DNA of 62,087 nt, the filler included, from Basidiobolus ranarum (Eukaryota), in the NCBI GenBank assembly GCA_040143965.1. It is 25 parts of 25 records of this genome, joined end to end, with 100 filler letters (N's around TTAATTAATTAA, not from the genome) between each part and the next. Parts side by side here need not be neighbours in the genome. Positions count along the whole stretch, not along the records: positions 9,988 to 12,382 come from JASJQH010003386.1; 24 more parts are not named here. The stretch is one strand, 5' to 3'. The first letter of the stretch is position 1, and every line of letters begins with the position of its first letter. Under the pieces are notes generated by a model, which made no database searches, was not told the DNA's origin, and saw only the letters and a list, made by a program, of their open reading frames with translations. Positions 1 through 62,087 of the stretch are shown piece by piece. Both the position numbers and the translations under genes were made by a program.

Positions 1-2
1 AC

Positions 3-848
3 GCGCTGAGAAAGCGGGATGAACCATCAATCAATCAACTCTACGGTGTTTTCACTAGTGACATCTGTAGTGGTGCTGGAGGTGGGGTTAGACAAACTTA
101 CTGTCCACGCACTGGTAAAAAATACGCAGTTAAAAGCTTTCGTACCAAAAGACCTGATGAGAACGAACATTATTATTATGAGTGGATCAGTAATGAAGTC
201 TATATTGCCGCCTCTCTTTCGCATGAAAATGTCATCCAAACTATTGACGTAATCTTAGAGAACGATCAGATCCATGAAGTCATGGAATATTGCCCTCAAG
301 ATCTCTTCAACGTTATACAAGGAAACGAGTTGACGCAACAGGAGATTGATATTTACTTTAGTCAAATGATTAAAGGTCTAGCTTACTTACATCATCGTGG
401 GGTTGCTCATCGCGATCTCAAACTTGAGAACCTTTGTATTGACCAGAAAGGTATACTCAAGATTATCGACTTTGGATGTGCCTTCATCTTTCTGGACCCA
501 CTCAGCGAGGAGAATCGAGCCAAAGCCACTGGACTGATCGGCTCAGATCCGTATATTGCCCCAGAGGTCTTTAACGGCGAGCCATATGATGCAGCTAAGA
601 CTGACATCTGGTCTGCAGCCATTATCTATCTCTGCATGATCCTCAAGAAATTCCCTTGGGATGTCGCCAAGCCCTCCGAAAAAAACTACGCGCTATATTT
701 GGAATACCATAAAAATAACAAATCCTTCAGACGCATTCCTGACGTTGCACTGCCGTTGATGCGCCAGATGTTAGACCCCAACCCCGAAACTCGTATCAAT
801 GTGGACACCGTATTTGAGGATAGTTGGTTCAAGTCCCTTATTGCTTGA
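3..848 (+). CDS. Ser/Thr protein kinase, fungal HAL (Hal5/Sat4/Hrk1-like) family, 5'-truncated
   Basis: The frame of ORF 282..848 is open back to base 3, adding CSGAGGGV (Gly loop), YAVKSF and SNEVYIAASLSHENVI. It continues with HRDLKLENL, KIIDFG, GSDPYIAPE and DIWS. GAGG and GSDPY are typical of HAL kinases. Confidence 0.9.
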   Translation, partial: ALRKRDEPSINQLYGVFTSDICSGAGGGVRQTYCPRTGKKYAVKSFRTKRPDENEHYYYEWISNEVYIAASLSHENVIQTIDVILENDQIHEVMEYCPQDLFNVIQGNELTQQEIDIYFSQMIKGLAYLHHRGVAHRDLKLENLCIDQKGILKIIDFGCAFIFLDPLSEENRAKATGLIGSDPYIAPEVFNGEPYDAAKTDIWSAAIIYLCMILKKFPWDVAKPSEKNYALYLEYHKNNKSFRRIPDVALPLMRQMLDPNPETRINVDTVFEDSWFKSLIA

Positions 849-2121
849 GCTATCATCAGTAGCCAACTTTCAAAACGAGATGACCCTCTACACTCATCAT
901 CGAACGCCAAAAAGCACTTGTTTGTTTATTTAGCCCGAGGCTCTTGTCACATACTTCTCAATTTTGTAATAATACTCTTTACCGCTACATGGTGAAGCAC
1001 TTTCATTGATTCAGGCATGAATTGCTATATATATCCTAGAATAAAAACTGAATTAATCCTATCTCCAAAACACCTCATAATCCGTCGAGAAAACATGCTA
1101 GCTAAAATGAATCGAGACCGACTCATGAATCAACTAACATATGGCTTTGAACTTATGCAGCAGTGCTAAATAAGGGGTGCTTACTCTGTAAACTTAGATT
1201 ATCCCCCTCCCCGACAAGCAGAAGACCTGCTCATAGTTTAAATTCGCTTCACTAGATACCTATTGCTTGCGAAGCTTCGTTCAATCCATTAGAGATTAGC
1301 TATGGATGACCACCTGCATAAGACTTGGCTAATACCAAGTTTGGCTACGGAATTAGTCATGAGCTTGGCACTTTCATTTCCCCATTTATCTCGTTGGATT
1401 TATTGGTGTATCAGTCATAGACAGGATTGGAAGTAATAAACCCACTCTCACCTTATTTCACTGGAATTACTAAATAAAGAATTGGCAGCTTCTGGTAGTT
1501 TCAGAAGAGCGATCTTTAAAAGATACTACTGACCTCATGAAAAATAGTGGCAGGCAGAGGCCGCCAAATGATTGCCTAATAATACATTCCATTTTAGTGC
1601 TATCGCCTTTTCGATTTGAAGAAGTGCAGGAATGGTTGGTAAGTACCTGAATTGAGATTCATGTTTGAGTGTTATTGGTGAGAATATACTTTTATATGAA
1701 TGAATGTGAGATTACCCAAACTTCATGATCGATATCCCTGATTAGATTCTAAGGCGCAACTAAACTTATTCGTGAGGCTAATCATGCAACCGCTGACCAG
1801 CTGGGTCTTAGTAGGGTCAAAGTGAAAATTTGCCTATAGGCTTACTACTAAATGGTGATCTTTACCTACTGAAATTGAAAGATAAAACCAAGAATGCAGC
1901 TTTCATAAAGCTCTATTAGTATGCAATGGATCTCAATTTGAAGAATCACTCGTCGGAATTTAAAATATCCATTGAACTTAGTCGCATGTTATTGGGATGA
2001 TAGTGTATTAGGAAAAAAAATTCCTTGTTCAATCTTTAGATAGCTTGAATTAGAGCCACAATTTCGTTCATGGATGGGTGACTGTCAAGGTAGCAGTGAT
2101 AAAGAAAGTAAATGAACAGAT

Positions 2122-2398
2122 TGTTGAAATTAGCACTGCCTAAGCACCTATATAGTCATATACAGCTTAGTATTTGGTTATCTTATATATTAGAGGAATT
2201 TACTTGGACTATTGATGCAAACTTTGAAGTTTGACAATATATAGATTTTTTCAAACTGATGCTAGTGTTGAAATAAGCATTGCCTAAGCACCTATATAGT
2301 CATATATAGCTTAGTACTTAGTTATCTTAAAATTTACTAAGATATTCTCCATTATTCTCATAAGGAATTTACTTAGAAGTTTGAAGATATATAGATTT
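2122..2398 (+). mobile_element. Two partial Copia family-A LTRs
   Basis: The LTR start TGTTGAAAT(T/A)AGCA(C/T)TGCCTAAGCACCTATATAGTC occurs at 2122 and 2266. The same LTR occurs at 2901, 3172, 41408, 42092, 57233 and 58704 (minus). Confidence 0.85.
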
Positions 2399-2498
2399 NN
2401 NNNNNNNNNNNNNNNNNNNNNNNNNNNNNNNNNNNNNNNNNNTTAATTAATTAANNNNNNNNNNNNNNNNNNNNNNNNNNNNNNNNNNNNNNNNNNNN
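2399..2498. other. Artificial contig spacer (first of 24)
   Basis: N44-TTAATTAATTAA-N44 gives stops in all six frames. Identical 100-bp spacers start at 2399, 4896, 7392, 9888, 12383, 14878, 17372, 19865, 22357, 24848, 27337, 29823, 32309, 34795, 37280, 39765, 42250, 44733, 47215, 49696, 52176, 54655, 57133 and 59611. Contigs are size-sorted. Confidence 0.99.
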
Positions 2499-2900
2499 CA
2501 TTCATGGAAATCTTCCCCATTGAATGTTGGAATATTAGTAATCTCCTTTTGGGAAGAAGACTCTAATTCACTCGCTGCTACCATGTTGGAGGATCTTGAC
2601 ATAATGGGGGTAGACTTTGAGTATTAGAAGCAACTTATGATAGTGTGTTTTAGTTAGTTTATTTTTAAGAGTATATGGTGACTTATATAGTAGAAAAGTA
2701 AATCAATTGTTTGAGATATTCAGGAGTTTGTGTAATAAGATATAATAGATAAGTGGGGGTAATAAGACATACTTGGTATATAGATATAGAGATATTCCTA
2801 TTTAGAATATAGGGGCTATAGATACGTTGCTTTCTGTTTCTGATATATGTATCATAACTAAAGTTAACTATGATGTTGAATAAAGATTAATTATCCAACA
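2499..2900 (-). mobile_element. Copia family-C 5' LTR (2584..2900), PBS and gag start
   Basis: 317-bp LTR bounded by TGTTGGA..TCCAACA. On the minus strand it is followed directly by TGGTAGCAGCGAG (2571..2583, tRNA 3'-end PBS) and ITNIPTFNGEDFHE, a Copia gag N-terminus. Confidence 0.8.
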
Positions 2901-4895
2901 AAATTAGCATTTCCTAAGCACCTATATAGTCATATATAGCTTAGTACTTAGTTATCTTATATTGACTAAGATATTATCCATTATTATCAATTGGAATTTA
3001 CTTTAAATATTTTTACCAACTTAGAATTTTTCAGATATATAGATTTTTGAACTTGTGCTAGAAGCCCCAAATTTTGCACACATGCTCCTGGGACCTTTCT
3101 TAGCAAATTCAACATGTCAATTTGCTGACATCTTGACAAAACTACAAATATCAACCTTCTACTCAATATATTGTTGAAATTAGCATTGTCTAAGCATCTA
3201 TGTAGTCATATATAGCTTAGTACACATATTTCACTCAGATATTATCCATGATTCTTGATTGGAATTTACTTAGAATATCTTACCAATTTAGAAGTTCTCA
3301 GAAATAGAGATTTTTTCAAACTTGTACTTGAGGCCCCAAACTTTGCACATATGTTCCTGGGACCTTCTTTTACACATTCTACACATTAGTTTGCTTACAT
3401 CTTGACAAAAATATAAATGTCAAAACTATAAATGTCAACTTTCTACTCAATAAATCAACAAGTGAAAACCACCAATTCCTCTAATTCTCCAAATCACTTC
3501 CAACAGGCTCCCAAATACTTTAACATATATCAATAAGTGAGAACCACCAATTTCTCTAATTCTCCAAACAACTTCCATCAGGCTCACAGATACTTTAACC
3601 AGCTATGAGCCCTCAGCTTGTACTCTCTGTAATATTCACTTCTCAAATTTATAGTACTTTTCCCCTTCTGAGAAATTGATGGAATCAATTATCAAATTTG
3701 GAATATTGAAATGAAAATTCTGCTGCAAGAAAAAGGACTTTTGGACACTTTTGTGGGAGAAGAAAAAATGTCAAACTCTCTGAAACTGAAGTTTCACTTC
3801 CAGTTAAAAAACAACAAAGTGCCTTTAACACAATTTGTTTTAATGTTAAGGACAAATGGCTAGTTCAATGTTCAAGAGCTAAAACTCCCAAGAAGGTATG
3901 GAAAGCCTTAAAGGACATCTACCAAACATGTTTGGCTGCCAACAAGATGTTTCTAACAAGATAATTCTTTAACTTAAACATGAGGCCAGGAGAAGACATT
4001 AAATCACTAATCAATAGAGTCACTATTTTAGTGGATGAAATGGAATGCATTGGAGGACCTACTATTGATCAAGATATCACTGTAAAGGTCCTGAATAGCC
4101 TGCCACACAAGTTTCAGAGCCTGGTAAAGGCTGCAGGATCAAGAACCAAAAATTTGACCTTAAAATATATATTTGACAGACTTTTCAATGAAGATTTAAA
4201 CAAATTGGGTTTCAACAAAAAGAACAAAGAAAATACTTTAATAGGCTATGGAAAACCTTCCTATAAAGGTTAAAAGCACTTTATGAAGAAAATATTGCAT
4301 TCTGCAATTACTGTGAAAGAACTGGCCATTTAAGCAAAGATTGCTTTAAAAGAATTGCAAAAGAAGAAAAACATACTGAAACTGTAATGTGGTCATAGCA
4401 GAAGAATACTTGTTCATATCTGCTCCATCCATGACTAACAACAAGGATTCCCCAACATGGAACATGCATTCTGGATCCTCCCAACAATTCACAAATCAAA
4501 AACATTGGTTTATGGAATATGAAGAAATCCAAATTAGAAAGGGTTTCTTGGGAGATGACCACACATTGGATGCCATTGGAATAGGAACAATTCAAGTCAA
4601 TTTAACTGGAGCTTCTGAGGAGAGAGTGCATACTTTCAAGGATTTACTGCATGTTCCAGATATTGCCAAGAATTTAATATCTGTAGGCAAGGCCACCTTA
4701 GAAGAGCTAAAATTCAATTTTGATAAGTCAGGATGCACCATCACCAATCAAAATGGGAATTATTTAGCTTTGGGAGAAAAGGATCAGAACTTATAAAAAC
4801 TTGCATATAATCCAGGAGGTTTATGTAAAAATATAAGTAATTCCAATTCAAAAACTATCCAATTATGGCACAAGAGATTTGGTCATATTGGGTTT
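2901..4895 (+). mobile_element. Degenerate Copia family-A element: 5' LTR with nested solo LTR (3172..3525), gag, protease, pre-integrase
   Basis: The solo LTR is flanked by the 5-bp TSD TATAT. A decayed PBS AGCTATGAGCCC lies at 3601. Gag (VLNSLPHKF), a CCHC knuckle, protease (WNMHSGSSQQF) and LWHKRFGH follow, with many stops and frameshifts. Confidence 0.9.
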
Positions 4896-4995
4896 NNNNN
4901 NNNNNNNNNNNNNNNNNNNNNNNNNNNNNNNNNNNNNNNTTAATTAATTAANNNNNNNNNNNNNNNNNNNNNNNNNNNNNNNNNNNNNNNNNNNN

Positions 4996-7391
4996 GCCAA
5001 ATTTGAGGATCAATATTTTAACATGTATGAATACCGTTAAGATACTGTCAAGAAACCGCCGTCACACCATCAAAATCCCTGGCAGAATGCAAGCCAGCAA
5101 TATTGTTACGGTTCTCTGACGGTTTTGCTAATTTGGAGGGTGGATTCGATCCAGATCAAATCAATCTTATTTTTGTTAGGGAATTGTTTGTCAACTTCAA
5201 AATCCCTAGTTTCCTTAATATATTCTCTGGTATATATTTAAAGAGTTCTTCATACCCAAGTTTAACTCATATCCAACACAAGTTTGTTTCAAAATCTCTA
5301 TCAAAGCCTGCATTGTATCAACATTAATGAATCAACATTCTTCCAGCTATCTGGCAGATACCTTGTGATTTTGTGCCACTTTTTATCAAGTTATTCCAGA
5401 TATCTGCTTGGTCAATGCCAGACAAATGTCAAGTTGAATGTTCCTGTTCTGAAGCCACTTTCTGCAAAATTACACTGCATTTTTCTCTTCAGACTTTTGA
5501 AAATACTCCTGAAGCACTTTGACTATTTTGATACATCATTGTAGTGTGACACTATTGTGGGTCCTTTGCAGAGTTTGTGTGACCTCTTGCTTGCCTTAAA
5601 GCCTGGGGCTAATTTTAACATTTTGAAGAGTACTAGTTCAGGTTGGACTGCAACGATTTTTATTTGCTGGGATTATGGCTTGTTCCCAGGTGCCAGGTGT
5701 TGGATAAACTTCCAAATTTAGCACTCTTCCAGCTGGTGTACCTGGTTCCATTGTAAAATTAAGGATTTTGGCAACTATATCTGAGTCTGGAAATGCAGTT
5801 CTTTGTAATTATGGGAAGATTTTGGTCAGTGGGACAGTTAAGCCTACACTGTCTGGCACCTTTGCTTTTCCACTGGGTTTACTAACTTCCTGCTGCTTGA
5901 GTATTGCTTTAGCTGCTTTTCTTTGTCTTTCAAGTCAAAAATTATGTACATTTTTGAAATGTTTTATCAATAGGCCAATACTAGCATAATTGCCAGCTGC
6001 TTGCAAAAATCCAGGATAAGAAACTTAAAATAAGTCAAGAACCTTTGGAATAATACCTGGTTTTTGATTTTTCCACAATTAGCTCCAATTGAGGTGATTT
6101 TGGGCAAGATTCCACACAGTTTCCAAAATGTTTAACCACTCATCATCAGTGGAAGTGATGGCTGCTCTGATATTCAGAGTTTTTTGGTTTGCCAGTTTTC
6201 CTATGAGATTTTGACTTACTTGTGCCCAAGCAACTTCTGATGTTGTGTAATCTTAATGGTCCATCACATATTCTGCTTTGCAAGTTTGTCATGGTGATAT
6301 TCATATGTATGGTGTGAGATTGATTGAAATCATGTACAAGAATGGACAGAGGAAGCAGCGTGTTGTTGTAACTCAAGTACAGCATCCTGGAGATCTTGTG
6401 TCAATCCCAAATAATTCTCTAACAGTTGACTAGTTGCTTCAGAGTGCTGCATTAATCATGATATTGTGGTGTCATTGCTTGTTATGGCCTGTATAGCAAC
6501 TTTGTAGCTTTAACTTATGATTGCACACAAATCATTAGGGTGTTCTGTGTGAATACCCTGGTTGCAATAATTCTATTCAATTTTTCTATGAAGGATTACT
6601 TAATAGTTAGCAAAGTAGCCATATTTGTAGTTGATGGTTGTAATGGTGTTTTGGTTGAACTTTGCTCATATATTGATCTACTATATAATTGGGGGTTTAC
6701 AATCTCTTCACTGGCACTATCACTAGAAAGTAGCACATCTGGAAATTAATTAATGCTTCATCATAACTTGAGTTAGTTTGTGGCATGTTAATGCCTTCCA
6801 AAGTGGATAGTGTATCACTAAACTGCTCATCAATTTAGTCCTCTGTTCTAGCTTTTTCTTTTCTTTTGTGCCAGCAGGCTTTTGCTTGGAAGCTGATTTT
6901 GATTTACATTTTAAACACCTTTTAAATGGTATTATTTTTAGATGGTGGACTTGATGTAATGAAATTGCTTAGAAACAGCGTATAGTAAACTAAAATTGCC
7001 ATCTGTTACTGGAGATATTGACTAAATACCCTGATAACTCATCTGTGACACTATCTCAGAATCAGCTAATGATATTGATGGGCTTTACATTAAATACCAC
7101 CCTTACCTAGGAGATGTTCATTTTTCTGCAATATCCTTATTATGCTGCAATACAAACATCTAAAGAAGCCCCACTATTAATGTCGCAAATTCCTATGCTA
7201 TGAATGTCAGATACTTCATAGAAAAAATAATCTTAGGTGCAGTCACTGTACCAAGCCACCAGCTGCACAAAAACCCTGGTGTAAAACAACAGTTATAAGT
7301 TCACAAAATCAACTTTAGTTTTGCCCATTGACTCCACTGACTGTAGTCTGCCTCAAAGTTTTAGTAACACTGCCAAAAGTCAAGATACCAT
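4996..7391 (+). mobile_element. CMC/EnSpm-like DNA transposon: right end (4996..5181) inserted into another copy (ORF2 and transposase 5' part)
   Basis: The terminus TTTTTGTTAGGG ends at 5181. The rest is homologous to 9000-9887 and 29923-31390. Confidence 0.85.
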
Positions 7392-7491
7392 NNNNNNNNN
7401 NNNNNNNNNNNNNNNNNNNNNNNNNNNNNNNNNNNTTAATTAATTAANNNNNNNNNNNNNNNNNNNNNNNNNNNNNNNNNNNNNNNNNNNN

Positions 7492-8315
7492 AACTATATC
7501 GGATAATATTCATTATTAATAAGGGGGGGCTAAATTGATTGTTGCCATATTTCGAGGGGCTCCCCAATCAATAGTTTTTCTGGATAAAAAGCTATATACA
7601 ATTGTAAGCTCAAAGCCAACTGCTGAAGGAATCTTAGTGCTGTTAAGAAATAACACCAAGAAGAAGTTTGAACCCCTTGGGCAGAACCATTGAAAGTTAT
7701 TAGAGAATGCCCATTCCCCACATATCAGCTGGTAGATAAAGAAGGAGTTACCAAAAAAGATTTAGTCCTTTGGGACAGACTAAAGGTTGGCAGATTTCAT
7801 AAATATGTTCCACCAGCCAAATATTGGTACTGTAAGAAGAAAGACTCCAGAGACACTTCTCATTCTTAATGAGGGAGAATGTTAAGATTTGCCAAACATG
7901 GCAGCTTAAGTATTACTTAAGTTATGCAACAATCAGGATTATCATTATGAGAACTATTGGTATAACAGTTTTATCACCTGATCAGTAAAATCAGTACTAT
8001 CAGTTATCAAATATCTATATTTCAATCTGTATTAGTCTGCTGTCATATGATGTTCCAGCAATTGGTCATAGTAGGTGGCATAATAGTCTTGTGATCATAT
8101 TCCAAGAAAGGTAAGAAAGGTAAAATGGTCTTCACCCCTCCCTTATACTAGGTTGCATGAGCATCTTGGCTATCCTACCCCAACATGCAGCAGCTGACTA
8201 TGGTACCACCCCAGGATGTCTCAACCCATTATTGTGCAACCCCATTATGCTGTAGCTAGATTCTGATATAGCAATTAGTAATCAGCAAATGAATCATTAC
8301 ACATCTTATATAACA
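7492..8315 (+). mobile_element. Ty3/Gypsy integrase tail, PPT and 3' LTR (7880..8315)
   Basis: PWAEPLKVIRECPFPTYQL..LVLWDRLKV resembles an integrase C-terminus. The purine tract GAGGGAGAA is followed by TGTTA..TAACA. Confidence 0.65.
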
Positions 8316-8780
8316 GTATTTCTTAGCTACTTGAGAATAATGACAATTGAACTGTTCTGATATTACTTGCTGGATATTGGAGCTCTGTTCCAAGTAAAAT
8401 TTAATCAACATTACTGAAAAACAGCCATGAAATCTATCATCTCAAAATGCTCAAAGAGTTCCACCTTTGTAGCTTTTTGTTTATTCAGGTTTATTGATAT
8501 TGGGATTAAAGCATTGATATACAAGCAATGATCTAGCTATAGTCTTGTGTGAACAAGGTATAGATACTTTGATCAGCTCTGCTATGTAAGTAAGCCAAGA
8601 ATTGTCCTTTCCCATACATATTGCTTAGTTTTGGTTCTCACTTTGTTAATACCAAGTTTTCAAGCCTACATATATTGCAAGTACAAGTCCTTGTACTCCT
8701 TTTCACAAGAGTACAGGACACTTGATGTATTTAACATAGGTCTTCTAAAAACAAATTTTGAAATATTTTCAGTCTATATT

Positions 8781-9887
8781 CCCTAACAGAAATTAGAGAA
8801 TTGTCATTGTGGGAGAACCATCACAACTTTAATCCATTTTAGATTGACTATTTACTTACTGCCATATAATCATCAAGTTAGATTGATTTTAATCAATTTT
8901 TTCAGTTTTGGGAGTGAAATTTCAAGTTCTCACAAGATAGTTTCACATGATTGGCTACAATCTTGGATAATTATGCATAAAATTTTACACATTTACTACT
9001 TGTATGTTATTCTCTCACCTTCAAAATCTCTAATTACCTTCATAAATATTTTTCTCAATATTTTTATAAAGTTCTTCATACATAATATTTAGCTCATATC
9101 CAACACAAGTTTGTATAAATATCTCTATCAAAGCACACCATTGTATTACCATTGCTGAATCAACATTCTTCCAGTAATCTAGCAGATATGTCACAATATT
9201 GTGTGACTCTGTGTTAAGTTCTTCCCAGATATCTGTGCAGTCTACACCAGATGGAATGTAAAGTTGAATTTTCTCCTGAAGCCACCTTCTGCATACTTCA
9301 ACTGCATTTTTCTCTTCACACTTCTGAAAACACTCCTCAAGCACTTTGACTATTTTTGTACATCCTTAGAGTGTGACACTACTGAGGGTGCTTTGCAGTG
9401 TTTGTGTGGCTTGTTGCTTGTCTTCAAGTTTGGGCCTAATTTCAACACTTTGAAAAGTACCAGTTGAGGTTGGAGAGCCATGAGTTTTATTTGCTGGTGT
9501 TTTGGCTTGTTGAGAGGTGCCCAGTGTTGGATAAATTTCAAAATTTAGCACTCTTCCAACTAGTGTACCAGGTTCTGTGGTGAAGTTAATCTTTTTTGCT
9601 AGTATACCTGACTCTGGAAATGCAGATCTTTGTAATGATGTGAAGAATTTGGTCAATGGGACAGTAGAGCCTAAATTCACTGGCTGCTTTCTGCTTCCCT
9701 TGGGTTTACTAACTTCCTGCTCCTTTAGTACTTCTTTAGCTGCATTTCTTTCTTTTCCAAGTTGATAATTGCATACATTTTTGAGATGTTTTATGAATAG
9801 GCCTATACTAGCCCAATTGCCATATGATTGCAAAAACCCAGGATTAGCCACATCAAATAAGTAAAGAACCTTTAGAGCAATGCCTGG
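8781..9887 (+). mobile_element. CMC/EnSpm-like transposon left end with the 3' part of ORF2 (minus strand)
   Basis: Starts CCCTAACAGAAAT. ORFs 9030..9344 and 9366..9851 are frameshifted pieces of ORF2. Homologous to the copies at 33979 and 56478. Confidence 0.85.
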
Positions 9888-9987
9888 NNNNNNNNNNNNN
9901 NNNNNNNNNNNNNNNNNNNNNNNNNNNNNNNTTAATTAATTAANNNNNNNNNNNNNNNNNNNNNNNNNNNNNNNNNNNNNNNNNNNN

Positions 9988-10437
9988 GTTCCAGTTGCTG
10001 GTGTACACGCTTCCATCATTGTTTATACGCTCTACAACCGCGACATGACCTGTTGATCCACAGCCTTGATAGCCTGGCTGAATGACAATGATGGAGGGAA
10101 CTCGTGGTTGACTAGAGACAACCCATCCATTGACATTTCGGGCACTGTTGGGCCAGGTGCGAGCATCACCCCACCACTCCGTATGCTGGCAGGTGAGCTC
10201 ATAGTAACGGGCATCAGCCCAGTCTGTACATTGGCCATTGTTGAAGCGGAAACTGCGAGAGCAAGATGCCAGTACGCTGATATTAGCGAGTTTACTAGAT
10301 GCACCAGTTACCTCAGTTTGGTTTGAGGAACTAGGAGCTGCGACTGCATTGTGAGTTGGTAAGGCCTCAACGGAAGAGGCTATGAAAGTGGCGGCTGCGA
10401 GGAACACACAAGATAAAGCGGATGTAAGATTGACCAT
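9988..10437 (-). CDS. Secreted CHAP-domain cysteine amidase/peptidase, copy 1 (3' end cut by contig edge)
   Basis: Signal peptide (MVNLTSALSCVFLAAATFIASSVEA), Ser/Ala linker, then GQCTDWA, WWGDARTW, GHVAVVE and SNWN. No intron. About 179 aa when completed with the copy-2 tail. Confidence 0.9.
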
Positions 10438-12169
10438 GATGATGTTTAATAGTACGTTTCTAATAGTAATCTAGTACTGGTTTTTAATTGAAGTTCGACT
10501 CTCATTTTTATACTTTTTTCTTGCTTCCCTTCCCCACGTGTGTTGGCTATCGTTCCACATGATTTCCAGATCCCAATCCACCATTTTCCATTTTGAAAGA
10601 TGCACTGACTTCGAGATCCATAAGCGTATACTTCTATGGTTACCAATACTCTACGCTCCATTTATTGACAAATATTTTAGCGAATCAAGATTCAATCCGT
10701 TGTGGCTTTGAGAGGCGATTAGCGGAAGCATAGGTTGCGTTCAAATGTAAACCAATTATGTTAGCGATGAATAGATTAGTCCAATAAATTTAAAGCATGG
10801 TAGTATTGTTAGTAGCTGATTCTAAATAAAGGTTATAGCCATTACTACTTTCTATTGTCTACTTCCCAAGCCTAGAATAAGTCACATGGATGCGTAACTA
10901 ATACTGGTCAACGTTTGTAAATTATACTGATTATAGTAAGGTTGAAAAGATGGCTATTCAATCTAAGCTTATTCAACTGTTTGAAAACAGAAAGGAACTT
11001 TATTGGTGATGGGGTTTTGAAGAATACTACAATCCTTTTTTCGAGATTTGGTCCGCAAGTTAAAATTTGGAATATTTCTACAAGGAACATTTCTACATAC
11101 AGATCATATACTGTAAGATAATTATATCTATACGTACATTGTAAACTAATTTATGTAGACAAATTCAGTTGTATAACGAGGCCAAAATAGTGCCACTACT
11201 ATTGATGTTAAAATCCCATAGGAAATGGTTCGAATTATAGCTCACTCTTGGAAACTACGCTGCCGGTGTACACACTCCGGCTAATGTTTATGCGTTTTAC
11301 AGCGATGGTATAACTAATCGATATTGTTTTATAGTCAAGTTCAATAAATCACATAATTGGCTTGCGAGTGTCCATTATAAATGTGCAATATTGGACTATA
11401 TTTGATAATCACTCCACTACTCAGTATGCGGATAGGTACGATCATGGTAACAATGATTTGCTAATTGCTCAGTAGTAAAGTGAAACATACGAGAACAAGA
11501 CGAAGATTAACTATTGCAAGAAAACATGTCATTGGTGCCAATTATATCGGTTCGCTTCAATAATCTGGAAGTTGTAATTCCATGGTGATTCTGCAAAGCA
11601 CATACTGATGCTAATGAGTTCACTCAGCCTATACACGTTTAGGTCCCGATCCACCTGGTCAGATTGTACTAAAAAAATTGAACTCAATTCAACAAATAAG
11701 GAATTATTAATTAATCCAAAATTACTTGTTTATGAACTAAAAGTTTGTAAAATTTAATGAGGGAATTGGCATGCAGGCTGGCCAATACAAATCTCCGATC
11801 TTTGATCCATTAACCTGGGTCATTCTATGGAGTATTTAAGATATACTTGATTTGTACACTTGTGACCAAATATAGAAATAGCCACATTGGATTGCCTCCG
11901 CATATGCGATTAGCGATCAATCCGGCTAGATCTGATCACAAATTTAATGAATCTCAATAGGATTCAAGAAACTTAGCTTGTTTGATTTCGATCAAGTACA
12001 TTTACTCTTCTACAAGTATATACAAAAGTAGAAGAGTGAGCTGGTATCTGGAAGTACATTTAGAACATTGTAAGAATAGATTACACTTGATTCGATGATG
12101 ATATTTTGATATACGAATGAAATTTATTATTTGTATATTGTAGAGTTTCTTTCCAGGCCAACCATTAAT

Positions 12170-12382
12170 CTATTTATGCCAAAGGAAGGATACACCACTG
12201 CCAGTATTGAAGTTTCCATAAGATGTAGAATAGACTCCACCTTGTCCGTTGAACTTGTAGTTCCAGTTGCTGGTGTACACGCTTCCATCATTGTTTATAC
12301 GCTCTACAACCGCGACATGACCTGTTGACCACAGCCTTGATAGCCTGGCTGAATGACAATGATGGAGGGGACTCGTGGTTGA
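12170..12382 (-). pseudogene. CHAP gene copy 2, 3' end (tandem duplicate with a 1-bp deletion)
   Basis: 12260..12382 matches 9988..10111 apart from one substitution and one missing base just before GHVAVVE. It continues NWNYKFNGQGGVYSTSYGNFNTGSGVSFLWHK* (stop 12170..12172). The indel could be a contig-end error. Confidence 0.75.
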
Positions 12383-12482
12383 NNNNNNNNNNNNNNNNNN
12401 NNNNNNNNNNNNNNNNNNNNNNNNNNTTAATTAATTAANNNNNNNNNNNNNNNNNNNNNNNNNNNNNNNNNNNNNNNNNNNN

Positions 12483-13562
12483 ATTGGCAGATCTCAGGCT
12501 GATACAGCAACGGTGCAAAGATTTTGTAATTGGATATGAAAAAATTTATTACAGGTTTAAAGAAGATAGGCTGAATCTATGCCGGTATTCAATTCATTCC
12601 CTGCTGCATCTTTCACAATTCATACAGATTATAGGCCCTTGCTATACATTCTGGGAGTTCCCAATGGAGTGCACCTGTGGTGAAATGATGCTCCATGTGA
12701 AATTGTCAGTATTACTATATGCTAATCTGATTAACAATGTATCAGCAAAATCAGTGATCAGTGTAATGCAATGGGTTAAGGAGACTCTAGAGTTTATTAA
12801 CCTTCCAACACAGGGCTCTTTTCAATGTACTCATGGGCTTTCACATTCTTTGAGCACAATAACAGCAACATAGCCCAATCCTTGGATACATAGTAAGTAC
12901 CTCTATAATTTGGACTAATTTGTGTGTGTAATAATCTGAAGGTATTTCTAGGAAAGCTGCAAGACAGACCTCTTGGTAAGATAGATGAAGATACGAAGTA
13001 TTATAGTTTTAGCTATAGGGTAATATATTTAAGCAAAGACACATCTACTTGTGGCAGGACATCTATTGACTGCAAGTTGGGGATATATTGGCTGAATTCT
13101 GTACAGAGATTTGCCAAAATCCAAGAGCTTACTCTCATTGTGATTGGTAACAAGAGTCAGCTATTTGCCAAGAGTCAGTGCTATTCAAAATTTCAAATGT
13201 TTAGCAATTTTTCAATCATTAGTTTGCTGGTAAAGCATATTGATGTTGTTGAGTTATAGCCTAAAATAGCTAAATAAAGGCATGCATAATAATTCCAAAT
13301 CCTGCAGCAGTATACCCAGTAATTTATCATTCAAAAATTATATTTTTGCAAAAATTGCCGGATGTTGAATAATGCATGCTAATATGAGGATCAATATTTT
13401 AATATGTATGAATACTGTAAAAATATCATCAAGAAACTGCCATCACACCAACAAAATCCCTGGCAGGATGCAAGCCACCAATATTGTGATGGTTCTCTGA
13501 CAGTTTTGAAATTTAGAAGGGTGGATCCAATCTGGATGAAATTGATTTTATTTTTGTTAGGC
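12483..13562 (+). mobile_element. CMC/EnSpm-like transposase C-terminal part and right end
   Basis: IHSLLHLSQFIQIIGPCYTFWEFPMECTCG matches the EnSpm/CACTA H-x-L-x-H..GP..W.FPMER motif. Terminus TTTTTGTTAGG lies at about 13561. Confidence 0.88.
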
Positions 13563-14877
13563 TGGGAAGTAGTTCAATCAGATGAAGAAGAAGAAAGTAC
13601 AGATTCTAACACTGAAACATAGAAGCCAATGTGCAAAGAAGCCAGGGCTACCTTCAAAGAAAAGGACCGATTGGCATTTAGGGAACTATGTCTAAGACTG
13701 GGATCACATCAACTTATGCTAGTCAGAAAAGTTAACTCTGCCAAGAATGCATGGGAAATCCTAGTGGAACATCACTAGCAAAAAGGGCTGGCTCACTTGA
13801 TGATCCTACAAAGAAAATTCTTGAATTCTTGTATGTCTGAGGACTCAGATACTATGACATTCGTAAATGGTGTCAAGACACTTTCCCAACAACTGGAAAC
13901 ACTTAATTATCAAGTACCTGAAATGGATATAATCCTTACCATAATCAATGGTCTCCCTGAATCATATTCAGCTCTTGTACTCACTTTTGAAGCAATTGTG
14001 GATAGGCTTACTCAGCATTATCTGATCATTCATCTATGTCAAGAAGAATTTAAAAGGAAAGACAAAAGTCAGCTTGCAGATGAAACAAAAACTACACCAG
14101 CATTTTATTCTCAAAATAGCCAACCAGAAAGAAGCACTGTGAAATGTTACAAATGTGGAAAACTGGGACATAGAGTATGTTACTGCTGATTGAAGAAGAA
14201 AAGGGTTTCAAAGAAAAAGGAAGCAAATGACACCACTAAGTGAGGAAATGAACACTATGTACTTATGGCAACCTTTAAATCAGTTAATGACTCTGCTGAT
14301 GTATGGATTCTAGATTCTGGTACCAGAGATCATATGCATCACAATCAAAACATAATGCATGACTATAAGGAAATAGAACCTCTGGACATCATGGGAGATG
14401 GGAGAAACAAATGGGTTGCATATGGAATGGAAAGGTCACACTTGACTTACATATAGGTAAAACCAAAAGTGCAATGGTAACCTTGGAAGATGTCTTATAT
14501 ATTCCATCATTTACAACAAATCTATTTTCAATTGGAGCAATTGAAAACAAACTTTATGATGTCAAATTTAGCCAAGGAACAGCAACCATATACAAATGAA
14601 AGTTCTTAATATTAGCAACTGGAACAAGAATTGGGAATCTATATGACCTGGATATTGCACTGATAACTGAGACTATTTCTAACTTCCAACAATTACTGCA
14701 GGAAACTTGATGACTTGGCATCAGCACTTGGGTTATCTAAACTAAAATAGTGTGAAAATATTATTTAAAAATAGCCTATGTACTGGAATGGATCTCAAGC
14801 CCTCAGGTATTACTAAATGTGAAAGGTGTATTCAATGGAAAATCACCAGAAAACCATTTCCAAAAGAAGGAGCTAGC
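13563..14877 (+). mobile_element. Degenerate Copia gag-protease-pre-integrase
   Basis: IINGLPESY, CYKCGKLGHRVCYC zinc knuckle, WILDSGTRDHM protease, LEDVLYIPSFTTNLFS and WHQHLG, with stops. Confidence 0.88.
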
Positions 14878-15470
14878 NNNNNNNNNNNNNNNNNNNNNNN
14901 NNNNNNNNNNNNNNNNNNNNNTTAATTAATTAANNNNNNNNNNNNNNNNNNNNNNNNNNNNNNNNNNNNNNNNNNNNAGTTTTCTAAAATCCTAACTTTA
15001 CCATCCGAACACTGACATCCACCATTGCTTTGCCTTAACAAGCAAGTGTTTCTTCGCTCATTCAATTGTTCATTTCTTCCTTTGTAACCGATACTACTAT
15101 GTTATCAAAGTGATGACATAGACTCATAAATACTTCATTTATTAATTTTATCTCATTCCCCTCATGTATACACGTACATACTACACCTAATAAATCAATA
15201 AAATATGAACAGAATTCATTGGCAACTGCTTCGTTAAAGTGATACTTCTTACTGGCTAGTCGCATTCACAAATGATGCGCAAGTTGGTTACAAGCGTATT
15301 GTGTTACCTGGTTCCAATGTATTTCAGAAATATCGTCTTGGATTGTTGGTACAACTAATAAATGCATATGAATGGTCATTTGAGATCACTCTGGCAAAAG
15401 TCAGTAGGTCGTAAAGTTTATAAATAATAAAATATTATCGAATTGGTGAGAAATAGATACGAATAGAATT

Positions 15471-15968
15471 TTAAGATCCCTTAGGTATAACCACAGTTAG
15501 ATTATCTCCAAAGATTCCCCAGGAATTTCGGTGTGTTAAAAAGACGCTTATCCAAGCTACCAAAATAACCAGCCAGATAGAAGCCCCAACTAATGAACCG
15601 TAGACATCTAAACCGCCCAAGTATACGATGAAGTCCTTAGTATGAAACTCTGTTCAATAGTCAAATCTTGTTAAGGTACTTACATTTCCGAAGAACTGGA
15701 CTCATATCGGCTCGGTTTATCGCAGGTCGGAAATATACAAAGTTCACTAGCCATAACCAAGGTAGAAATGCAAAACCTCCATAGAACAGTAATAGAGAAA
15801 AAAAAAGAAAAATGTTAAGGTCATTTAAAATCTATGTTCAGTTGTATCGTATATGTTCAGCTGGTTTGGAAACTTTGAGAGGAAAAACAAAGTGCAGTAA
15901 GACAGATCAGTATTTTTTCGAGAGATGTTAAGTATTTCTTGATTCTTAAGTTTGTCTAAGCTTGACAT
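15471..15968 (-). CDS. PSENEN: Gamma-secretase subunit PEN-2 homologue, 3 coding exons (15968-15914, 15788-15684, 15607-15471), 98 aa
   Basis: The manual splice gives MSSLDKLKNQEILNISRKMFYGGFAFLPWLWLVNFVYFRPAINRADMSPVLRKYVYGSLVGASIWLVILVAWISVFLTHRNSWGIFGDNLTVVIPKGS. This matches the PEN-2 signatures GGFAFLP.LWLVN and WG..GD.L...IP.G. Intron 2 is GTAAGT..TAG; intron 1 must be AT..AC. Confidence 0.9.
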
Positions 15969-17142
15969 TGTACGTTTCTGTCAGAGGATTGATGTGAACT
16001 TTGTGGCTTATTTCGTCAAGAAAATATGAAAGTGTCTATATCATCTTATAAGAAGATTATTATCAAATGAAGTCTTGGTAAGTTGCTTCTACTTGTGAAG
16101 ACTCTTGAATAAAAATATATCTTCTCAGATGGGTACTTACACACTTCGTATGGGACAAACTTGGTCTACTGAAAAATATTTCTGCTCTCTCAAGTTGGCT
16201 GAAGGCTGGATATGGCTCACTAACAGTCACACCGATTTTATGAAATAGTGTAATTTGAGGATGCCATCTTATTGAGGAACTCGATCCCTGTTGGTTGGCC
16301 TAAAATAGTTGGATAATAACTAAGCATTATTATGTACACGGTTACATATCCCAGAAATCCTGCTCGATTTGGCTCCATAGAGTTCTGTTATTTGATTGGA
16401 GATTCTTACAATAGAGATAGATTTTATATTGAATGAATTTTAATATATCTACTAATCAAATACTAACTTACCATTCCCATTCTGTATGTAGTTAAATGAG
16501 AAGGCTGCCTTTTGCTTGATTACTAGGAAATTGATATGCTACTCAATCTAGTCGCAATAATTGTTTTATATAGCCCTAAACTCATATTGCTCTAAAGTGA
16601 ATGTGCTACTTCTAAGATTTCCTCTCTCTTAACTAGAAATCTCGCACATATCTCAAGTGAGGTAAAGATGTTTATCGACCACACATCTAGAGGGCTCAAT
16701 TCCAAATGCCATAAAATATTTATCTTTGATCGAATTCGGCTTCGTGTTATAATATACTTTGGTTCTTAGCTGTAATCTATTTTTCTTGACTACAATTCCA
16801 AACCTTCTTCATAAATAAACATACATATAGAGAGAGTTTCAAGAAAATATAAGCTCAAAGTTCCTTATCTCTAGAAATGAACACCACCTTCAGCTATCTC
16901 GAAAACATCGGACAGAATAGCACTTACAATATGTTTGATATTTTACAAATTTATAGTTGATACGAATATGTTGAATGTCAATATGAAGTACGTATAGGTA
17001 CTCGGAGATAAGAAGGGTGGAAGTAGTTAACTCGTCAGTAATATTGATAAAGCCCAAGAAAACAACCTCCATGTTATATTTGTAGAATGAAGGGGAAACA
17101 ACTAAGTTAATTGGCTTGCAACAACTAAACTTACAGTAATGC

Positions 17143-17371
17143 TTAGAACCCAACAAAGATAATCCCTTCGCTACTAGGTTTGACGTTCGCAAAGTTGGCC
17201 TTGTATTCAACCAAATTTGGCAAAACACGTTCCTTAACCAAGTTCACCAACTCCGGTTTTTTAAGCGCCAAATTAAACTCCACACCATGCTCTATGAGAA
17301 CTTTTCGCAAGTCTGACCATTTCATTTTCTCTGCGTTAAACTCTTCATCTTCAATGAGCTTGAGAAAATCA
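17143..17371 (-). CDS. 3' end of a protein carrying a HeH/LEM-like domain
   Basis: Open from the contig edge: DFLKLIEDEEFNAEKMKWSDLRKVLIEHGVEFNLALKKPELVNLVKERVLP..VKPSSEGII. It resembles the Src1/Heh1 HeH motif (LR.IL.EH.V....A.K..LV.L). Confidence 0.65.
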
Positions 17372-17471
17372 NNNNNNNNNNNNNNNNNNNNNNNNNNNNN
17401 NNNNNNNNNNNNNNNTTAATTAATTAANNNNNNNNNNNNNNNNNNNNNNNNNNNNNNNNNNNNNNNNNNNN

Positions 17472-18762
17472 AAACACTTTAGCAGAAGCAAGCTGATCCA
17501 AGAGTGAGTTGATTAATGGCAAGGGGTACCAATTTTTGACTGTAATGCTATTTAGGCCTTGATAATCAACACAGTGACAGAGGGATCCATCCTTTTCCTA
17601 ACAAATAAGACTGCAGAGCCTGCTGGGGACTTTGAATGTTGGAAAAATCCTTTCTCCAAATTTTCTGCAATGTACTCATTTTGAATGTGGAGTTCTGGCT
17701 GAGTCAGTCCATAGATAGGCCCAAATGGTTGTTGTTTTCTTTTTGGGATCTATAGGGCAATTGTATGGTCAGTGAGCTGGGAGTATATAAGATTTCTTCT
17801 TGTCAAGAACATCAGCAAAGGCTAAGTATTTGGGTGGCACCTTACAAACCATGGTTTTGTTGGTTTCAGCTCTTCAGCAATACTGCCAATGAATATTGGC
17901 TTCATAGATGTTTGTAGGAGTTGGACTGATGATGAGTTGGTACTTTGCAGGTTGGCAAATATGGACTAGGAGGTGGAGTTTAATTGACTGTGATAATCTT
18001 CTTCTTTCGGTTAATTACTGGATTATGCTGCTAAGCCATGAGATACCAAGGATGACTGGGTGGTGAGGTCAAGAAATTATAACAAAAGCTATTTCTTCTT
18101 GATGAGCAGTGGACATGAGTGTTATAAATATTGTCGTATGTGTTACAGCACCTGATGATGCATCCTTTCATCAACTACTTCCACAAGGACTGGACTAGAT
18201 TTCTTCATTGTAGAGATAGAGTGGGATTTTACAGAGGTGGAGTCAATAAAGAAGGAGGAAGCACCTGAATCAAGAAGTACAGTTGCTTTTATTGACTTGA
18301 AATTTGGTAGCAGGAGTGTAATGGGCAGCTTTAATGATTGATACAACTGCAGAGATTGCAAGGTATGGTGAAGAAACATTTTTGAAGATGTTTGCCCAAC
18401 TGCATGCCCTTTATTACAGCTGGGCATTTAAGTTTTCCAATGGTTTGGAGGAGTTCTCTACTACTTGCATATTGTTGATCTTGAATCTAGGATTCTTTTT
18501 TTGGACATGTTCTTGCTACATGTCCAGGAGCTCCTGAATTTAGGCATAAATTCTCTTGTTGGCATCAATATTTCTCTTCAGGGCTAAGCTTTCTGAAGCA
18601 AGTTGCATCAATTTGCATTTGGTCATCTGTTTGAGCTGGATTTTGGGTTTGATGGAAGAGAGGTCCGAAAGTAGATGAGGAAGGAGAGAAGAGAGTAGCC
18701 ATATTGCTTTGTTGTTGTCTCAAACAACCCAATGTCACATTTATCTGCCTGATAGATCTCAC
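17472..18762 (-). mobile_element. Degenerate Ty3/Gypsy gag-protease-RT
   Basis: QMQIDAT (gag), VLLDSGASSFFID (protease) and [29 protein letters not shown] (RT N-terminus). Confidence 0.88.
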
Positions 18763-19502
18763 TTCAGGGGCAATATTAAGTGCTAGCTCTCCAGACTAAA
18801 ACAACAGTATTATTATAATTAGCTGAAGCTACAATTCAGCTCTGCTATTGGTATTGTGATGCTTCTGGCCCATGTTGAGCAGGACTAAATAATAATGACA
18901 TTCAAGATTTTTATCTATTAAAGCTAATAAATGGCATAGACAAAGGAAGTTTGAAAATGACAAGAACGTAAGAAAAATATATATGAGTATTGAAACAGGA
19001 ATAGAGAACTAGCTTAAAGTTCTCCCCATGATACAAAATTATTGCAGGTCAGCAAAGTGGACAAGTTGATATTCATGAATTTCAATGCATCAGAAACTTT
19101 GCTCAAATATTTGGTTCATTAAAGTAGTATCTGTCTACTACTTGACTACCTTCCACTTCTTAGACATCAGTCTATTAACAGTTGTGATAGACTGCTACAC
19201 AATAGTGCTCTATCTACCATATGTGAAAGTAAAGATAACGGGTATCCTTTTTCAAGAATCTACCAATGAATTTTCCAGTTGTTTTGAATGACTATGTGCC
19301 TTTGGGCTGATAATTCTTAAGGGACTAAAGTCTACATATTCTTCTTAAGTGTCAACGTCTTTTTGTTTGACAAAGAGCAGGACATTGCAATGCAATGATT
19401 GGTATCTAGGAACTTCAAGAGGCTTTATTACCCACACTTTCAAGTTGCAGCAGGCAACTATATATGCAGGCCTTGTTGAATTGGACTGAGCCAAATTGTA
19501 CT

Positions 19503-19819
19503 TGTTGTAGGATCTTGACATAATGGGGGTTGGCTTTGAGTATTAGAAGTAACTTATGATAGTGTGTTTTAGTTAGTTTATTCTCAACAGTATATGGTGA
19601 CTTATATAGTAGAAAAGTAAATCAATTGTTTGAGATATTCAGGAGTTTGTGTAATAAGATATAATAGATAAGTGGGGGTAATAAGACATACTTGTTACAT
19701 AGATATAGAGATATTTCTACTTAGATTATAGGGGCTATAGATACATTGCTTTTTGTTTCTGATATATGTATCATAACTAAAGTTAACTATGATGTTGAAT
19801 AAATATTAATTATCCAATA
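19503..19819 (-). mobile_element. Copia family-C LTR
   Basis: Near-identical to 2584..2900. Partial copies lie at 24948..25090, 34895..35125 and 37155..37279 (opposite orientation). Confidence 0.88.
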
Positions 19820-19964
19820 CCTTCCCTTAATTCTTATTCAGCATTGTGCTTATATTCACTAATGNNNNNNNNNNNNNNNNNNNNNNNNNNNNNNNNNNNN
19901 NNNNNNNNTTAATTAATTAANNNNNNNNNNNNNNNNNNNNNNNNNNNNNNNNNNNNNNNNNNNN

Positions 19965-21123
19965 CATGCGCCTTAATTGTCTCACAGATCTCACGTCGGT
20001 GCCTTTCATCACCACCGCTATTCAAAACTCCGGGTATCAGGCCACCCAGGCCACTGTTGGAGCGATCATGAGTATCAACCCTAATCAACCCGCCAAGGCA
20101 CACGACAGCGTCAACATTGATTCCTAACAATTGACGAACTTTAACAGCAATATCTTCACAACGACCAGATTCTAAGTCAGAGGATTTTCCACCTTGGTTG
20201 AGTGGGTTACTGAGGTTGTCTGGGGAACTAGGAACTCCAGGTGTACCACTTGGCAAACTGTCGGTATCTCCAGTAGGTGCCCCAGGTGATTTAGGAATGT
20301 TAGAACCATTAGGGATAGCATCACCTGCTGAACCTCCAGGTAAGCCATTGGATTCACCAGAAGGAACACCACTTGGCAATCCCTCAGTGAGGCCACTGGG
20401 AACTCCCGAAGAGGTTGTATCTCGGTCATTATTGAGAATATTATCAGCCAAATCCAGGCCAAGGCAAACCTTAGCTTTGATGCCAAGTACATCTATACGC
20501 CCATCGACAAGATTCCTACGACAGTCATCATCCTCATGAATATTCGTGGCATCTCCAGCTGGAGAGCTTCCAGGTTTCGTGGTCTCTTTACTTCCTGTGG
20601 TTTCACCAGTGCCATTTCCAGCTGCTGGATCAACATTTTCTTGACCGCTTGGTACATCGCCATCTCTACCAGCTGGTGAACCAGAGTTCGATGACCCGTT
20701 CCCACCACTGACGTCCTCTCCAGATGGGACATTATCATCAAAATAATGATTTCTACCTTTTCTACTGTCTTCATTATCATAATCCCAATCCTCCTCATCA
20801 TAATGAGAATCATTTCTGTATCTATCATGGTGATCTTCGTATCTGTTACCACCCCGTTTGTAGTCACCATGTTCAATATCTAGGTCTTGGTCATCTCCAT
20901 GATCATATTCACCATGGCGTTTGTGATCTTTGTTCTCCCAACGACTGGCATATTCATCTTGATCGTTTCTCCATCCTGGATATTCCTGGTTGTCCCAATC
21001 CTTAATTACCTCATACTTATTGCTGTGATGAGAAGGAGAGTAATATCTTTCAGCAACACTGGCTCCTGATATGACCGAAGCAGAGGAAATAACAAACAGT
21101 AATTTGATTGAAGAGAAGTGCAT
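19965..21123 (-). CDS. Secreted low-complexity protein with three Cys-bounded hydrophobic LGI repeats, copy 1 (3' truncated)
   Basis: ATG at 21123 (MHFSSIKLLFVISSASVISG signal peptide), then a D/H/Y/R-rich block, G/S/P linkers and C..(L/V)LGI..A.VCL repeats. 386 uninterrupted codons; about 407 aa with the copy-2 tail. Confidence 0.85.
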
Positions 21124-22118
21124 TTGTGACTTGGATTTCAATAGATCAAGAAGTCTATCACAGTTGATATGTGAGATCTTGTAAATGTAAATTTGCTTCT
21201 AATCTAGTTGAAGATTGAAATAGGATACTATTTATTGGTTGATCGCTTTTCTTTTTATATAGAGCTCTGTAAATGTATACTCATGCTCACGGACTACGGA
21301 ATTAGCTTTGCATTGTATGATACAATCTCCGGCGACTCACTAGAGCTGCTTTGATCATTATATTTCCGGGAGAAGAACAAAGAGACTGATTATTCAATGT
21401 AGTTACCCCAGGCTCCTAGTAGATTACTCTATTTTAGTGTATAATTTGTTGTATTGAAAGTATGCAACTACTTGAAGTATCCAGTCCGTAGATTTTACTC
21501 TCCATTTTTCCATTGTTTTGAAATTAATCAAAGTTGCAACACCCGAATCAAACACAAAAAGCCACAAATTTGCCACGATATGTCTATTTCAGTTGTTTAC
21601 GAGGAATTCATACTATTATAATGTTTTCAATATAGAAACTTCAATACTTGATTCAGTTTGGAGTACGTTCCAGTATATGGATCTGTGCAACAAGAAGCTT
21701 GGTACACTGACACATCCTTTACTAAATACCACACTGCAAGAACTGAATCATAGAAGAGATTGTAAGAAGTTTTTTGAACCTAATGTGATGGAATGAGCTT
21801 GAATATATTATACACAGTAAATTAAAATTCCAACTTGGGTCAAATAACCCAAATCAAATCATTGGCGACTGCTATATTCCTTAAAAACAAACTTTAGTCA
21901 GCAAAATTTGTATACTACTAAAGCACCCACTTAAAGTTACGAACAGCTTAGTTACCAGCAGTGACTTTACTAAAAAAACGCATCATGACTAGGCGTAAAC
22001 TGGATGATCTATTCTCTAAACTAACTTATAACCAATAAGATGGGGTATTATGAAGATTCTTGAGGTACTACATGATTATGAGGGTATTGAGGAATTTTGT
22101 AGAATAAAAGTATGAGAC

Positions 22119-22356
22119 CTACACCTTTATCACAATCTCAGGTAAGCATATGACGGCATCCACCGTGATTCCAAGTATGTTGGCATGCGCCTTTATTGTC
22201 TCACAGATCTCACGTCGGTGGCTTTCATCACCACCGCTATTCAAAACTCCGGTTAACAGCCCACCCCGCCCACTGTTGGAGCGAGCATGATTATCAACCC
22301 TAATCAGCCCGCCAAGGCACACGACAGCGTCAACATTGATTCCTAACAATTGACGA
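22119..22356 (-). CDS. 3' end of tandem copy 2 of the LGI-repeat secreted protein
   Basis: 22184..22356 aligns to 19965..20137 with about a dozen substitutions and no indel. It ends ICETIKAHANILGITVDAVICLPEIVIKV*. Confidence 0.85.
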
Positions 22357-24947
22357 NNNNNNNNNNNNNNNNNNNNNNNNNNNNNNNNNNNNNNNNNNNN
22401 TTAATTAATTAANNNNNNNNNNNNNNNNNNNNNNNNNNNNNNNNNNNNNNNNNNNNTTCTATCATCAACAAAGTATGATCCCAGTACATCGACCTCCACC
22501 AATTAAGTTTTCTTCATCTGCAGCGAATGTCAAATATGATAATTTGTCTACAAACATTTTTATGCATACGGCAAATTCCCCTTCTAAAACCATCAGATCT
22601 CATGTGTATTAGGCATGAGGCTCTCAGTCTCTGGAGTAGTTGAGCTAACTAATTGAGATTGAAGTACATTCTCAAGAATCGTGTATCATTGTGTATTTTA
22701 CTCATACCTATTTGTTTCAACTTTGTAGCATTATAGTACCATATTTCTAAACCATATTTGTAACTCAATGAATAGAATGTAATTGTAAAGCCAAAATAAA
22801 TCTACATTTAGGCTACCATACTTTTAAGCATGAAGAATAATGAATGTTTCACTACTTATTCGTTCATCGGAAATATATTAAGCTTCACTCGATATCCAAG
22901 ATAAGGAGTACTGATGATTTGAGGATAACTTTCACTAATACACACGTCCTCCTTTTCGATACTAAATCTATTATGTATCGAGGAGAGACAGGCTTCTTTG
23001 ATGTCGAGACTGTTTTGGACGAATTGTTATAGTCATCATTAGCTAAGTTTCCGTATTTACTTTCCCCATGAGATCACTAACCGCATTGATCGGCAAGAGG
23101 CCTCCCATGGATATCTTAGACATAGTAATTCCAAATTCAATTACATCATCCCAGAGGATAAACCATTTTTATTCGATACTGGATACTGAGGAGTTAGACT
23201 AGACATCCACGACTCCTGGTAGAGAATTTGACAACAAGGTCTCAGTGCTGATTCCACTGATTTCCAACTCAAGTACTATAGTAACAAATAGCCAATGCGT
23301 TATGATAGATCCTGAGCTTCAACACAACCCTTCGATTCGCAACTTAAATGATTGGAGTAACATCTTAACCCGATTTCATTTTAACCCGATTTCACTTGGC
23401 AACTCAATCTGCAAAGTGACCTCAATATAAGCCCATCTATGGTTAACTATTAACACTGACATGGTTTTACTATTGCAATTTATCCCGTGTTGGAGATATG
23501 ATCCGTCCTAGGTTGATAAGAAACCGCTACACTTATTTATAGTTAATCCATTATTAAACTAATTAGATGCGTGGTATTGTTGCTTTGCCATCCTTGTGGA
23601 ATAGCTATAAACAAGTTAGCACGGATTCATAGCATCAACCAAAGTTTCATAAACTAGTGGAGCTTGTTAATCCGAGTCAGCTATATGTGCATGAGATTTA
23701 CACAAATGATTGTGTAACTAATGACGCATTTGATTACACGAACTATTACGCAACAAGAGTAATCATCGATGACATTTTGAGTTTATTTATGAGTGGACAG
23801 TTGAGTTCGAATACATCAAAGACGCTAAATGGGACTAAGTGTGATCCATTCATAGCCAAGCATAATGATGGATATACTTTAAGGCTAAATGTGCTCAGTT
23901 ACATATGTCAATTAACCAACTTGGTGATGGATGTAAGCAGTATGCTTAATTCACGGTAGTGTATTTCGAACCTTTGACTATGTAATGATCCGCATAATAC
24001 GGTACTGAATTCCTACAAGCCAGTCATCTAATCATATATCATATGATACGTCTCTAACAGTTCAATACTTTGTCATACTTGGCTCGCATTAAGAAAAACT
24101 AGATATGTGGACTTTTCTACAGGCTTACTAATGAATGATGTAGGCGAAATTTGAGAATCTCGTTGCATTGCCTCGATTTCAGATAAATCATGACTCTAAT
24201 AATCCCTCCCCTTGCGTATTTGTCGCTATACAGGTAGTGAAAACTACAGATTCTTCTTAGCACTACCACTTGGCAAAGAGTGGCAGGTAGTAAGATGGTG
24301 ATATTCCGCTTTAGTCAATTGTAACTAAATGGCTTTGTACTGGAATCTTCCACGTGTCTCATATGCTCGTAAACTTTCAGTGACATCATTTTAAAACTGA
24401 CACATGGTTTTATTGAGCAAATAGGTGTCTATTCGACACTGAAGATTTACAGATCTATAATAGTACACTGATTCTACAATATGTAGATGCTATCATTTTC
24501 TACTCTCGTTTGTTGAGTACACACAGGAGAATAAATGGAATTAGAATACAGCTAAATGCCGCATATAGCGATAGAAGTGATATATACCATTAAGATGTAT
24601 TACCGAAGTTAGATGGTAGAACCACTTAGATCATGAAGAGGCAGTAGTTAGAGTTGTGTAAGGGATTGTAGATATGTACAATGGGATCAAATGATCGGAT
24701 CAAACTAATCAGTCTTTTGATAGCGTAATATGATGAACAGATCTGTTAAGCTTGATCTGGCTTTCGGTGTTTCACATTGGCAATAGCGGTTGGGAGGAAA
24801 TTGCTAGGCGCGAGTCGATGAACTGGGATACTTTGCTGATGAAAACCNNNNNNNNNNNNNNNNNNNNNNNNNNNNNNNNNNNNNNNNNNNNTTAATTAAT
24901 TAANNNNNNNNNNNNNNNNNNNNNNNNNNNNNNNNNNNNNNNNNNNN

Positions 24948-25090
24948 GGTAATAAGACATACTTGTTATATAGATATAGAGATATACCTATTTAGAATAT
25001 AGGGGCTATAGATACGTTGCTTTCTGTTTCTGATATATGTATCATAACTAAAGTTAACAATGATGTTGAATAAAGATTAATTATCCAACA
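24948..25090 (-). mobile_element. Copia family-C LTR fragment
   Basis: Matches 2758..2900 and ends TTATCCAACA. Confidence 0.85.
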
Positions 25091-25583
25091 ACAATTCCAA
25101 TAATTGGACCACTGTATCCATGAAAGCAATGAGAAAATTTCCAAAATATTCATCATCCTGATTAGTCAACAAATTCCTCCACTAGCATGAGTATAGATAA
25201 AGAAAATGATCTCCCCCTATGAAAAGGTTATGTTAATACAAGTGGGCAACTAGCAAATATTTCAAGTTGTTGGTCAGAATATCATACTAGTACCAGCTAG
25301 AGAAGATGAAAGTAACTGGAATTGCAATTCTTTAACATTTCTCATAGGCCTCAAAGTTAAAGCATAAAATATAGCATAAATAGAATTTTGCTAGTTGTCA
25401 AAGGGAATTGAAAGCAGAGTTATAGGTTGATATCCTCAAGAATAATTCTTTAGCTGAATGGTGAAGCTGTGGGGAGTTTAGCACATTGCTATTAATATAG
25501 TATATTTATTGTAAAAAAATTGATGTATATACAAAATTATCTTTACCCAGCTGCTAAGATTATGGAGAGTATATCGCTCTTAC

Positions 25584-25620
25584 ATATATATATATGTGTG
25601 TGTGTGAGTGTGTGTGTGTG
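25584..25620. repeat. Compound (AT)n(GT)n microsatellite
   Basis: Read directly from the sequence. Confidence 0.9.
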
Positions 25621-26191
25621 CACTCTTGCAATAAAAAAGCTGAGAAGCCATCTTATTCAGCTAAAAGAGCATCATTCACATTGTCACCGAAGAGTGAAAT
25701 AAGTCAGATAAGATACCTAAAAAGACCTCCAAATATTAGTCTTAATGTCTTCTATAAACTTACAGAAGGTAATATATATCATAAAAAGACATCTTATATT
25801 TCACTAGAAACCTGTTCTGTGTCAAATATAAGGTAGCTGATTAGAGGAATCAAGTGGTCTTGACGTATGAGCTAATACCAGTATTCAGTAAAGTACTGAA
25901 GATTCTAGTGAGGTTAACTTTAGAGTCTAATCTTTAAGCGATTCGAAATGAATATGATTTTAATAGAGTAAATTTAACGAAATGCCATATTTGTAATGAT
26001 AAAAGCCTAAAAATTCAAGTGATAGATGGGGGAGGGGTAATAATGACTCGAGTATGTATAAGAAATTTTAGATTGTATAGTAATAAACAAAAGTTCAAAT
26101 CAAATGACATGATGTTGATCCATTCTATACTTTACGGATACCATTTTATCTGTTAATAACAACATCAGTGACTGAGATGCAAGGAATTGGG

Positions 26192-27336
26192 TTAGAGTAG
26201 CAATGTGAAACAGCTAACAAACACTGCGGAGGTTAAAATGACCAACGAGGTAGACAGTGATACGGCACCCGAGTAATCAACAGTTGGACGGCCAGTTATT
26301 CCAGTGATTTTGCTGGTGACAGACACAATAGTAGGCTTTCCATCTATGGTGGTATAAGCTGTTACGACTACATCTTTAACAAGTTGTCCATCAGCCTGTG
26401 TAGACACAATAGAACCCGAGATACTATCAAATGGAGTAGAAGAGGCAACAGTAGGAGAAGGAGTTCTGGTGGGGGATCCGGTATTGGAGTTATCTACATT
26501 CATAAAGAATCATTAGTTTGGCACCTTTCAAGATATTCAAATTTTAGACGAAAAGGATAAAGAACTTACCAGTAGGGGATTCCACAGAACCACTACTGGT
26601 AGGGTGTGGGGTTAAAGAAGGGGAAGAAGTTGTGACAGATGGGTCAGGATTCACTGAGTTATCAATACTTGAAGATCTCTTTGATTCCTCAGAAGTAGTT
26701 GGGGGGCTAGTAAGGGGTGACTCTACAGAAGTAGTCGTGTCTATGGAGGAAGGAAAAAAAGTAGGACGGTCAGTGTTTGTTTCTATTGTAGTAGGTTCTA
26801 CAGGTGAAGGAGTGGGTAAATTTTGGGAAGAGCTGGGTGTTTCAGGGGATTTAGTGACTGTAGGTGAAGGGCTCGGTGTATCAGACGGTGTGGAAGTGAT
26901 GGATGAAGGGTTGGGAATATGAGAAGAAATATCCAGTGATTCAGAAGTATCTAAGTGTAGAACTCATAAAATCAGCAAAATTGATGAAATTCAGAGTGAT
27001 ACAAAATATCTACTTCTATGTTTTACGATTAAAAGTAAACGATAGATCGAAATATAGGGATAACACTAACAATATTCAAGGGAGTGGGATAGAAGTGTAA
27101 ATAAAGCAAAATAACTTACCAGTGGGCTGTTCTGGAGTAGGTGTTGGTTGTTCCGGAGTAGGGGTTGGTTGTTCTGGAGTAGTAGTTGGCTGCTCAGGAG
27201 TAGGGGTTGGTTGTTCGGGAGTAGTGGGTGGTTGATCGGGTGTAGGTGTTGGTTGATCAGGAGTAGTGGTTGGGTGTTCCGGAGTAGGATTTGGTTGATA
27301 TGGAGTATTGGTTGGGTGATAAAGGGATAGTGTGAG
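26192..27336 (-). CDS. GPI-anchored Ser/Thr/Pro-rich cell-surface protein, 5'-truncated; exons 27336-27120, 26950-26570, 26493-26192
   Basis: Two phase-1 GTAAGT..TAG introns with branch motifs keep one frame. About 9 copies of a 7-aa TPEQPT(P/T) repeat (21 nt). The C-terminus DYSGAVSLSTSLVILTSAVFVSCFTLLL* is a GPI-signal pattern. Confidence 0.82.
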
Positions 27337-27436
27337 NNNNNNNNNNNNNNNNNNNNNNNNNNNNNNNNNNNNNNNNNNNNTTAATTAATTAANNNNNNNN
27401 NNNNNNNNNNNNNNNNNNNNNNNNNNNNNNNNNNNN

Positions 27437-29049
27437 GTTTGCTGGTAAAGCATATTGATGTTGTTGAGTTATGTCTAATCAGTCAAGTATGTGCATATGT
27501 AGAGACTAAACACAACAAGATTCTTGTATTTTTTGATTCTCATTATGGCTGGAATACAAAGCCTAAAATATCTAAATAAAGGCATGCATATTAAATCAAA
27601 TTCCTACAGCAGTAAACCCAGTAATTTGCCATTCAAAAATTATATTTTTGCAAAAATTGCCAGATATTGAATAAGGCAAGCCAATTTGAGGATCAATATT
27701 TTAACATGTATGAATACCGTCAAAATACCATCAAGAAACTGGCGTCACACCATCAACATCCCTGGCAGAATGTAAGCTACCAATATTGTGATGGTTCTCT
27801 GATGGTTTTGCTTGTTTGGAGATTGGATCCATTCCAGATCAAATTGATTTTATTTTTGTTAGGGCAAATATTTTGTAATTGCATATGAAACACTTTGTTA
27901 CAGGTTTAAAGACAATAGACTGAATCTATGCTAGTATTCAATACATTCCCTGCTGCATCTTTCACAATGCTTGGAGATTATAGGCCTGTGCTATACATTC
28001 TGGGAGTTCCCAATGGAGTGCACCTGTGGTGAAATGATGCTCCATGTGAAATTGTCAGTAATACTATATGCCAATTTAATTAACAATGTATCAGCAAAAC
28101 AGCAATGGATGTAATGTGATGGGTTAAGGAGACTCCAGAGTATGGTAAACTTCCAACAATGGGCTCTTTTCAATGTGCTCATGGGTTTTTGCATGATTTG
28201 AGCACAATAAAAGCAACAAAACCCAATCCATGAATGCAGAGTGAGTACCTCCCTATAATTTGGACTAATTTGTGTGTGGGATAATCTGATGGTATTTCTA
28301 GGAAAGCTGCTGGATAGACTTCTTGGTGAGATATTTTAAAATATGCAGTATCCTTATTTTAGCCATAGGGTAATATATACAAGAAATGACACATCTACTT
28401 GTGGCAGTACATTTGTTGACTGGAAGTTGGGGATATTTTGACTAAATTCTTTATGGAAATTTGCTAAAATCCAAGAGCTTATTCTTGTTATGAATGTAAA
28501 CAAGAGTCAGCTATTTGTCAAGTGTTGGTGCTATTCAAAATTTCAGATGTTTAGCAATTTTTCCACCATTAGTTTGCTGGAAAAGCATATTAATGTTGTT
28601 GAGTTATATCTAATCAGTCAAGTATGTGCATATGTTGGGACTAAACAGAACAAGACTGTTGTATTTTTTGATTCTCATTATGGCTGGAATACAAAGCCTA
28701 AAATATCAAAATAAAGGCATGTATATTAATTCAAATTCCTACAGCAGCAAACCCAGTAATTTACCATTCAAAAGTTAGATTTATGTAAAAATACCTGGAA
28801 ATTAAATAACACATGTCAAATATGGGGATCAATATTTTAACAGGTATGAACACCATCAGGAAACTGCCATTACATGATCAAAATACCTGGCAGAATGCAA
28901 GCCACCAATATTGTGATGGTTCTTGGACTGCTTTGCAATCCAGGAGGGTGGTTCCAATCTGGATTATGTTGATTTTATTTTTGTTATGGACATTGTTTTA
29001 ACATTATGAAGGTTTTCTTATAATAACCAACTTTAAATTTCTGTTAGGT
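27437..29049 (+). mobile_element. Three nested CMC/EnSpm-like pieces
   Basis: Right ends at 27864 (TTGTTAGGG) and 28989, plus an inverted left-end remnant AAATTTCTGTTAGG ending about 29048. The transposase FWEFPMEC motif is at about 28000. Confidence 0.82.
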
Positions 29050-29822
29050 ATTTATATAGTCAAATACAACTCTGATGGCAACATAAAAAGGTACATGGCT
29101 GGACTAGTAGCCAAAAGCTATTCCTAATCACCAGGAATATATCATGTAGAAACCTTTGCTGCTGTAGCAAAACTTAATTCAATTAGATTGATTGTGGCAA
29201 TTTCAGCTGAATATCAGTTGCTCATGCATCAAATGAATGGTAAAACTGCTCTTTTGCATAGTGAGCATCCAAAGGAGATCTATATGGCTAAGAAAGATTA
29301 AAACCCTAGAAAATGAAAAAAAATTTGCAAGCTGCAGAAAACACCCCATAGTTTATAGCAATATCCCAGTGCTTGGAATAGCAAGATGGATACTTTTTTG
29401 GAAATGCCCAAATTCAAAAAGAGCAATGCTGACCAAAGTACCTACTGAATATTGGGAAAAGATGGGCTGTTTTGAGGAACTTTAGCAAAGTGGAGTTGTG
29501 AATAGCTTTGTGATATCATTATTTATTGTCCAGAAATAAAGCATTTATACATTTTGGTGGAAATACAGAAAACTAACACTGGGGTTGTGTTCAGAACATC
29601 TGAGAGAGTAAAATAAGCTATCTGTGGGGCAATTTGGACAAGTTTGAAACTTCCAATATGGTGTTGCTAATTCTCACATTATTCACATATATATAATATA
29701 TGTTCCAATTTTCTGCAAAGTGATATTTGACTAAGTAATGTTAACTAACTTGTATGTGATATATGAAATAGTTAGGTGTATAAAGATAAAGATAACAAAT
29801 ATGATAAAGACAATAAACTTCA
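29050..29822. mobile_element. Copia RT fragment (+) interrupted by a family-D LTR (29450..29822)
   Basis: KYNSDGNIKRY..LVAKSYS..ETFAAVAKLNSIR. The LTR is homologous to 46148..46522 and 44833..44960. Confidence 0.8.
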
Positions 29823-29922
29823 NNNNNNNNNNNNNNNNNNNNNNNNNNNNNNNNNNNNNNNNNNNNTTAATTAATTAANNNNNNNNNNNNNNNNNNNNNN
29901 NNNNNNNNNNNNNNNNNNNNNN

Positions 29923-30935
29923 TCAATACTTGCATACATTTTTGAGATCTTTCATGAATAGGCCTATACTAGCCCAATTGCCATTTGCTTGCAAAAACCC
30001 AGGATAAGCCACATGGAATAAGTCAAGAACCTTCAGAGTAACGCCTGGTTTTTGGTGTTTCCACAATTGACTCAAATGCAGGTGATTTTGGGCAAGATTT
30101 TGGGCAAGATTCTGCACAGTTTCCAAATGTTAAAATGCTCCTCATCAGAGCAAGTGATGGTAGCTCTGACATTCAAAGTCCTTTGGTTTGCCAGTTTCCC
30201 TATGAGATTTCTACATTAGTGTGCCAAAGCAATTTTGGGTTATTGTGTAGGCTTAATGGTCCAACACATATTCTTCTCTGCTAGATTGTCACAGTGACGT
30301 TTATATGTATGGTGTGGGATTGACTAAAATCCTGTATGAGAATGAACGGAGGGAGCAGCATGTTGCTGTAGCTCAAGAACAGCATTCTGAAGGTCTTGTA
30401 TCATTGTTGAGTAACTCTCTAACTGTTGACTAGTTGCTTCCAAATACTGCATTAACTGCAATATTGTGGCATTATTGCTTGTCATGGCCTGTATAGCAAC
30501 TTCATCATTTTTACTTATGATTGTATACAAATCATGATGGTGTTCTGCCTGCAATTTCCTTATTATAATAATTCTGTCTAAATTTTCTATGGAGGGTTGT
30601 TCAATAGTGGGCAAAGTAGCCATTTTGGAAGTTGATGGTCTTGAAAGTGTTTTGGTTGAACTTTGCTCAACTATTGATTTACTATGTAATTGGGGGATTA
30701 CAATCTCTTCACTTGCATTATTGCTGGAAAGGAACACATCTGGTAAGTTAATTAATGCTTTGTCATTACTTGAGTTAGTTTCAGGCATGTTAATGCCTTC
30801 CAAAATGGATAGTGGATTGCTAGACTGTTCATCAATTAAGTCACCTGTTCTTGCTGGTTTTTTTTCTTTCATGCCAGCAGGCTTTGGCTTGGAAGCTGAT
30901 TTTGACTTAGATTTTGAATGCTTTTTGAATGGCAT
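29923..30935 (-). pseudogene. CMC element ORF2 (accessory protein of unknown family), 5' part
   Basis: MPFKKHSKSKSKSASKPKP basic start and a coiled-coil-like segment. After stops it continues into HLHLSQLWKHQKPG..YPGFLQANGNWAS. Conserved in the copies at 5182-6930, 9030-9887 and 47992-48242. Confidence 0.75.
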
Positions 30936-31147
30936 TGAAATGTTTAAATGGTAAACTTGGTGTAATGAAATTGCTTAGAAACAGCTTTTGAAAACGCAAA
31001 ATTGCCATCCATTACCAAAAATATCTTGTAAATCCCCTGATGACTCATCTGTGACACCATCTCAGAATCAGCTGATGATATTGATGGGCTATACCAAAAA
31101 TACCACCCTTACATGGGAGGTGTTTTTTTTCCTACAATATCCTTCTC

Positions 31148-31995
31148 ATGCCACAACACAAACATTTAAAGAAGCCTTGCTATTATTGTTGCAAATTCTT
31201 GTGCTCTGAAAGCCGGAGGCTTGATAGAAAAAATAATCACAAGCATGGCCACTGTATAAAGCCACCAGCTGCACAAAGCCTGGTGTATAACAACAGTCAT
31301 AAGGGCACTAAATCAACTTTAGTTTTGCCTATTGAGTCCACTGACTGTAGTTTGCCTCAAAGTTTTGTTAACACTGCCAAAAGTCAAGATACTGTGGTGT
31401 TACCAGAGTTATATGACCAGAATGATGTAGGTCAAAATGCAACTTTGGTCAAACCAGTAAGTCCAGTCAACTTTGAGGACTTGCGCTAGATGTTGACCTT
31501 GGTTATTCCAGTACCAATGGTGGTATATCAGAAGTTGGAGAAGCAGACAGCAGTTTTGTTACAGACTCTTTGTTATCAGCAAACATTAGTCCACTCATAA
31601 CACTTACAGTAAAGGAAGCAGCTTTGATTAGTAAGGAGTGGTGAGTTTAATCCAATCTTAGCAACCAGGTGTTTATTGGTTTTCTTACACTTTTATCACA
31701 GTTGATTGGCAACTGTTGCTTGCCACAGACCTGGTACAATTGGAAAACACTTGTCAATTGTATGCCTTAAAATCCTTCAGTAATTAAACTGCCTTCATAT
31801 CCAAATGGTTGTTTGGCTTTCACTGGTGATCTGAAAAACCTGAAGTCATGTACTATTTGCACACCATTGGCAATCACTGAATCAGGTAAATATTGTTCAT
31901 ATTTGCCTTACATACTGTTGATTCCCCATCTTAAAGTTTTGACGAATTCACCCAAATATAGATCATTGATCCAATAGCAAAGTACTTACTGTAAA
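31148..31995 (+). pseudogene. CMC/EnSpm transposase, N-terminal part
   Basis: MPQHKHLKKPCYYCCKFLC..HKHGHC, then PNGCLAFTGDLKNLKSCTIC..LIPHL, the Cys cluster that precedes Transposase_21/tnp2 domains. Frameshift near 31486. Confidence 0.8.
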
Positions 31996-32308
31996 CCCTA
32001 ACAAAATAAAATCAATTTGATCCGGATCGGATCCACCCTCCGAAATAGCAAAACCATCAGAGAACCGTCACAATATTGTCGGCTTGCATTCTGCCAGGGA
32101 TTTTGATGAGGTGACGGTGGTTTCTTGACAGTATCTTGGCGGAATTCATATATGTTAAAATATTGATCCTCAAATTTGGCATGCGTTATTCAACATGCAG
32201 CAATTTTTGCAAAAATATAATTTTCGAATGGCAAATTACTGGGTTTACTGCTGTAGGAATTTGAATTAATATGCATGCCTTTATTTAGATATTTTAGGCT
32301 TTGTATTC
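31996..32308 (-). mobile_element. Young-looking CMC right end inserted into the transposase
   Basis: Starts CCCTAACAAAATAAAATC and keeps many CpGs that other copies have lost. Confidence 0.85.
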
Positions 32309-32408
32309 NNNNNNNNNNNNNNNNNNNNNNNNNNNNNNNNNNNNNNNNNNNNTTAATTAATTAANNNNNNNNNNNNNNNNNNNNNNNNNNNNNNNNNNNN
32401 NNNNNNNN

Positions 32409-32815
32409 TGTTGTTGGGTTATGTCTGATCAGTCAAGTATGTGCATATGTAGAGACTAAACACAATGAGATTCTTGTATTTTTTTATTCTCATTATGGCT
32501 GGAATAAAAAGCCTAAAATATCTAAATAAAGGCATGAAGATTAATTCAAATTCCTACAGCATTAATGCTAGTAATTTACTATATCAAAATTAGATTTTTG
32601 CAAAAATTGCCGGAAATTAAATAACACATGCCAAATATGAGGATTAATATTTTAACCAGTATGAATACCATCAAAATACCATTAAGAAGCTGCCATTGTA
32701 ACATCAAGAACTCTGGCAAAATGCAAGCCACCTATATTGTAATGCTTCTCTGATGATTTTGCAATTTAGAAGGGTGGATCCAGTCCGGATCAGATCAATA
32801 ATATTTTTGTTAAGG
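32409..32815 (+). mobile_element. CMC right end
   Basis: Homologous to 27460..27864; ends TTTTTGTTAAGG. Confidence 0.85.
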
Positions 32816-33056
32816 ACTATCCAGTTTATGAAAAGAAAATTCTTGCCATTATCCTTTAGATTTGTTCCATTGGATTGAGCCTGATCAGGCCAACTAAAAA
32901 TTGTGCCAGCACAAATTGGCATGCTTGGGCACTATCAACTACAATGTTTTTTACCATTTCAGAAAGAGTAGTTTTACTTCTGTTGTATTTTTAGGAAAAG
33001 TGCTTTTGGCCATTGTTGCACATTCAAAAGATGATGAACACCTTATAAAGAGTGTC

Positions 33057-33677
33057 TTAAGTCTTAGGCCTCAATGGATGATTTTGAGCATGAATGTATT
33101 GAGAATTAATCAAGATTTTGACTACTATGCCTAACTTTGATTGAGGCCCACAAAATGCTTTTCCTCCATACTTTCCTGCCACAATACTCTGCCTCTTTAG
33201 GAAACCATAGCTTTGCTCTTCTCATGCTCCAAAATGTGAAAAAATGTCATTATAGAGCTTTTGCCTCTCTGTGAGTATCTCTACTCTGGGCTGCTTGTTG
33301 GCTGTAACACATCCTAGCCTTCTGCATTGTTCCCCAACATATGCCTAATCAGCCATAGTCTTCTCATAGCTTACAAATGATGCATGCCTCTCAACCCAAA
33401 GCCCTTAGTCATGGTGTCACCCTGGATGTGAGCCACTGAACCAAGTGATGTTTCTTTTCAAATCTGTCAAAGCCTGAAGCTTTAAATAGTGAGCTTTGTA
33501 CTTGCCGGAATACAATAGCTTTTGGTTGCATTTGAGTCTGTTCATTCTCACAGAAACTGTGTCAAGAATATTTCCAACATGGACTATGCTTCCCTGTTTT
33601 TGGATGCATAGCCCACTAACAGTGTTCAGGAAATTTGGTGGTGTTTTGGAGCAGGTGTGTAGTTGTGAATCAGGCAC
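33057..33677 (-). pseudogene. IS5-like (PIF/Harbinger or ISL2EU; DDE_Tnp_4-type) transposase relic
   Basis: One frame with four internal stops: ILDTVSV..LYSGKYKAHYLKLQ..SGSHPG*HHD..MAD*AYVG..YNDIFSHFGA*EEQSYGFLK. A second copy of its 3' end lies at about 55870..56200. Confidence 0.75.
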
Positions 33678-33978
33678 TTGAGATTGTAGGAATTCATTAT
33701 ATCCTCTTTACAGGCTACTGTAAATTTGGATGATTTGATGAGTCTAAATCATGACCAACATACCTATTAGCATGGGCAAATATTTGAAGTTATTTGGAGA
33801 AGATTACAGAAGTTAGTTAACATTGATAACATTAATCTAATCAAGAAGGGAAATCATTCAAAAACTCACATTAACAGTATCCCAGCAACAGCAGACACAA
33901 CATCAAAAAGCCAGTGGGAAGCTCCAATGAATGCAATATACTTTTGGCATCTGTGATTTGTATTGAACCTGTACAATG

Positions 33979-34794
33979 CCCTAACAGAAATTTGAGGATT
34001 GTTACTATACACAAACTGTCACAATTTTAATCCATTGGGGATTGACTGTTTACTTACCATCATAAAATCCTAAGTTAGATTTGATTTTAATCAATTTTTT
34101 CAGTTTCAGGAGTGAAATTTCAACATCTTGCAAAATAGTTGCACATAGATTGGCTACAATTTCAGAGAGCTATGGATCAACACATGTGCAAAAAATGTAA
34201 CTCAAATTTTACATAATTACCACTTAAATGCTAATTTGTCAACTTTGAAATCCCTAGTCTCTTTGATATATTGTCCGGAATATTTCTACAGAATTCTTCT
34301 TACCCAAGGTTTAGCTCATACCCAACACAAGTTTGTATCAATATCTCCATCAAAGTCCACTATTATATTAACATTGCTGAATCAACATTCTTCCAGCTAT
34401 CTGGTGGATACTCTGCAATATTGTGCCAGTGTGTATTAAGTTTTTCCCAGATATTGGCATGGTCAACACCAGACTGAATATCAAGTTGAATGTTCTGCTT
34501 CTGAAGCCACTTTCTGCATACTTGCACTGTGTTTATCCCTTCATACTTTTGAAAATACCCCTCAAGCACTTTGACTATTTTGTATGTCTATATAGGGTGA
34601 CACTACTGAGGGTACTCTGCAGTGTTTGTGCAGCTTTTTGCTTACCTTTACCTTTGGGGCTAATTTCAACACTTTGAAAAGTACCAGTAGAGGTTGTAGT
34701 GCCGTGAGTTTTATTTGCAGGTGTTTTGGCTTGTTGAGAGGTGCCAGGTGTTGGATAAACTTCCAAATTTAGCACCCTTTGAACTGCTGAGTCT
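33979..34794 (+). mobile_element. CMC left end
   Basis: Starts CCCTAACAGAAATTTGAGG; ORF2 3' pieces lie on the minus strand. Confidence 0.85.
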
Positions 34795-34894
34795 NNNNNN
34801 NNNNNNNNNNNNNNNNNNNNNNNNNNNNNNNNNNNNNNTTAATTAATTAANNNNNNNNNNNNNNNNNNNNNNNNNNNNNNNNNNNNNNNNNNNN

Positions 34895-37279
34895 AGTATA
34901 TGGTGACTTATATAGTAGAGAAGTAAATCAATTGTTTGAGATATTCAGGAGTTTGTGTAATAAGATATAATAGATAAGTGGGGGTAATAAGACATACTTG
35001 TTATACAGATATAGAGATATTCCTATTTAGAATATAGGGGCTATAGATACGTTGCTTTCTGTTTCTGATATATGTATCATAACTAAAGTTAACTACGACG
35101 TTGAATAAAGATTAATTATCCAACAAATTTCCAGCAATTTTTGCAAAAATCTAATATTCAAATGGCAATTTACTGTGTTTGCTACTGTAGGAATTCCAAT
35201 CAATAGGCATCCCTTTATTTAGATATTTTAGGCTTTGTATTCCAGTCAAAAATGGAATCAAAAAATACAAGAATCTTGTTGTGTTTAGTCTCTACATATG
35301 CACATATGTGACTGATCAGACATAACTGAACAACATCAATATGCTTTACCAGCAAACTAATGATGGAAAAATTGCTAAACATCTGAAATTTTGAATAGCA
35401 CTGACACTAGGCAAATAGCTGACTCTTGTTACCATTCACAATAAGAATAAGGTCTTGGATTTGGGCAAATTTCCATAAAGAATTCAGCCATAATATCCCC
35501 AACTTGCAGTCAACAAATGTCCTGCTACAAGTTGATGTGTCATGGCTTGAATAGATTACCCCATGGCTAAAACAATAATACTGGGTATCTTGATCTATCT
35601 TACCAAGAAGTCTGTCTTGCAGCTTTCCTAGAAACACCATCAGATTATCACACAAACAGATTGGTCCAAATTATGGAGGTTCTTAATATTTGTCAATGGA
35701 TTGGGCTTTGTTGCTGTTTTTGTGTCCAAGCAAAAAGTGGGTAAAAAGTCTTGAATTTTACTGAACCAAAGAAGCAGTTAAGTGCAGAATCTTCGAACTG
35801 TTTAAGCAGGATACATCAGCAGAGCAGATCTAACTAATATAAGTCTTGGGAATAGCAGTGGGTTGCTATGTTATTAGCTTTATTTATACTTTTTGATAGC
35901 AAAGTGAATTAGTCAGCACCAAGATATTAGATGACTAATTCTGATATAAGAAAATGTGATTGGATAGATAGATAGATATATGAGTGAGTCATGCATCAGC
36001 TGAAGTCTTGGCAGTGAAAGAGCATTGTTTATGAATCTTGTGACTCAGATTGACTTGTGTCCAGATAGATGACTCAGAGGTTAATACTGATTGGATAATG
36101 ATCATATGATTGGTCATATGATCTGATAGAAGGGATAAGAGAGTATACAGATAGTCATGTTATAGGTCACATGGTAGGATCATTGGATAAGGTCAGGTGA
36201 CTAGTTAGTGATAAAGATAAACTAAATAGGTATTGATGCAAGTTGTATAGATATGGCATAAGTTGAACAACTTTTTATGTTGATGCACAACAGCTGTTAT
36301 TATGCTCAAACAATGCAAAAACCCATGAGCACATTGAAAATAGCCCTTTGTTGGAAGGTTAATATACTCTTGAGTCTTCTTAACCCATTGCATTACATCC
36401 ATCACTGATTTTACTGATACATTGTTAATCAGATTAGCATATGGTAATACTGACAATTTCACATGAAGCATCATTTTGCTGCACCCTAACAAAAATGAAA
36501 TCAATTTGATCTGGATTGGAACCACCCTTCTGACTTGCAAAACCATCAGGGAACCATCATATTATTGGTGGCTTGCATACTGCCAGGGATCTTGATGGTG
36601 AGAGGGTGGCTTCTTGATGTTATCCTGATGGTATTCATACATGATAAAATATCAATCCTTAGATTTGGCATGGGTTGCTTAATTTCTGGCAATTTTTGCA
36701 AAAATCTAATTTTCAAATGGAAAATTACTGGGTTTACTGCTGTAGGAATTTGAATTAAGATGCCTGCCTTTATTAAGATATTTTAGGCTTTGTATTCCAG
36801 CCATCATGAGAATCAAAAAATACAAGAATCTTGTAGTGTTTAGTCTTTACATATGCACATACTTGACTGATCATATATAACTCAACAACATTAATATGCT
36901 TTACCAGCAAACTAATGGCAGAAAAATAGCTAAACTTGTCAATTTTTGAATAGCACTGACACTTGGCAAATAACTGACTCTTGTTACCATTCACAATGAG
37001 AATATGCTCTTGGATTTTGGCAAATTTCCATAAAGAATTCAGCCAAAATATCCCTGCCTTGCAGTAAACATATGTCCTGCCACAAGTAGATGTGTCATTA
37101 CTTCAATAGATTACCCCATGGCTAAAATAATAATACTGGGTATCTTGATCTATCTGTTGGATAATTAATCTTTATTCAACATCATAGTTAACATTAGATA
37201 TGGTACATATATCAGAGGCAGAAAGCAATGTATATATAGTCCCTATATTCTAAATAGAAATATCTCTATATCTTTATAA
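34895..37279. mobile_element. Mosaic: family-C LTRs at both ends, three minus-strand CMC pieces (right terminus at 36484) and an unclassified LTR-like insert (about 35720..36280)
   Basis: Homology to other copies in the window; CCCTAACAAAAATG at 36484. Confidence 0.78.
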
Positions 37280-37522
37280 NNNNNNNNNNNNNNNNNNNNN
37301 NNNNNNNNNNNNNNNNNNNNNNNTTAATTAATTAANNNNNNNNNNNNNNNNNNNNNNNNNNNNNNNNNNNNNNNNNNNNCTTTTCTGCTTTGCAACATTC
37401 ATACAAATACTCCAGATCTCCATACATTAGTTAAGAAACTACAAAAGTAGTTATGGCTTCTTTGTTTTGTTTGAAATAAAGATTTCACCTGTTGGCGACT
37501 GTCTCCCGCCTAGCCCATTGTC

Positions 37523-37912
37523 TCAACTATTACAAGCATTATAAGGGCCACCTCCTTCACCGCCGTTATCAGTGCCATTATCTCCTCTGTTGCCAGAACA
37601 ATCACTACCACTGTTTCCAGAATTATAAGTGCTAGCTCCATTATTGCCGTTACCATTGCAATTATCTCCTTCATTACTAAAGCCCCTGTTACTGTCACCG
37701 TTTCCATTACTACTATTACCAGTATCATATCCATCAGCTCCCGTGCTGCCATTTCCATTGCGATTGTCTCCTCCAACTCCAACCGCAGTCTTACCCTGGA
37801 GAGTATGCTCAAATTGGAAGAAGGTCCGCCAGCTCTCAGAGGCATGGTAATTTTGGTAGCACAGGGTGCTCCTAGTTATCGTTGTAGTGCCAGCATACCA
37901 ATAAATGAACAT
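37523..37912 (-). CDS. Gly/Asn-rich low-complexity ORF, possibly a gene fragment or pseudogene
   Basis: GDNRNGNGSTGADG..NGNGNNG..GDNGTDNGGEGGG shows codon-phase periodicity. No signal peptide or clear start. Confidence 0.35.
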   Translation of the reverse strand: MFIYWYAGTTTITRSTLCYQNYHASESWRTFFQFEHTLQGKTAVGVGGDNRNGNGSTGADGYDTGNSSNGNGDSNRGFSNEGDNCNGNGNNGASTYNSGNSGSDCSGNRGDNGTDNGGEGGGPYNACNS

Positions 37913-37949
37913 TATTTAAGTAATAAGAGAAGTTCTGGGAAAAGGTTCC

Positions 37950-38170
37950 GGGAAAAGTGTGCTCTAACCATATGCGCTCTTACTGGAATGAGCCTATTCT
38001 TAACCTACTTTGGCTAATCGAATGTTCTGATTTTGTACTCTTACTGAATGAGCATGAGCTAATAGGTAGGAAAAGTGCACTCTTACCGAAATGATCATAA
38101 CCCTAACCCACTTTGGCCAATCAAATCGCTAAGATTCTGCACTCTTACCAAAAGAGCAGCCCAGCATAAG
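37950..38170. repeat. Degenerate ~103-bp tandem duplication with recurring CTCTTAC motifs
   Basis: GCGCTCTTACTGGAATGAGC (37974), GTACTCTTACTGAATGAGC (38035), GCACTCTTACCGAAATGATC (38077) and GCACTCTTACCAAAAGAGC (38139). Confidence 0.7.
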
Positions 38171-38494
38171 TGGTAGTACTTAACAATACAAGCACATAAA
38201 TATAATCTGTAAATGAATTAGGAAGTGTTTTATTAATAGGTTAGCAATTCCAGAAAGAGTATACATTCTTCCCATATATGTTGGTTCGATAGTAAGAGTA
38301 ATCTCATTCAGATCGTGGCAGTTGTAGCATATGCATTGTATTGTAAAAGGCTGATTTATTAAAGACAAACTTTCAAACTGTACAAAAAGTAACGTGTGGA
38401 AAATGATTAAATGCAAATGAATGTGGTTAATAGGTCGAGCCAGTGTTATTGGGCCGAAACTCCAATATACATGCTATACTCAGAGAGTGTGTGT

Positions 38495-39764
38495 TTAAAG
38501 CAGCATACCTGCAATAGTAGCACTCATCAAAGTAGACATGGTACCGCACAGCATAGCAGAGAATGCCAGCTCAGCAAGATCCTTTTTGCGAGAAGGTGCC
38601 ATGGCTCCCAAGGCACCAATTTGAATACCAATGGATCCGAAATTGGCAAATCCACAGAGGCAATAAATGCCCAAAGATGCGGTTCGTTCCTGAAGTACAC
38701 CTGAGGTGGTTAGTCTGGCCAGCTCTGCAAATGCTGCGAATTCATTGACGAACATCTTGGTAGCCATCAAGCGAGCAACAGTAAGTAAATCTGCGTTTGG
38801 AATACCCACTAACCACATGAAGGGATAGAATAAATAGCCAACAATAAGCTCAAGGGTAAGGGAGTCTATGTTGAAGAAGTTTCCTAACCAAGTAAGGAAT
38901 GAATTTACCAGGGCTAGAAGGGAAATAAATGATATAACGGTAGCAAGAATCAATAAAGCCAGTTCTATGCCTTGTGCAGCTCCGTTAGAGGCAGCGTGGA
39001 GAAAGTTGGCTTCCTTATCTTCACTCTCGGGAATTCTGACCTTACCCTTGGTAACTGGCTCACCAGTCTCTGGGTAACGAATCTTGGCGATAGCTAGACC
39101 ACAAGGAACTGACATTACACAAGAAGTAATCAATGTTTGGGCATCAACCTTCATCGAAATAAAGGCAACTAAAACAGAGCCGGAAATGGTAGCAAATCCT
39201 GAAGTCATAGCAGAGTGTAATTCACTGCGAGTCATAGTTGCTAAAAATGGAAGAACAAGCAATGAGGATTCACCCATACCAACGAAAGGAGAGGCAGCAG
39301 CAACAACAGACTCGGCACCACTAGTACCCATCAGTCTAACCATCAACCAGGCGAATTTTCGAACAATCCATTGCATACCACCAAGGTAATAAACAACCTT
39401 CACAATGGCAGCGAAGAAAATAACTGCTGGTAAAACTGTGAAGATGAAAATTCCGATGTCAGCAATATCGTCGCTAGTTACAAAAGCTAAGCCAGATTTG
39501 GAGAAATGGAGCAGAGTGGAACACATGTTTGATAACCAGCTGAAAATATCATATCCAACAGATGTCTTGAGAATAAACAAACCAAGAAGAAATTGTAACA
39601 AAACACCAACAACAACTGTTCTCCAGGGAATACTTTTACGATTGTCAGATGTAGCATACAGCAATGTAATGAATACAACGAGGCCAAGGAGTGATCTTAA
39701 TCTGTCTAAGCGACTGCTATGTCCTTCTTGAACAGGAAGAGCAAGAGTAACTGATACAATCAAT
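38495..39764 (-). CDS. Concentrative nucleoside transporter (CNT/SLC28), 5'-truncated
   Basis: WRTVVVGVLLQF, VLPAVIFF, GAESVVAAASPFVG, MTSGFATISGSVL, NEFAAF and LCGFANFGSIGIQIG motifs over 422 open codons. Confidence 0.96.
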
Positions 39765-40594
39765 NNNNNNNNNNNNNNNNNNNNNNNNNNNNNNNNNNNN
39801 NNNNNNNNTTAATTAATTAANNNNNNNNNNNNNNNNNNNNNNNNNNNNNNNNNNNNNNNNNNNNAGTTGATGGAAGAATGTGAATTCATTATTGAATGAA
39901 AGCCCTTCCATGAATCCTCTAATCCAAAAACTCCCCTATTTGTAGACGGTGTTCTTGTTCGCACTATTCGTCCATTCTCTCCGTTGTGATGTAGTGAAGT
40001 CACATTATTATTCAGTGGATTGTGCTCTTCACTTTCCTTCTCTCCCTCTCTCTTTCACCTGATATATTGAATGAATAAAAATGAATAGAAATCCCAATTT
40101 CTTGTGAACGAATATGCATCTAATACTTGGGTAATCACGTGACCCAGGTATTGGTTACTAATGGATACTTGCTGGTGTCCATTCCATAGTTTAATGTTAT
40201 GCCTATTTAGCTAAGAGCAGACGATCTCAACCCACAAGTAGGTCAAGGTCCACTCTACCAGGTACTTCCACTATTCAGAACTAAAGTAGACGGAACTATC
40301 CTCATTGAAACTCCAAGATTTCGATATATTGGTGAAGTTAGATCCCAGAGATCATTTTGTGCGAGGTTTCTAACAATTGAATGGGGGATCCACATACAAA
40401 CCAATTTGAACTAATTTTGTACCATATTCATCCTAAAATTTACACCTGTAGCAATTGGATGGTCTAGACTAGTGGAAGTAGAAATCATCGAAACAAATGA
40501 TTTCCAGATACTTACATGGATTCTTGAGTTTTCCATTACTTTTCAATATCTCCACTTTTATTTCTACTGGGTTTGTTATTATTGTTTTAAAAAT

Positions 40595-40918
40595 ATGCCA
40601 CTCCCGGAGGGAAATATGACCAGTGGTGCACGTTTATTTCGTACTCGTTGTGCCCTATGTCATACTATCGATGTAGGTGGTGGTCATAAAGCAGGGCCAA
40701 ATCTTCATGGTTTATTTGGTAGACGAGCGGGTACTTTCCCCGGTTATACACCCACTCAAGCAGTTATAGATAAGAAAGTCGTCTGGACGGAAGAGACGTT
40801 AGACAAATTCCTTGAAGACCCCAAACAATACATTCCCGGTACGAAGATGATATTTTCTGGCTTCAAAAAGCCCCAATTACGTGCTGATATTATAACTTTC
40901 TTAAAGAAAGTGACCTAA
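40595..40918 (+). CDS. Cytochrome c, divergent, intronless, 107 aa
   Basis: CALCH heme motif, GPNLHGLFGR, W59 and YIPGTKM. The true start is the ATG at 40595, not the ORF-track start at 40472. Confidence 0.93.
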   Translation: MPLPEGNMTSGARLFRTRCALCHTIDVGGGHKAGPNLHGLFGRRAGTFPGYTPTQAVIDKKVVWTEETLDKFLEDPKQYIPGTKMIFSGFKKPQLRADIITFLKKVT

Positions 40919-41407
40919 GAGACCGAACCTTTTACTTGAAACACTAAGTTCAATAGAACTCCAAATATTCATTCCCTCTATTTTCTATTCATGATCAATA
41001 TATAGATATCAATGGTTTTCCTTCAGTTACTTGGTGATATCTCTTAGTCTCAGTACTGAATATATCACTAATGCTCACATGTCATATTTATACCTAAAAA
41101 ATATTTATCCTCACTCTAACTTATCTTTCTATGCATTATCCCGCCCCCGCATCCCTTTTCACTGAAATATCGTCTCGTTCCTCTCGCTCTATCTCGGATC
41201 ACGTGTCCGCGATTAATGTGGAATTTCTGGGTCGATGAATACCCATCAGTGTTCTATTTCTAATATTCTTATGTATCCAGATATGTATTAATATTCGTAT
41301 GAAATCAAGCAACCCTCTCCCATATATTAAGTGAGGAATATTCAGTGATCCCATTTCACTTGGAAATCTAACCAAGGGTTTGTAAATGTATATTCTAGTG
41401 AAATTTA

Positions 41408-42249
41408 TGTTGAAATTAGCATTGCCTAAACACCTATATAGTCATATATAGCTTAGTGCTTAGTTATCTTATATTGAGCTAAGATATTACCCATTATTCT
41501 CATGAGGAATTTACTTCAAATATTGACACCAACTTAGAAGTTCTCAGATATATAGATTTTGATAACTTGTGCTAGAAGCCCCAAACTTTGCACACATGTT
41601 CCTGGGACCTTCCTTAACATATTATACATGTTAGTTTGTTTACATCTTGACAAAACTATAAATGTCAACTGAATACTCAATAAATCAAAAAGTGAAATCC
41701 ACCAATCTCTCTAATTTTCTCCAAACCACTTCCAACAGAAAACAATACAAAACTATCTGAAACCAAAGCTTCACTCCAGATAAAAAAAGAACACAATTTG
41801 TCTTAATGCTGAAGACAAATTGCTAATTCAATGTTCAAGAGCTAAAACTGACAAGAAAGTATGGAAAGCCTTGGAAGACACCTACCAAACATGTTCTGCT
41901 GCCAATAAGATGTTTCTAAGAAGATAATTCTTTAACTTATAGATGAAACCAGGACAAGATATAAAATCACTAATTAATAAAGTCACTATTTTAGTGGATG
42001 AAATGGAATGCATTGGAGTGCCTATAACTGATCAGGATATCATGGTTACAGTCCTGAATAGGCTGTCACATAAGTTTCAAAGCCTTGCAATTGTTGAAAT
42101 TAGCATTGCCTAAGCACCTATATAGTCATATATAGCTTAGTACTTAGTTATCTTATAATTCACTAAGATATTATCAATTATTCTCAATTGGAATTTACTT
42201 TGAATATTTTTACCAACTTAGAAGTTCTCAGATATATAGATTTTTCAAA
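41408..42249 (+). mobile_element. Internally deleted Copia family-A element with a second family-A LTR at 42092
   Basis: LTR starts at 41408 and 42092. The gag between them matches 3780..4125. Confidence 0.88.
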
Positions 42250-42349
42250 NNNNNNNNNNNNNNNNNNNNNNNNNNNNNNNNNNNNNNNNNNNNTTAATTA
42301 ATTAANNNNNNNNNNNNNNNNNNNNNNNNNNNNNNNNNNNNNNNNNNNN

Positions 42350-42388
42350 GTGGCCGCGTCGACCTCGGTTCGATTCCGAGCAATGGCA
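42350..42388 (+). tRNA. tRNA-His(GTG), 3' half (cut by contig edge)
   Basis: GTGGCCG.. anticodon context, T-arm CTCGGTTCGATTCCGAG, 3' end ATGGCA, then a T7 terminator. Confidence 0.75.
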
Positions 42389-42526
42389 TCCTTTTTTTGT
42401 TTTATTTATCTCGCCGGGTTATGCAAGGGTTAAAAAGGGATATATTCCTTGCTACCAATCCTGTTAGCTATATGAACAAGCTCACGTGAAATATTGACTG
42501 TAGCAGGATTAGCATTGATCAACTAA

Positions 42527-42598
42527 GGTTTCGTGGTGTAATGGTTAGCACCCAAGACTCTGAATCTTGTAATCCGAGTTCGATTCTCGGCGAGACCT
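42527..42598 (+). tRNA. tRNA-Gln(CTG)
   Basis: 72 nt; anticodon arm CAAGA-CT-CTG-AA-TCTTG; GTTCGATTC; downstream T tract. Confidence 0.95.
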
Positions 42599-43157
42599 CT
42601 TTTTATACATCAGGGGAGCTTTTATTGGCGTGCACTCTCAATTAGAGGCTAGTTGTCATAGCCTTGTAAATTTCTTGGAATAAGTTCTAGGTATTTTTCT
42701 CAAGGCAAATGGATTCTGTAAGCTGCCTTTATTTTGCATGGTCCAAATAGTCTTCAGTTCTCCCTTTTAGTAGATTCCCATCCAGTCATAACGCAATTCA
42801 CGGACCATTTAGTATGTTTGCGATCCTTGGCTGAACAGCTAAGTTATTAGGAGAAAAGGCCATTGTTCATTAAGGTCGAGTGTTCAATCCGTCCGACTTA
42901 GATCAGGCCTGGCATAAACAAATGCTAGAAAGTAGTTGGGGGTATGCTCAATTTTTCTTTCTTAGAATTAGAGCCTCCCCCTCCCCCAATCGATGAATTT
43001 ATACTTGTCAGGTTCACTAACCCTAATTCCTAAAAAGGCTTGTCTCCATACCTATACGTGCATTTTCTGGGTAATACTAGAAAATGTTTTTGGCAGTATT
43101 CTAGTATTACAACCGGAATAAGTCACAGTACTATTCGATGTAAGCCTCTTCTCCACA

Positions 43158-43349
43158 TTAATGGCGATAATAATGATAGATACGAGTGAGACGATAATCA
43201 TGAGTATGGTCATCAGAGTGAACATAACGTAAACCATAGTGGTGAAGAGGGTTGTAGTGGCCAGCATGATCGTAGATACAAGCCTGGTTTAGGGTTAGGG
43301 TTAGAAGGAAAGCTATCAGCAAACAGTGACGCAGAGAATGGATGATCAT
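43158..43349 (-). CDS. Putative small secreted His/Tyr-rich peptide, 63 aa
   Basis: ATG in AAAACAATCC context. A signal-like MIIHSLRHCLLIAFLLTLTLNQA is followed by 40 aa containing 9 His and 8 Tyr. Confidence 0.5.
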   Translation of the reverse strand: MIIHSLRHCLLIAFLLTLTLNQACIYDHAGHYNPLHHYGLRYVHSDDHTHDYRLTRIYHYYRH

Positions 43350-43653
43350 GGATTGTTTTCGATAGCACTATGCAGTTATATTCACCAAAGATGGGTGCTC
43401 ACTTGGATTCATTTTCTTAGGATACGCACATACTTGATTTATACGTAACATACTGCAAATAGTCATATGCGTATTTTATGGATTCAGCAAGTATCGCATA
43501 GCTTACACACGTTCACTGAGTAAGCAAAACTGCTCACCGGATGGTGAAGATGGGTGGAAAACAGCATATACTTGTATTCTTATAATGGCCCTATTAAAAA
43601 AAATGCCTATCGAGTGTGATTGATAGCAGAAACTCATATTTCTAGGATCAAAA

Positions 43654-43726
43654 TGGTTCCAGTGGGGATCGAACCCACGACCTTCTGCGTGTAAAGCAGA
43701 TGTGATAACCACTACACAATGGAACC
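43654..43726 (-). tRNA. tRNA-Val(TAC)
   Basis: 73 nt; anticodon arm TCTGC-TT-TAC-AC-GCAGA; GGTTCGATCC; acceptor GGTTCCA/TGGAACC. Confidence 0.95.
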
Positions 43727-44060
43727 CGTCTGAGATATACTCTAGTCAGTACATTAGTGGATGCTTTTCTCTTCTAGTCTATCATAAAAAGCCAAACAGA
43801 CGGGCTTATGGGTTGGCCATGAAAACGGCACCTATATGACAGAAGTCTCGGCCATTCGGACGCTCCTGGAACCTAGGTAGACATTGGCAAACTTGGCGGC
43901 AAAATCTGTTTGCTTCTACTAGTAAAATAACTTAAAGCTGGCTTACTATGATATGTATAAGTGAGCAGCCGTTGCTGGATATTTTACCAATCGTTGTTGA
44001 CACAGTGCTAATACTCTCGGAATACTCAGAAAACCATATAATTCATTTTAGAAAAAAAAT

Positions 44061-44142
44061 CGTCGGCCACAGGATTTGAACCTGTGCGGGCAGAGCCCAA
44101 TAGATTTCAAGTCTATCTCCTTAACCACTCGGACAGACCGAC
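44061..44142 (-). tRNA. tRNA-Ser(TGA)
   Basis: 82 nt; anticodon arm ATAGA-CT-TGA-AA-TCTAT; long variable arm GGGCTCTGCCC; G discriminator; T8 terminator. Confidence 0.95.
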
Positions 44143-44548
44143 ACTTAGGTGTTAGATTTTAGAACAGAGGTCATCGAATAATTCTCTCTGAGTTTGTTTG
44201 GGAAGATTTCTAAGTAGGGCGTGGTTATCACTTAACAAGTACTCCAGGATTCACCCTCTTCTGTGACGTCTTTGGTAAAGCAAATAATGACGAGAGGGAG
44301 GAGACGCTCAGAAATTCAGATTTATTGGAACGCTTCACACATGATTTCCATTTGAAATTGAGCATGCATGCAGAGTGCAGTGTCTACACTAGAAGTACAA
44401 CCCACTTGGAGAATATAGAGTAGATGCCACGAGGTATGTCTATTGTATGATCACTCTCTTCATGCCTGGATGGGTAATACTATCCATATATGTACTTGCA
44501 GCTCTCAAAGAAGCTCCGAATGAAATTAGATCATGCCAAAAAATGGTA

Positions 44549-44620
44549 TGCCTGCAGGCGGGTTTGAACCACCGACCTTCAGTTTACAAGACTGACGCAC
44601 TACCACTGTGCTATACAGGC
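44549..44620 (-). tRNA. tRNA-Thr(TGT)
   Basis: 72 nt; anticodon arm TCAGT-CT-TGT-AA-ACTGA; GGTTCAAACC; T6 terminator. Confidence 0.95.
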
Positions 44621-46147
44621 AAATATGCAACGGTTCCGAATTTTGCAAGATTATAGATTAATGTGTCTCTGATTTGCTCTTCTCTGGAGATGTTAATCTG
44701 AAGTGAAGTTGAACCTATTGAAGTATATAGATNNNNNNNNNNNNNNNNNNNNNNNNNNNNNNNNNNNNNNNNNNNNTTAATTAATTAANNNNNNNNNNNN
44801 NNNNNNNNNNNNNNNNNNNNNNNNNNNNNNNNAGTGTTAGTTTTCTGTATTCCCCCAGAAAGTATAAATTCTTTATTTCTGGACAATAAACAATTATCTC
44901 ACAAAGCTATTCACAACTCCACTTTTCTAAAGTTCCTCCCTACAGCCCATATTTTCCAAATACATCCCTCTTTGTATTGTTCCTTGTAGTCCGCAACACC
45001 CCTACTCTTGAACTTGACACAGTATTTTCCCTATTGAGTATATTATGTCTCACCCTGCAATATCTATAAAAGCCCCATGTATTCCTTCATCAGACCTCAG
45101 TCTGATCAATGCTAGTTATCAATAAAGATTCTTTCCAAAGTATCTTCCTTGTCCAGTCTTGTCTTGTCTTGTCTTGTCTTGTGGTCTATACCCAAGTACT
45201 CTCCTGCCTTCTAGCCACTTGTTGTTGTTTCCACTCCTTGTCCAGTTCCTTATTGTGACACTTACTGCATCTGTGTCCTGCTTTAATGCAATATAATTGC
45301 ATTATTGCTTTTCAATCTCAATATACCTACTCTTTAGTGGACTTGTTCTCTGTGATAGTGCCAGATTGTGCTGTATATATCTTATTGGATAAATTATTCT
45401 AAAATTAATGTAGCACAATTTGGCACTCTTCATCACCCTCTGGCATGATTAATTTCAATTACACTTAATCTAATATATTGATCCAAGGTCTGATAAATCC
45501 CGGCACAATGGAACAAGTCCAGTTTGTACATGTGATATCATACAAACCCTTACTGGGTTTTCAAGTTGTTGTCAGCACCATTAGGGTAACATCCATTTTG
45601 GCTATTGAGGGAGAACCATCTCTTTTTCAAAGAGTGTTTTTGCAGTCAATGGTCTGGACAGTGTACCATAAAACCTGTTTCCACAACTATTGGCTTTCTA
45701 AATAATGGGGATTATAAATCTAATTGAATTATCACTAGAAAGCTACATATTGTCAACATCAAGTAAAGCTTCATCAATATTTGAGTCAGTACCTTGCTCT
45801 CCGATGCCTGCCATTTAACAAAATATACCAACAAATGGTTAATGACCAAGTCATCTACTCCTTAAAACTTAGTTCTCTTCCCATTGCCAGGATTTTGCTA
45901 TGCCATCAAACTGGTTTTAAGTTGTGGCCATTTCTTCAACAGTGGTGAAGTATTGAGTTGGTCAACTTGGTGCAGTAAATTGGTTTTGAAGTAACATAAT
46001 AAAGCAAAACTTCAATCCATTCAAATAAGCTATTTGTAGATCTACCAATGATTCTTCCAAATAACAATCTTCAAATCAGCAATTCTCTATGACTGCTCAT
46101 AGCTAAAATACCATCCTCACAAAGTTGCTGTTTGTCAAGCACCAAAC

Positions 46148-47214
46148 TATTGAGAAAATATGGGCTGTTTGGAGGAACTTTAGAAAAGTGGAGTTGTGAA
46201 TAGCTTTGTAAGATAATTATTTATTGTTCAGAATTGAGGCATTTATACATTTTGGTGGAAATACAGAAAACTAACACTGGAGTTGTGTCCAGAACATCTG
46301 CAGGAGTAAAGTGAACTATATTTGGGGTAATTTGGACAGTTTGAAATTCCCAACATGGAATTGTTACTTCTCACAATATTCACATATGTATAATATATGT
46401 TCCAGTTTGCATTGAAGTGATATTTGACTAAGTAATCTTAGCTAGCTTATGTGTGATATAGGAAATAGTTAGGTGTATAAAGAGAGAGATAACAAATATG
46501 ATCAAGATAATAAGTTTCAACACTCCCACTCAACTAAACATTCATATATCTTAATCCTAACTTAAATTTTAATTCTCCAAATTTTGGCTTGGGTAATGGT
46601 TTGGCAAGGATGTCAGCAATCATGTCCCCAATTGGACAGTACTCTAATTGGACATGCTTATTCTCAATAGCTTCCCGACAAAGTGTTGGTGAATATAAAT
46701 GTGATTACTTCTAGCATGAGATTTGGGATTTTTAGCTAAAGTAATACAACTTTGATCATCCTGGATAATTATGGCAAGTGTACTTTGAAAAGTGCCCAAG
46801 TCTTTGAGCAGCTTCTTTAACCACATAGCCTCCTTTGTTGTATGTGATGCTGCCATATACTCTGCTTCAGTTGTTGAAAGTGCTATGTTGGGTTGTTTCT
46901 TGCCATTCCAATATATGACTGCTTCACTATAGAGGAAGATATATCCAGTGATAGCTCTTCTGTCCTCAAAATCAAGTCCCCAATCTACATCACTAAACCC
47001 AATTAGATCCTTATTCTTATAAGTATATGTGTATTTTAATCCCAGATAAATTATCTCCTTCAAATATCTGAAAATTCACTCAACTGCTGCATAATACTCA
47101 GATACTAGGTTTTACATATGTTGGCTCACAGCTCCCACTGCAAAAGAGATATCTGGCTTGGTTCCAGTGATAGCATAGATCACACTACTTACCATTGATT
47201 GATAAGGGAACTCA
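46148..47214 (-). mobile_element. Copia family-D RT/RNase H end, PPT and 3' LTR (46148..46522)
   Basis: GFSDVDW, KKQPNIALSTTEAEY, DDQSCI..NPKSHAR. The PPT AGTTGAGTGGGAG abuts TGTTGAAAC. Confidence 0.9.
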
Positions 47215-47314
47215 NNNNNNNNNNNNNNNNNNNNNNNNNNNNNNNNNNNNNNNNNNNNTTAATTAATTAANNNNNNNNNNNNNNNNNNNNNNNNNNNNNN
47301 NNNNNNNNNNNNNN

Positions 47315-48242
47315 CACCTGGTTGCTAAGATTGGATTGAACTTTCCACTCCTCAATAATCAAAGCTGCTTCCTTTACTGTAAGTGTTATGAGTGGACTAA
47401 TGTTTGCCAATAACAAAGAGTCTGTCACAAAGCCATTGTCTCCTTCTTCACCTTCTTCTATACTACAATCAGTACTGGAATAACAAAGGTCAACATCTAG
47501 CAGCAAGTCCATAAAGTTATCTGGACTTACTGGTTTGACCAAAGTTGCATTTTGACCTTCATCATTCTGGTTATAGAACTGTGGTAACTCCATGGTTTCT
47601 TGACTTTTGGCAGTGTTACCAAAACTTTGAGGCAAACTACAGTCAGTGGACTAAATGGGCAAAAGTAAAGTCAATTTAGTGTCCTTATTATGGTTGTTAT
47701 ACACCAGGCTTTGTGAAGCTGGTGCCTTTGTACAGTGACTGTGCTTGTGATTATTCTTTCTATGAAGCTTCTGGCTTTCATAGCACAAACATTTGTGACA
47801 ATAATAGTAGGGCTTCTTTAAATGTTTGTTTTGCGGCATGAGAACAATATTGTAGAAAAAGAACATCTCCCATGTAAGGGTGGTATTTTAGGTATAGCCC
47901 ATCAATATCATCAACTGATTCTGAGATGGTGTACCAGATTAGTCTTCAGGAGATTTACAAGATATTCCTGCAATGGCATCTGAAAATTTCAATGCCTTTT
48001 AACAGCATTCAAAATCTAAGTCAAAATTGGCTTCTAAGCCAAAGCCTGCTGGCACAAAAGGAAACAAACCAGCAAGAACAGAGGACTTGATTGATAAGCA
48101 GTCTAGTAATCCACTTTCCGCTTTGGAAGGCATTAACATGCCGGAAACTGACTCAAGTAATGATGAAGCATTAATCAATTTACCAGAGGTGTTCCTTTCC
48201 AGCTATAGTGCCAGTGAAGAGATTGTAATCCCCCAATTATAT
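47315..48242 (-). mobile_element. CMC central segment (transposase 5' part and ORF2 5' part) with a small deletion in the inter-ORF spacer
   Basis: Reverse-complement homologue of about 30690..31670. Confidence 0.85.
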
Positions 48243-49695
48243 TGTAATGGGGCAGTATTGCTACCAACTGGCAGGTTGACTTATTTTCACTCCAAGCTCA
48301 TAACATTACTATTGCACAATTTCCATTTTATTATTACATATTTGATGATAGATTGAGTTTTGACCAATCAAAACTTGAGTTTGCTGGAACATTCCATGAC
48401 TTTCTGGATTATTCTACAATCTTCTGGAATGTTCCATGGATTACTAATCTTATGACTTATGATGATATCATAATCGCAGATCCCTACCAATAAAATTTTC
48501 TGGAACTATCCAGAAATTCTCATTACTAATCATATCTACCACAAGAAAGGTATAAATAGGAGCCGTATCTTTTCAAATAAAATCTTCCTGGTTTTCAACT
48601 AACAATTACTACTTGTGATCATCTCTTATTTTCATCACCTCTGTAGTTGTTTTAGGGTGTAAGCAGCAACTATAACTGCAATATCCTTAGGGTTTTGTGA
48701 GGTGTCCAAAAGGTATGATAATCACAGTTGAATAACTCTGGGATGTACTGTAATATGGGTCTGTCTCTTGCCTCTTGTGTCTTTGTGAAAAGGAATCAAG
48801 CCTCTAGAAATGTCTAAGGACTGATAAACCAAAATGTAATGTGCAGCTTTCTGTTGAAAAATATGTGGGCACCTAACAAAAGAATATACTGGCTTCAATG
48901 TCTGGTGAGAATGATCAGATAAAAAGAGTGTATCCAATCAAAAACAACTGTAAACTCAGCCAGCAGGGTCTTGAATGAGGATGCACTAGTAGTGATTTAT
49001 CTAAGCATATGAAAGTTCCTTGCCTATGCAGACAAAGCTAGGGAAAAAAATATAAAGTATCAGAATTATAATACCTACCTGTCCATACTTCCTTTGAGCT
49101 GGTCAAGTCCTTTCTAGTCACATAGTAGCCTGTAACTGCCTCTAGTAGTCTCTCTTGAGCTTCCTCTTCAAAGATCTTATAAGCAGTGATGAAAATAAGA
49201 GGTGATCACAAGTAGTTATTGTTAGTTGAAAACCAGGATGATTTTTATTTGAAAAGATATGGCTCCTATTTATACTTTTCAGGTGGGAGATATGATTACT
49301 AATGAGAATTTCCAGAAAGTTCTAGAGAATTTTATTGGTGGGGATCTGGGGTTATGATATCATCATAAATCATAAGACTAGTAATCCATGAAATATTCCG
49401 GAAGGTTGTAGGATAATCGAGAAAGTCATAGAATGTTCTGGCAAAATCAAGATTTGATTGGTCAAAACTCAATCAATCATCAGATATTTCAAGAATCTTG
49501 TGGAATGTTCTGGAAGATTGTAGAATTTTCCAGAAAAAAATAGGTCTAATGTGGTTTAATACTGATAAATCTGAAATAATAGGGGATAATACTAATAGTG
49601 TGATATGATTGGCTTAAAAATATGGGTAAGTCAAATAAGGATAATAAAATAGAAATTGTGCAATAGTAATGATATGAGCTTGGAGTGGAAATAAG
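48243..49695. mobile_element. Two oppositely oriented copies of an LTR-like repeat (family E)
   Basis: Starts TGTAATGG. About 48278..48640 is the reverse complement of about 49186..49695 (with an indel). TATAAATAGG box at about 48552. Confidence 0.72.
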
Positions 49696-49795
49696 NNNNN
49701 NNNNNNNNNNNNNNNNNNNNNNNNNNNNNNNNNNNNNNNTTAATTAATTAANNNNNNNNNNNNNNNNNNNNNNNNNNNNNNNNNNNNNNNNNNNN

Positions 49796-52175
49796 TTACG
49801 GCATCAACTCACATTGGCAGATCTCAAGCAGATACAGCAACTGTGCAAAGATTTTGTAATTGGATATGAAAAACTTTATTACAGGTTTAAAGAAGATAGA
49901 CTGAATATATGCTGGTATTTAATACATTCCCTGCTGCATCTTTGACAATGCTCAGAGATTATAAGCCCTTGTTACACATTCTGGGAGTACCCAATGGAGC
50001 AAACCTGTGATGAAATGATATCCCCTACTTGCAGTTAACAAATGTCCTTCCACAAGTAGATATGTCAATGCTTGAATAGATTACCCCATGGCTAAATAAA
50101 TAATATTGCATATCTTGATCTATCTTACCAAGAAGTCTGCCATGCAGCTTTCCTAGATATACCAACAGATTATACACTAACATATTAGACTAAAATATAG
50201 AGGTACTTACTCTGTGTCCACTGATCGGGCTTTGTTGCTGTTATGGTGCTAAAACAATGCAATAACCCATGAGCACATTGAGAAGAGCCCTTTGTTGGAA
50301 GGTTAATATACTATGGAGTCTTCATAACCCATCACATTACATCCATCACTGATTGTGCTGATACATTGTTAAGCAGATTAGCATATAGTCATACTGACAA
50401 TGTCACTTGGAGCATCATTTCACCACTGGTGTGCCCCATTGGTAACTCCCAGGATGTATAGCAAGGGCCTATAATCTCTAGGCATTGTGAAAGATGCAGC
50501 AGAGAATGTATTGAATACAGGCATAGACTTGGTCTATTTTCTTCAAACCTGAAATAAAGTTTTTCATATCAAATCACAATATCTTTGCAGAGTTGCTCTA
50601 GCTACATGATATGTGCCAATGTGAGTTGATACCATAAGAGTATATTAACAATATCCACAATCAACTCCCACATTGCCTATACTCATCAGGCAGAAATCTT
50701 TCCTTGATTTCTCTTGAATACATACAAATTCAATACTTCTAGTCTTTGCATTTGGATAAATGCCTAGATGAGTGGATATTGTTGGAGACCTGGTAAAATA
50801 TGATGGTATCTTGATGGTATCTTGATGGTTTCAAGCATTTTCCCAATTGTTTCTAACTTTAATCCTATCTGGACTTATTCATACATATTGGATTTTCTAC
50901 TATATAGCTGAGTAAGTATTATTGGAATGTTGTTGAATAGTATATACATAGTGCCTAATGGGAATCTATGGCTCCAGCTAATCCCCTTTAGCAATATATT
51001 CTTAGGCTTATGGCTGATAACAAATTTGATGTTAGAGTGGCTACTTGGTGAATTGATATCAGTGAGCATGTTGTAATCTTAACAGGTTCATGATGGTAAA
51101 ATCATGCAGTTTAGTGTTATACTTGGATAGTAGTAATGTGTATGCCTGATAGAGTAAACTTTGTTTATTTGGCACAATCTACAGTACAATATTACATTGT
51201 GGCCACAAAAACCTCCAGGTTTACTGATGGCAGGAGCTTCACCAATACATACAATGATATTAGCTTTAATAAACTATTCACCTATCAAAATCCCATTAGA
51301 TAACCATTCAAATGCTGCAATCAAAGGCCCCAAGAAGCTATCTATAAACAATGGTGAGTTAGGTCCAGATATGATAGATAGTGTCAAAATATGATGACTA
51401 ATATACTGCTCAGAAGGAGTAAGATTTAGTTAATTAAATATATTGGCCAGCAGGCCTAACCAACAGTATAGTTGTTTAGTGAGAAATCATCCAGAGCCAA
51501 TGCAAATGCATGATCATATATGTTCTCAAAGAAACTTGACTTTTCAGATTCTGGTAGTGATATCCAGCAAGTATATTGAAAGTAGCATCCACTTTATGGT
51601 GAGTACTTTGTTATTGGATCAATGATCTATATTTAGGTGATTGCATCAAACCTTAAGATGGGGAATCAATGGTATCTAAGCCAAATATGAACAATTTTTA
51701 CCTGATTTACTGATTGGCAATTGTGTGCAAACTGTACATGATTTCAGGTTTTTCAGATCACCAGTAAAAGCCAAACAACCATTGGGATATGAAGTTTGTT
51801 CAATTACTGAAGAATTATAAGTCATGGAGTTGACAAGTGTTTTCAACTTGTACCAGGTCTGTGGCAAGCAACAGTTGCTAATCAGCTGTGGTAAACATGT
51901 AACAAAATTAATCAACATCTGGTTGCTAAGATTTTATTGAACTCTCCACTCCTCAATAATCAAAGCTGCCTCCTTTACAGTAAGTGTTATGAATGAACTA
52001 ATACTTGCCAATAACAAAAACCACTTTCTTCTTCTTCAACTTTGGATATGCTACCATCAGTACTTGAATAACAAGGCCAACATCTAGCAGCATGTCCTTA
52101 AAGTTGTCTGGACTTATTGGTTTGACCAAAGCAGCAGTTCTACCCACATCAATCTGGTCATATAACTGTGGTAAC
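49796..52175 (-). pseudogene. CMC/EnSpm transposase core (minus, about 50020..52175), plus a short inverted piece (49796..50020)
   Basis: ALALDDF, LSIISGPNSP..DSFLGPLI, CIGEAPAISK..GHN..YCRLC and GPCYTSWELPMG follow the EnSpm DDE layout, decayed. Confidence 0.85.
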
Positions 52176-52275
52176 NNNNNNNNNNNNNNNNNNNNNNNNN
52201 NNNNNNNNNNNNNNNNNNNTTAATTAATTAANNNNNNNNNNNNNNNNNNNNNNNNNNNNNNNNNNNNNNNNNNNN

Positions 52276-54104
52276 CTAGCTCAGAATGAATCCGGGCAAA
52301 GTTCTGAGTGGATTAAATCTCTCTAGAGCTTGAAAATAGCTGTCTGTGATGTTTTCCATATATTCAAGCTTCACACAGACCCCATTTAGTAATATTTCCA
52401 ATTTCTGAGCCCAAAACAGCTGATTTTAGTTCATTTGGGTCAGCTTTTGTTCCCTAACGTGGCCTAATCTTTTATGCCTTTCTTGAGAGCTTATTTCACT
52501 GGTTTTGGCTAAGTTTGCATGCACAGAGTGCAATTTGTTGATATCTAGCTTTTAAACTTTTGAGTTTTGATTCCAGTATCTGATTTGCTATTATTCTGAT
52601 CTGTGATAGTGCATCCAGCCTAACTGAACACAAAGTTTAGCCCTTGAGTTGTTGCCTGGCTTAACGAGAGTAGATTCTTGGCTATATTTGATACATAGAG
52701 TATATACTCCAATTTTGTAGATGGCCTAGCTAAATTCTGGCCTAAATTGAGTACAACTGTGCCTTTACCAACTGCATCTAGTGCATATTCATCACCTTAG
52801 TGGACTTTCCATGTTTGCATTGGTTTTAAGCTGGAAACCAATCTTTCCTGTTTGACATATGCTGGGAGGCTCCTGAATCAATATACCATGTTTCTGAGTC
52901 TTTATGAGTGGTCACTGATAGGGCAGACACAAATAGATGATCCCTATCAGTGCTTACTTGATGTGCTTGTTCTGATTTTACCTTTTTGGCACAAATCCTT
53001 TTTCTGCAATCTTTGACAATATGGCCTGGTTTCTTGCAATACTTGCAGATGTTTGATTTCCTTTTAAGGGCACCATTACTGAAGCCTGTTGGATGTTTTA
53101 CGGCTCCAAAAAATGCCAGTTCTGTATTATTTTGCAGGGAATTAGATCTCCTGAATTTGTCATTCAAAAGCCTAGCACCTACATATTCCATTGTTAATGG
53201 CTCTGATCTTGAATCTAGGGCAATCATCAAGTTCTCAAACTGATTTGGCAGCCTCCCAAGTAGTGTCATGACTAGGTCATCTTCATATAGAGGTGCTCCA
53301 ATGGATGAGAACTGATCTGCCTTAATTTTTATCTGGTTTATATGATTAAGCTTAGACTCATCAGACTTTATCTGAATTGAGAATAATTTTCACCTAAGAT
53401 ATTGCCTATTTGCCAGACTTTTAGTCTCATATAGTCCCGCAAGTGTTTTCCAAACATTTTGGACATATTTAGCTGATTGTCTGTGTCTCAATTGAGAGTC
53501 TCTGAGATGTAGACAAACTGTAGCAAGTGCTTTCCTCTGCTCCTTGTGAAAGGCAAGGATAGCTTCTGGTGGTCCCTTTGGATCTATTTCTTCTCTTGTA
53601 ACAAATCCTCAAAGCTCCTTGTCTTCTAAAACCATTTGCATCTTGAACTTCGAAAAGTGAAAGTCTTCACCATCAAACTTCTCTATGGATACAAAAATTT
53701 TGGTAATAGTACTGGTAGACATTCCTTTAACAGCTAGCTTGGGGCTCATAACCTGATAAAAGTGTTTAGGGAATTTGAAAGGGTTGTGGACAAGATTTGT
53801 ATTTTGTATCACACACTCAAGTGTTAATGAGTTGAATATATCCTATTTATAGTTTACTATATAATAGGACTATTGAGCATGCTTAGATCATAACAAATAT
53901 GCCAGTTAAGCATGGGTGAAAATTTTAGACGATTTGGAGAAGTTTTGAGAAAATAGTGAAAATTGGTCAAAGTGATCTAAATGATAATTTTAGCAATTAG
54001 AGTGATAAACACATGTTCTTGAATGACTAAATTGAATGCTAAACAATAAGAACATGAATTAATTAACTACTAAATAATGAGTTGTGATATACCTAATTTC
54101 AACA
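52276..54104 (-). mobile_element. Copia family-B 5' LTR (53754..54104), PBS, gag and protease
   Basis: LTR TGTTGAAA..TTTATCA; PBS GGTTATGAGCCCC (53741..53753); IEKFDGEDFHF, CKYCKKPGHIVKDC and WYIDSGASQHM. Inserted in a CMC copy. Confidence 0.92.
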
Positions 54105-54654
54105 ATGCAATAGGTTAAAGAGACTCCAGAGTATACAACCTTCCAACAAATGGCTCTTTTCAATGTGCTCATGGGTTTTCACATTTTTAGAGCACAATTA
54201 CAGCAACAAAGCCCAATCCAGGGACACAGAGTAAGTACCTCTATAATTTGGACTAATTTGTTTGTGAAATAATCCAAGGGTATTTCTAAGAAAGCTGCAA
54301 GACAGACTTCATGGTGAGATAGATGGATACACCCAGTACAATTGTTTTGGCCATGGGGAATTCTATTCAAGCAATAACACATCTACTTGTGGCAGGATAT
54401 TTGTTGACTGCAAGTTAGGAATATATTGGCTGAATTCTTTATGGAAATTTGCCGCAATCCAAGAGCTTATTCTCATTGTGAACTGTAAAAAGAGTCAGCT
54501 ATTTGCCAAGTGTCAGTGCTATTCAAAATTTCAGATGTTTAGCAATTTTTCCACTGTTAGTTTGCTGGTAAAGCATATTGATGTTGTTGAGTCATGTCTG
54601 CTCAGGCAAGTATGTACATATGTAGAGACTAAACACAGCAAGATTCTTGTATTT
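54105..54654 (+). mobile_element. CMC transposase 3' fragment
   Basis: Homologous to 12767..13255 and 28115..28670. Confidence 0.85.
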
Positions 54655-54754
54655 NNNNNNNNNNNNNNNNNNNNNNNNNNNNNNNNNNNNNNNNNNNNTT
54701 AATTAATTAANNNNNNNNNNNNNNNNNNNNNNNNNNNNNNNNNNNNNNNNNNNN

Positions 54755-54896
54755 GATCAGCTCTATCAGTTGAGAAAATGAAAACATCATCAACAAACAC
54801 TAAGGCATAGCTAGCATCTTTGAGAACGATAGTCAATACTCTTTGAAACTTGCTGGTCAATGTCTTGAGTTCAATCCAAATCAATTTATTGAGCAT
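54755..54896 (-). mobile_element. Ty3/Gypsy RT fragment
   Basis: FQRVLTIVL..YALVFVDDVFIFS. Confidence 0.6.
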
Positions 54897-55699
54897 ACAT
54901 ATTAAAATGACTCAAAGCTGAATGTATTATGCTTGATCACACTATAGGAAATTAACTAGGAAATTAACTTGTTAATACTTACATTATCCTATCTTCACCG
55001 TTTAGTGCATCATGCAAAATTGATATGGATTGGAGTTAAATATAGCATAAATTGCTTTAGTTAGATCACAATTGCTTATGTGTTTATGAATCACTGATAG
55101 TGTGAAATTGTCATATTTCAAAAAAATCAATGATAGCCTATTAATACAAGCAATTTCACTACAATCAAATGAAAAATGTCTGTCAATAAAAAGCTTGCAC
55201 AGCTATGTTGGCTCAATATGGCTCAATCCATTCACATTTTCACCCAATTAGAAGCTTACACAATTGAATGAATAATTTGCGGATCTAAAAATGATGAATC
55301 AAGCAATCCTGATCACTACTATCATGCTGCAGATCAATCCATCATCATGTGCTGTGATTTGTCACCAGTGTGCCCAAACTACTGGTGTTTTGTAATGCAG
55401 GAGCTATTGTGCCCAATTGAAAATCAGGATACTGTGTTAGTGAGGGACAAATGATTGGCCTAAAAGCATGTAAATGTCTTGGTTATACATTTCATTGGGT
55501 AAGTTACAGTATAAATTGTTCATTATTACACATTCAGTAATTTGTATATAACATACTTTGTCAGTTACTCAAAATTGTAATTTGGCAATAATAAATTGGG
55601 TAACTTGGTACGCACTGGCACAACATCTCCAATAAAAGCATTGTGTCCAATTGTGGTGGCATAGTGCCATATTGTTCCTTATAGTATCTTATTGAGTGT

Positions 55700-57132
55700 T
55701 ATAGGACCCAGTTATGGTAATTGACAGATTGCACCAGATGGTGTACTGGCAGGCTGGATTAAGTAGCACAATCTGACCTGGTCCGATGGAATAAGTCTGG
55801 TCAATTGCAAGTGGATTAAAATGTGATGGTTTTCCTACAATGACAATCTTCAAATTTCTGTTAGGGTATAGCATTGTAGCAGGAAAGTATAGAGAAAATC
55901 ATTTTCTGGGCCTCAATCAAAGTTAGGCAAAGTAGTCAAAATCTTGATTAATTCTCAATACATTCGTACTCAAATATATTCATTGAGAGCTCTAGACTTA
56001 AGATACTATGAATAAAGCCTCCATCATCTTTTGAATGTGCAATAATGTCTATAAGCACTTTTCCTAAATACACCACATAAGTAAAACTACTTTTTCTCAG
56101 ATGGTAATTAACAGCATGCCAGATAGTTCACAATTGTGCCAATTTGTGCTGGCACACTTTTTAGCTGGCCTGATCTGGCCCATTAAAATTGAACATGTCT
56201 AATCAACAGAAGCTTTACAAAGAGTTGTCCTAACTCTGAATGCTGTCAAGTTAGATATAAAGATAAATCTGATTTAAGTATTTGAGGATCTTTGAATGCA
56301 TTTTGTTTGTCAAAATTGAAGCCAAAAATCAGCTCATATATGATGAAAAATGTGGAATATGCACACTTCTGGGTTATTGTATAGAAGTCAGGTGTACAGA
56401 CTCTATGATACCAAGGTGTGAGGGTAATGCAGGTTCAGGGATGTTGGTTTGTAGGAATGGCACAGCCTTTAACAAAATCCTAACAGAAATTTGAGGATTG
56501 TTTTTGTAGAAAACCATCACAATTTTAATCCATTTGCGATTGACCATTTTTTTACCTTCATAAAATCAACAAGTTAGATTGATTTTAATAATTTTTTTCA
56601 GTTTCAGGAGTGAAATTTCAAGATCTGGCAAAATAGTTGCACATGATTGGCTACGATCTCAGAGAACAATGGATCAACACATGTGCAAAAAACGTAACTC
56701 AAATTTTACACATTTACTACTTGAATGCTAATTTGTCAACTTTAACATCCCTAGTTTCTTTGCTATATTATCCTGAAAATTTTTTTAGAGTGCCTCATAC
56801 CCATGTATTAGCTCATATACAACATGAGTTTGTATCAATATCTACATCAAAGCCCACCATTGTATTAACATTGCTGAATCAACATACTTTAAGCTATCTG
56901 GCAGAAACCCTGCAATATTGTGTGACCCAGATATCTGCACAGTTAAAACCAGACTGAATGTCAAGTTGAATGTTCTTCTTCTGAAGGCACTTACTGCATA
57001 CTTGCACAGTGTTTTTCCCTTCATACTTTTGAGAATACTCCTCAAGCACTTTGACTATCCTTATATGCCCTTGTAATGTGACACTACAGAGGGTGCTTTG
57101 CAGTGTTTGTGCAGCTTTTTGCTTGCCTTAAA
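55700..57132. mobile_element. Inverted CMC left end (to 55866), IS5-like 3' end (about 55870..56200), Copia integrase scrap, CMC left end (from 56478)
   Basis: AAATTTCTGTTAGGG ends at 55866; reverse homology to 32860..33185; TCCTAACAGAAAT at 56478. Confidence 0.75.
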
Positions 57133-57232
57133 NNNNNNNNNNNNNNNNNNNNNNNNNNNNNNNNNNNNNNNNNNNNTTAATTAATTAANNNNNNNNNNNN
57201 NNNNNNNNNNNNNNNNNNNNNNNNNNNNNNNN

Positions 57233-59040
57233 TGCATACATGTTCCTGGGACCTTTCTTAACACATTCTACATGTGAGTTTGTTTATGTCTTGACAAAAC
57301 TATAAATGTCAACTTTCCACTCAATACATAAACAACTGAAAATCACCAATTCTTCAAATTCTCCAAAGCACTTCCAACAGGCTCCCAAATACATTAACAT
57401 AGTATTGGCTCAAGATTCCAGAACTGAAAGTTTGACCATAAATTATATGTTTGGCAAACTCCAGGATGTGTATATATATGCACCTTAGGAACCAGCTAAA
57501 AGAATGAAGCAAATGTTTTGATATGCTATGTGACACCTTCCTGTAAATGTCAAAAGCACTTTAAGAAGAAAGGTAACACATTCTGTGATCACTGTAGACC
57601 ATTTGCCATATAAGTAAACATTGCTTTAAAACAGCTGCAAGAGAAGACAAACATACTGAATATGGCAATGGGATTGCAGCATAAGATCACTTGTTCATAT
57701 CTGCAATCTCTGTGACTACCAATCAGGATTCTCAGACTTGACATATTCATTTTGGATCCTCTTGACATTTCACAGTTAAAAATATTGATATGCGGCCTAT
57801 GAAGATATCCCTATTAAAAGTTTTCTAATGGGAGATGACCATACATTGGATACCATATAAATGGGACAATGCAGTAAATTATGTCATAATTTGTGAGCAA
57901 AATCTGTTGCTATAGCAATGAATTTAAGGAAAAGGAATTATACAAGAAACATGTTTTACACCATATGAAGCCTTATTTAGAGTAAAACCTGAAGTAAGAC
58001 ATTTGAGGATTTTTGGATACGTTACATGAGTAAGAATCTTGACCAAAAATTGGTCTAAATTTGATTCAAAATGTAAGAAGTACACATTTCTGGGTTATTG
58101 TACTCAAACTAAAGCCTTCAAACTCTGTGATACCAAAATTTCAAAGTTAATGAAGTCCAGGGATGTATTGCTTGAGGAAAATGAAATACTTTCACCTTAT
58201 ACAATCTCAGATGAGGACAATAAAATATTTCTCCTGATCAAATAATTCAGATTGAGTCAAAGCAACATAATCAAGCAAATAGCATTGCTGTGCGCCCTTC
58301 AACTAGAATGTAAGCTAGTGAAATGCCCAATACAATGCCATAAGTGATAATACCTTTAGTCAAAGTATTTGAGAGTCTGTTAGAAGTGGTTTGAAGAATT
58401 AGAAGAATTGTTGGTTTTCACTTGTTGATTTATTGAGTAGAAAATGACATTTATAGTTTTGTGACAATGTAAACAAACTAATGTGTGGAACATGTGAAGG
58501 AAGGTTCCAGGAAAATGTATGCAGAGTTTGGGGATTCTAGCACAAGTTTGAAAAATATGCATATCTGAGAACATCTAACTCAGTAAAAATATTGTAAGTA
58601 AATTGCTAAAGAGAGTAAGTGCTTATATCTTAGTGAAATATAAGATAACTAAGCACTAAGCTATATATGACTATGTTGGCACTTAGGCAATGCTAACTTC
58701 AACATTCACCCTCAACTTAATAGTCATATAAGCTAATTGCAATAAAGGTCTAAATTTCTCAAATTTCTGTCTAGCTGATGGTATGGTTAATATATCAGGA
58801 ATTATGTCTTCTGTAGAGCAATAAGTTAGGTAAATAAACTGATTCTCTATAGACTTTCTAATTAAGTCATACTTAATATCTACATGTTTGCTTTTATTGT
58901 GAAACATGAGATTTTTAGCTGATTTGATACAACCTAGATTGTTTTGAAATATTGTAGTTGGTGAATTTTGAGAATAACCCAAATCTGTTCAGAGTTTTCT
59001 TAACCATATTGCTTTTTTTGTTGTTTCAGAGGCAGCCGGT
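57233..59040. mobile_element. Copia family-A relics in both orientations; minus-strand RNase H end, PPT and 3' LTR (58358..58704)
   Basis: HNKSKHVDIKY; the PPT AGTTGAGGGTGAA abuts TGTTGAAG. Confidence 0.82.
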
Positions 59041-59041
59041 A

Positions 59042-59610
59042 CTCTAACAATAATGAAATTGATTTGATCCAGATTGGATCCACCCTTTAAATCACAAATG
59101 CATCAGAGAACTGTCTCAATATTAGTGGCTTGCATTCTGCCAGGAATTTTGATAGAGTGAAGGCAGCTTCTTGATGGTTTTAAAATGGTATTCATACATG
59201 TTTAAATATTGATCCTCTTATTTGGCATGCATTAGTTATCTCCGGCAATTTCTGCAAAGATAAAGTTTTCAAATGGCAAATTACTGAGTATACTGCTGTA
59301 TGAATTTGAATTAATATACATGCTTTTATTTAGACATTTTTGGCTTTGTATTCCAGCCATAATGAGTATCAAAAAATGCAAGAATCTTGTGGTGCTTAGT
59401 CTCTACATATGCATGTACTTGACTGATCAGACAGAACTCAACAACATCAATATGCTCAACCAGCAAACTAAATGGTGGAAAAATTGCTAAACATCTGATA
59501 TTTTGAATAGCACTGACACTTGGCAAATAGCTGACTCTTGTTACCATTCACAATGAGAATAAGCTCTTGGATTTTGGCAAATTTCCATAAAGAATTCAGC
59601 CAATATATCC
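59042..59610 (-). mobile_element. CMC right end
   Basis: Decayed terminus CTCTAACAATAAT; homologous to 36484..37050. Confidence 0.83.
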
Positions 59611-60711
59611 NNNNNNNNNNNNNNNNNNNNNNNNNNNNNNNNNNNNNNNNNNNNTTAATTAATTAANNNNNNNNNNNNNNNNNNNNNNNNNNNNNNNNNN
59701 NNNNNNNNNNGTATGCTATGCCTATATTGCTAGGGAACCTTAACCTAGTCTGTCAATGTATGGTACTTTGGCATTTCAGCTTTACAAGCAACTGATTGGC
59801 CTTAGACTTTGTGTTCAGATGAAGTCACCATACTCAATATTTTCCTCTTTGGGAATTACAGCTTGTACCACAAGTCACCAGACTTTCAACAAAACCAACT
59901 TGGAAAATGATACATGGGAAATAGATACTGGAATTAGGCTAAAGTTGGAATTGGAGACTATCTTTCAATATTATCCAAATTTAGAAAATATCACATCTGG
60001 GACAAGGTCTAAAACATCAGTCACCAATGATTGTATGACAAAGCTCCAATGATTACCAATTCCTGTGGTCACTATTCCTAGCAGAAAACCAACAAGCTAT
60101 AATCCTATCTCAAACTTCACTACAAATACTGAAACCAAGGAAAACAAACTACTACATGATATTCTGGAATCAAGCAGCTATACAAGTAGTGAAACATTAG
60201 GCAGCTCCGGAAATGCACCAATTTATACCAGAAAACCTGATAATTACTCTGGGGATACTGATAATTTGGAACCAGCTTCTGGAAAGCAGCATAATATATA
60301 TTCAATGAAAAATATTGTAATCCAAAAAAGGATATTTTTCCAGCCAAACAGGAATCAAGAAACTGGGCTCAGAAACAAGGCAATAATTTTCTAATCAATT
60401 GCATACCTATGAAATATCCTACTCCCAATTTGGCTGATATTGGATACAATATATTATTGGAAGTATGCAATCAATCAGAACAAGTACTCAATCAATCACA
60501 AAACCCAGGCAATCATGTCTGAAAAATCCTACCAAGTGGAAATCAGAAACATCCTATAAGTGAGACATCTGACCATTCTACTAAGGACTATGGATGTCTC
60601 AAAGCAGAGCATGAAATCAACAGATTCAATTCAGAAAAAGGGTGGAATATATCTGCATGTATAGCATTTTCCAAACCAGAAAATTTAACACAAGCTCTGA
60701 AATCTGTTGAA

Positions 60712-62087
60712 GTGACAGAATGGAGAAAAACGACTGATGATGAAATTCACTCCCCAACCAAGAATAACACATGGAACCTTGTGGACTTACCTACTGGAAG
60801 AAAGACTATTGCAAATAGATGTGTGCCGAAATTGAAACTTAACTTAGATGGATCTATCAACTGGTATAAAGCAAAATTAGTAGTAAAAGGCTATGCTCAG
60901 AAACATGTCATTGACTATGATGAAACATTTTCTCCTGTAAATAAGTTTACCTCAATCAGAGTAATTCTAGCCATTGCTACCCACCAAGGAATGCTGATTG
61001 AACAAATGGATGTTAAGACATCATTACTAATGGAGAAATTGATGATGCTATATAGTTGGATCAAGCAGAGAGATATGTTGCAAAAGGAAAAGGACATCAA
61101 GTATGCAAGCTACAGAGAAGTCTATATGGCCTGAAACAAGCTCCTTGTGCATGGATTACCAAAGTCAATCAGATCTTCATGAAAAATCTTTTCCATCATA
61201 GCAAAGCTGATCACTGTATATACTGCAAGACTATCAAAGCCATCAAAGTCATAATTGCACTCTATGTTAATGATATCATAATACTTAGTAATTGCTCAAA
61301 TCTGATGAAACAAACTAAGACCTGGCCATCTACCAAATTTGAAATGCAAGATCATGGATCACTAGCATATTATCTTGGAATGCAGATACATCAAAATTTC
61401 ACTATTGGAACACTCTGTATTACACAAGAAAAATATATTGGTGGTGGTCTAAACAGATTCAATATTTCAGAATGTAAAACAGCTTCAAATCCTCTGTGTA
61501 TCCTGATATTCACTAAGGACATCAAACCAAAGGCCTCTGAAGATATTGAAATCAAGAAACATATTCCTTACTGTAGTGCAATTGGAAGTCTCATATATGC
61601 AACTACTGGCACTAGGCCTGATATTGCTACAGCAGTAAGCATAGTAAGCAAATGTATGGAAAATCCTACAATGGAACATTGAATAGCCATGAAACAAATA
61701 ATACACTATCTGAAAGGAACAATACATCATAGAATTCAATTTAGTAAGCAGTACAACATGTCACTTATTTTAGAAGGATATGCTGATGCAGACTGGCTAA
61801 TGATGTAGAAGACTGTGAGTCCCAAACTGGATATGTGTTTAAACTGGCAGGTGAGCCACTCAGTTGGATTAGCAAGAAACAACAAAGTGTTGCATTATCA
61901 GCTACAGAAGCAGAATATATGGCAATCTCTGTGGCTGTTCAAGAAGCTATATGGCTAAGGAGTGTTCTCAAGGAACTAGGATATGATCAAGTTAATCCTC
62001 CCCCAATATATCAAGATACTATAAGTTGTATTCAGAGCACCAAAAATCCTGAGCATCACTCAAGGATTAAGCATATTGACCTAAGAC
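60712..62087 (+). mobile_element. Copia RT-RNase H, frameshifted
   Basis: NNTWNLVDLP, KAKLVVKGYAQ, QMDVKT, SLYGLKQAP, LYVNDII (YVDD mutated), TRPDI, YADADW and SATEAEY. Confidence 0.93.

What the first reader, a model, noticed from the sequence alone, without database searches (positions are those of the whole stretch)
9988..12382. Tandemly amplified, intronless, secreted bacterial-type CHAP hydrolase in a fungus
Seen: signal peptide plus a CHAP domain with catalytic Cys (GQCT) and His (GHV). The contig is one 2272-bp unit, with the tail of one copy upstream of the next and two differences in the 124-bp overlap, so there are at least two copies and possibly a collapsed array. Established: CHAP domains are mainly bacterial and phage peptidoglycan amidases/endopeptidases. 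Inference: a horizontally acquired antibacterial effector, fitted with a secretion signal and three extra Cys, and expanded by duplication.
Basis: partly seen in the sequence, partly recalled or inferred. Interest (0 to 1): 0.78.

Follow-up and report, generated by a model that had tools for sequence, protein, structure and literature searches.

The report
Secreted bacterial-type CHAP hydrolase, Basidiobolus family
This short contig from a Basidiobolus-like fungus carries tandem copies of a small secreted cell-wall-cutting enzyme whose ancestors came from bacteria; it is one more member of a large gene family already present, though not described in any paper my searches found, in public Basidiobolus genomes.

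Summary
Window 9988-12382 is one 2395-bp contig. Its first 124 bp recur at its end (period 2272) with two differences. It encodes an intronless 179-codon protein with a signal peptide and a CHAP domain (Pfam E 8e-16), with the Cys and His intact.

- One of the two differences is a 1-bp deletion that frameshifts the second copy.
- A decayed third CHAP copy lies between the two (11261-11599).
- The gene belongs to a large family. At least 21 protein clusters are named for Basidiobolus meristosporus and 20 for B. ranarum, and some are neighbours by locus tag. The best hit is 82% identical.

The nearest non-fungal relatives are membrane-anchored CHAP proteins of Ktedonobacteria (Chloroflexota), 60-66% identical across the domain. 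In trees all Basidiobolus copies form one clade. Its sister is a small clade holding a Conidiobolus coronatus homologue, and next to both lies a Chloroflexota clade.

The best reading is an old bacterium-to-fungus transfer. The membrane anchor was replaced by a signal peptide, and the gene then went through birth-and-death tandem duplication. Peptidoglycan hydrolysis against neighbouring bacteria is inferred, not shown. Copy number in this genome cannot be tested here.

This is a new member of a known kind, of moderate interest.

The parts
9988..10437 (-). CHAP gene copy A, codons 1-150 (ATG at 10435-10437). The ORF runs off the contig start, so 29 codons are missing.
   Evidence: Translation. 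Pfam CHAP E 8.4e-16. 82% identical over 150 aa to B. meristosporus K493DRAFT_368928.
10363..10437 (-). Predicted signal peptide, codons 1-25, with likely cleavage after VEA before LP.
   Evidence: A 12-residue window with Kyte-Doolittle mean 2.36 starts at residue 8. All 31 fungal family members examined have such a segment, and the ALP motif is conserved. This is a heuristic; no SignalP was available.
10228..10230 (-). Codon of the catalytic Cys70 (GQCT).
   Evidence: Read. Aligned to the GQCT of S. aureus CHAP amidase 5t1q. Invariant in 60 of 60 aligned fungal and bacterial-type sequences.
10045..10047 (-). Codon of the catalytic His131 (GHVAVVE).
   Evidence: Read. Aligned to the GHVA of 5t1q. 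Invariant in the 60-sequence alignment.
10505..10512 (-). TATAAAAA, 75 nt upstream of the ATG; a possible core promoter element.
   Evidence: Sequence read. Consensus-level evidence only.
11261..11599 (-). Decayed CHAP pseudogene, colinear with gene nt 72-442, in the same orientation, with stops in all frames.
   Evidence: Local DNA score 87 against 23.1 +/- 3.1 for 500 shuffles (max 37; 0 of 500 reach it) and at most 33 for other pieces of the intergenic DNA. tblastn E 8.4e-4. 213 of 333 aligned nt identical; GC-to-AT changes 71 against AT-to-GC 27. Against: the family profile HMM scores it only 1.9 bits in one frame.
12173..12382 (-). CHAP gene copy B, 3' part (codons 110-179). There is a 1-bp deletion relative to copy A at 12328/12329 that shifts the frame, and the stop TAG is at 12170-12172.
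   Evidence: 90% identical to P0002 residues 128-179.
12123..12128 (-). AATAAA, 44 nt after the stop; a possible polyadenylation signal.
   Evidence: Consensus-level evidence only.
9988..10111 (.). Head copy of the terminal direct repeat. Its partner is 12260-12382, 122 of 124 positions alike, period 2272.

Best explanation
The contig comes from a Basidiobolus-like fungus and shows one period of a head-to-tail CHAP gene cluster. In gene orientation it reads: end of copy B (frameshifted as assembled), then a decayed CHAP relic, then copy A.

The intact gene encodes a 179-aa pre-protein. It has a cleavable signal peptide, a short low-complexity linker, and a single CHAP (peptidase C51) papain-like domain. 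The domain has Cys70, His131, Asn148 and Asn150 in the positions used by solved CHAP peptidoglycan amidases and endopeptidases.

The family descends from CHAP proteins of the kind that Ktedonobacteria (Chloroflexota) carry behind a cytoplasmic N-terminus and one membrane helix. After an old transfer into the fungal lineage, that anchor was replaced by a eukaryotic signal peptide. The gene's composition drifted towards the host's. The gene multiplied by tandem duplication with frequent death of copies.

Shown: domain identity, residue conservation, fold, fungal location, the nearest bacterial relatives, the paralogue number, and the relic.

Inferred: the protein is exported and cuts the peptide part of bacterial peptidoglycan, which lets the fungus kill, restrain or digest the bacteria it lives among in gut contents, dung and soil.
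For: CHAP identity:
- Pfam CHAP scores 58.7 bits against a cutoff of 26. PDB sequence hits are S. aureus CHAP amidase 5t1q (E 1.6e-7) and S. saprophyticus CHAP 2k3a.
- The AlphaFold model of the full-length orthologue P0002 has a core pLDDT of 95-98. Its 20 Foldseek hits with E <= 1e-3 are led by 5t1q (9.4e-7), the phage phi812 CHAP, and LysGH15/LysK CHAP.
- C70, H131, E136, S147 and N150 are invariant in 60 fungal and bacterial-type sequences.

Fungal origin:
- 41 of the 120 best named hits are Basidiobolus (21 B. meristosporus, 20 B. ranarum). The other organism names are all Chloroflexota (5 hits), and no other eukaryote is listed.
- The homologues sit on scaffolds of 83-268 kb.
- The CDS has GC 0.49 and its flanks 0.33-0.34. 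The mean fungal-gene GC reported for B. meristosporus is 0.4865 (PMC7466969, passages).

Bacterial relatives:
- 404 relatives were found in bacterial and archaeal genomes. Of the 69 best loci, 66 are Chloroflexota, mostly Ktedonobacteria, at up to 66% identity over residues 64-150; 3 are Bifidobacteriaceae at 42-45%.
- Quick tree, 126 rows: all 42 Basidiobolus rows form one clade, SH-aLRT 95.
- Careful tree, 79 rows: Basidiobolus 93/87; joined with Conidiobolus-like rows at 90/88; next to a 33-row Chloroflexota clade, with two further Ktedonobacteraceae paralogues branching deeper.

Architecture change: 31 of 31 fungal sequences examined have an N-terminal signal-like segment. 16 of 16 bacterial-type representatives have none, but have an internal hydrophobic helix at residues 52-158.

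Tandem birth and death:
- The terminal repeat and the relic on this contig.
- Consecutive B. ranarum locus tags: 016307/8 on a 3253-bp contig, 005993/4/5, 012408/9 and 005503/4.
- Many B. meristosporus/B. ranarum orthologue pairs in the tree.
Against: - No expression, secretion or enzyme data exist here.
- CHAP domains also include non-peptidoglycan amidases. Glutathionylspermidine amidase appears lower in the Foldseek list.
- The contig is only 2.4 kb and carries no other fungal gene, so its linkage to fungal DNA rests on homologues in other assemblies.
- Nesting of the fungal clade inside Chloroflexota is not established. Holding the Chloroflexota rows and the 6 bacterial-looking unnamed rows together as one clade costs 3.3 log-likelihood units, p-AU 0.41. 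The direction of transfer therefore rests on taxonomic distribution.
- Branch supports around the fungal/Chloroflexota join are moderate (85/69, 92/84), and only 119 columns were used.
- The model of the window's own truncated 150-aa protein was mediocre (pLDDT 68.6) and gave no Foldseek hit with E <= 1e-3, although the top hits were the same CHAP structures.
- Copy B's frameshift sits near a contig end and could be a sequencing error or a real lesion.
Confidence: 0.7

Rival explanations
1. The terminal overlap does not reflect an amplified array. The contig is a mis-joined or self-overlapping assembly of a single locus (two alleles, or error-rich ends), and this genome has one functional copy plus the old relic.
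For: The two differences lie in the last 124 bp of a small contig. One is a 1-bp deletion that would kill the gene, as sequencing errors often do. No read depth is available. Only a 123-bp piece of copy B overlaps copy A.
Against: - 23 of the 25 contigs show no head/tail overlap. The one other that does has 10 substitutions in 173 bp, which is real divergence between copies rather than error.
- The relic between the copies proves at least one earlier tandem duplication at this locus.
- Adjacent paralogues are the rule in B. ranarum.
Confidence: 0.3
2. The enzyme is secreted but is not an antibacterial weapon. It may harvest nutrients from dead bacterial walls, trim peptidoglycan fragments that a host would sense, or hydrolyse a non-peptidoglycan amide or peptide substrate.
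For: - CHAP chemistry is generic for gamma-glutamyl and other amide bonds. GSP amidase and trypanothione synthetase-amidase are structural relatives.
- There is no cell-wall-binding domain: Pfam finds only CHAP in 15 of 15 family members scanned.
- The bacterial relatives are membrane-anchored and sit in a housekeeping context next to malate/lactate dehydrogenase, as autolysins do rather than toxins.
Against: - The closest structural and sequence matches are all peptidoglycan hydrolases.
- Expansion to about 20 diverging paralogues, some with new N-terminal modules, fits an arms-race or target-range role better than scavenging. This is inference.
Confidence: 0.3
3. The contig is bacterial contamination of the fungal assembly.
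For: It is a very short contig carrying a domain that is mostly bacterial or phage, with no other gene on it.
Against: - It is 82% identical to a B. meristosporus protein on a 160,813-bp scaffold. The best bacterial loci are at most 66% identical, and only over the domain.
- A single-protein scan of 185,579 bacterial and archaeal species genomes found no close relative.
- The flanks are AT-rich (GC 0.33-0.34) with no long ORFs.
- It has a signal peptide of the fungal family type instead of the bacterial anchor.
Confidence: 0.02
4. The gene is an ancient eukaryotic gene inherited vertically and lost from most lineages, not a transfer.
For: - A Conidiobolus coronatus homologue and two unnamed eukaryote-looking proteins group with Basidiobolus.
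- The AU test does not exclude the fungal clade lying outside all sampled Chloroflexota.
Against: - Among the 120 best named hits, the only eukaryote is Basidiobolus.
- The profile search of 1.84 billion representatives drops from at least 213 bits for the Basidiobolus type to at most 172 bits. After one further Basidiobolus protein (P0047), the hits are proteins with the Ktedonobacteria architecture.
- Domain identity to Ktedonobacteria of 60-66% is far above what a split between the domains of life would leave.
- The gene is intronless, where Basidiobolus genes have a median of 2 introns (PMC7466969, passages).
Confidence: 0.05

Closest known systems
Basidiobolus 'Peptidase C51 domain-containing' hypothetical proteins (e.g. 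B. meristosporus K493DRAFT_368928 and 349802; B. ranarum K7432_011490)
   Same: Same family and architecture: signal peptide, linker and CHAP, 161-181 aa in the nearest subclade, with the same three extra Cys. The window gene is 82% identical to K493DRAFT_368928 and 93% identical over the 118 tree columns compared.
   Different: It comes from a different genome or species. Here the locus also shows a frameshifted second copy and a decayed relic. These database entries are unnamed hypothetical proteins, and my searches found no paper on them.
Ktedonobacteria (Thermogemmatispora, Dictyobacter, Ktedonobacter) membrane-anchored CHAP proteins
   Same: The CHAP domain, including the roughly 27-residue C-terminal beta extension, is 60-66% identical. 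They also occur as tandem paralogues, for example two side by side in T. carboxidivorans.
   Different: The bacterial proteins are 250-410 aa, with a long Q/P-rich N-terminus, one internal membrane helix and a conserved linker motif. The fungal ones replace all that with a signal peptide. The bacterial genes have GC 0.57 and GC3 0.64, against 0.525 and 0.517 for the same region here.
Staphylococcal and phage CHAP peptidoglycan hydrolases (5t1q, 2k3a, phi812 hub CHAP, LysK/LysGH15 CHAP, PcsB)
   Same: Same fold and the same Cys-His active-site layout. They are the best structural matches, with probability 1.0 and TM (query) about 0.5.
   Different: Only 17-29% identical. Those enzymes usually carry SH3b, LysM or amidase partner domains, which this protein lacks. 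The calcium site of LysK was not examined.
Saprolegnia parasitica secreted CHAP family (7 genes)
   Same: A secreted CHAP family in a eukaryote, proposed to come from bacteria and expanded by repeated duplication (PMC3681718, passages).
   Different: That is an oomycete, not a fungus. Its relationship to the Basidiobolus clade was not tested here, and no Saprolegnia protein appeared among the 120 best hits.
Tick dae2 (domesticated amidase effector) and other transferred antibacterial genes in eukaryotes
   Same: The same concept: a bacterial cell-wall amidase gene taken up by a eukaryote and used against bacteria (bioRxiv 10.1101/2020.04.10.036376, abstract).
   Different: dae2 derives from type VI secretion amidase effectors, not from this CHAP subfamily. 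It has experimental proof of function, which is lacking here.

Membership tests
CHAP domain (Pfam PF05257, MEROPS C51) | Score above Pfam's gathering threshold | tested here: met
   58.7 bits against 26, E 8.4e-16, profile positions 6-80 of 81.
CHAP domain (Pfam PF05257, MEROPS C51) | Nucleophile Cys at the start of the first helix | tested here: met
   Cys70 in GQCT aligns to the GQCT of 5t1q. It is invariant in 60 sequences, and helix 70-82 starts at it in the models.
CHAP domain (Pfam PF05257, MEROPS C51) | Catalytic His on a beta strand | tested here: met
   His131 in GHVAVVE aligns to the GHVAFVE of 5t1q. It is invariant, and strand 131-138 is present in the models.
CHAP domain (Pfam PF05257, MEROPS C51) | Third polar residue (Glu/Asn/Asp) orienting the His | tested here: inconclusive
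   Asn148 aligns to a Glu of 5t1q. Position 148 is N or D in the Basidiobolus family, and Asn150 is invariant. Which of these residues completes the triad in solved CHAP enzymes is recalled, not checked.
CHAP domain (Pfam PF05257, MEROPS C51) | Papain-like alpha+beta fold | tested here: met
   The model of orthologue P0002 (core pLDDT 95-98) gives 20 PDB matches with E <= 1e-3, led by CHAP structures.
CHAP domain (Pfam PF05257, MEROPS C51) | Amidase or endopeptidase activity on peptidoglycan | not testable with these tools
   Needs the enzyme and muropeptide analysis.
Horizontally acquired bacterial gene in a fungus | The nearest relatives outside the recipient lineage are bacterial, and distribution in eukaryotes is patchy | tested here: met
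   66 of the 69 best loci are Chloroflexota. The named eukaryotes are only Basidiobolus (41 of the 120 best hits) and Conidiobolus coronatus.
Horizontally acquired bacterial gene in a fungus | The recipient clade is nested within donor diversity | tested here: inconclusive
   The ML tree places the fungi beside a 33-row Chloroflexota clade, with two Ktedonobacteraceae paralogues deeper. The alternative with all Chloroflexota together is not rejected, p-AU 0.41.
Horizontally acquired bacterial gene in a fungus | Physical linkage to native fungal genes | tested here: inconclusive
   The window contig has no other gene. Homologues lie on B. meristosporus scaffolds of 83-268 kb, but I could not read those scaffolds.
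Tandem gene array | Two or more head-to-tail copies on one molecule | tested here: met
   Copy B tail, relic and copy A lie in one orientation on one contig.
Tandem gene array | More than two near-identical units (a collapsed array) | not testable with these tools
   Needs read depth or long reads.

The most novel reading that the evidence does not exclude
Basidiobolus and Conidiobolus share a single old capture of a Ktedonobacteria-type autolysin. In Basidiobolus it was turned into an arsenal of 20 or more secreted lysins. These have diverging subfamilies, with extra disulfide Cys in one and new Cys-rich N-terminal modules in another. The arsenal is kept turning over by tandem birth and death, of which this contig is a snapshot. 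The arsenal is a main means by which this gut fungus shapes the bacterial community around it.
Probability: 0.3. Interest if true: 0.6.

Novelty: new member of a known kind. Interest (0 to 1): 0.4.

Why it matters
Basidiobolus lives in amphibian and reptile guts among dense bacteria, and 2-5% of its genes have been reported as bacterial in origin (PMC7466969, passages). A large, diversified family of secreted cell-wall hydrolases of bacterial ancestry would be a concrete, testable tool of fungal-bacterial antagonism, and a source of small lysins with no binding domain. The likely donor group, Ktedonobacteria, and the swap of a membrane anchor for a signal peptide give a clean example of how a bacterial housekeeping enzyme can become a eukaryotic secreted factor. 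The window itself adds little beyond another member and a view of the locus's turnover.

Tried and rejected
- A single-protein scan of bacterial and archaeal genomes found no close relative. An alignment query was needed.
P0125 and P0173, which look eukaryotic and sit next to the Conidiobolus sequences, remain unidentified.
- The supplementary tables of PMC7466969, which list the HGT candidates, could not be read. Whether these CHAP genes are among the 806 candidates is unknown.
- Plain blastn of gene against relic found only a 41-nt match. The family HMM on six-frame translations scored the relic at 1.9 bits. The relic was established only by gapped local DNA alignment with shuffles and by tblastn.
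- The model of the truncated 150-aa window protein was too incomplete for significant Foldseek E-values. The full-length orthologue was used instead.
- Pfam found no domain in the N-terminal extensions of longer family members.
- Literature searches found no paper that treats this family: Basidiobolus with CHAP gave 0 papers. Basidiobolus with HGT and peptidoglycan gave 3 papers, of which the 2 listed were unrelated. The Conidiobolus/Entomophthoromycotina search with 'CHAP domain' or 'peptidase C51' gave 83 papers with at least 2 of the 4 terms; the 10 listed have zero occurrences of either phrase. PMC8778642 and PMC11291939 do not mention C51 (passages).
- No complex prediction or atlas search was made, because nothing here called for one.
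Full report
**What the window is.** The 62,087-base window is not one locus. It is 25 small contigs (2377-2398 bp, sorted by length) joined by N-TTAATTAATTAA-N spacers. The finding covers exactly one of them, 9988-12382 (2395 bp). Elsewhere in the window I saw copia-type retrotransposon fragments, a nucleoside transporter and a cytochrome c, which fits a fragmented eukaryotic assembly. Window GC is 0.36.

**Checking the observation.**
- The first 124 bases of the contig recur at its end (12260-12382), with a period of 2272 bp. There are two differences.
- One difference is an A/G change that is synonymous. The other is a 1-bp deletion in the end copy, which shifts the reading frame after ...QGCG.
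- Only 2 of the 25 contigs have such a head/tail overlap. The other one (19965-22356) overlaps by 173 bp with 10 substitutions. The overlaps are therefore not a fixed k-mer artefact and look like diverged tandem copies.
- On the minus strand, an ORF starts at ATG 10437 and runs off the contig start after 150 codons. The end copy supplies 29 further codons and a TAG stop at 12170-12172.
- The 179-aa total matches the length of the best homologue and aligns to it without gaps, so the gene is uninterrupted here.
- Pfam calls a CHAP domain at 58.7 bits against a cutoff of 26.
- The three extra cysteines (59, 83, 126) are real and are shared by 14 of 14 members of the nearest subclade.

Between the two copies, in the same orientation, lies a decayed CHAP copy at about 11261-11599.
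- For it: tblastn with the gene product finds two colinear pieces (E 8.4e-4). A gapped local DNA alignment against the gene scores 87, compared with 23.1 +/- 3.1 for 500 shuffles (max 37) and at most 33 for other pieces of the intergenic DNA.
- Its state: 213 of 333 aligned bases are identical, every frame has stops, and changes run mostly from G/C to A/T (71 against 27).
- Against it: plain blastn saw only 41 nt, and the family HMM scored one frame at 1.9 bits. The case rests on the colinear alignment.
- In gene orientation the contig therefore reads: copy B tail, relic, copy A.

**Whose gene it is.**
- A search of named proteins gives 39 hits. The first 32 are all Basidiobolus meristosporus CBS 931.73 or B. 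ranarum, and the best is 82% identical over all 150 residues.
- With a profile of the family, 41 of the 120 best hits are Basidiobolus (21 B. meristosporus clusters, 20 B. ranarum). The only other organism names are Chloroflexota, Ktedonobacteraceae and Thermogemmatispora (5 hits). The rest are unnamed, and no other eukaryote is listed.
- The B. meristosporus homologues sit on scaffolds of 83-268 kb.
- B. ranarum has runs of consecutive locus tags: 016307/8 on a 3.3-kb contig, 005993/4/5, 012408/9 and 005503/4. Tandem arrangement is thus typical of the family.
- The window gene's CDS has GC 0.49 and its flanks 0.33-0.34. Tabima et al. give 0.4865 as the mean for fungal genes of B. meristosporus (PMC7466969, passages).
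- Contamination is therefore very unlikely.

**Where the family came from.**
- A profile search of 1.84 billion representatives gives 2686 hits. Twelve Basidiobolus-type proteins score 213 bits or more. The next, P0047 (172 bits), is also a named Basidiobolus protein. From 162 bits down, the 7 of the 8 next representatives I read (P0048-P0054) are proteins of about 300-360 aa with a Q/P-rich N-terminus, one membrane helix and a C-terminal CHAP domain; the eighth (P0055, 254 aa) lacks the long N-terminus.
- Scanning one genome per bacterial and archaeal species with an alignment found 404 relatives. Of the 69 best loci, 66 are Chloroflexota. These are mostly Ktedonobacteria such as Thermogemmatispora, Dictyobacter and Ktedonobacter, with up to 66% identity over residues 64-150. 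The other 3 are Bifidobacteriaceae at 42-45%.
- In a quick tree of 126 rows, all 42 Basidiobolus rows form one clade (SH-aLRT 95).
- Three long-branched unnamed representatives sat beside that clade. One of them is 87% identical to Conidiobolus coronatus CONCODRAFT_2635.
- I then built a careful tree of 79 rows. It used 30 of the 42 Basidiobolus rows, 35 of the 66 Chloroflexota loci, the 3 Bifidobacteriaceae as outgroup, 3 Conidiobolus-like rows and 8 unnamed rows.
  - Basidiobolus is supported at 93/87.
  - It joins a Conidiobolus-like/P0125/P0173 clade at 90/88.
  - This sits beside a 33-row Chloroflexota clade.
  - Two further Ktedonobacteraceae paralogues branch deeper.
- An AU test does not reject putting all the Chloroflexota and bacterial-looking rows together (p 0.41). 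The fungi are closest to Ktedonobacteria, but nesting within them is not proven.
- Direction of transfer follows from distribution: hundreds of bacterial genomes against two fungal genera.
- Many B. meristosporus/B. ranarum orthologue pairs lie inside the fungal clade, and there is a Conidiobolus relative. The transfer and much of the expansion are therefore old, not recent.
- Composition agrees with this. The domain region has GC3 of 0.52 here against a mean of 0.64 in 16 Ktedonobacteria loci.

**How the protein is built.**
- All 31 fungal family members that I examined begin with a hydrophobic segment in the first 20 residues followed by a conserved A-L-P. I left out models that looked N-terminally truncated or differently started, for example P0008, P0009, P0019, P0031, P0041, P0042 and P0045-P0047.
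- All 16 bacterial-type representatives examined lack this segment and instead have an internal helix at residues 52-158. This is a hydropathy heuristic, not a trained predictor.
- The bacterial anchor thus appears to have been exchanged for a signal peptide.
- Cys70, His131, Glu136, Ser147 and Asn150 are invariant in 60 fungal and bacterial-type sequences. In the alignment to the S. aureus CHAP amidase 5t1q, GQCT and GHVA match, and Asn148 falls on a Glu.
- The model of the full-length orthologue has a core pLDDT of 95-98. It shows that the 29-residue tail missing from copy A forms the last beta strands of the domain. Its best PDB matches are CHAP peptidoglycan hydrolases (5t1q at E 9.4e-7, phi812, LysGH15, LysK, PcsB). 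Glutathionylspermidine amidases come lower in the list.
- Pfam finds nothing but CHAP in 15 of 15 family members scanned, so there is no recognisable wall-binding module.

**How it most likely works.**
- Shown: this is an intact CHAP cysteine hydrolase gene of a fungal multigene family with bacterial ancestry. It sits in a locus that has duplicated at least twice and lost at least one copy.
- Inferred: the pre-protein is exported, the signal peptide is removed after residue 25, and the 154-residue enzyme cuts amide or peptide bonds in the stem or cross-bridge of bacterial peptidoglycan.
- For a fungus that lives in gut contents and dung among bacteria, this would serve to kill, restrain or digest them.
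- The size and divergence of the family suggest selection for range of targets: there are subfamilies with extra Cys, with N/S-rich linkers, and with a Cys-rich N-terminal module.
- I put about 0.9 on the identity and ancestry. I put about 0.55 on an antibacterial role as opposed to scavenging or another substrate.

**Comparison with what is known.**
- The gene is a member of the CHAP family by score, catalytic residues and fold.
- Its closest named relatives are unannotated Basidiobolus 'Peptidase C51 domain-containing' proteins already in public databases.
- The concept is established. Secreted CHAP genes of presumed bacterial origin were reported expanded in the oomycete Saprolegnia parasitica (PMC3681718, passages). 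Ticks use a transferred amidase, dae2, against bacteria (bioRxiv 10.1101/2020.04.10.036376, abstract). Basidiobolus is known for abundant bacterial-derived, mostly intronless genes (PMC7466969, passages).
- I found no paper that names this CHAP family in Basidiobolus or Conidiobolus. I could not read the supplementary candidate lists of PMC7466969.

**Verdict.** It is a new member of a known kind, with a probable Ktedonobacteria-like source and a visible birth-and-death locus as the added points. Copy number in this genome, expression, secretion and activity remain untested.

Noticed in passing
window 19965-22356: A second contig with a head/tail overlap: 173 bp, 10 substitutions, no indels, implying a tandem unit of about 2219 bp. 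It carries a 411-codon ORF (21198->19966, minus strand) that runs off the contig start and has no Pfam or PDB match.
   Followed up: partly
window 11261-11599: In the CHAP relic, substitutions relative to the live gene are strongly biased from G/C to A/T (71 against 27), and 73 of 120 are transitions (C>T 28, G>A 26). This could be simple decay towards the AT-rich background or a RIP-like process. The two were not distinguished.
   Followed up: partly
proteins P0020, P0021, P0025, P0033 (Basidiobolus): One Basidiobolus CHAP subfamily has a Cys-rich module of about 60 residues after the signal peptide, then an N-rich linker. Pfam finds no domain there. It may be a new binding module.
   Followed up: partly
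proteins P0266, P0167, P0265, P0173, P0125: Conidiobolus coronatus CONCODRAFT_2635 and several unnamed, eukaryote-looking proteins (signal peptide, Q/N- or P-rich repeats, C-terminal CHAP) form the sister group of the Basidiobolus clade. The organisms of P0173 and P0125 could not be named.
   Followed up: partly
L004 841-3339 (Thermogemmatispora carboxidivorans): Two CHAP genes (350 and 309 aa) lie in tandem next to a malate/lactate dehydrogenase gene. Across the 69 bacterial loci, 95 ORFs matched the CHAP profile, so tandem paralogues also occur in the putative donor group.
   Followed up: partly
window 52829-53389 and 60523-61679: Fragments of copia-type LTR retrotransposons (gag, zinc knuckle, RVT_2). 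The RVT_2 part is split over two overlapping frames.
   Followed up: no
window 38498-39763 and 40415-40915: An uninterrupted 422-codon concentrative nucleoside transporter ORF (Pfam E 9e-78) and a cytochrome c-like ORF. These are ordinary genes on other contigs of the same assembly.
   Followed up: no
protein P0014 (B. ranarum K7432_013800): A family member with an extra C-terminal S/T-rich stretch ending in a hydrophobic tail (19-residue hydropathy 2.18 at residue 201). It may be a membrane- or GPI-anchored variant.
   Followed up: no
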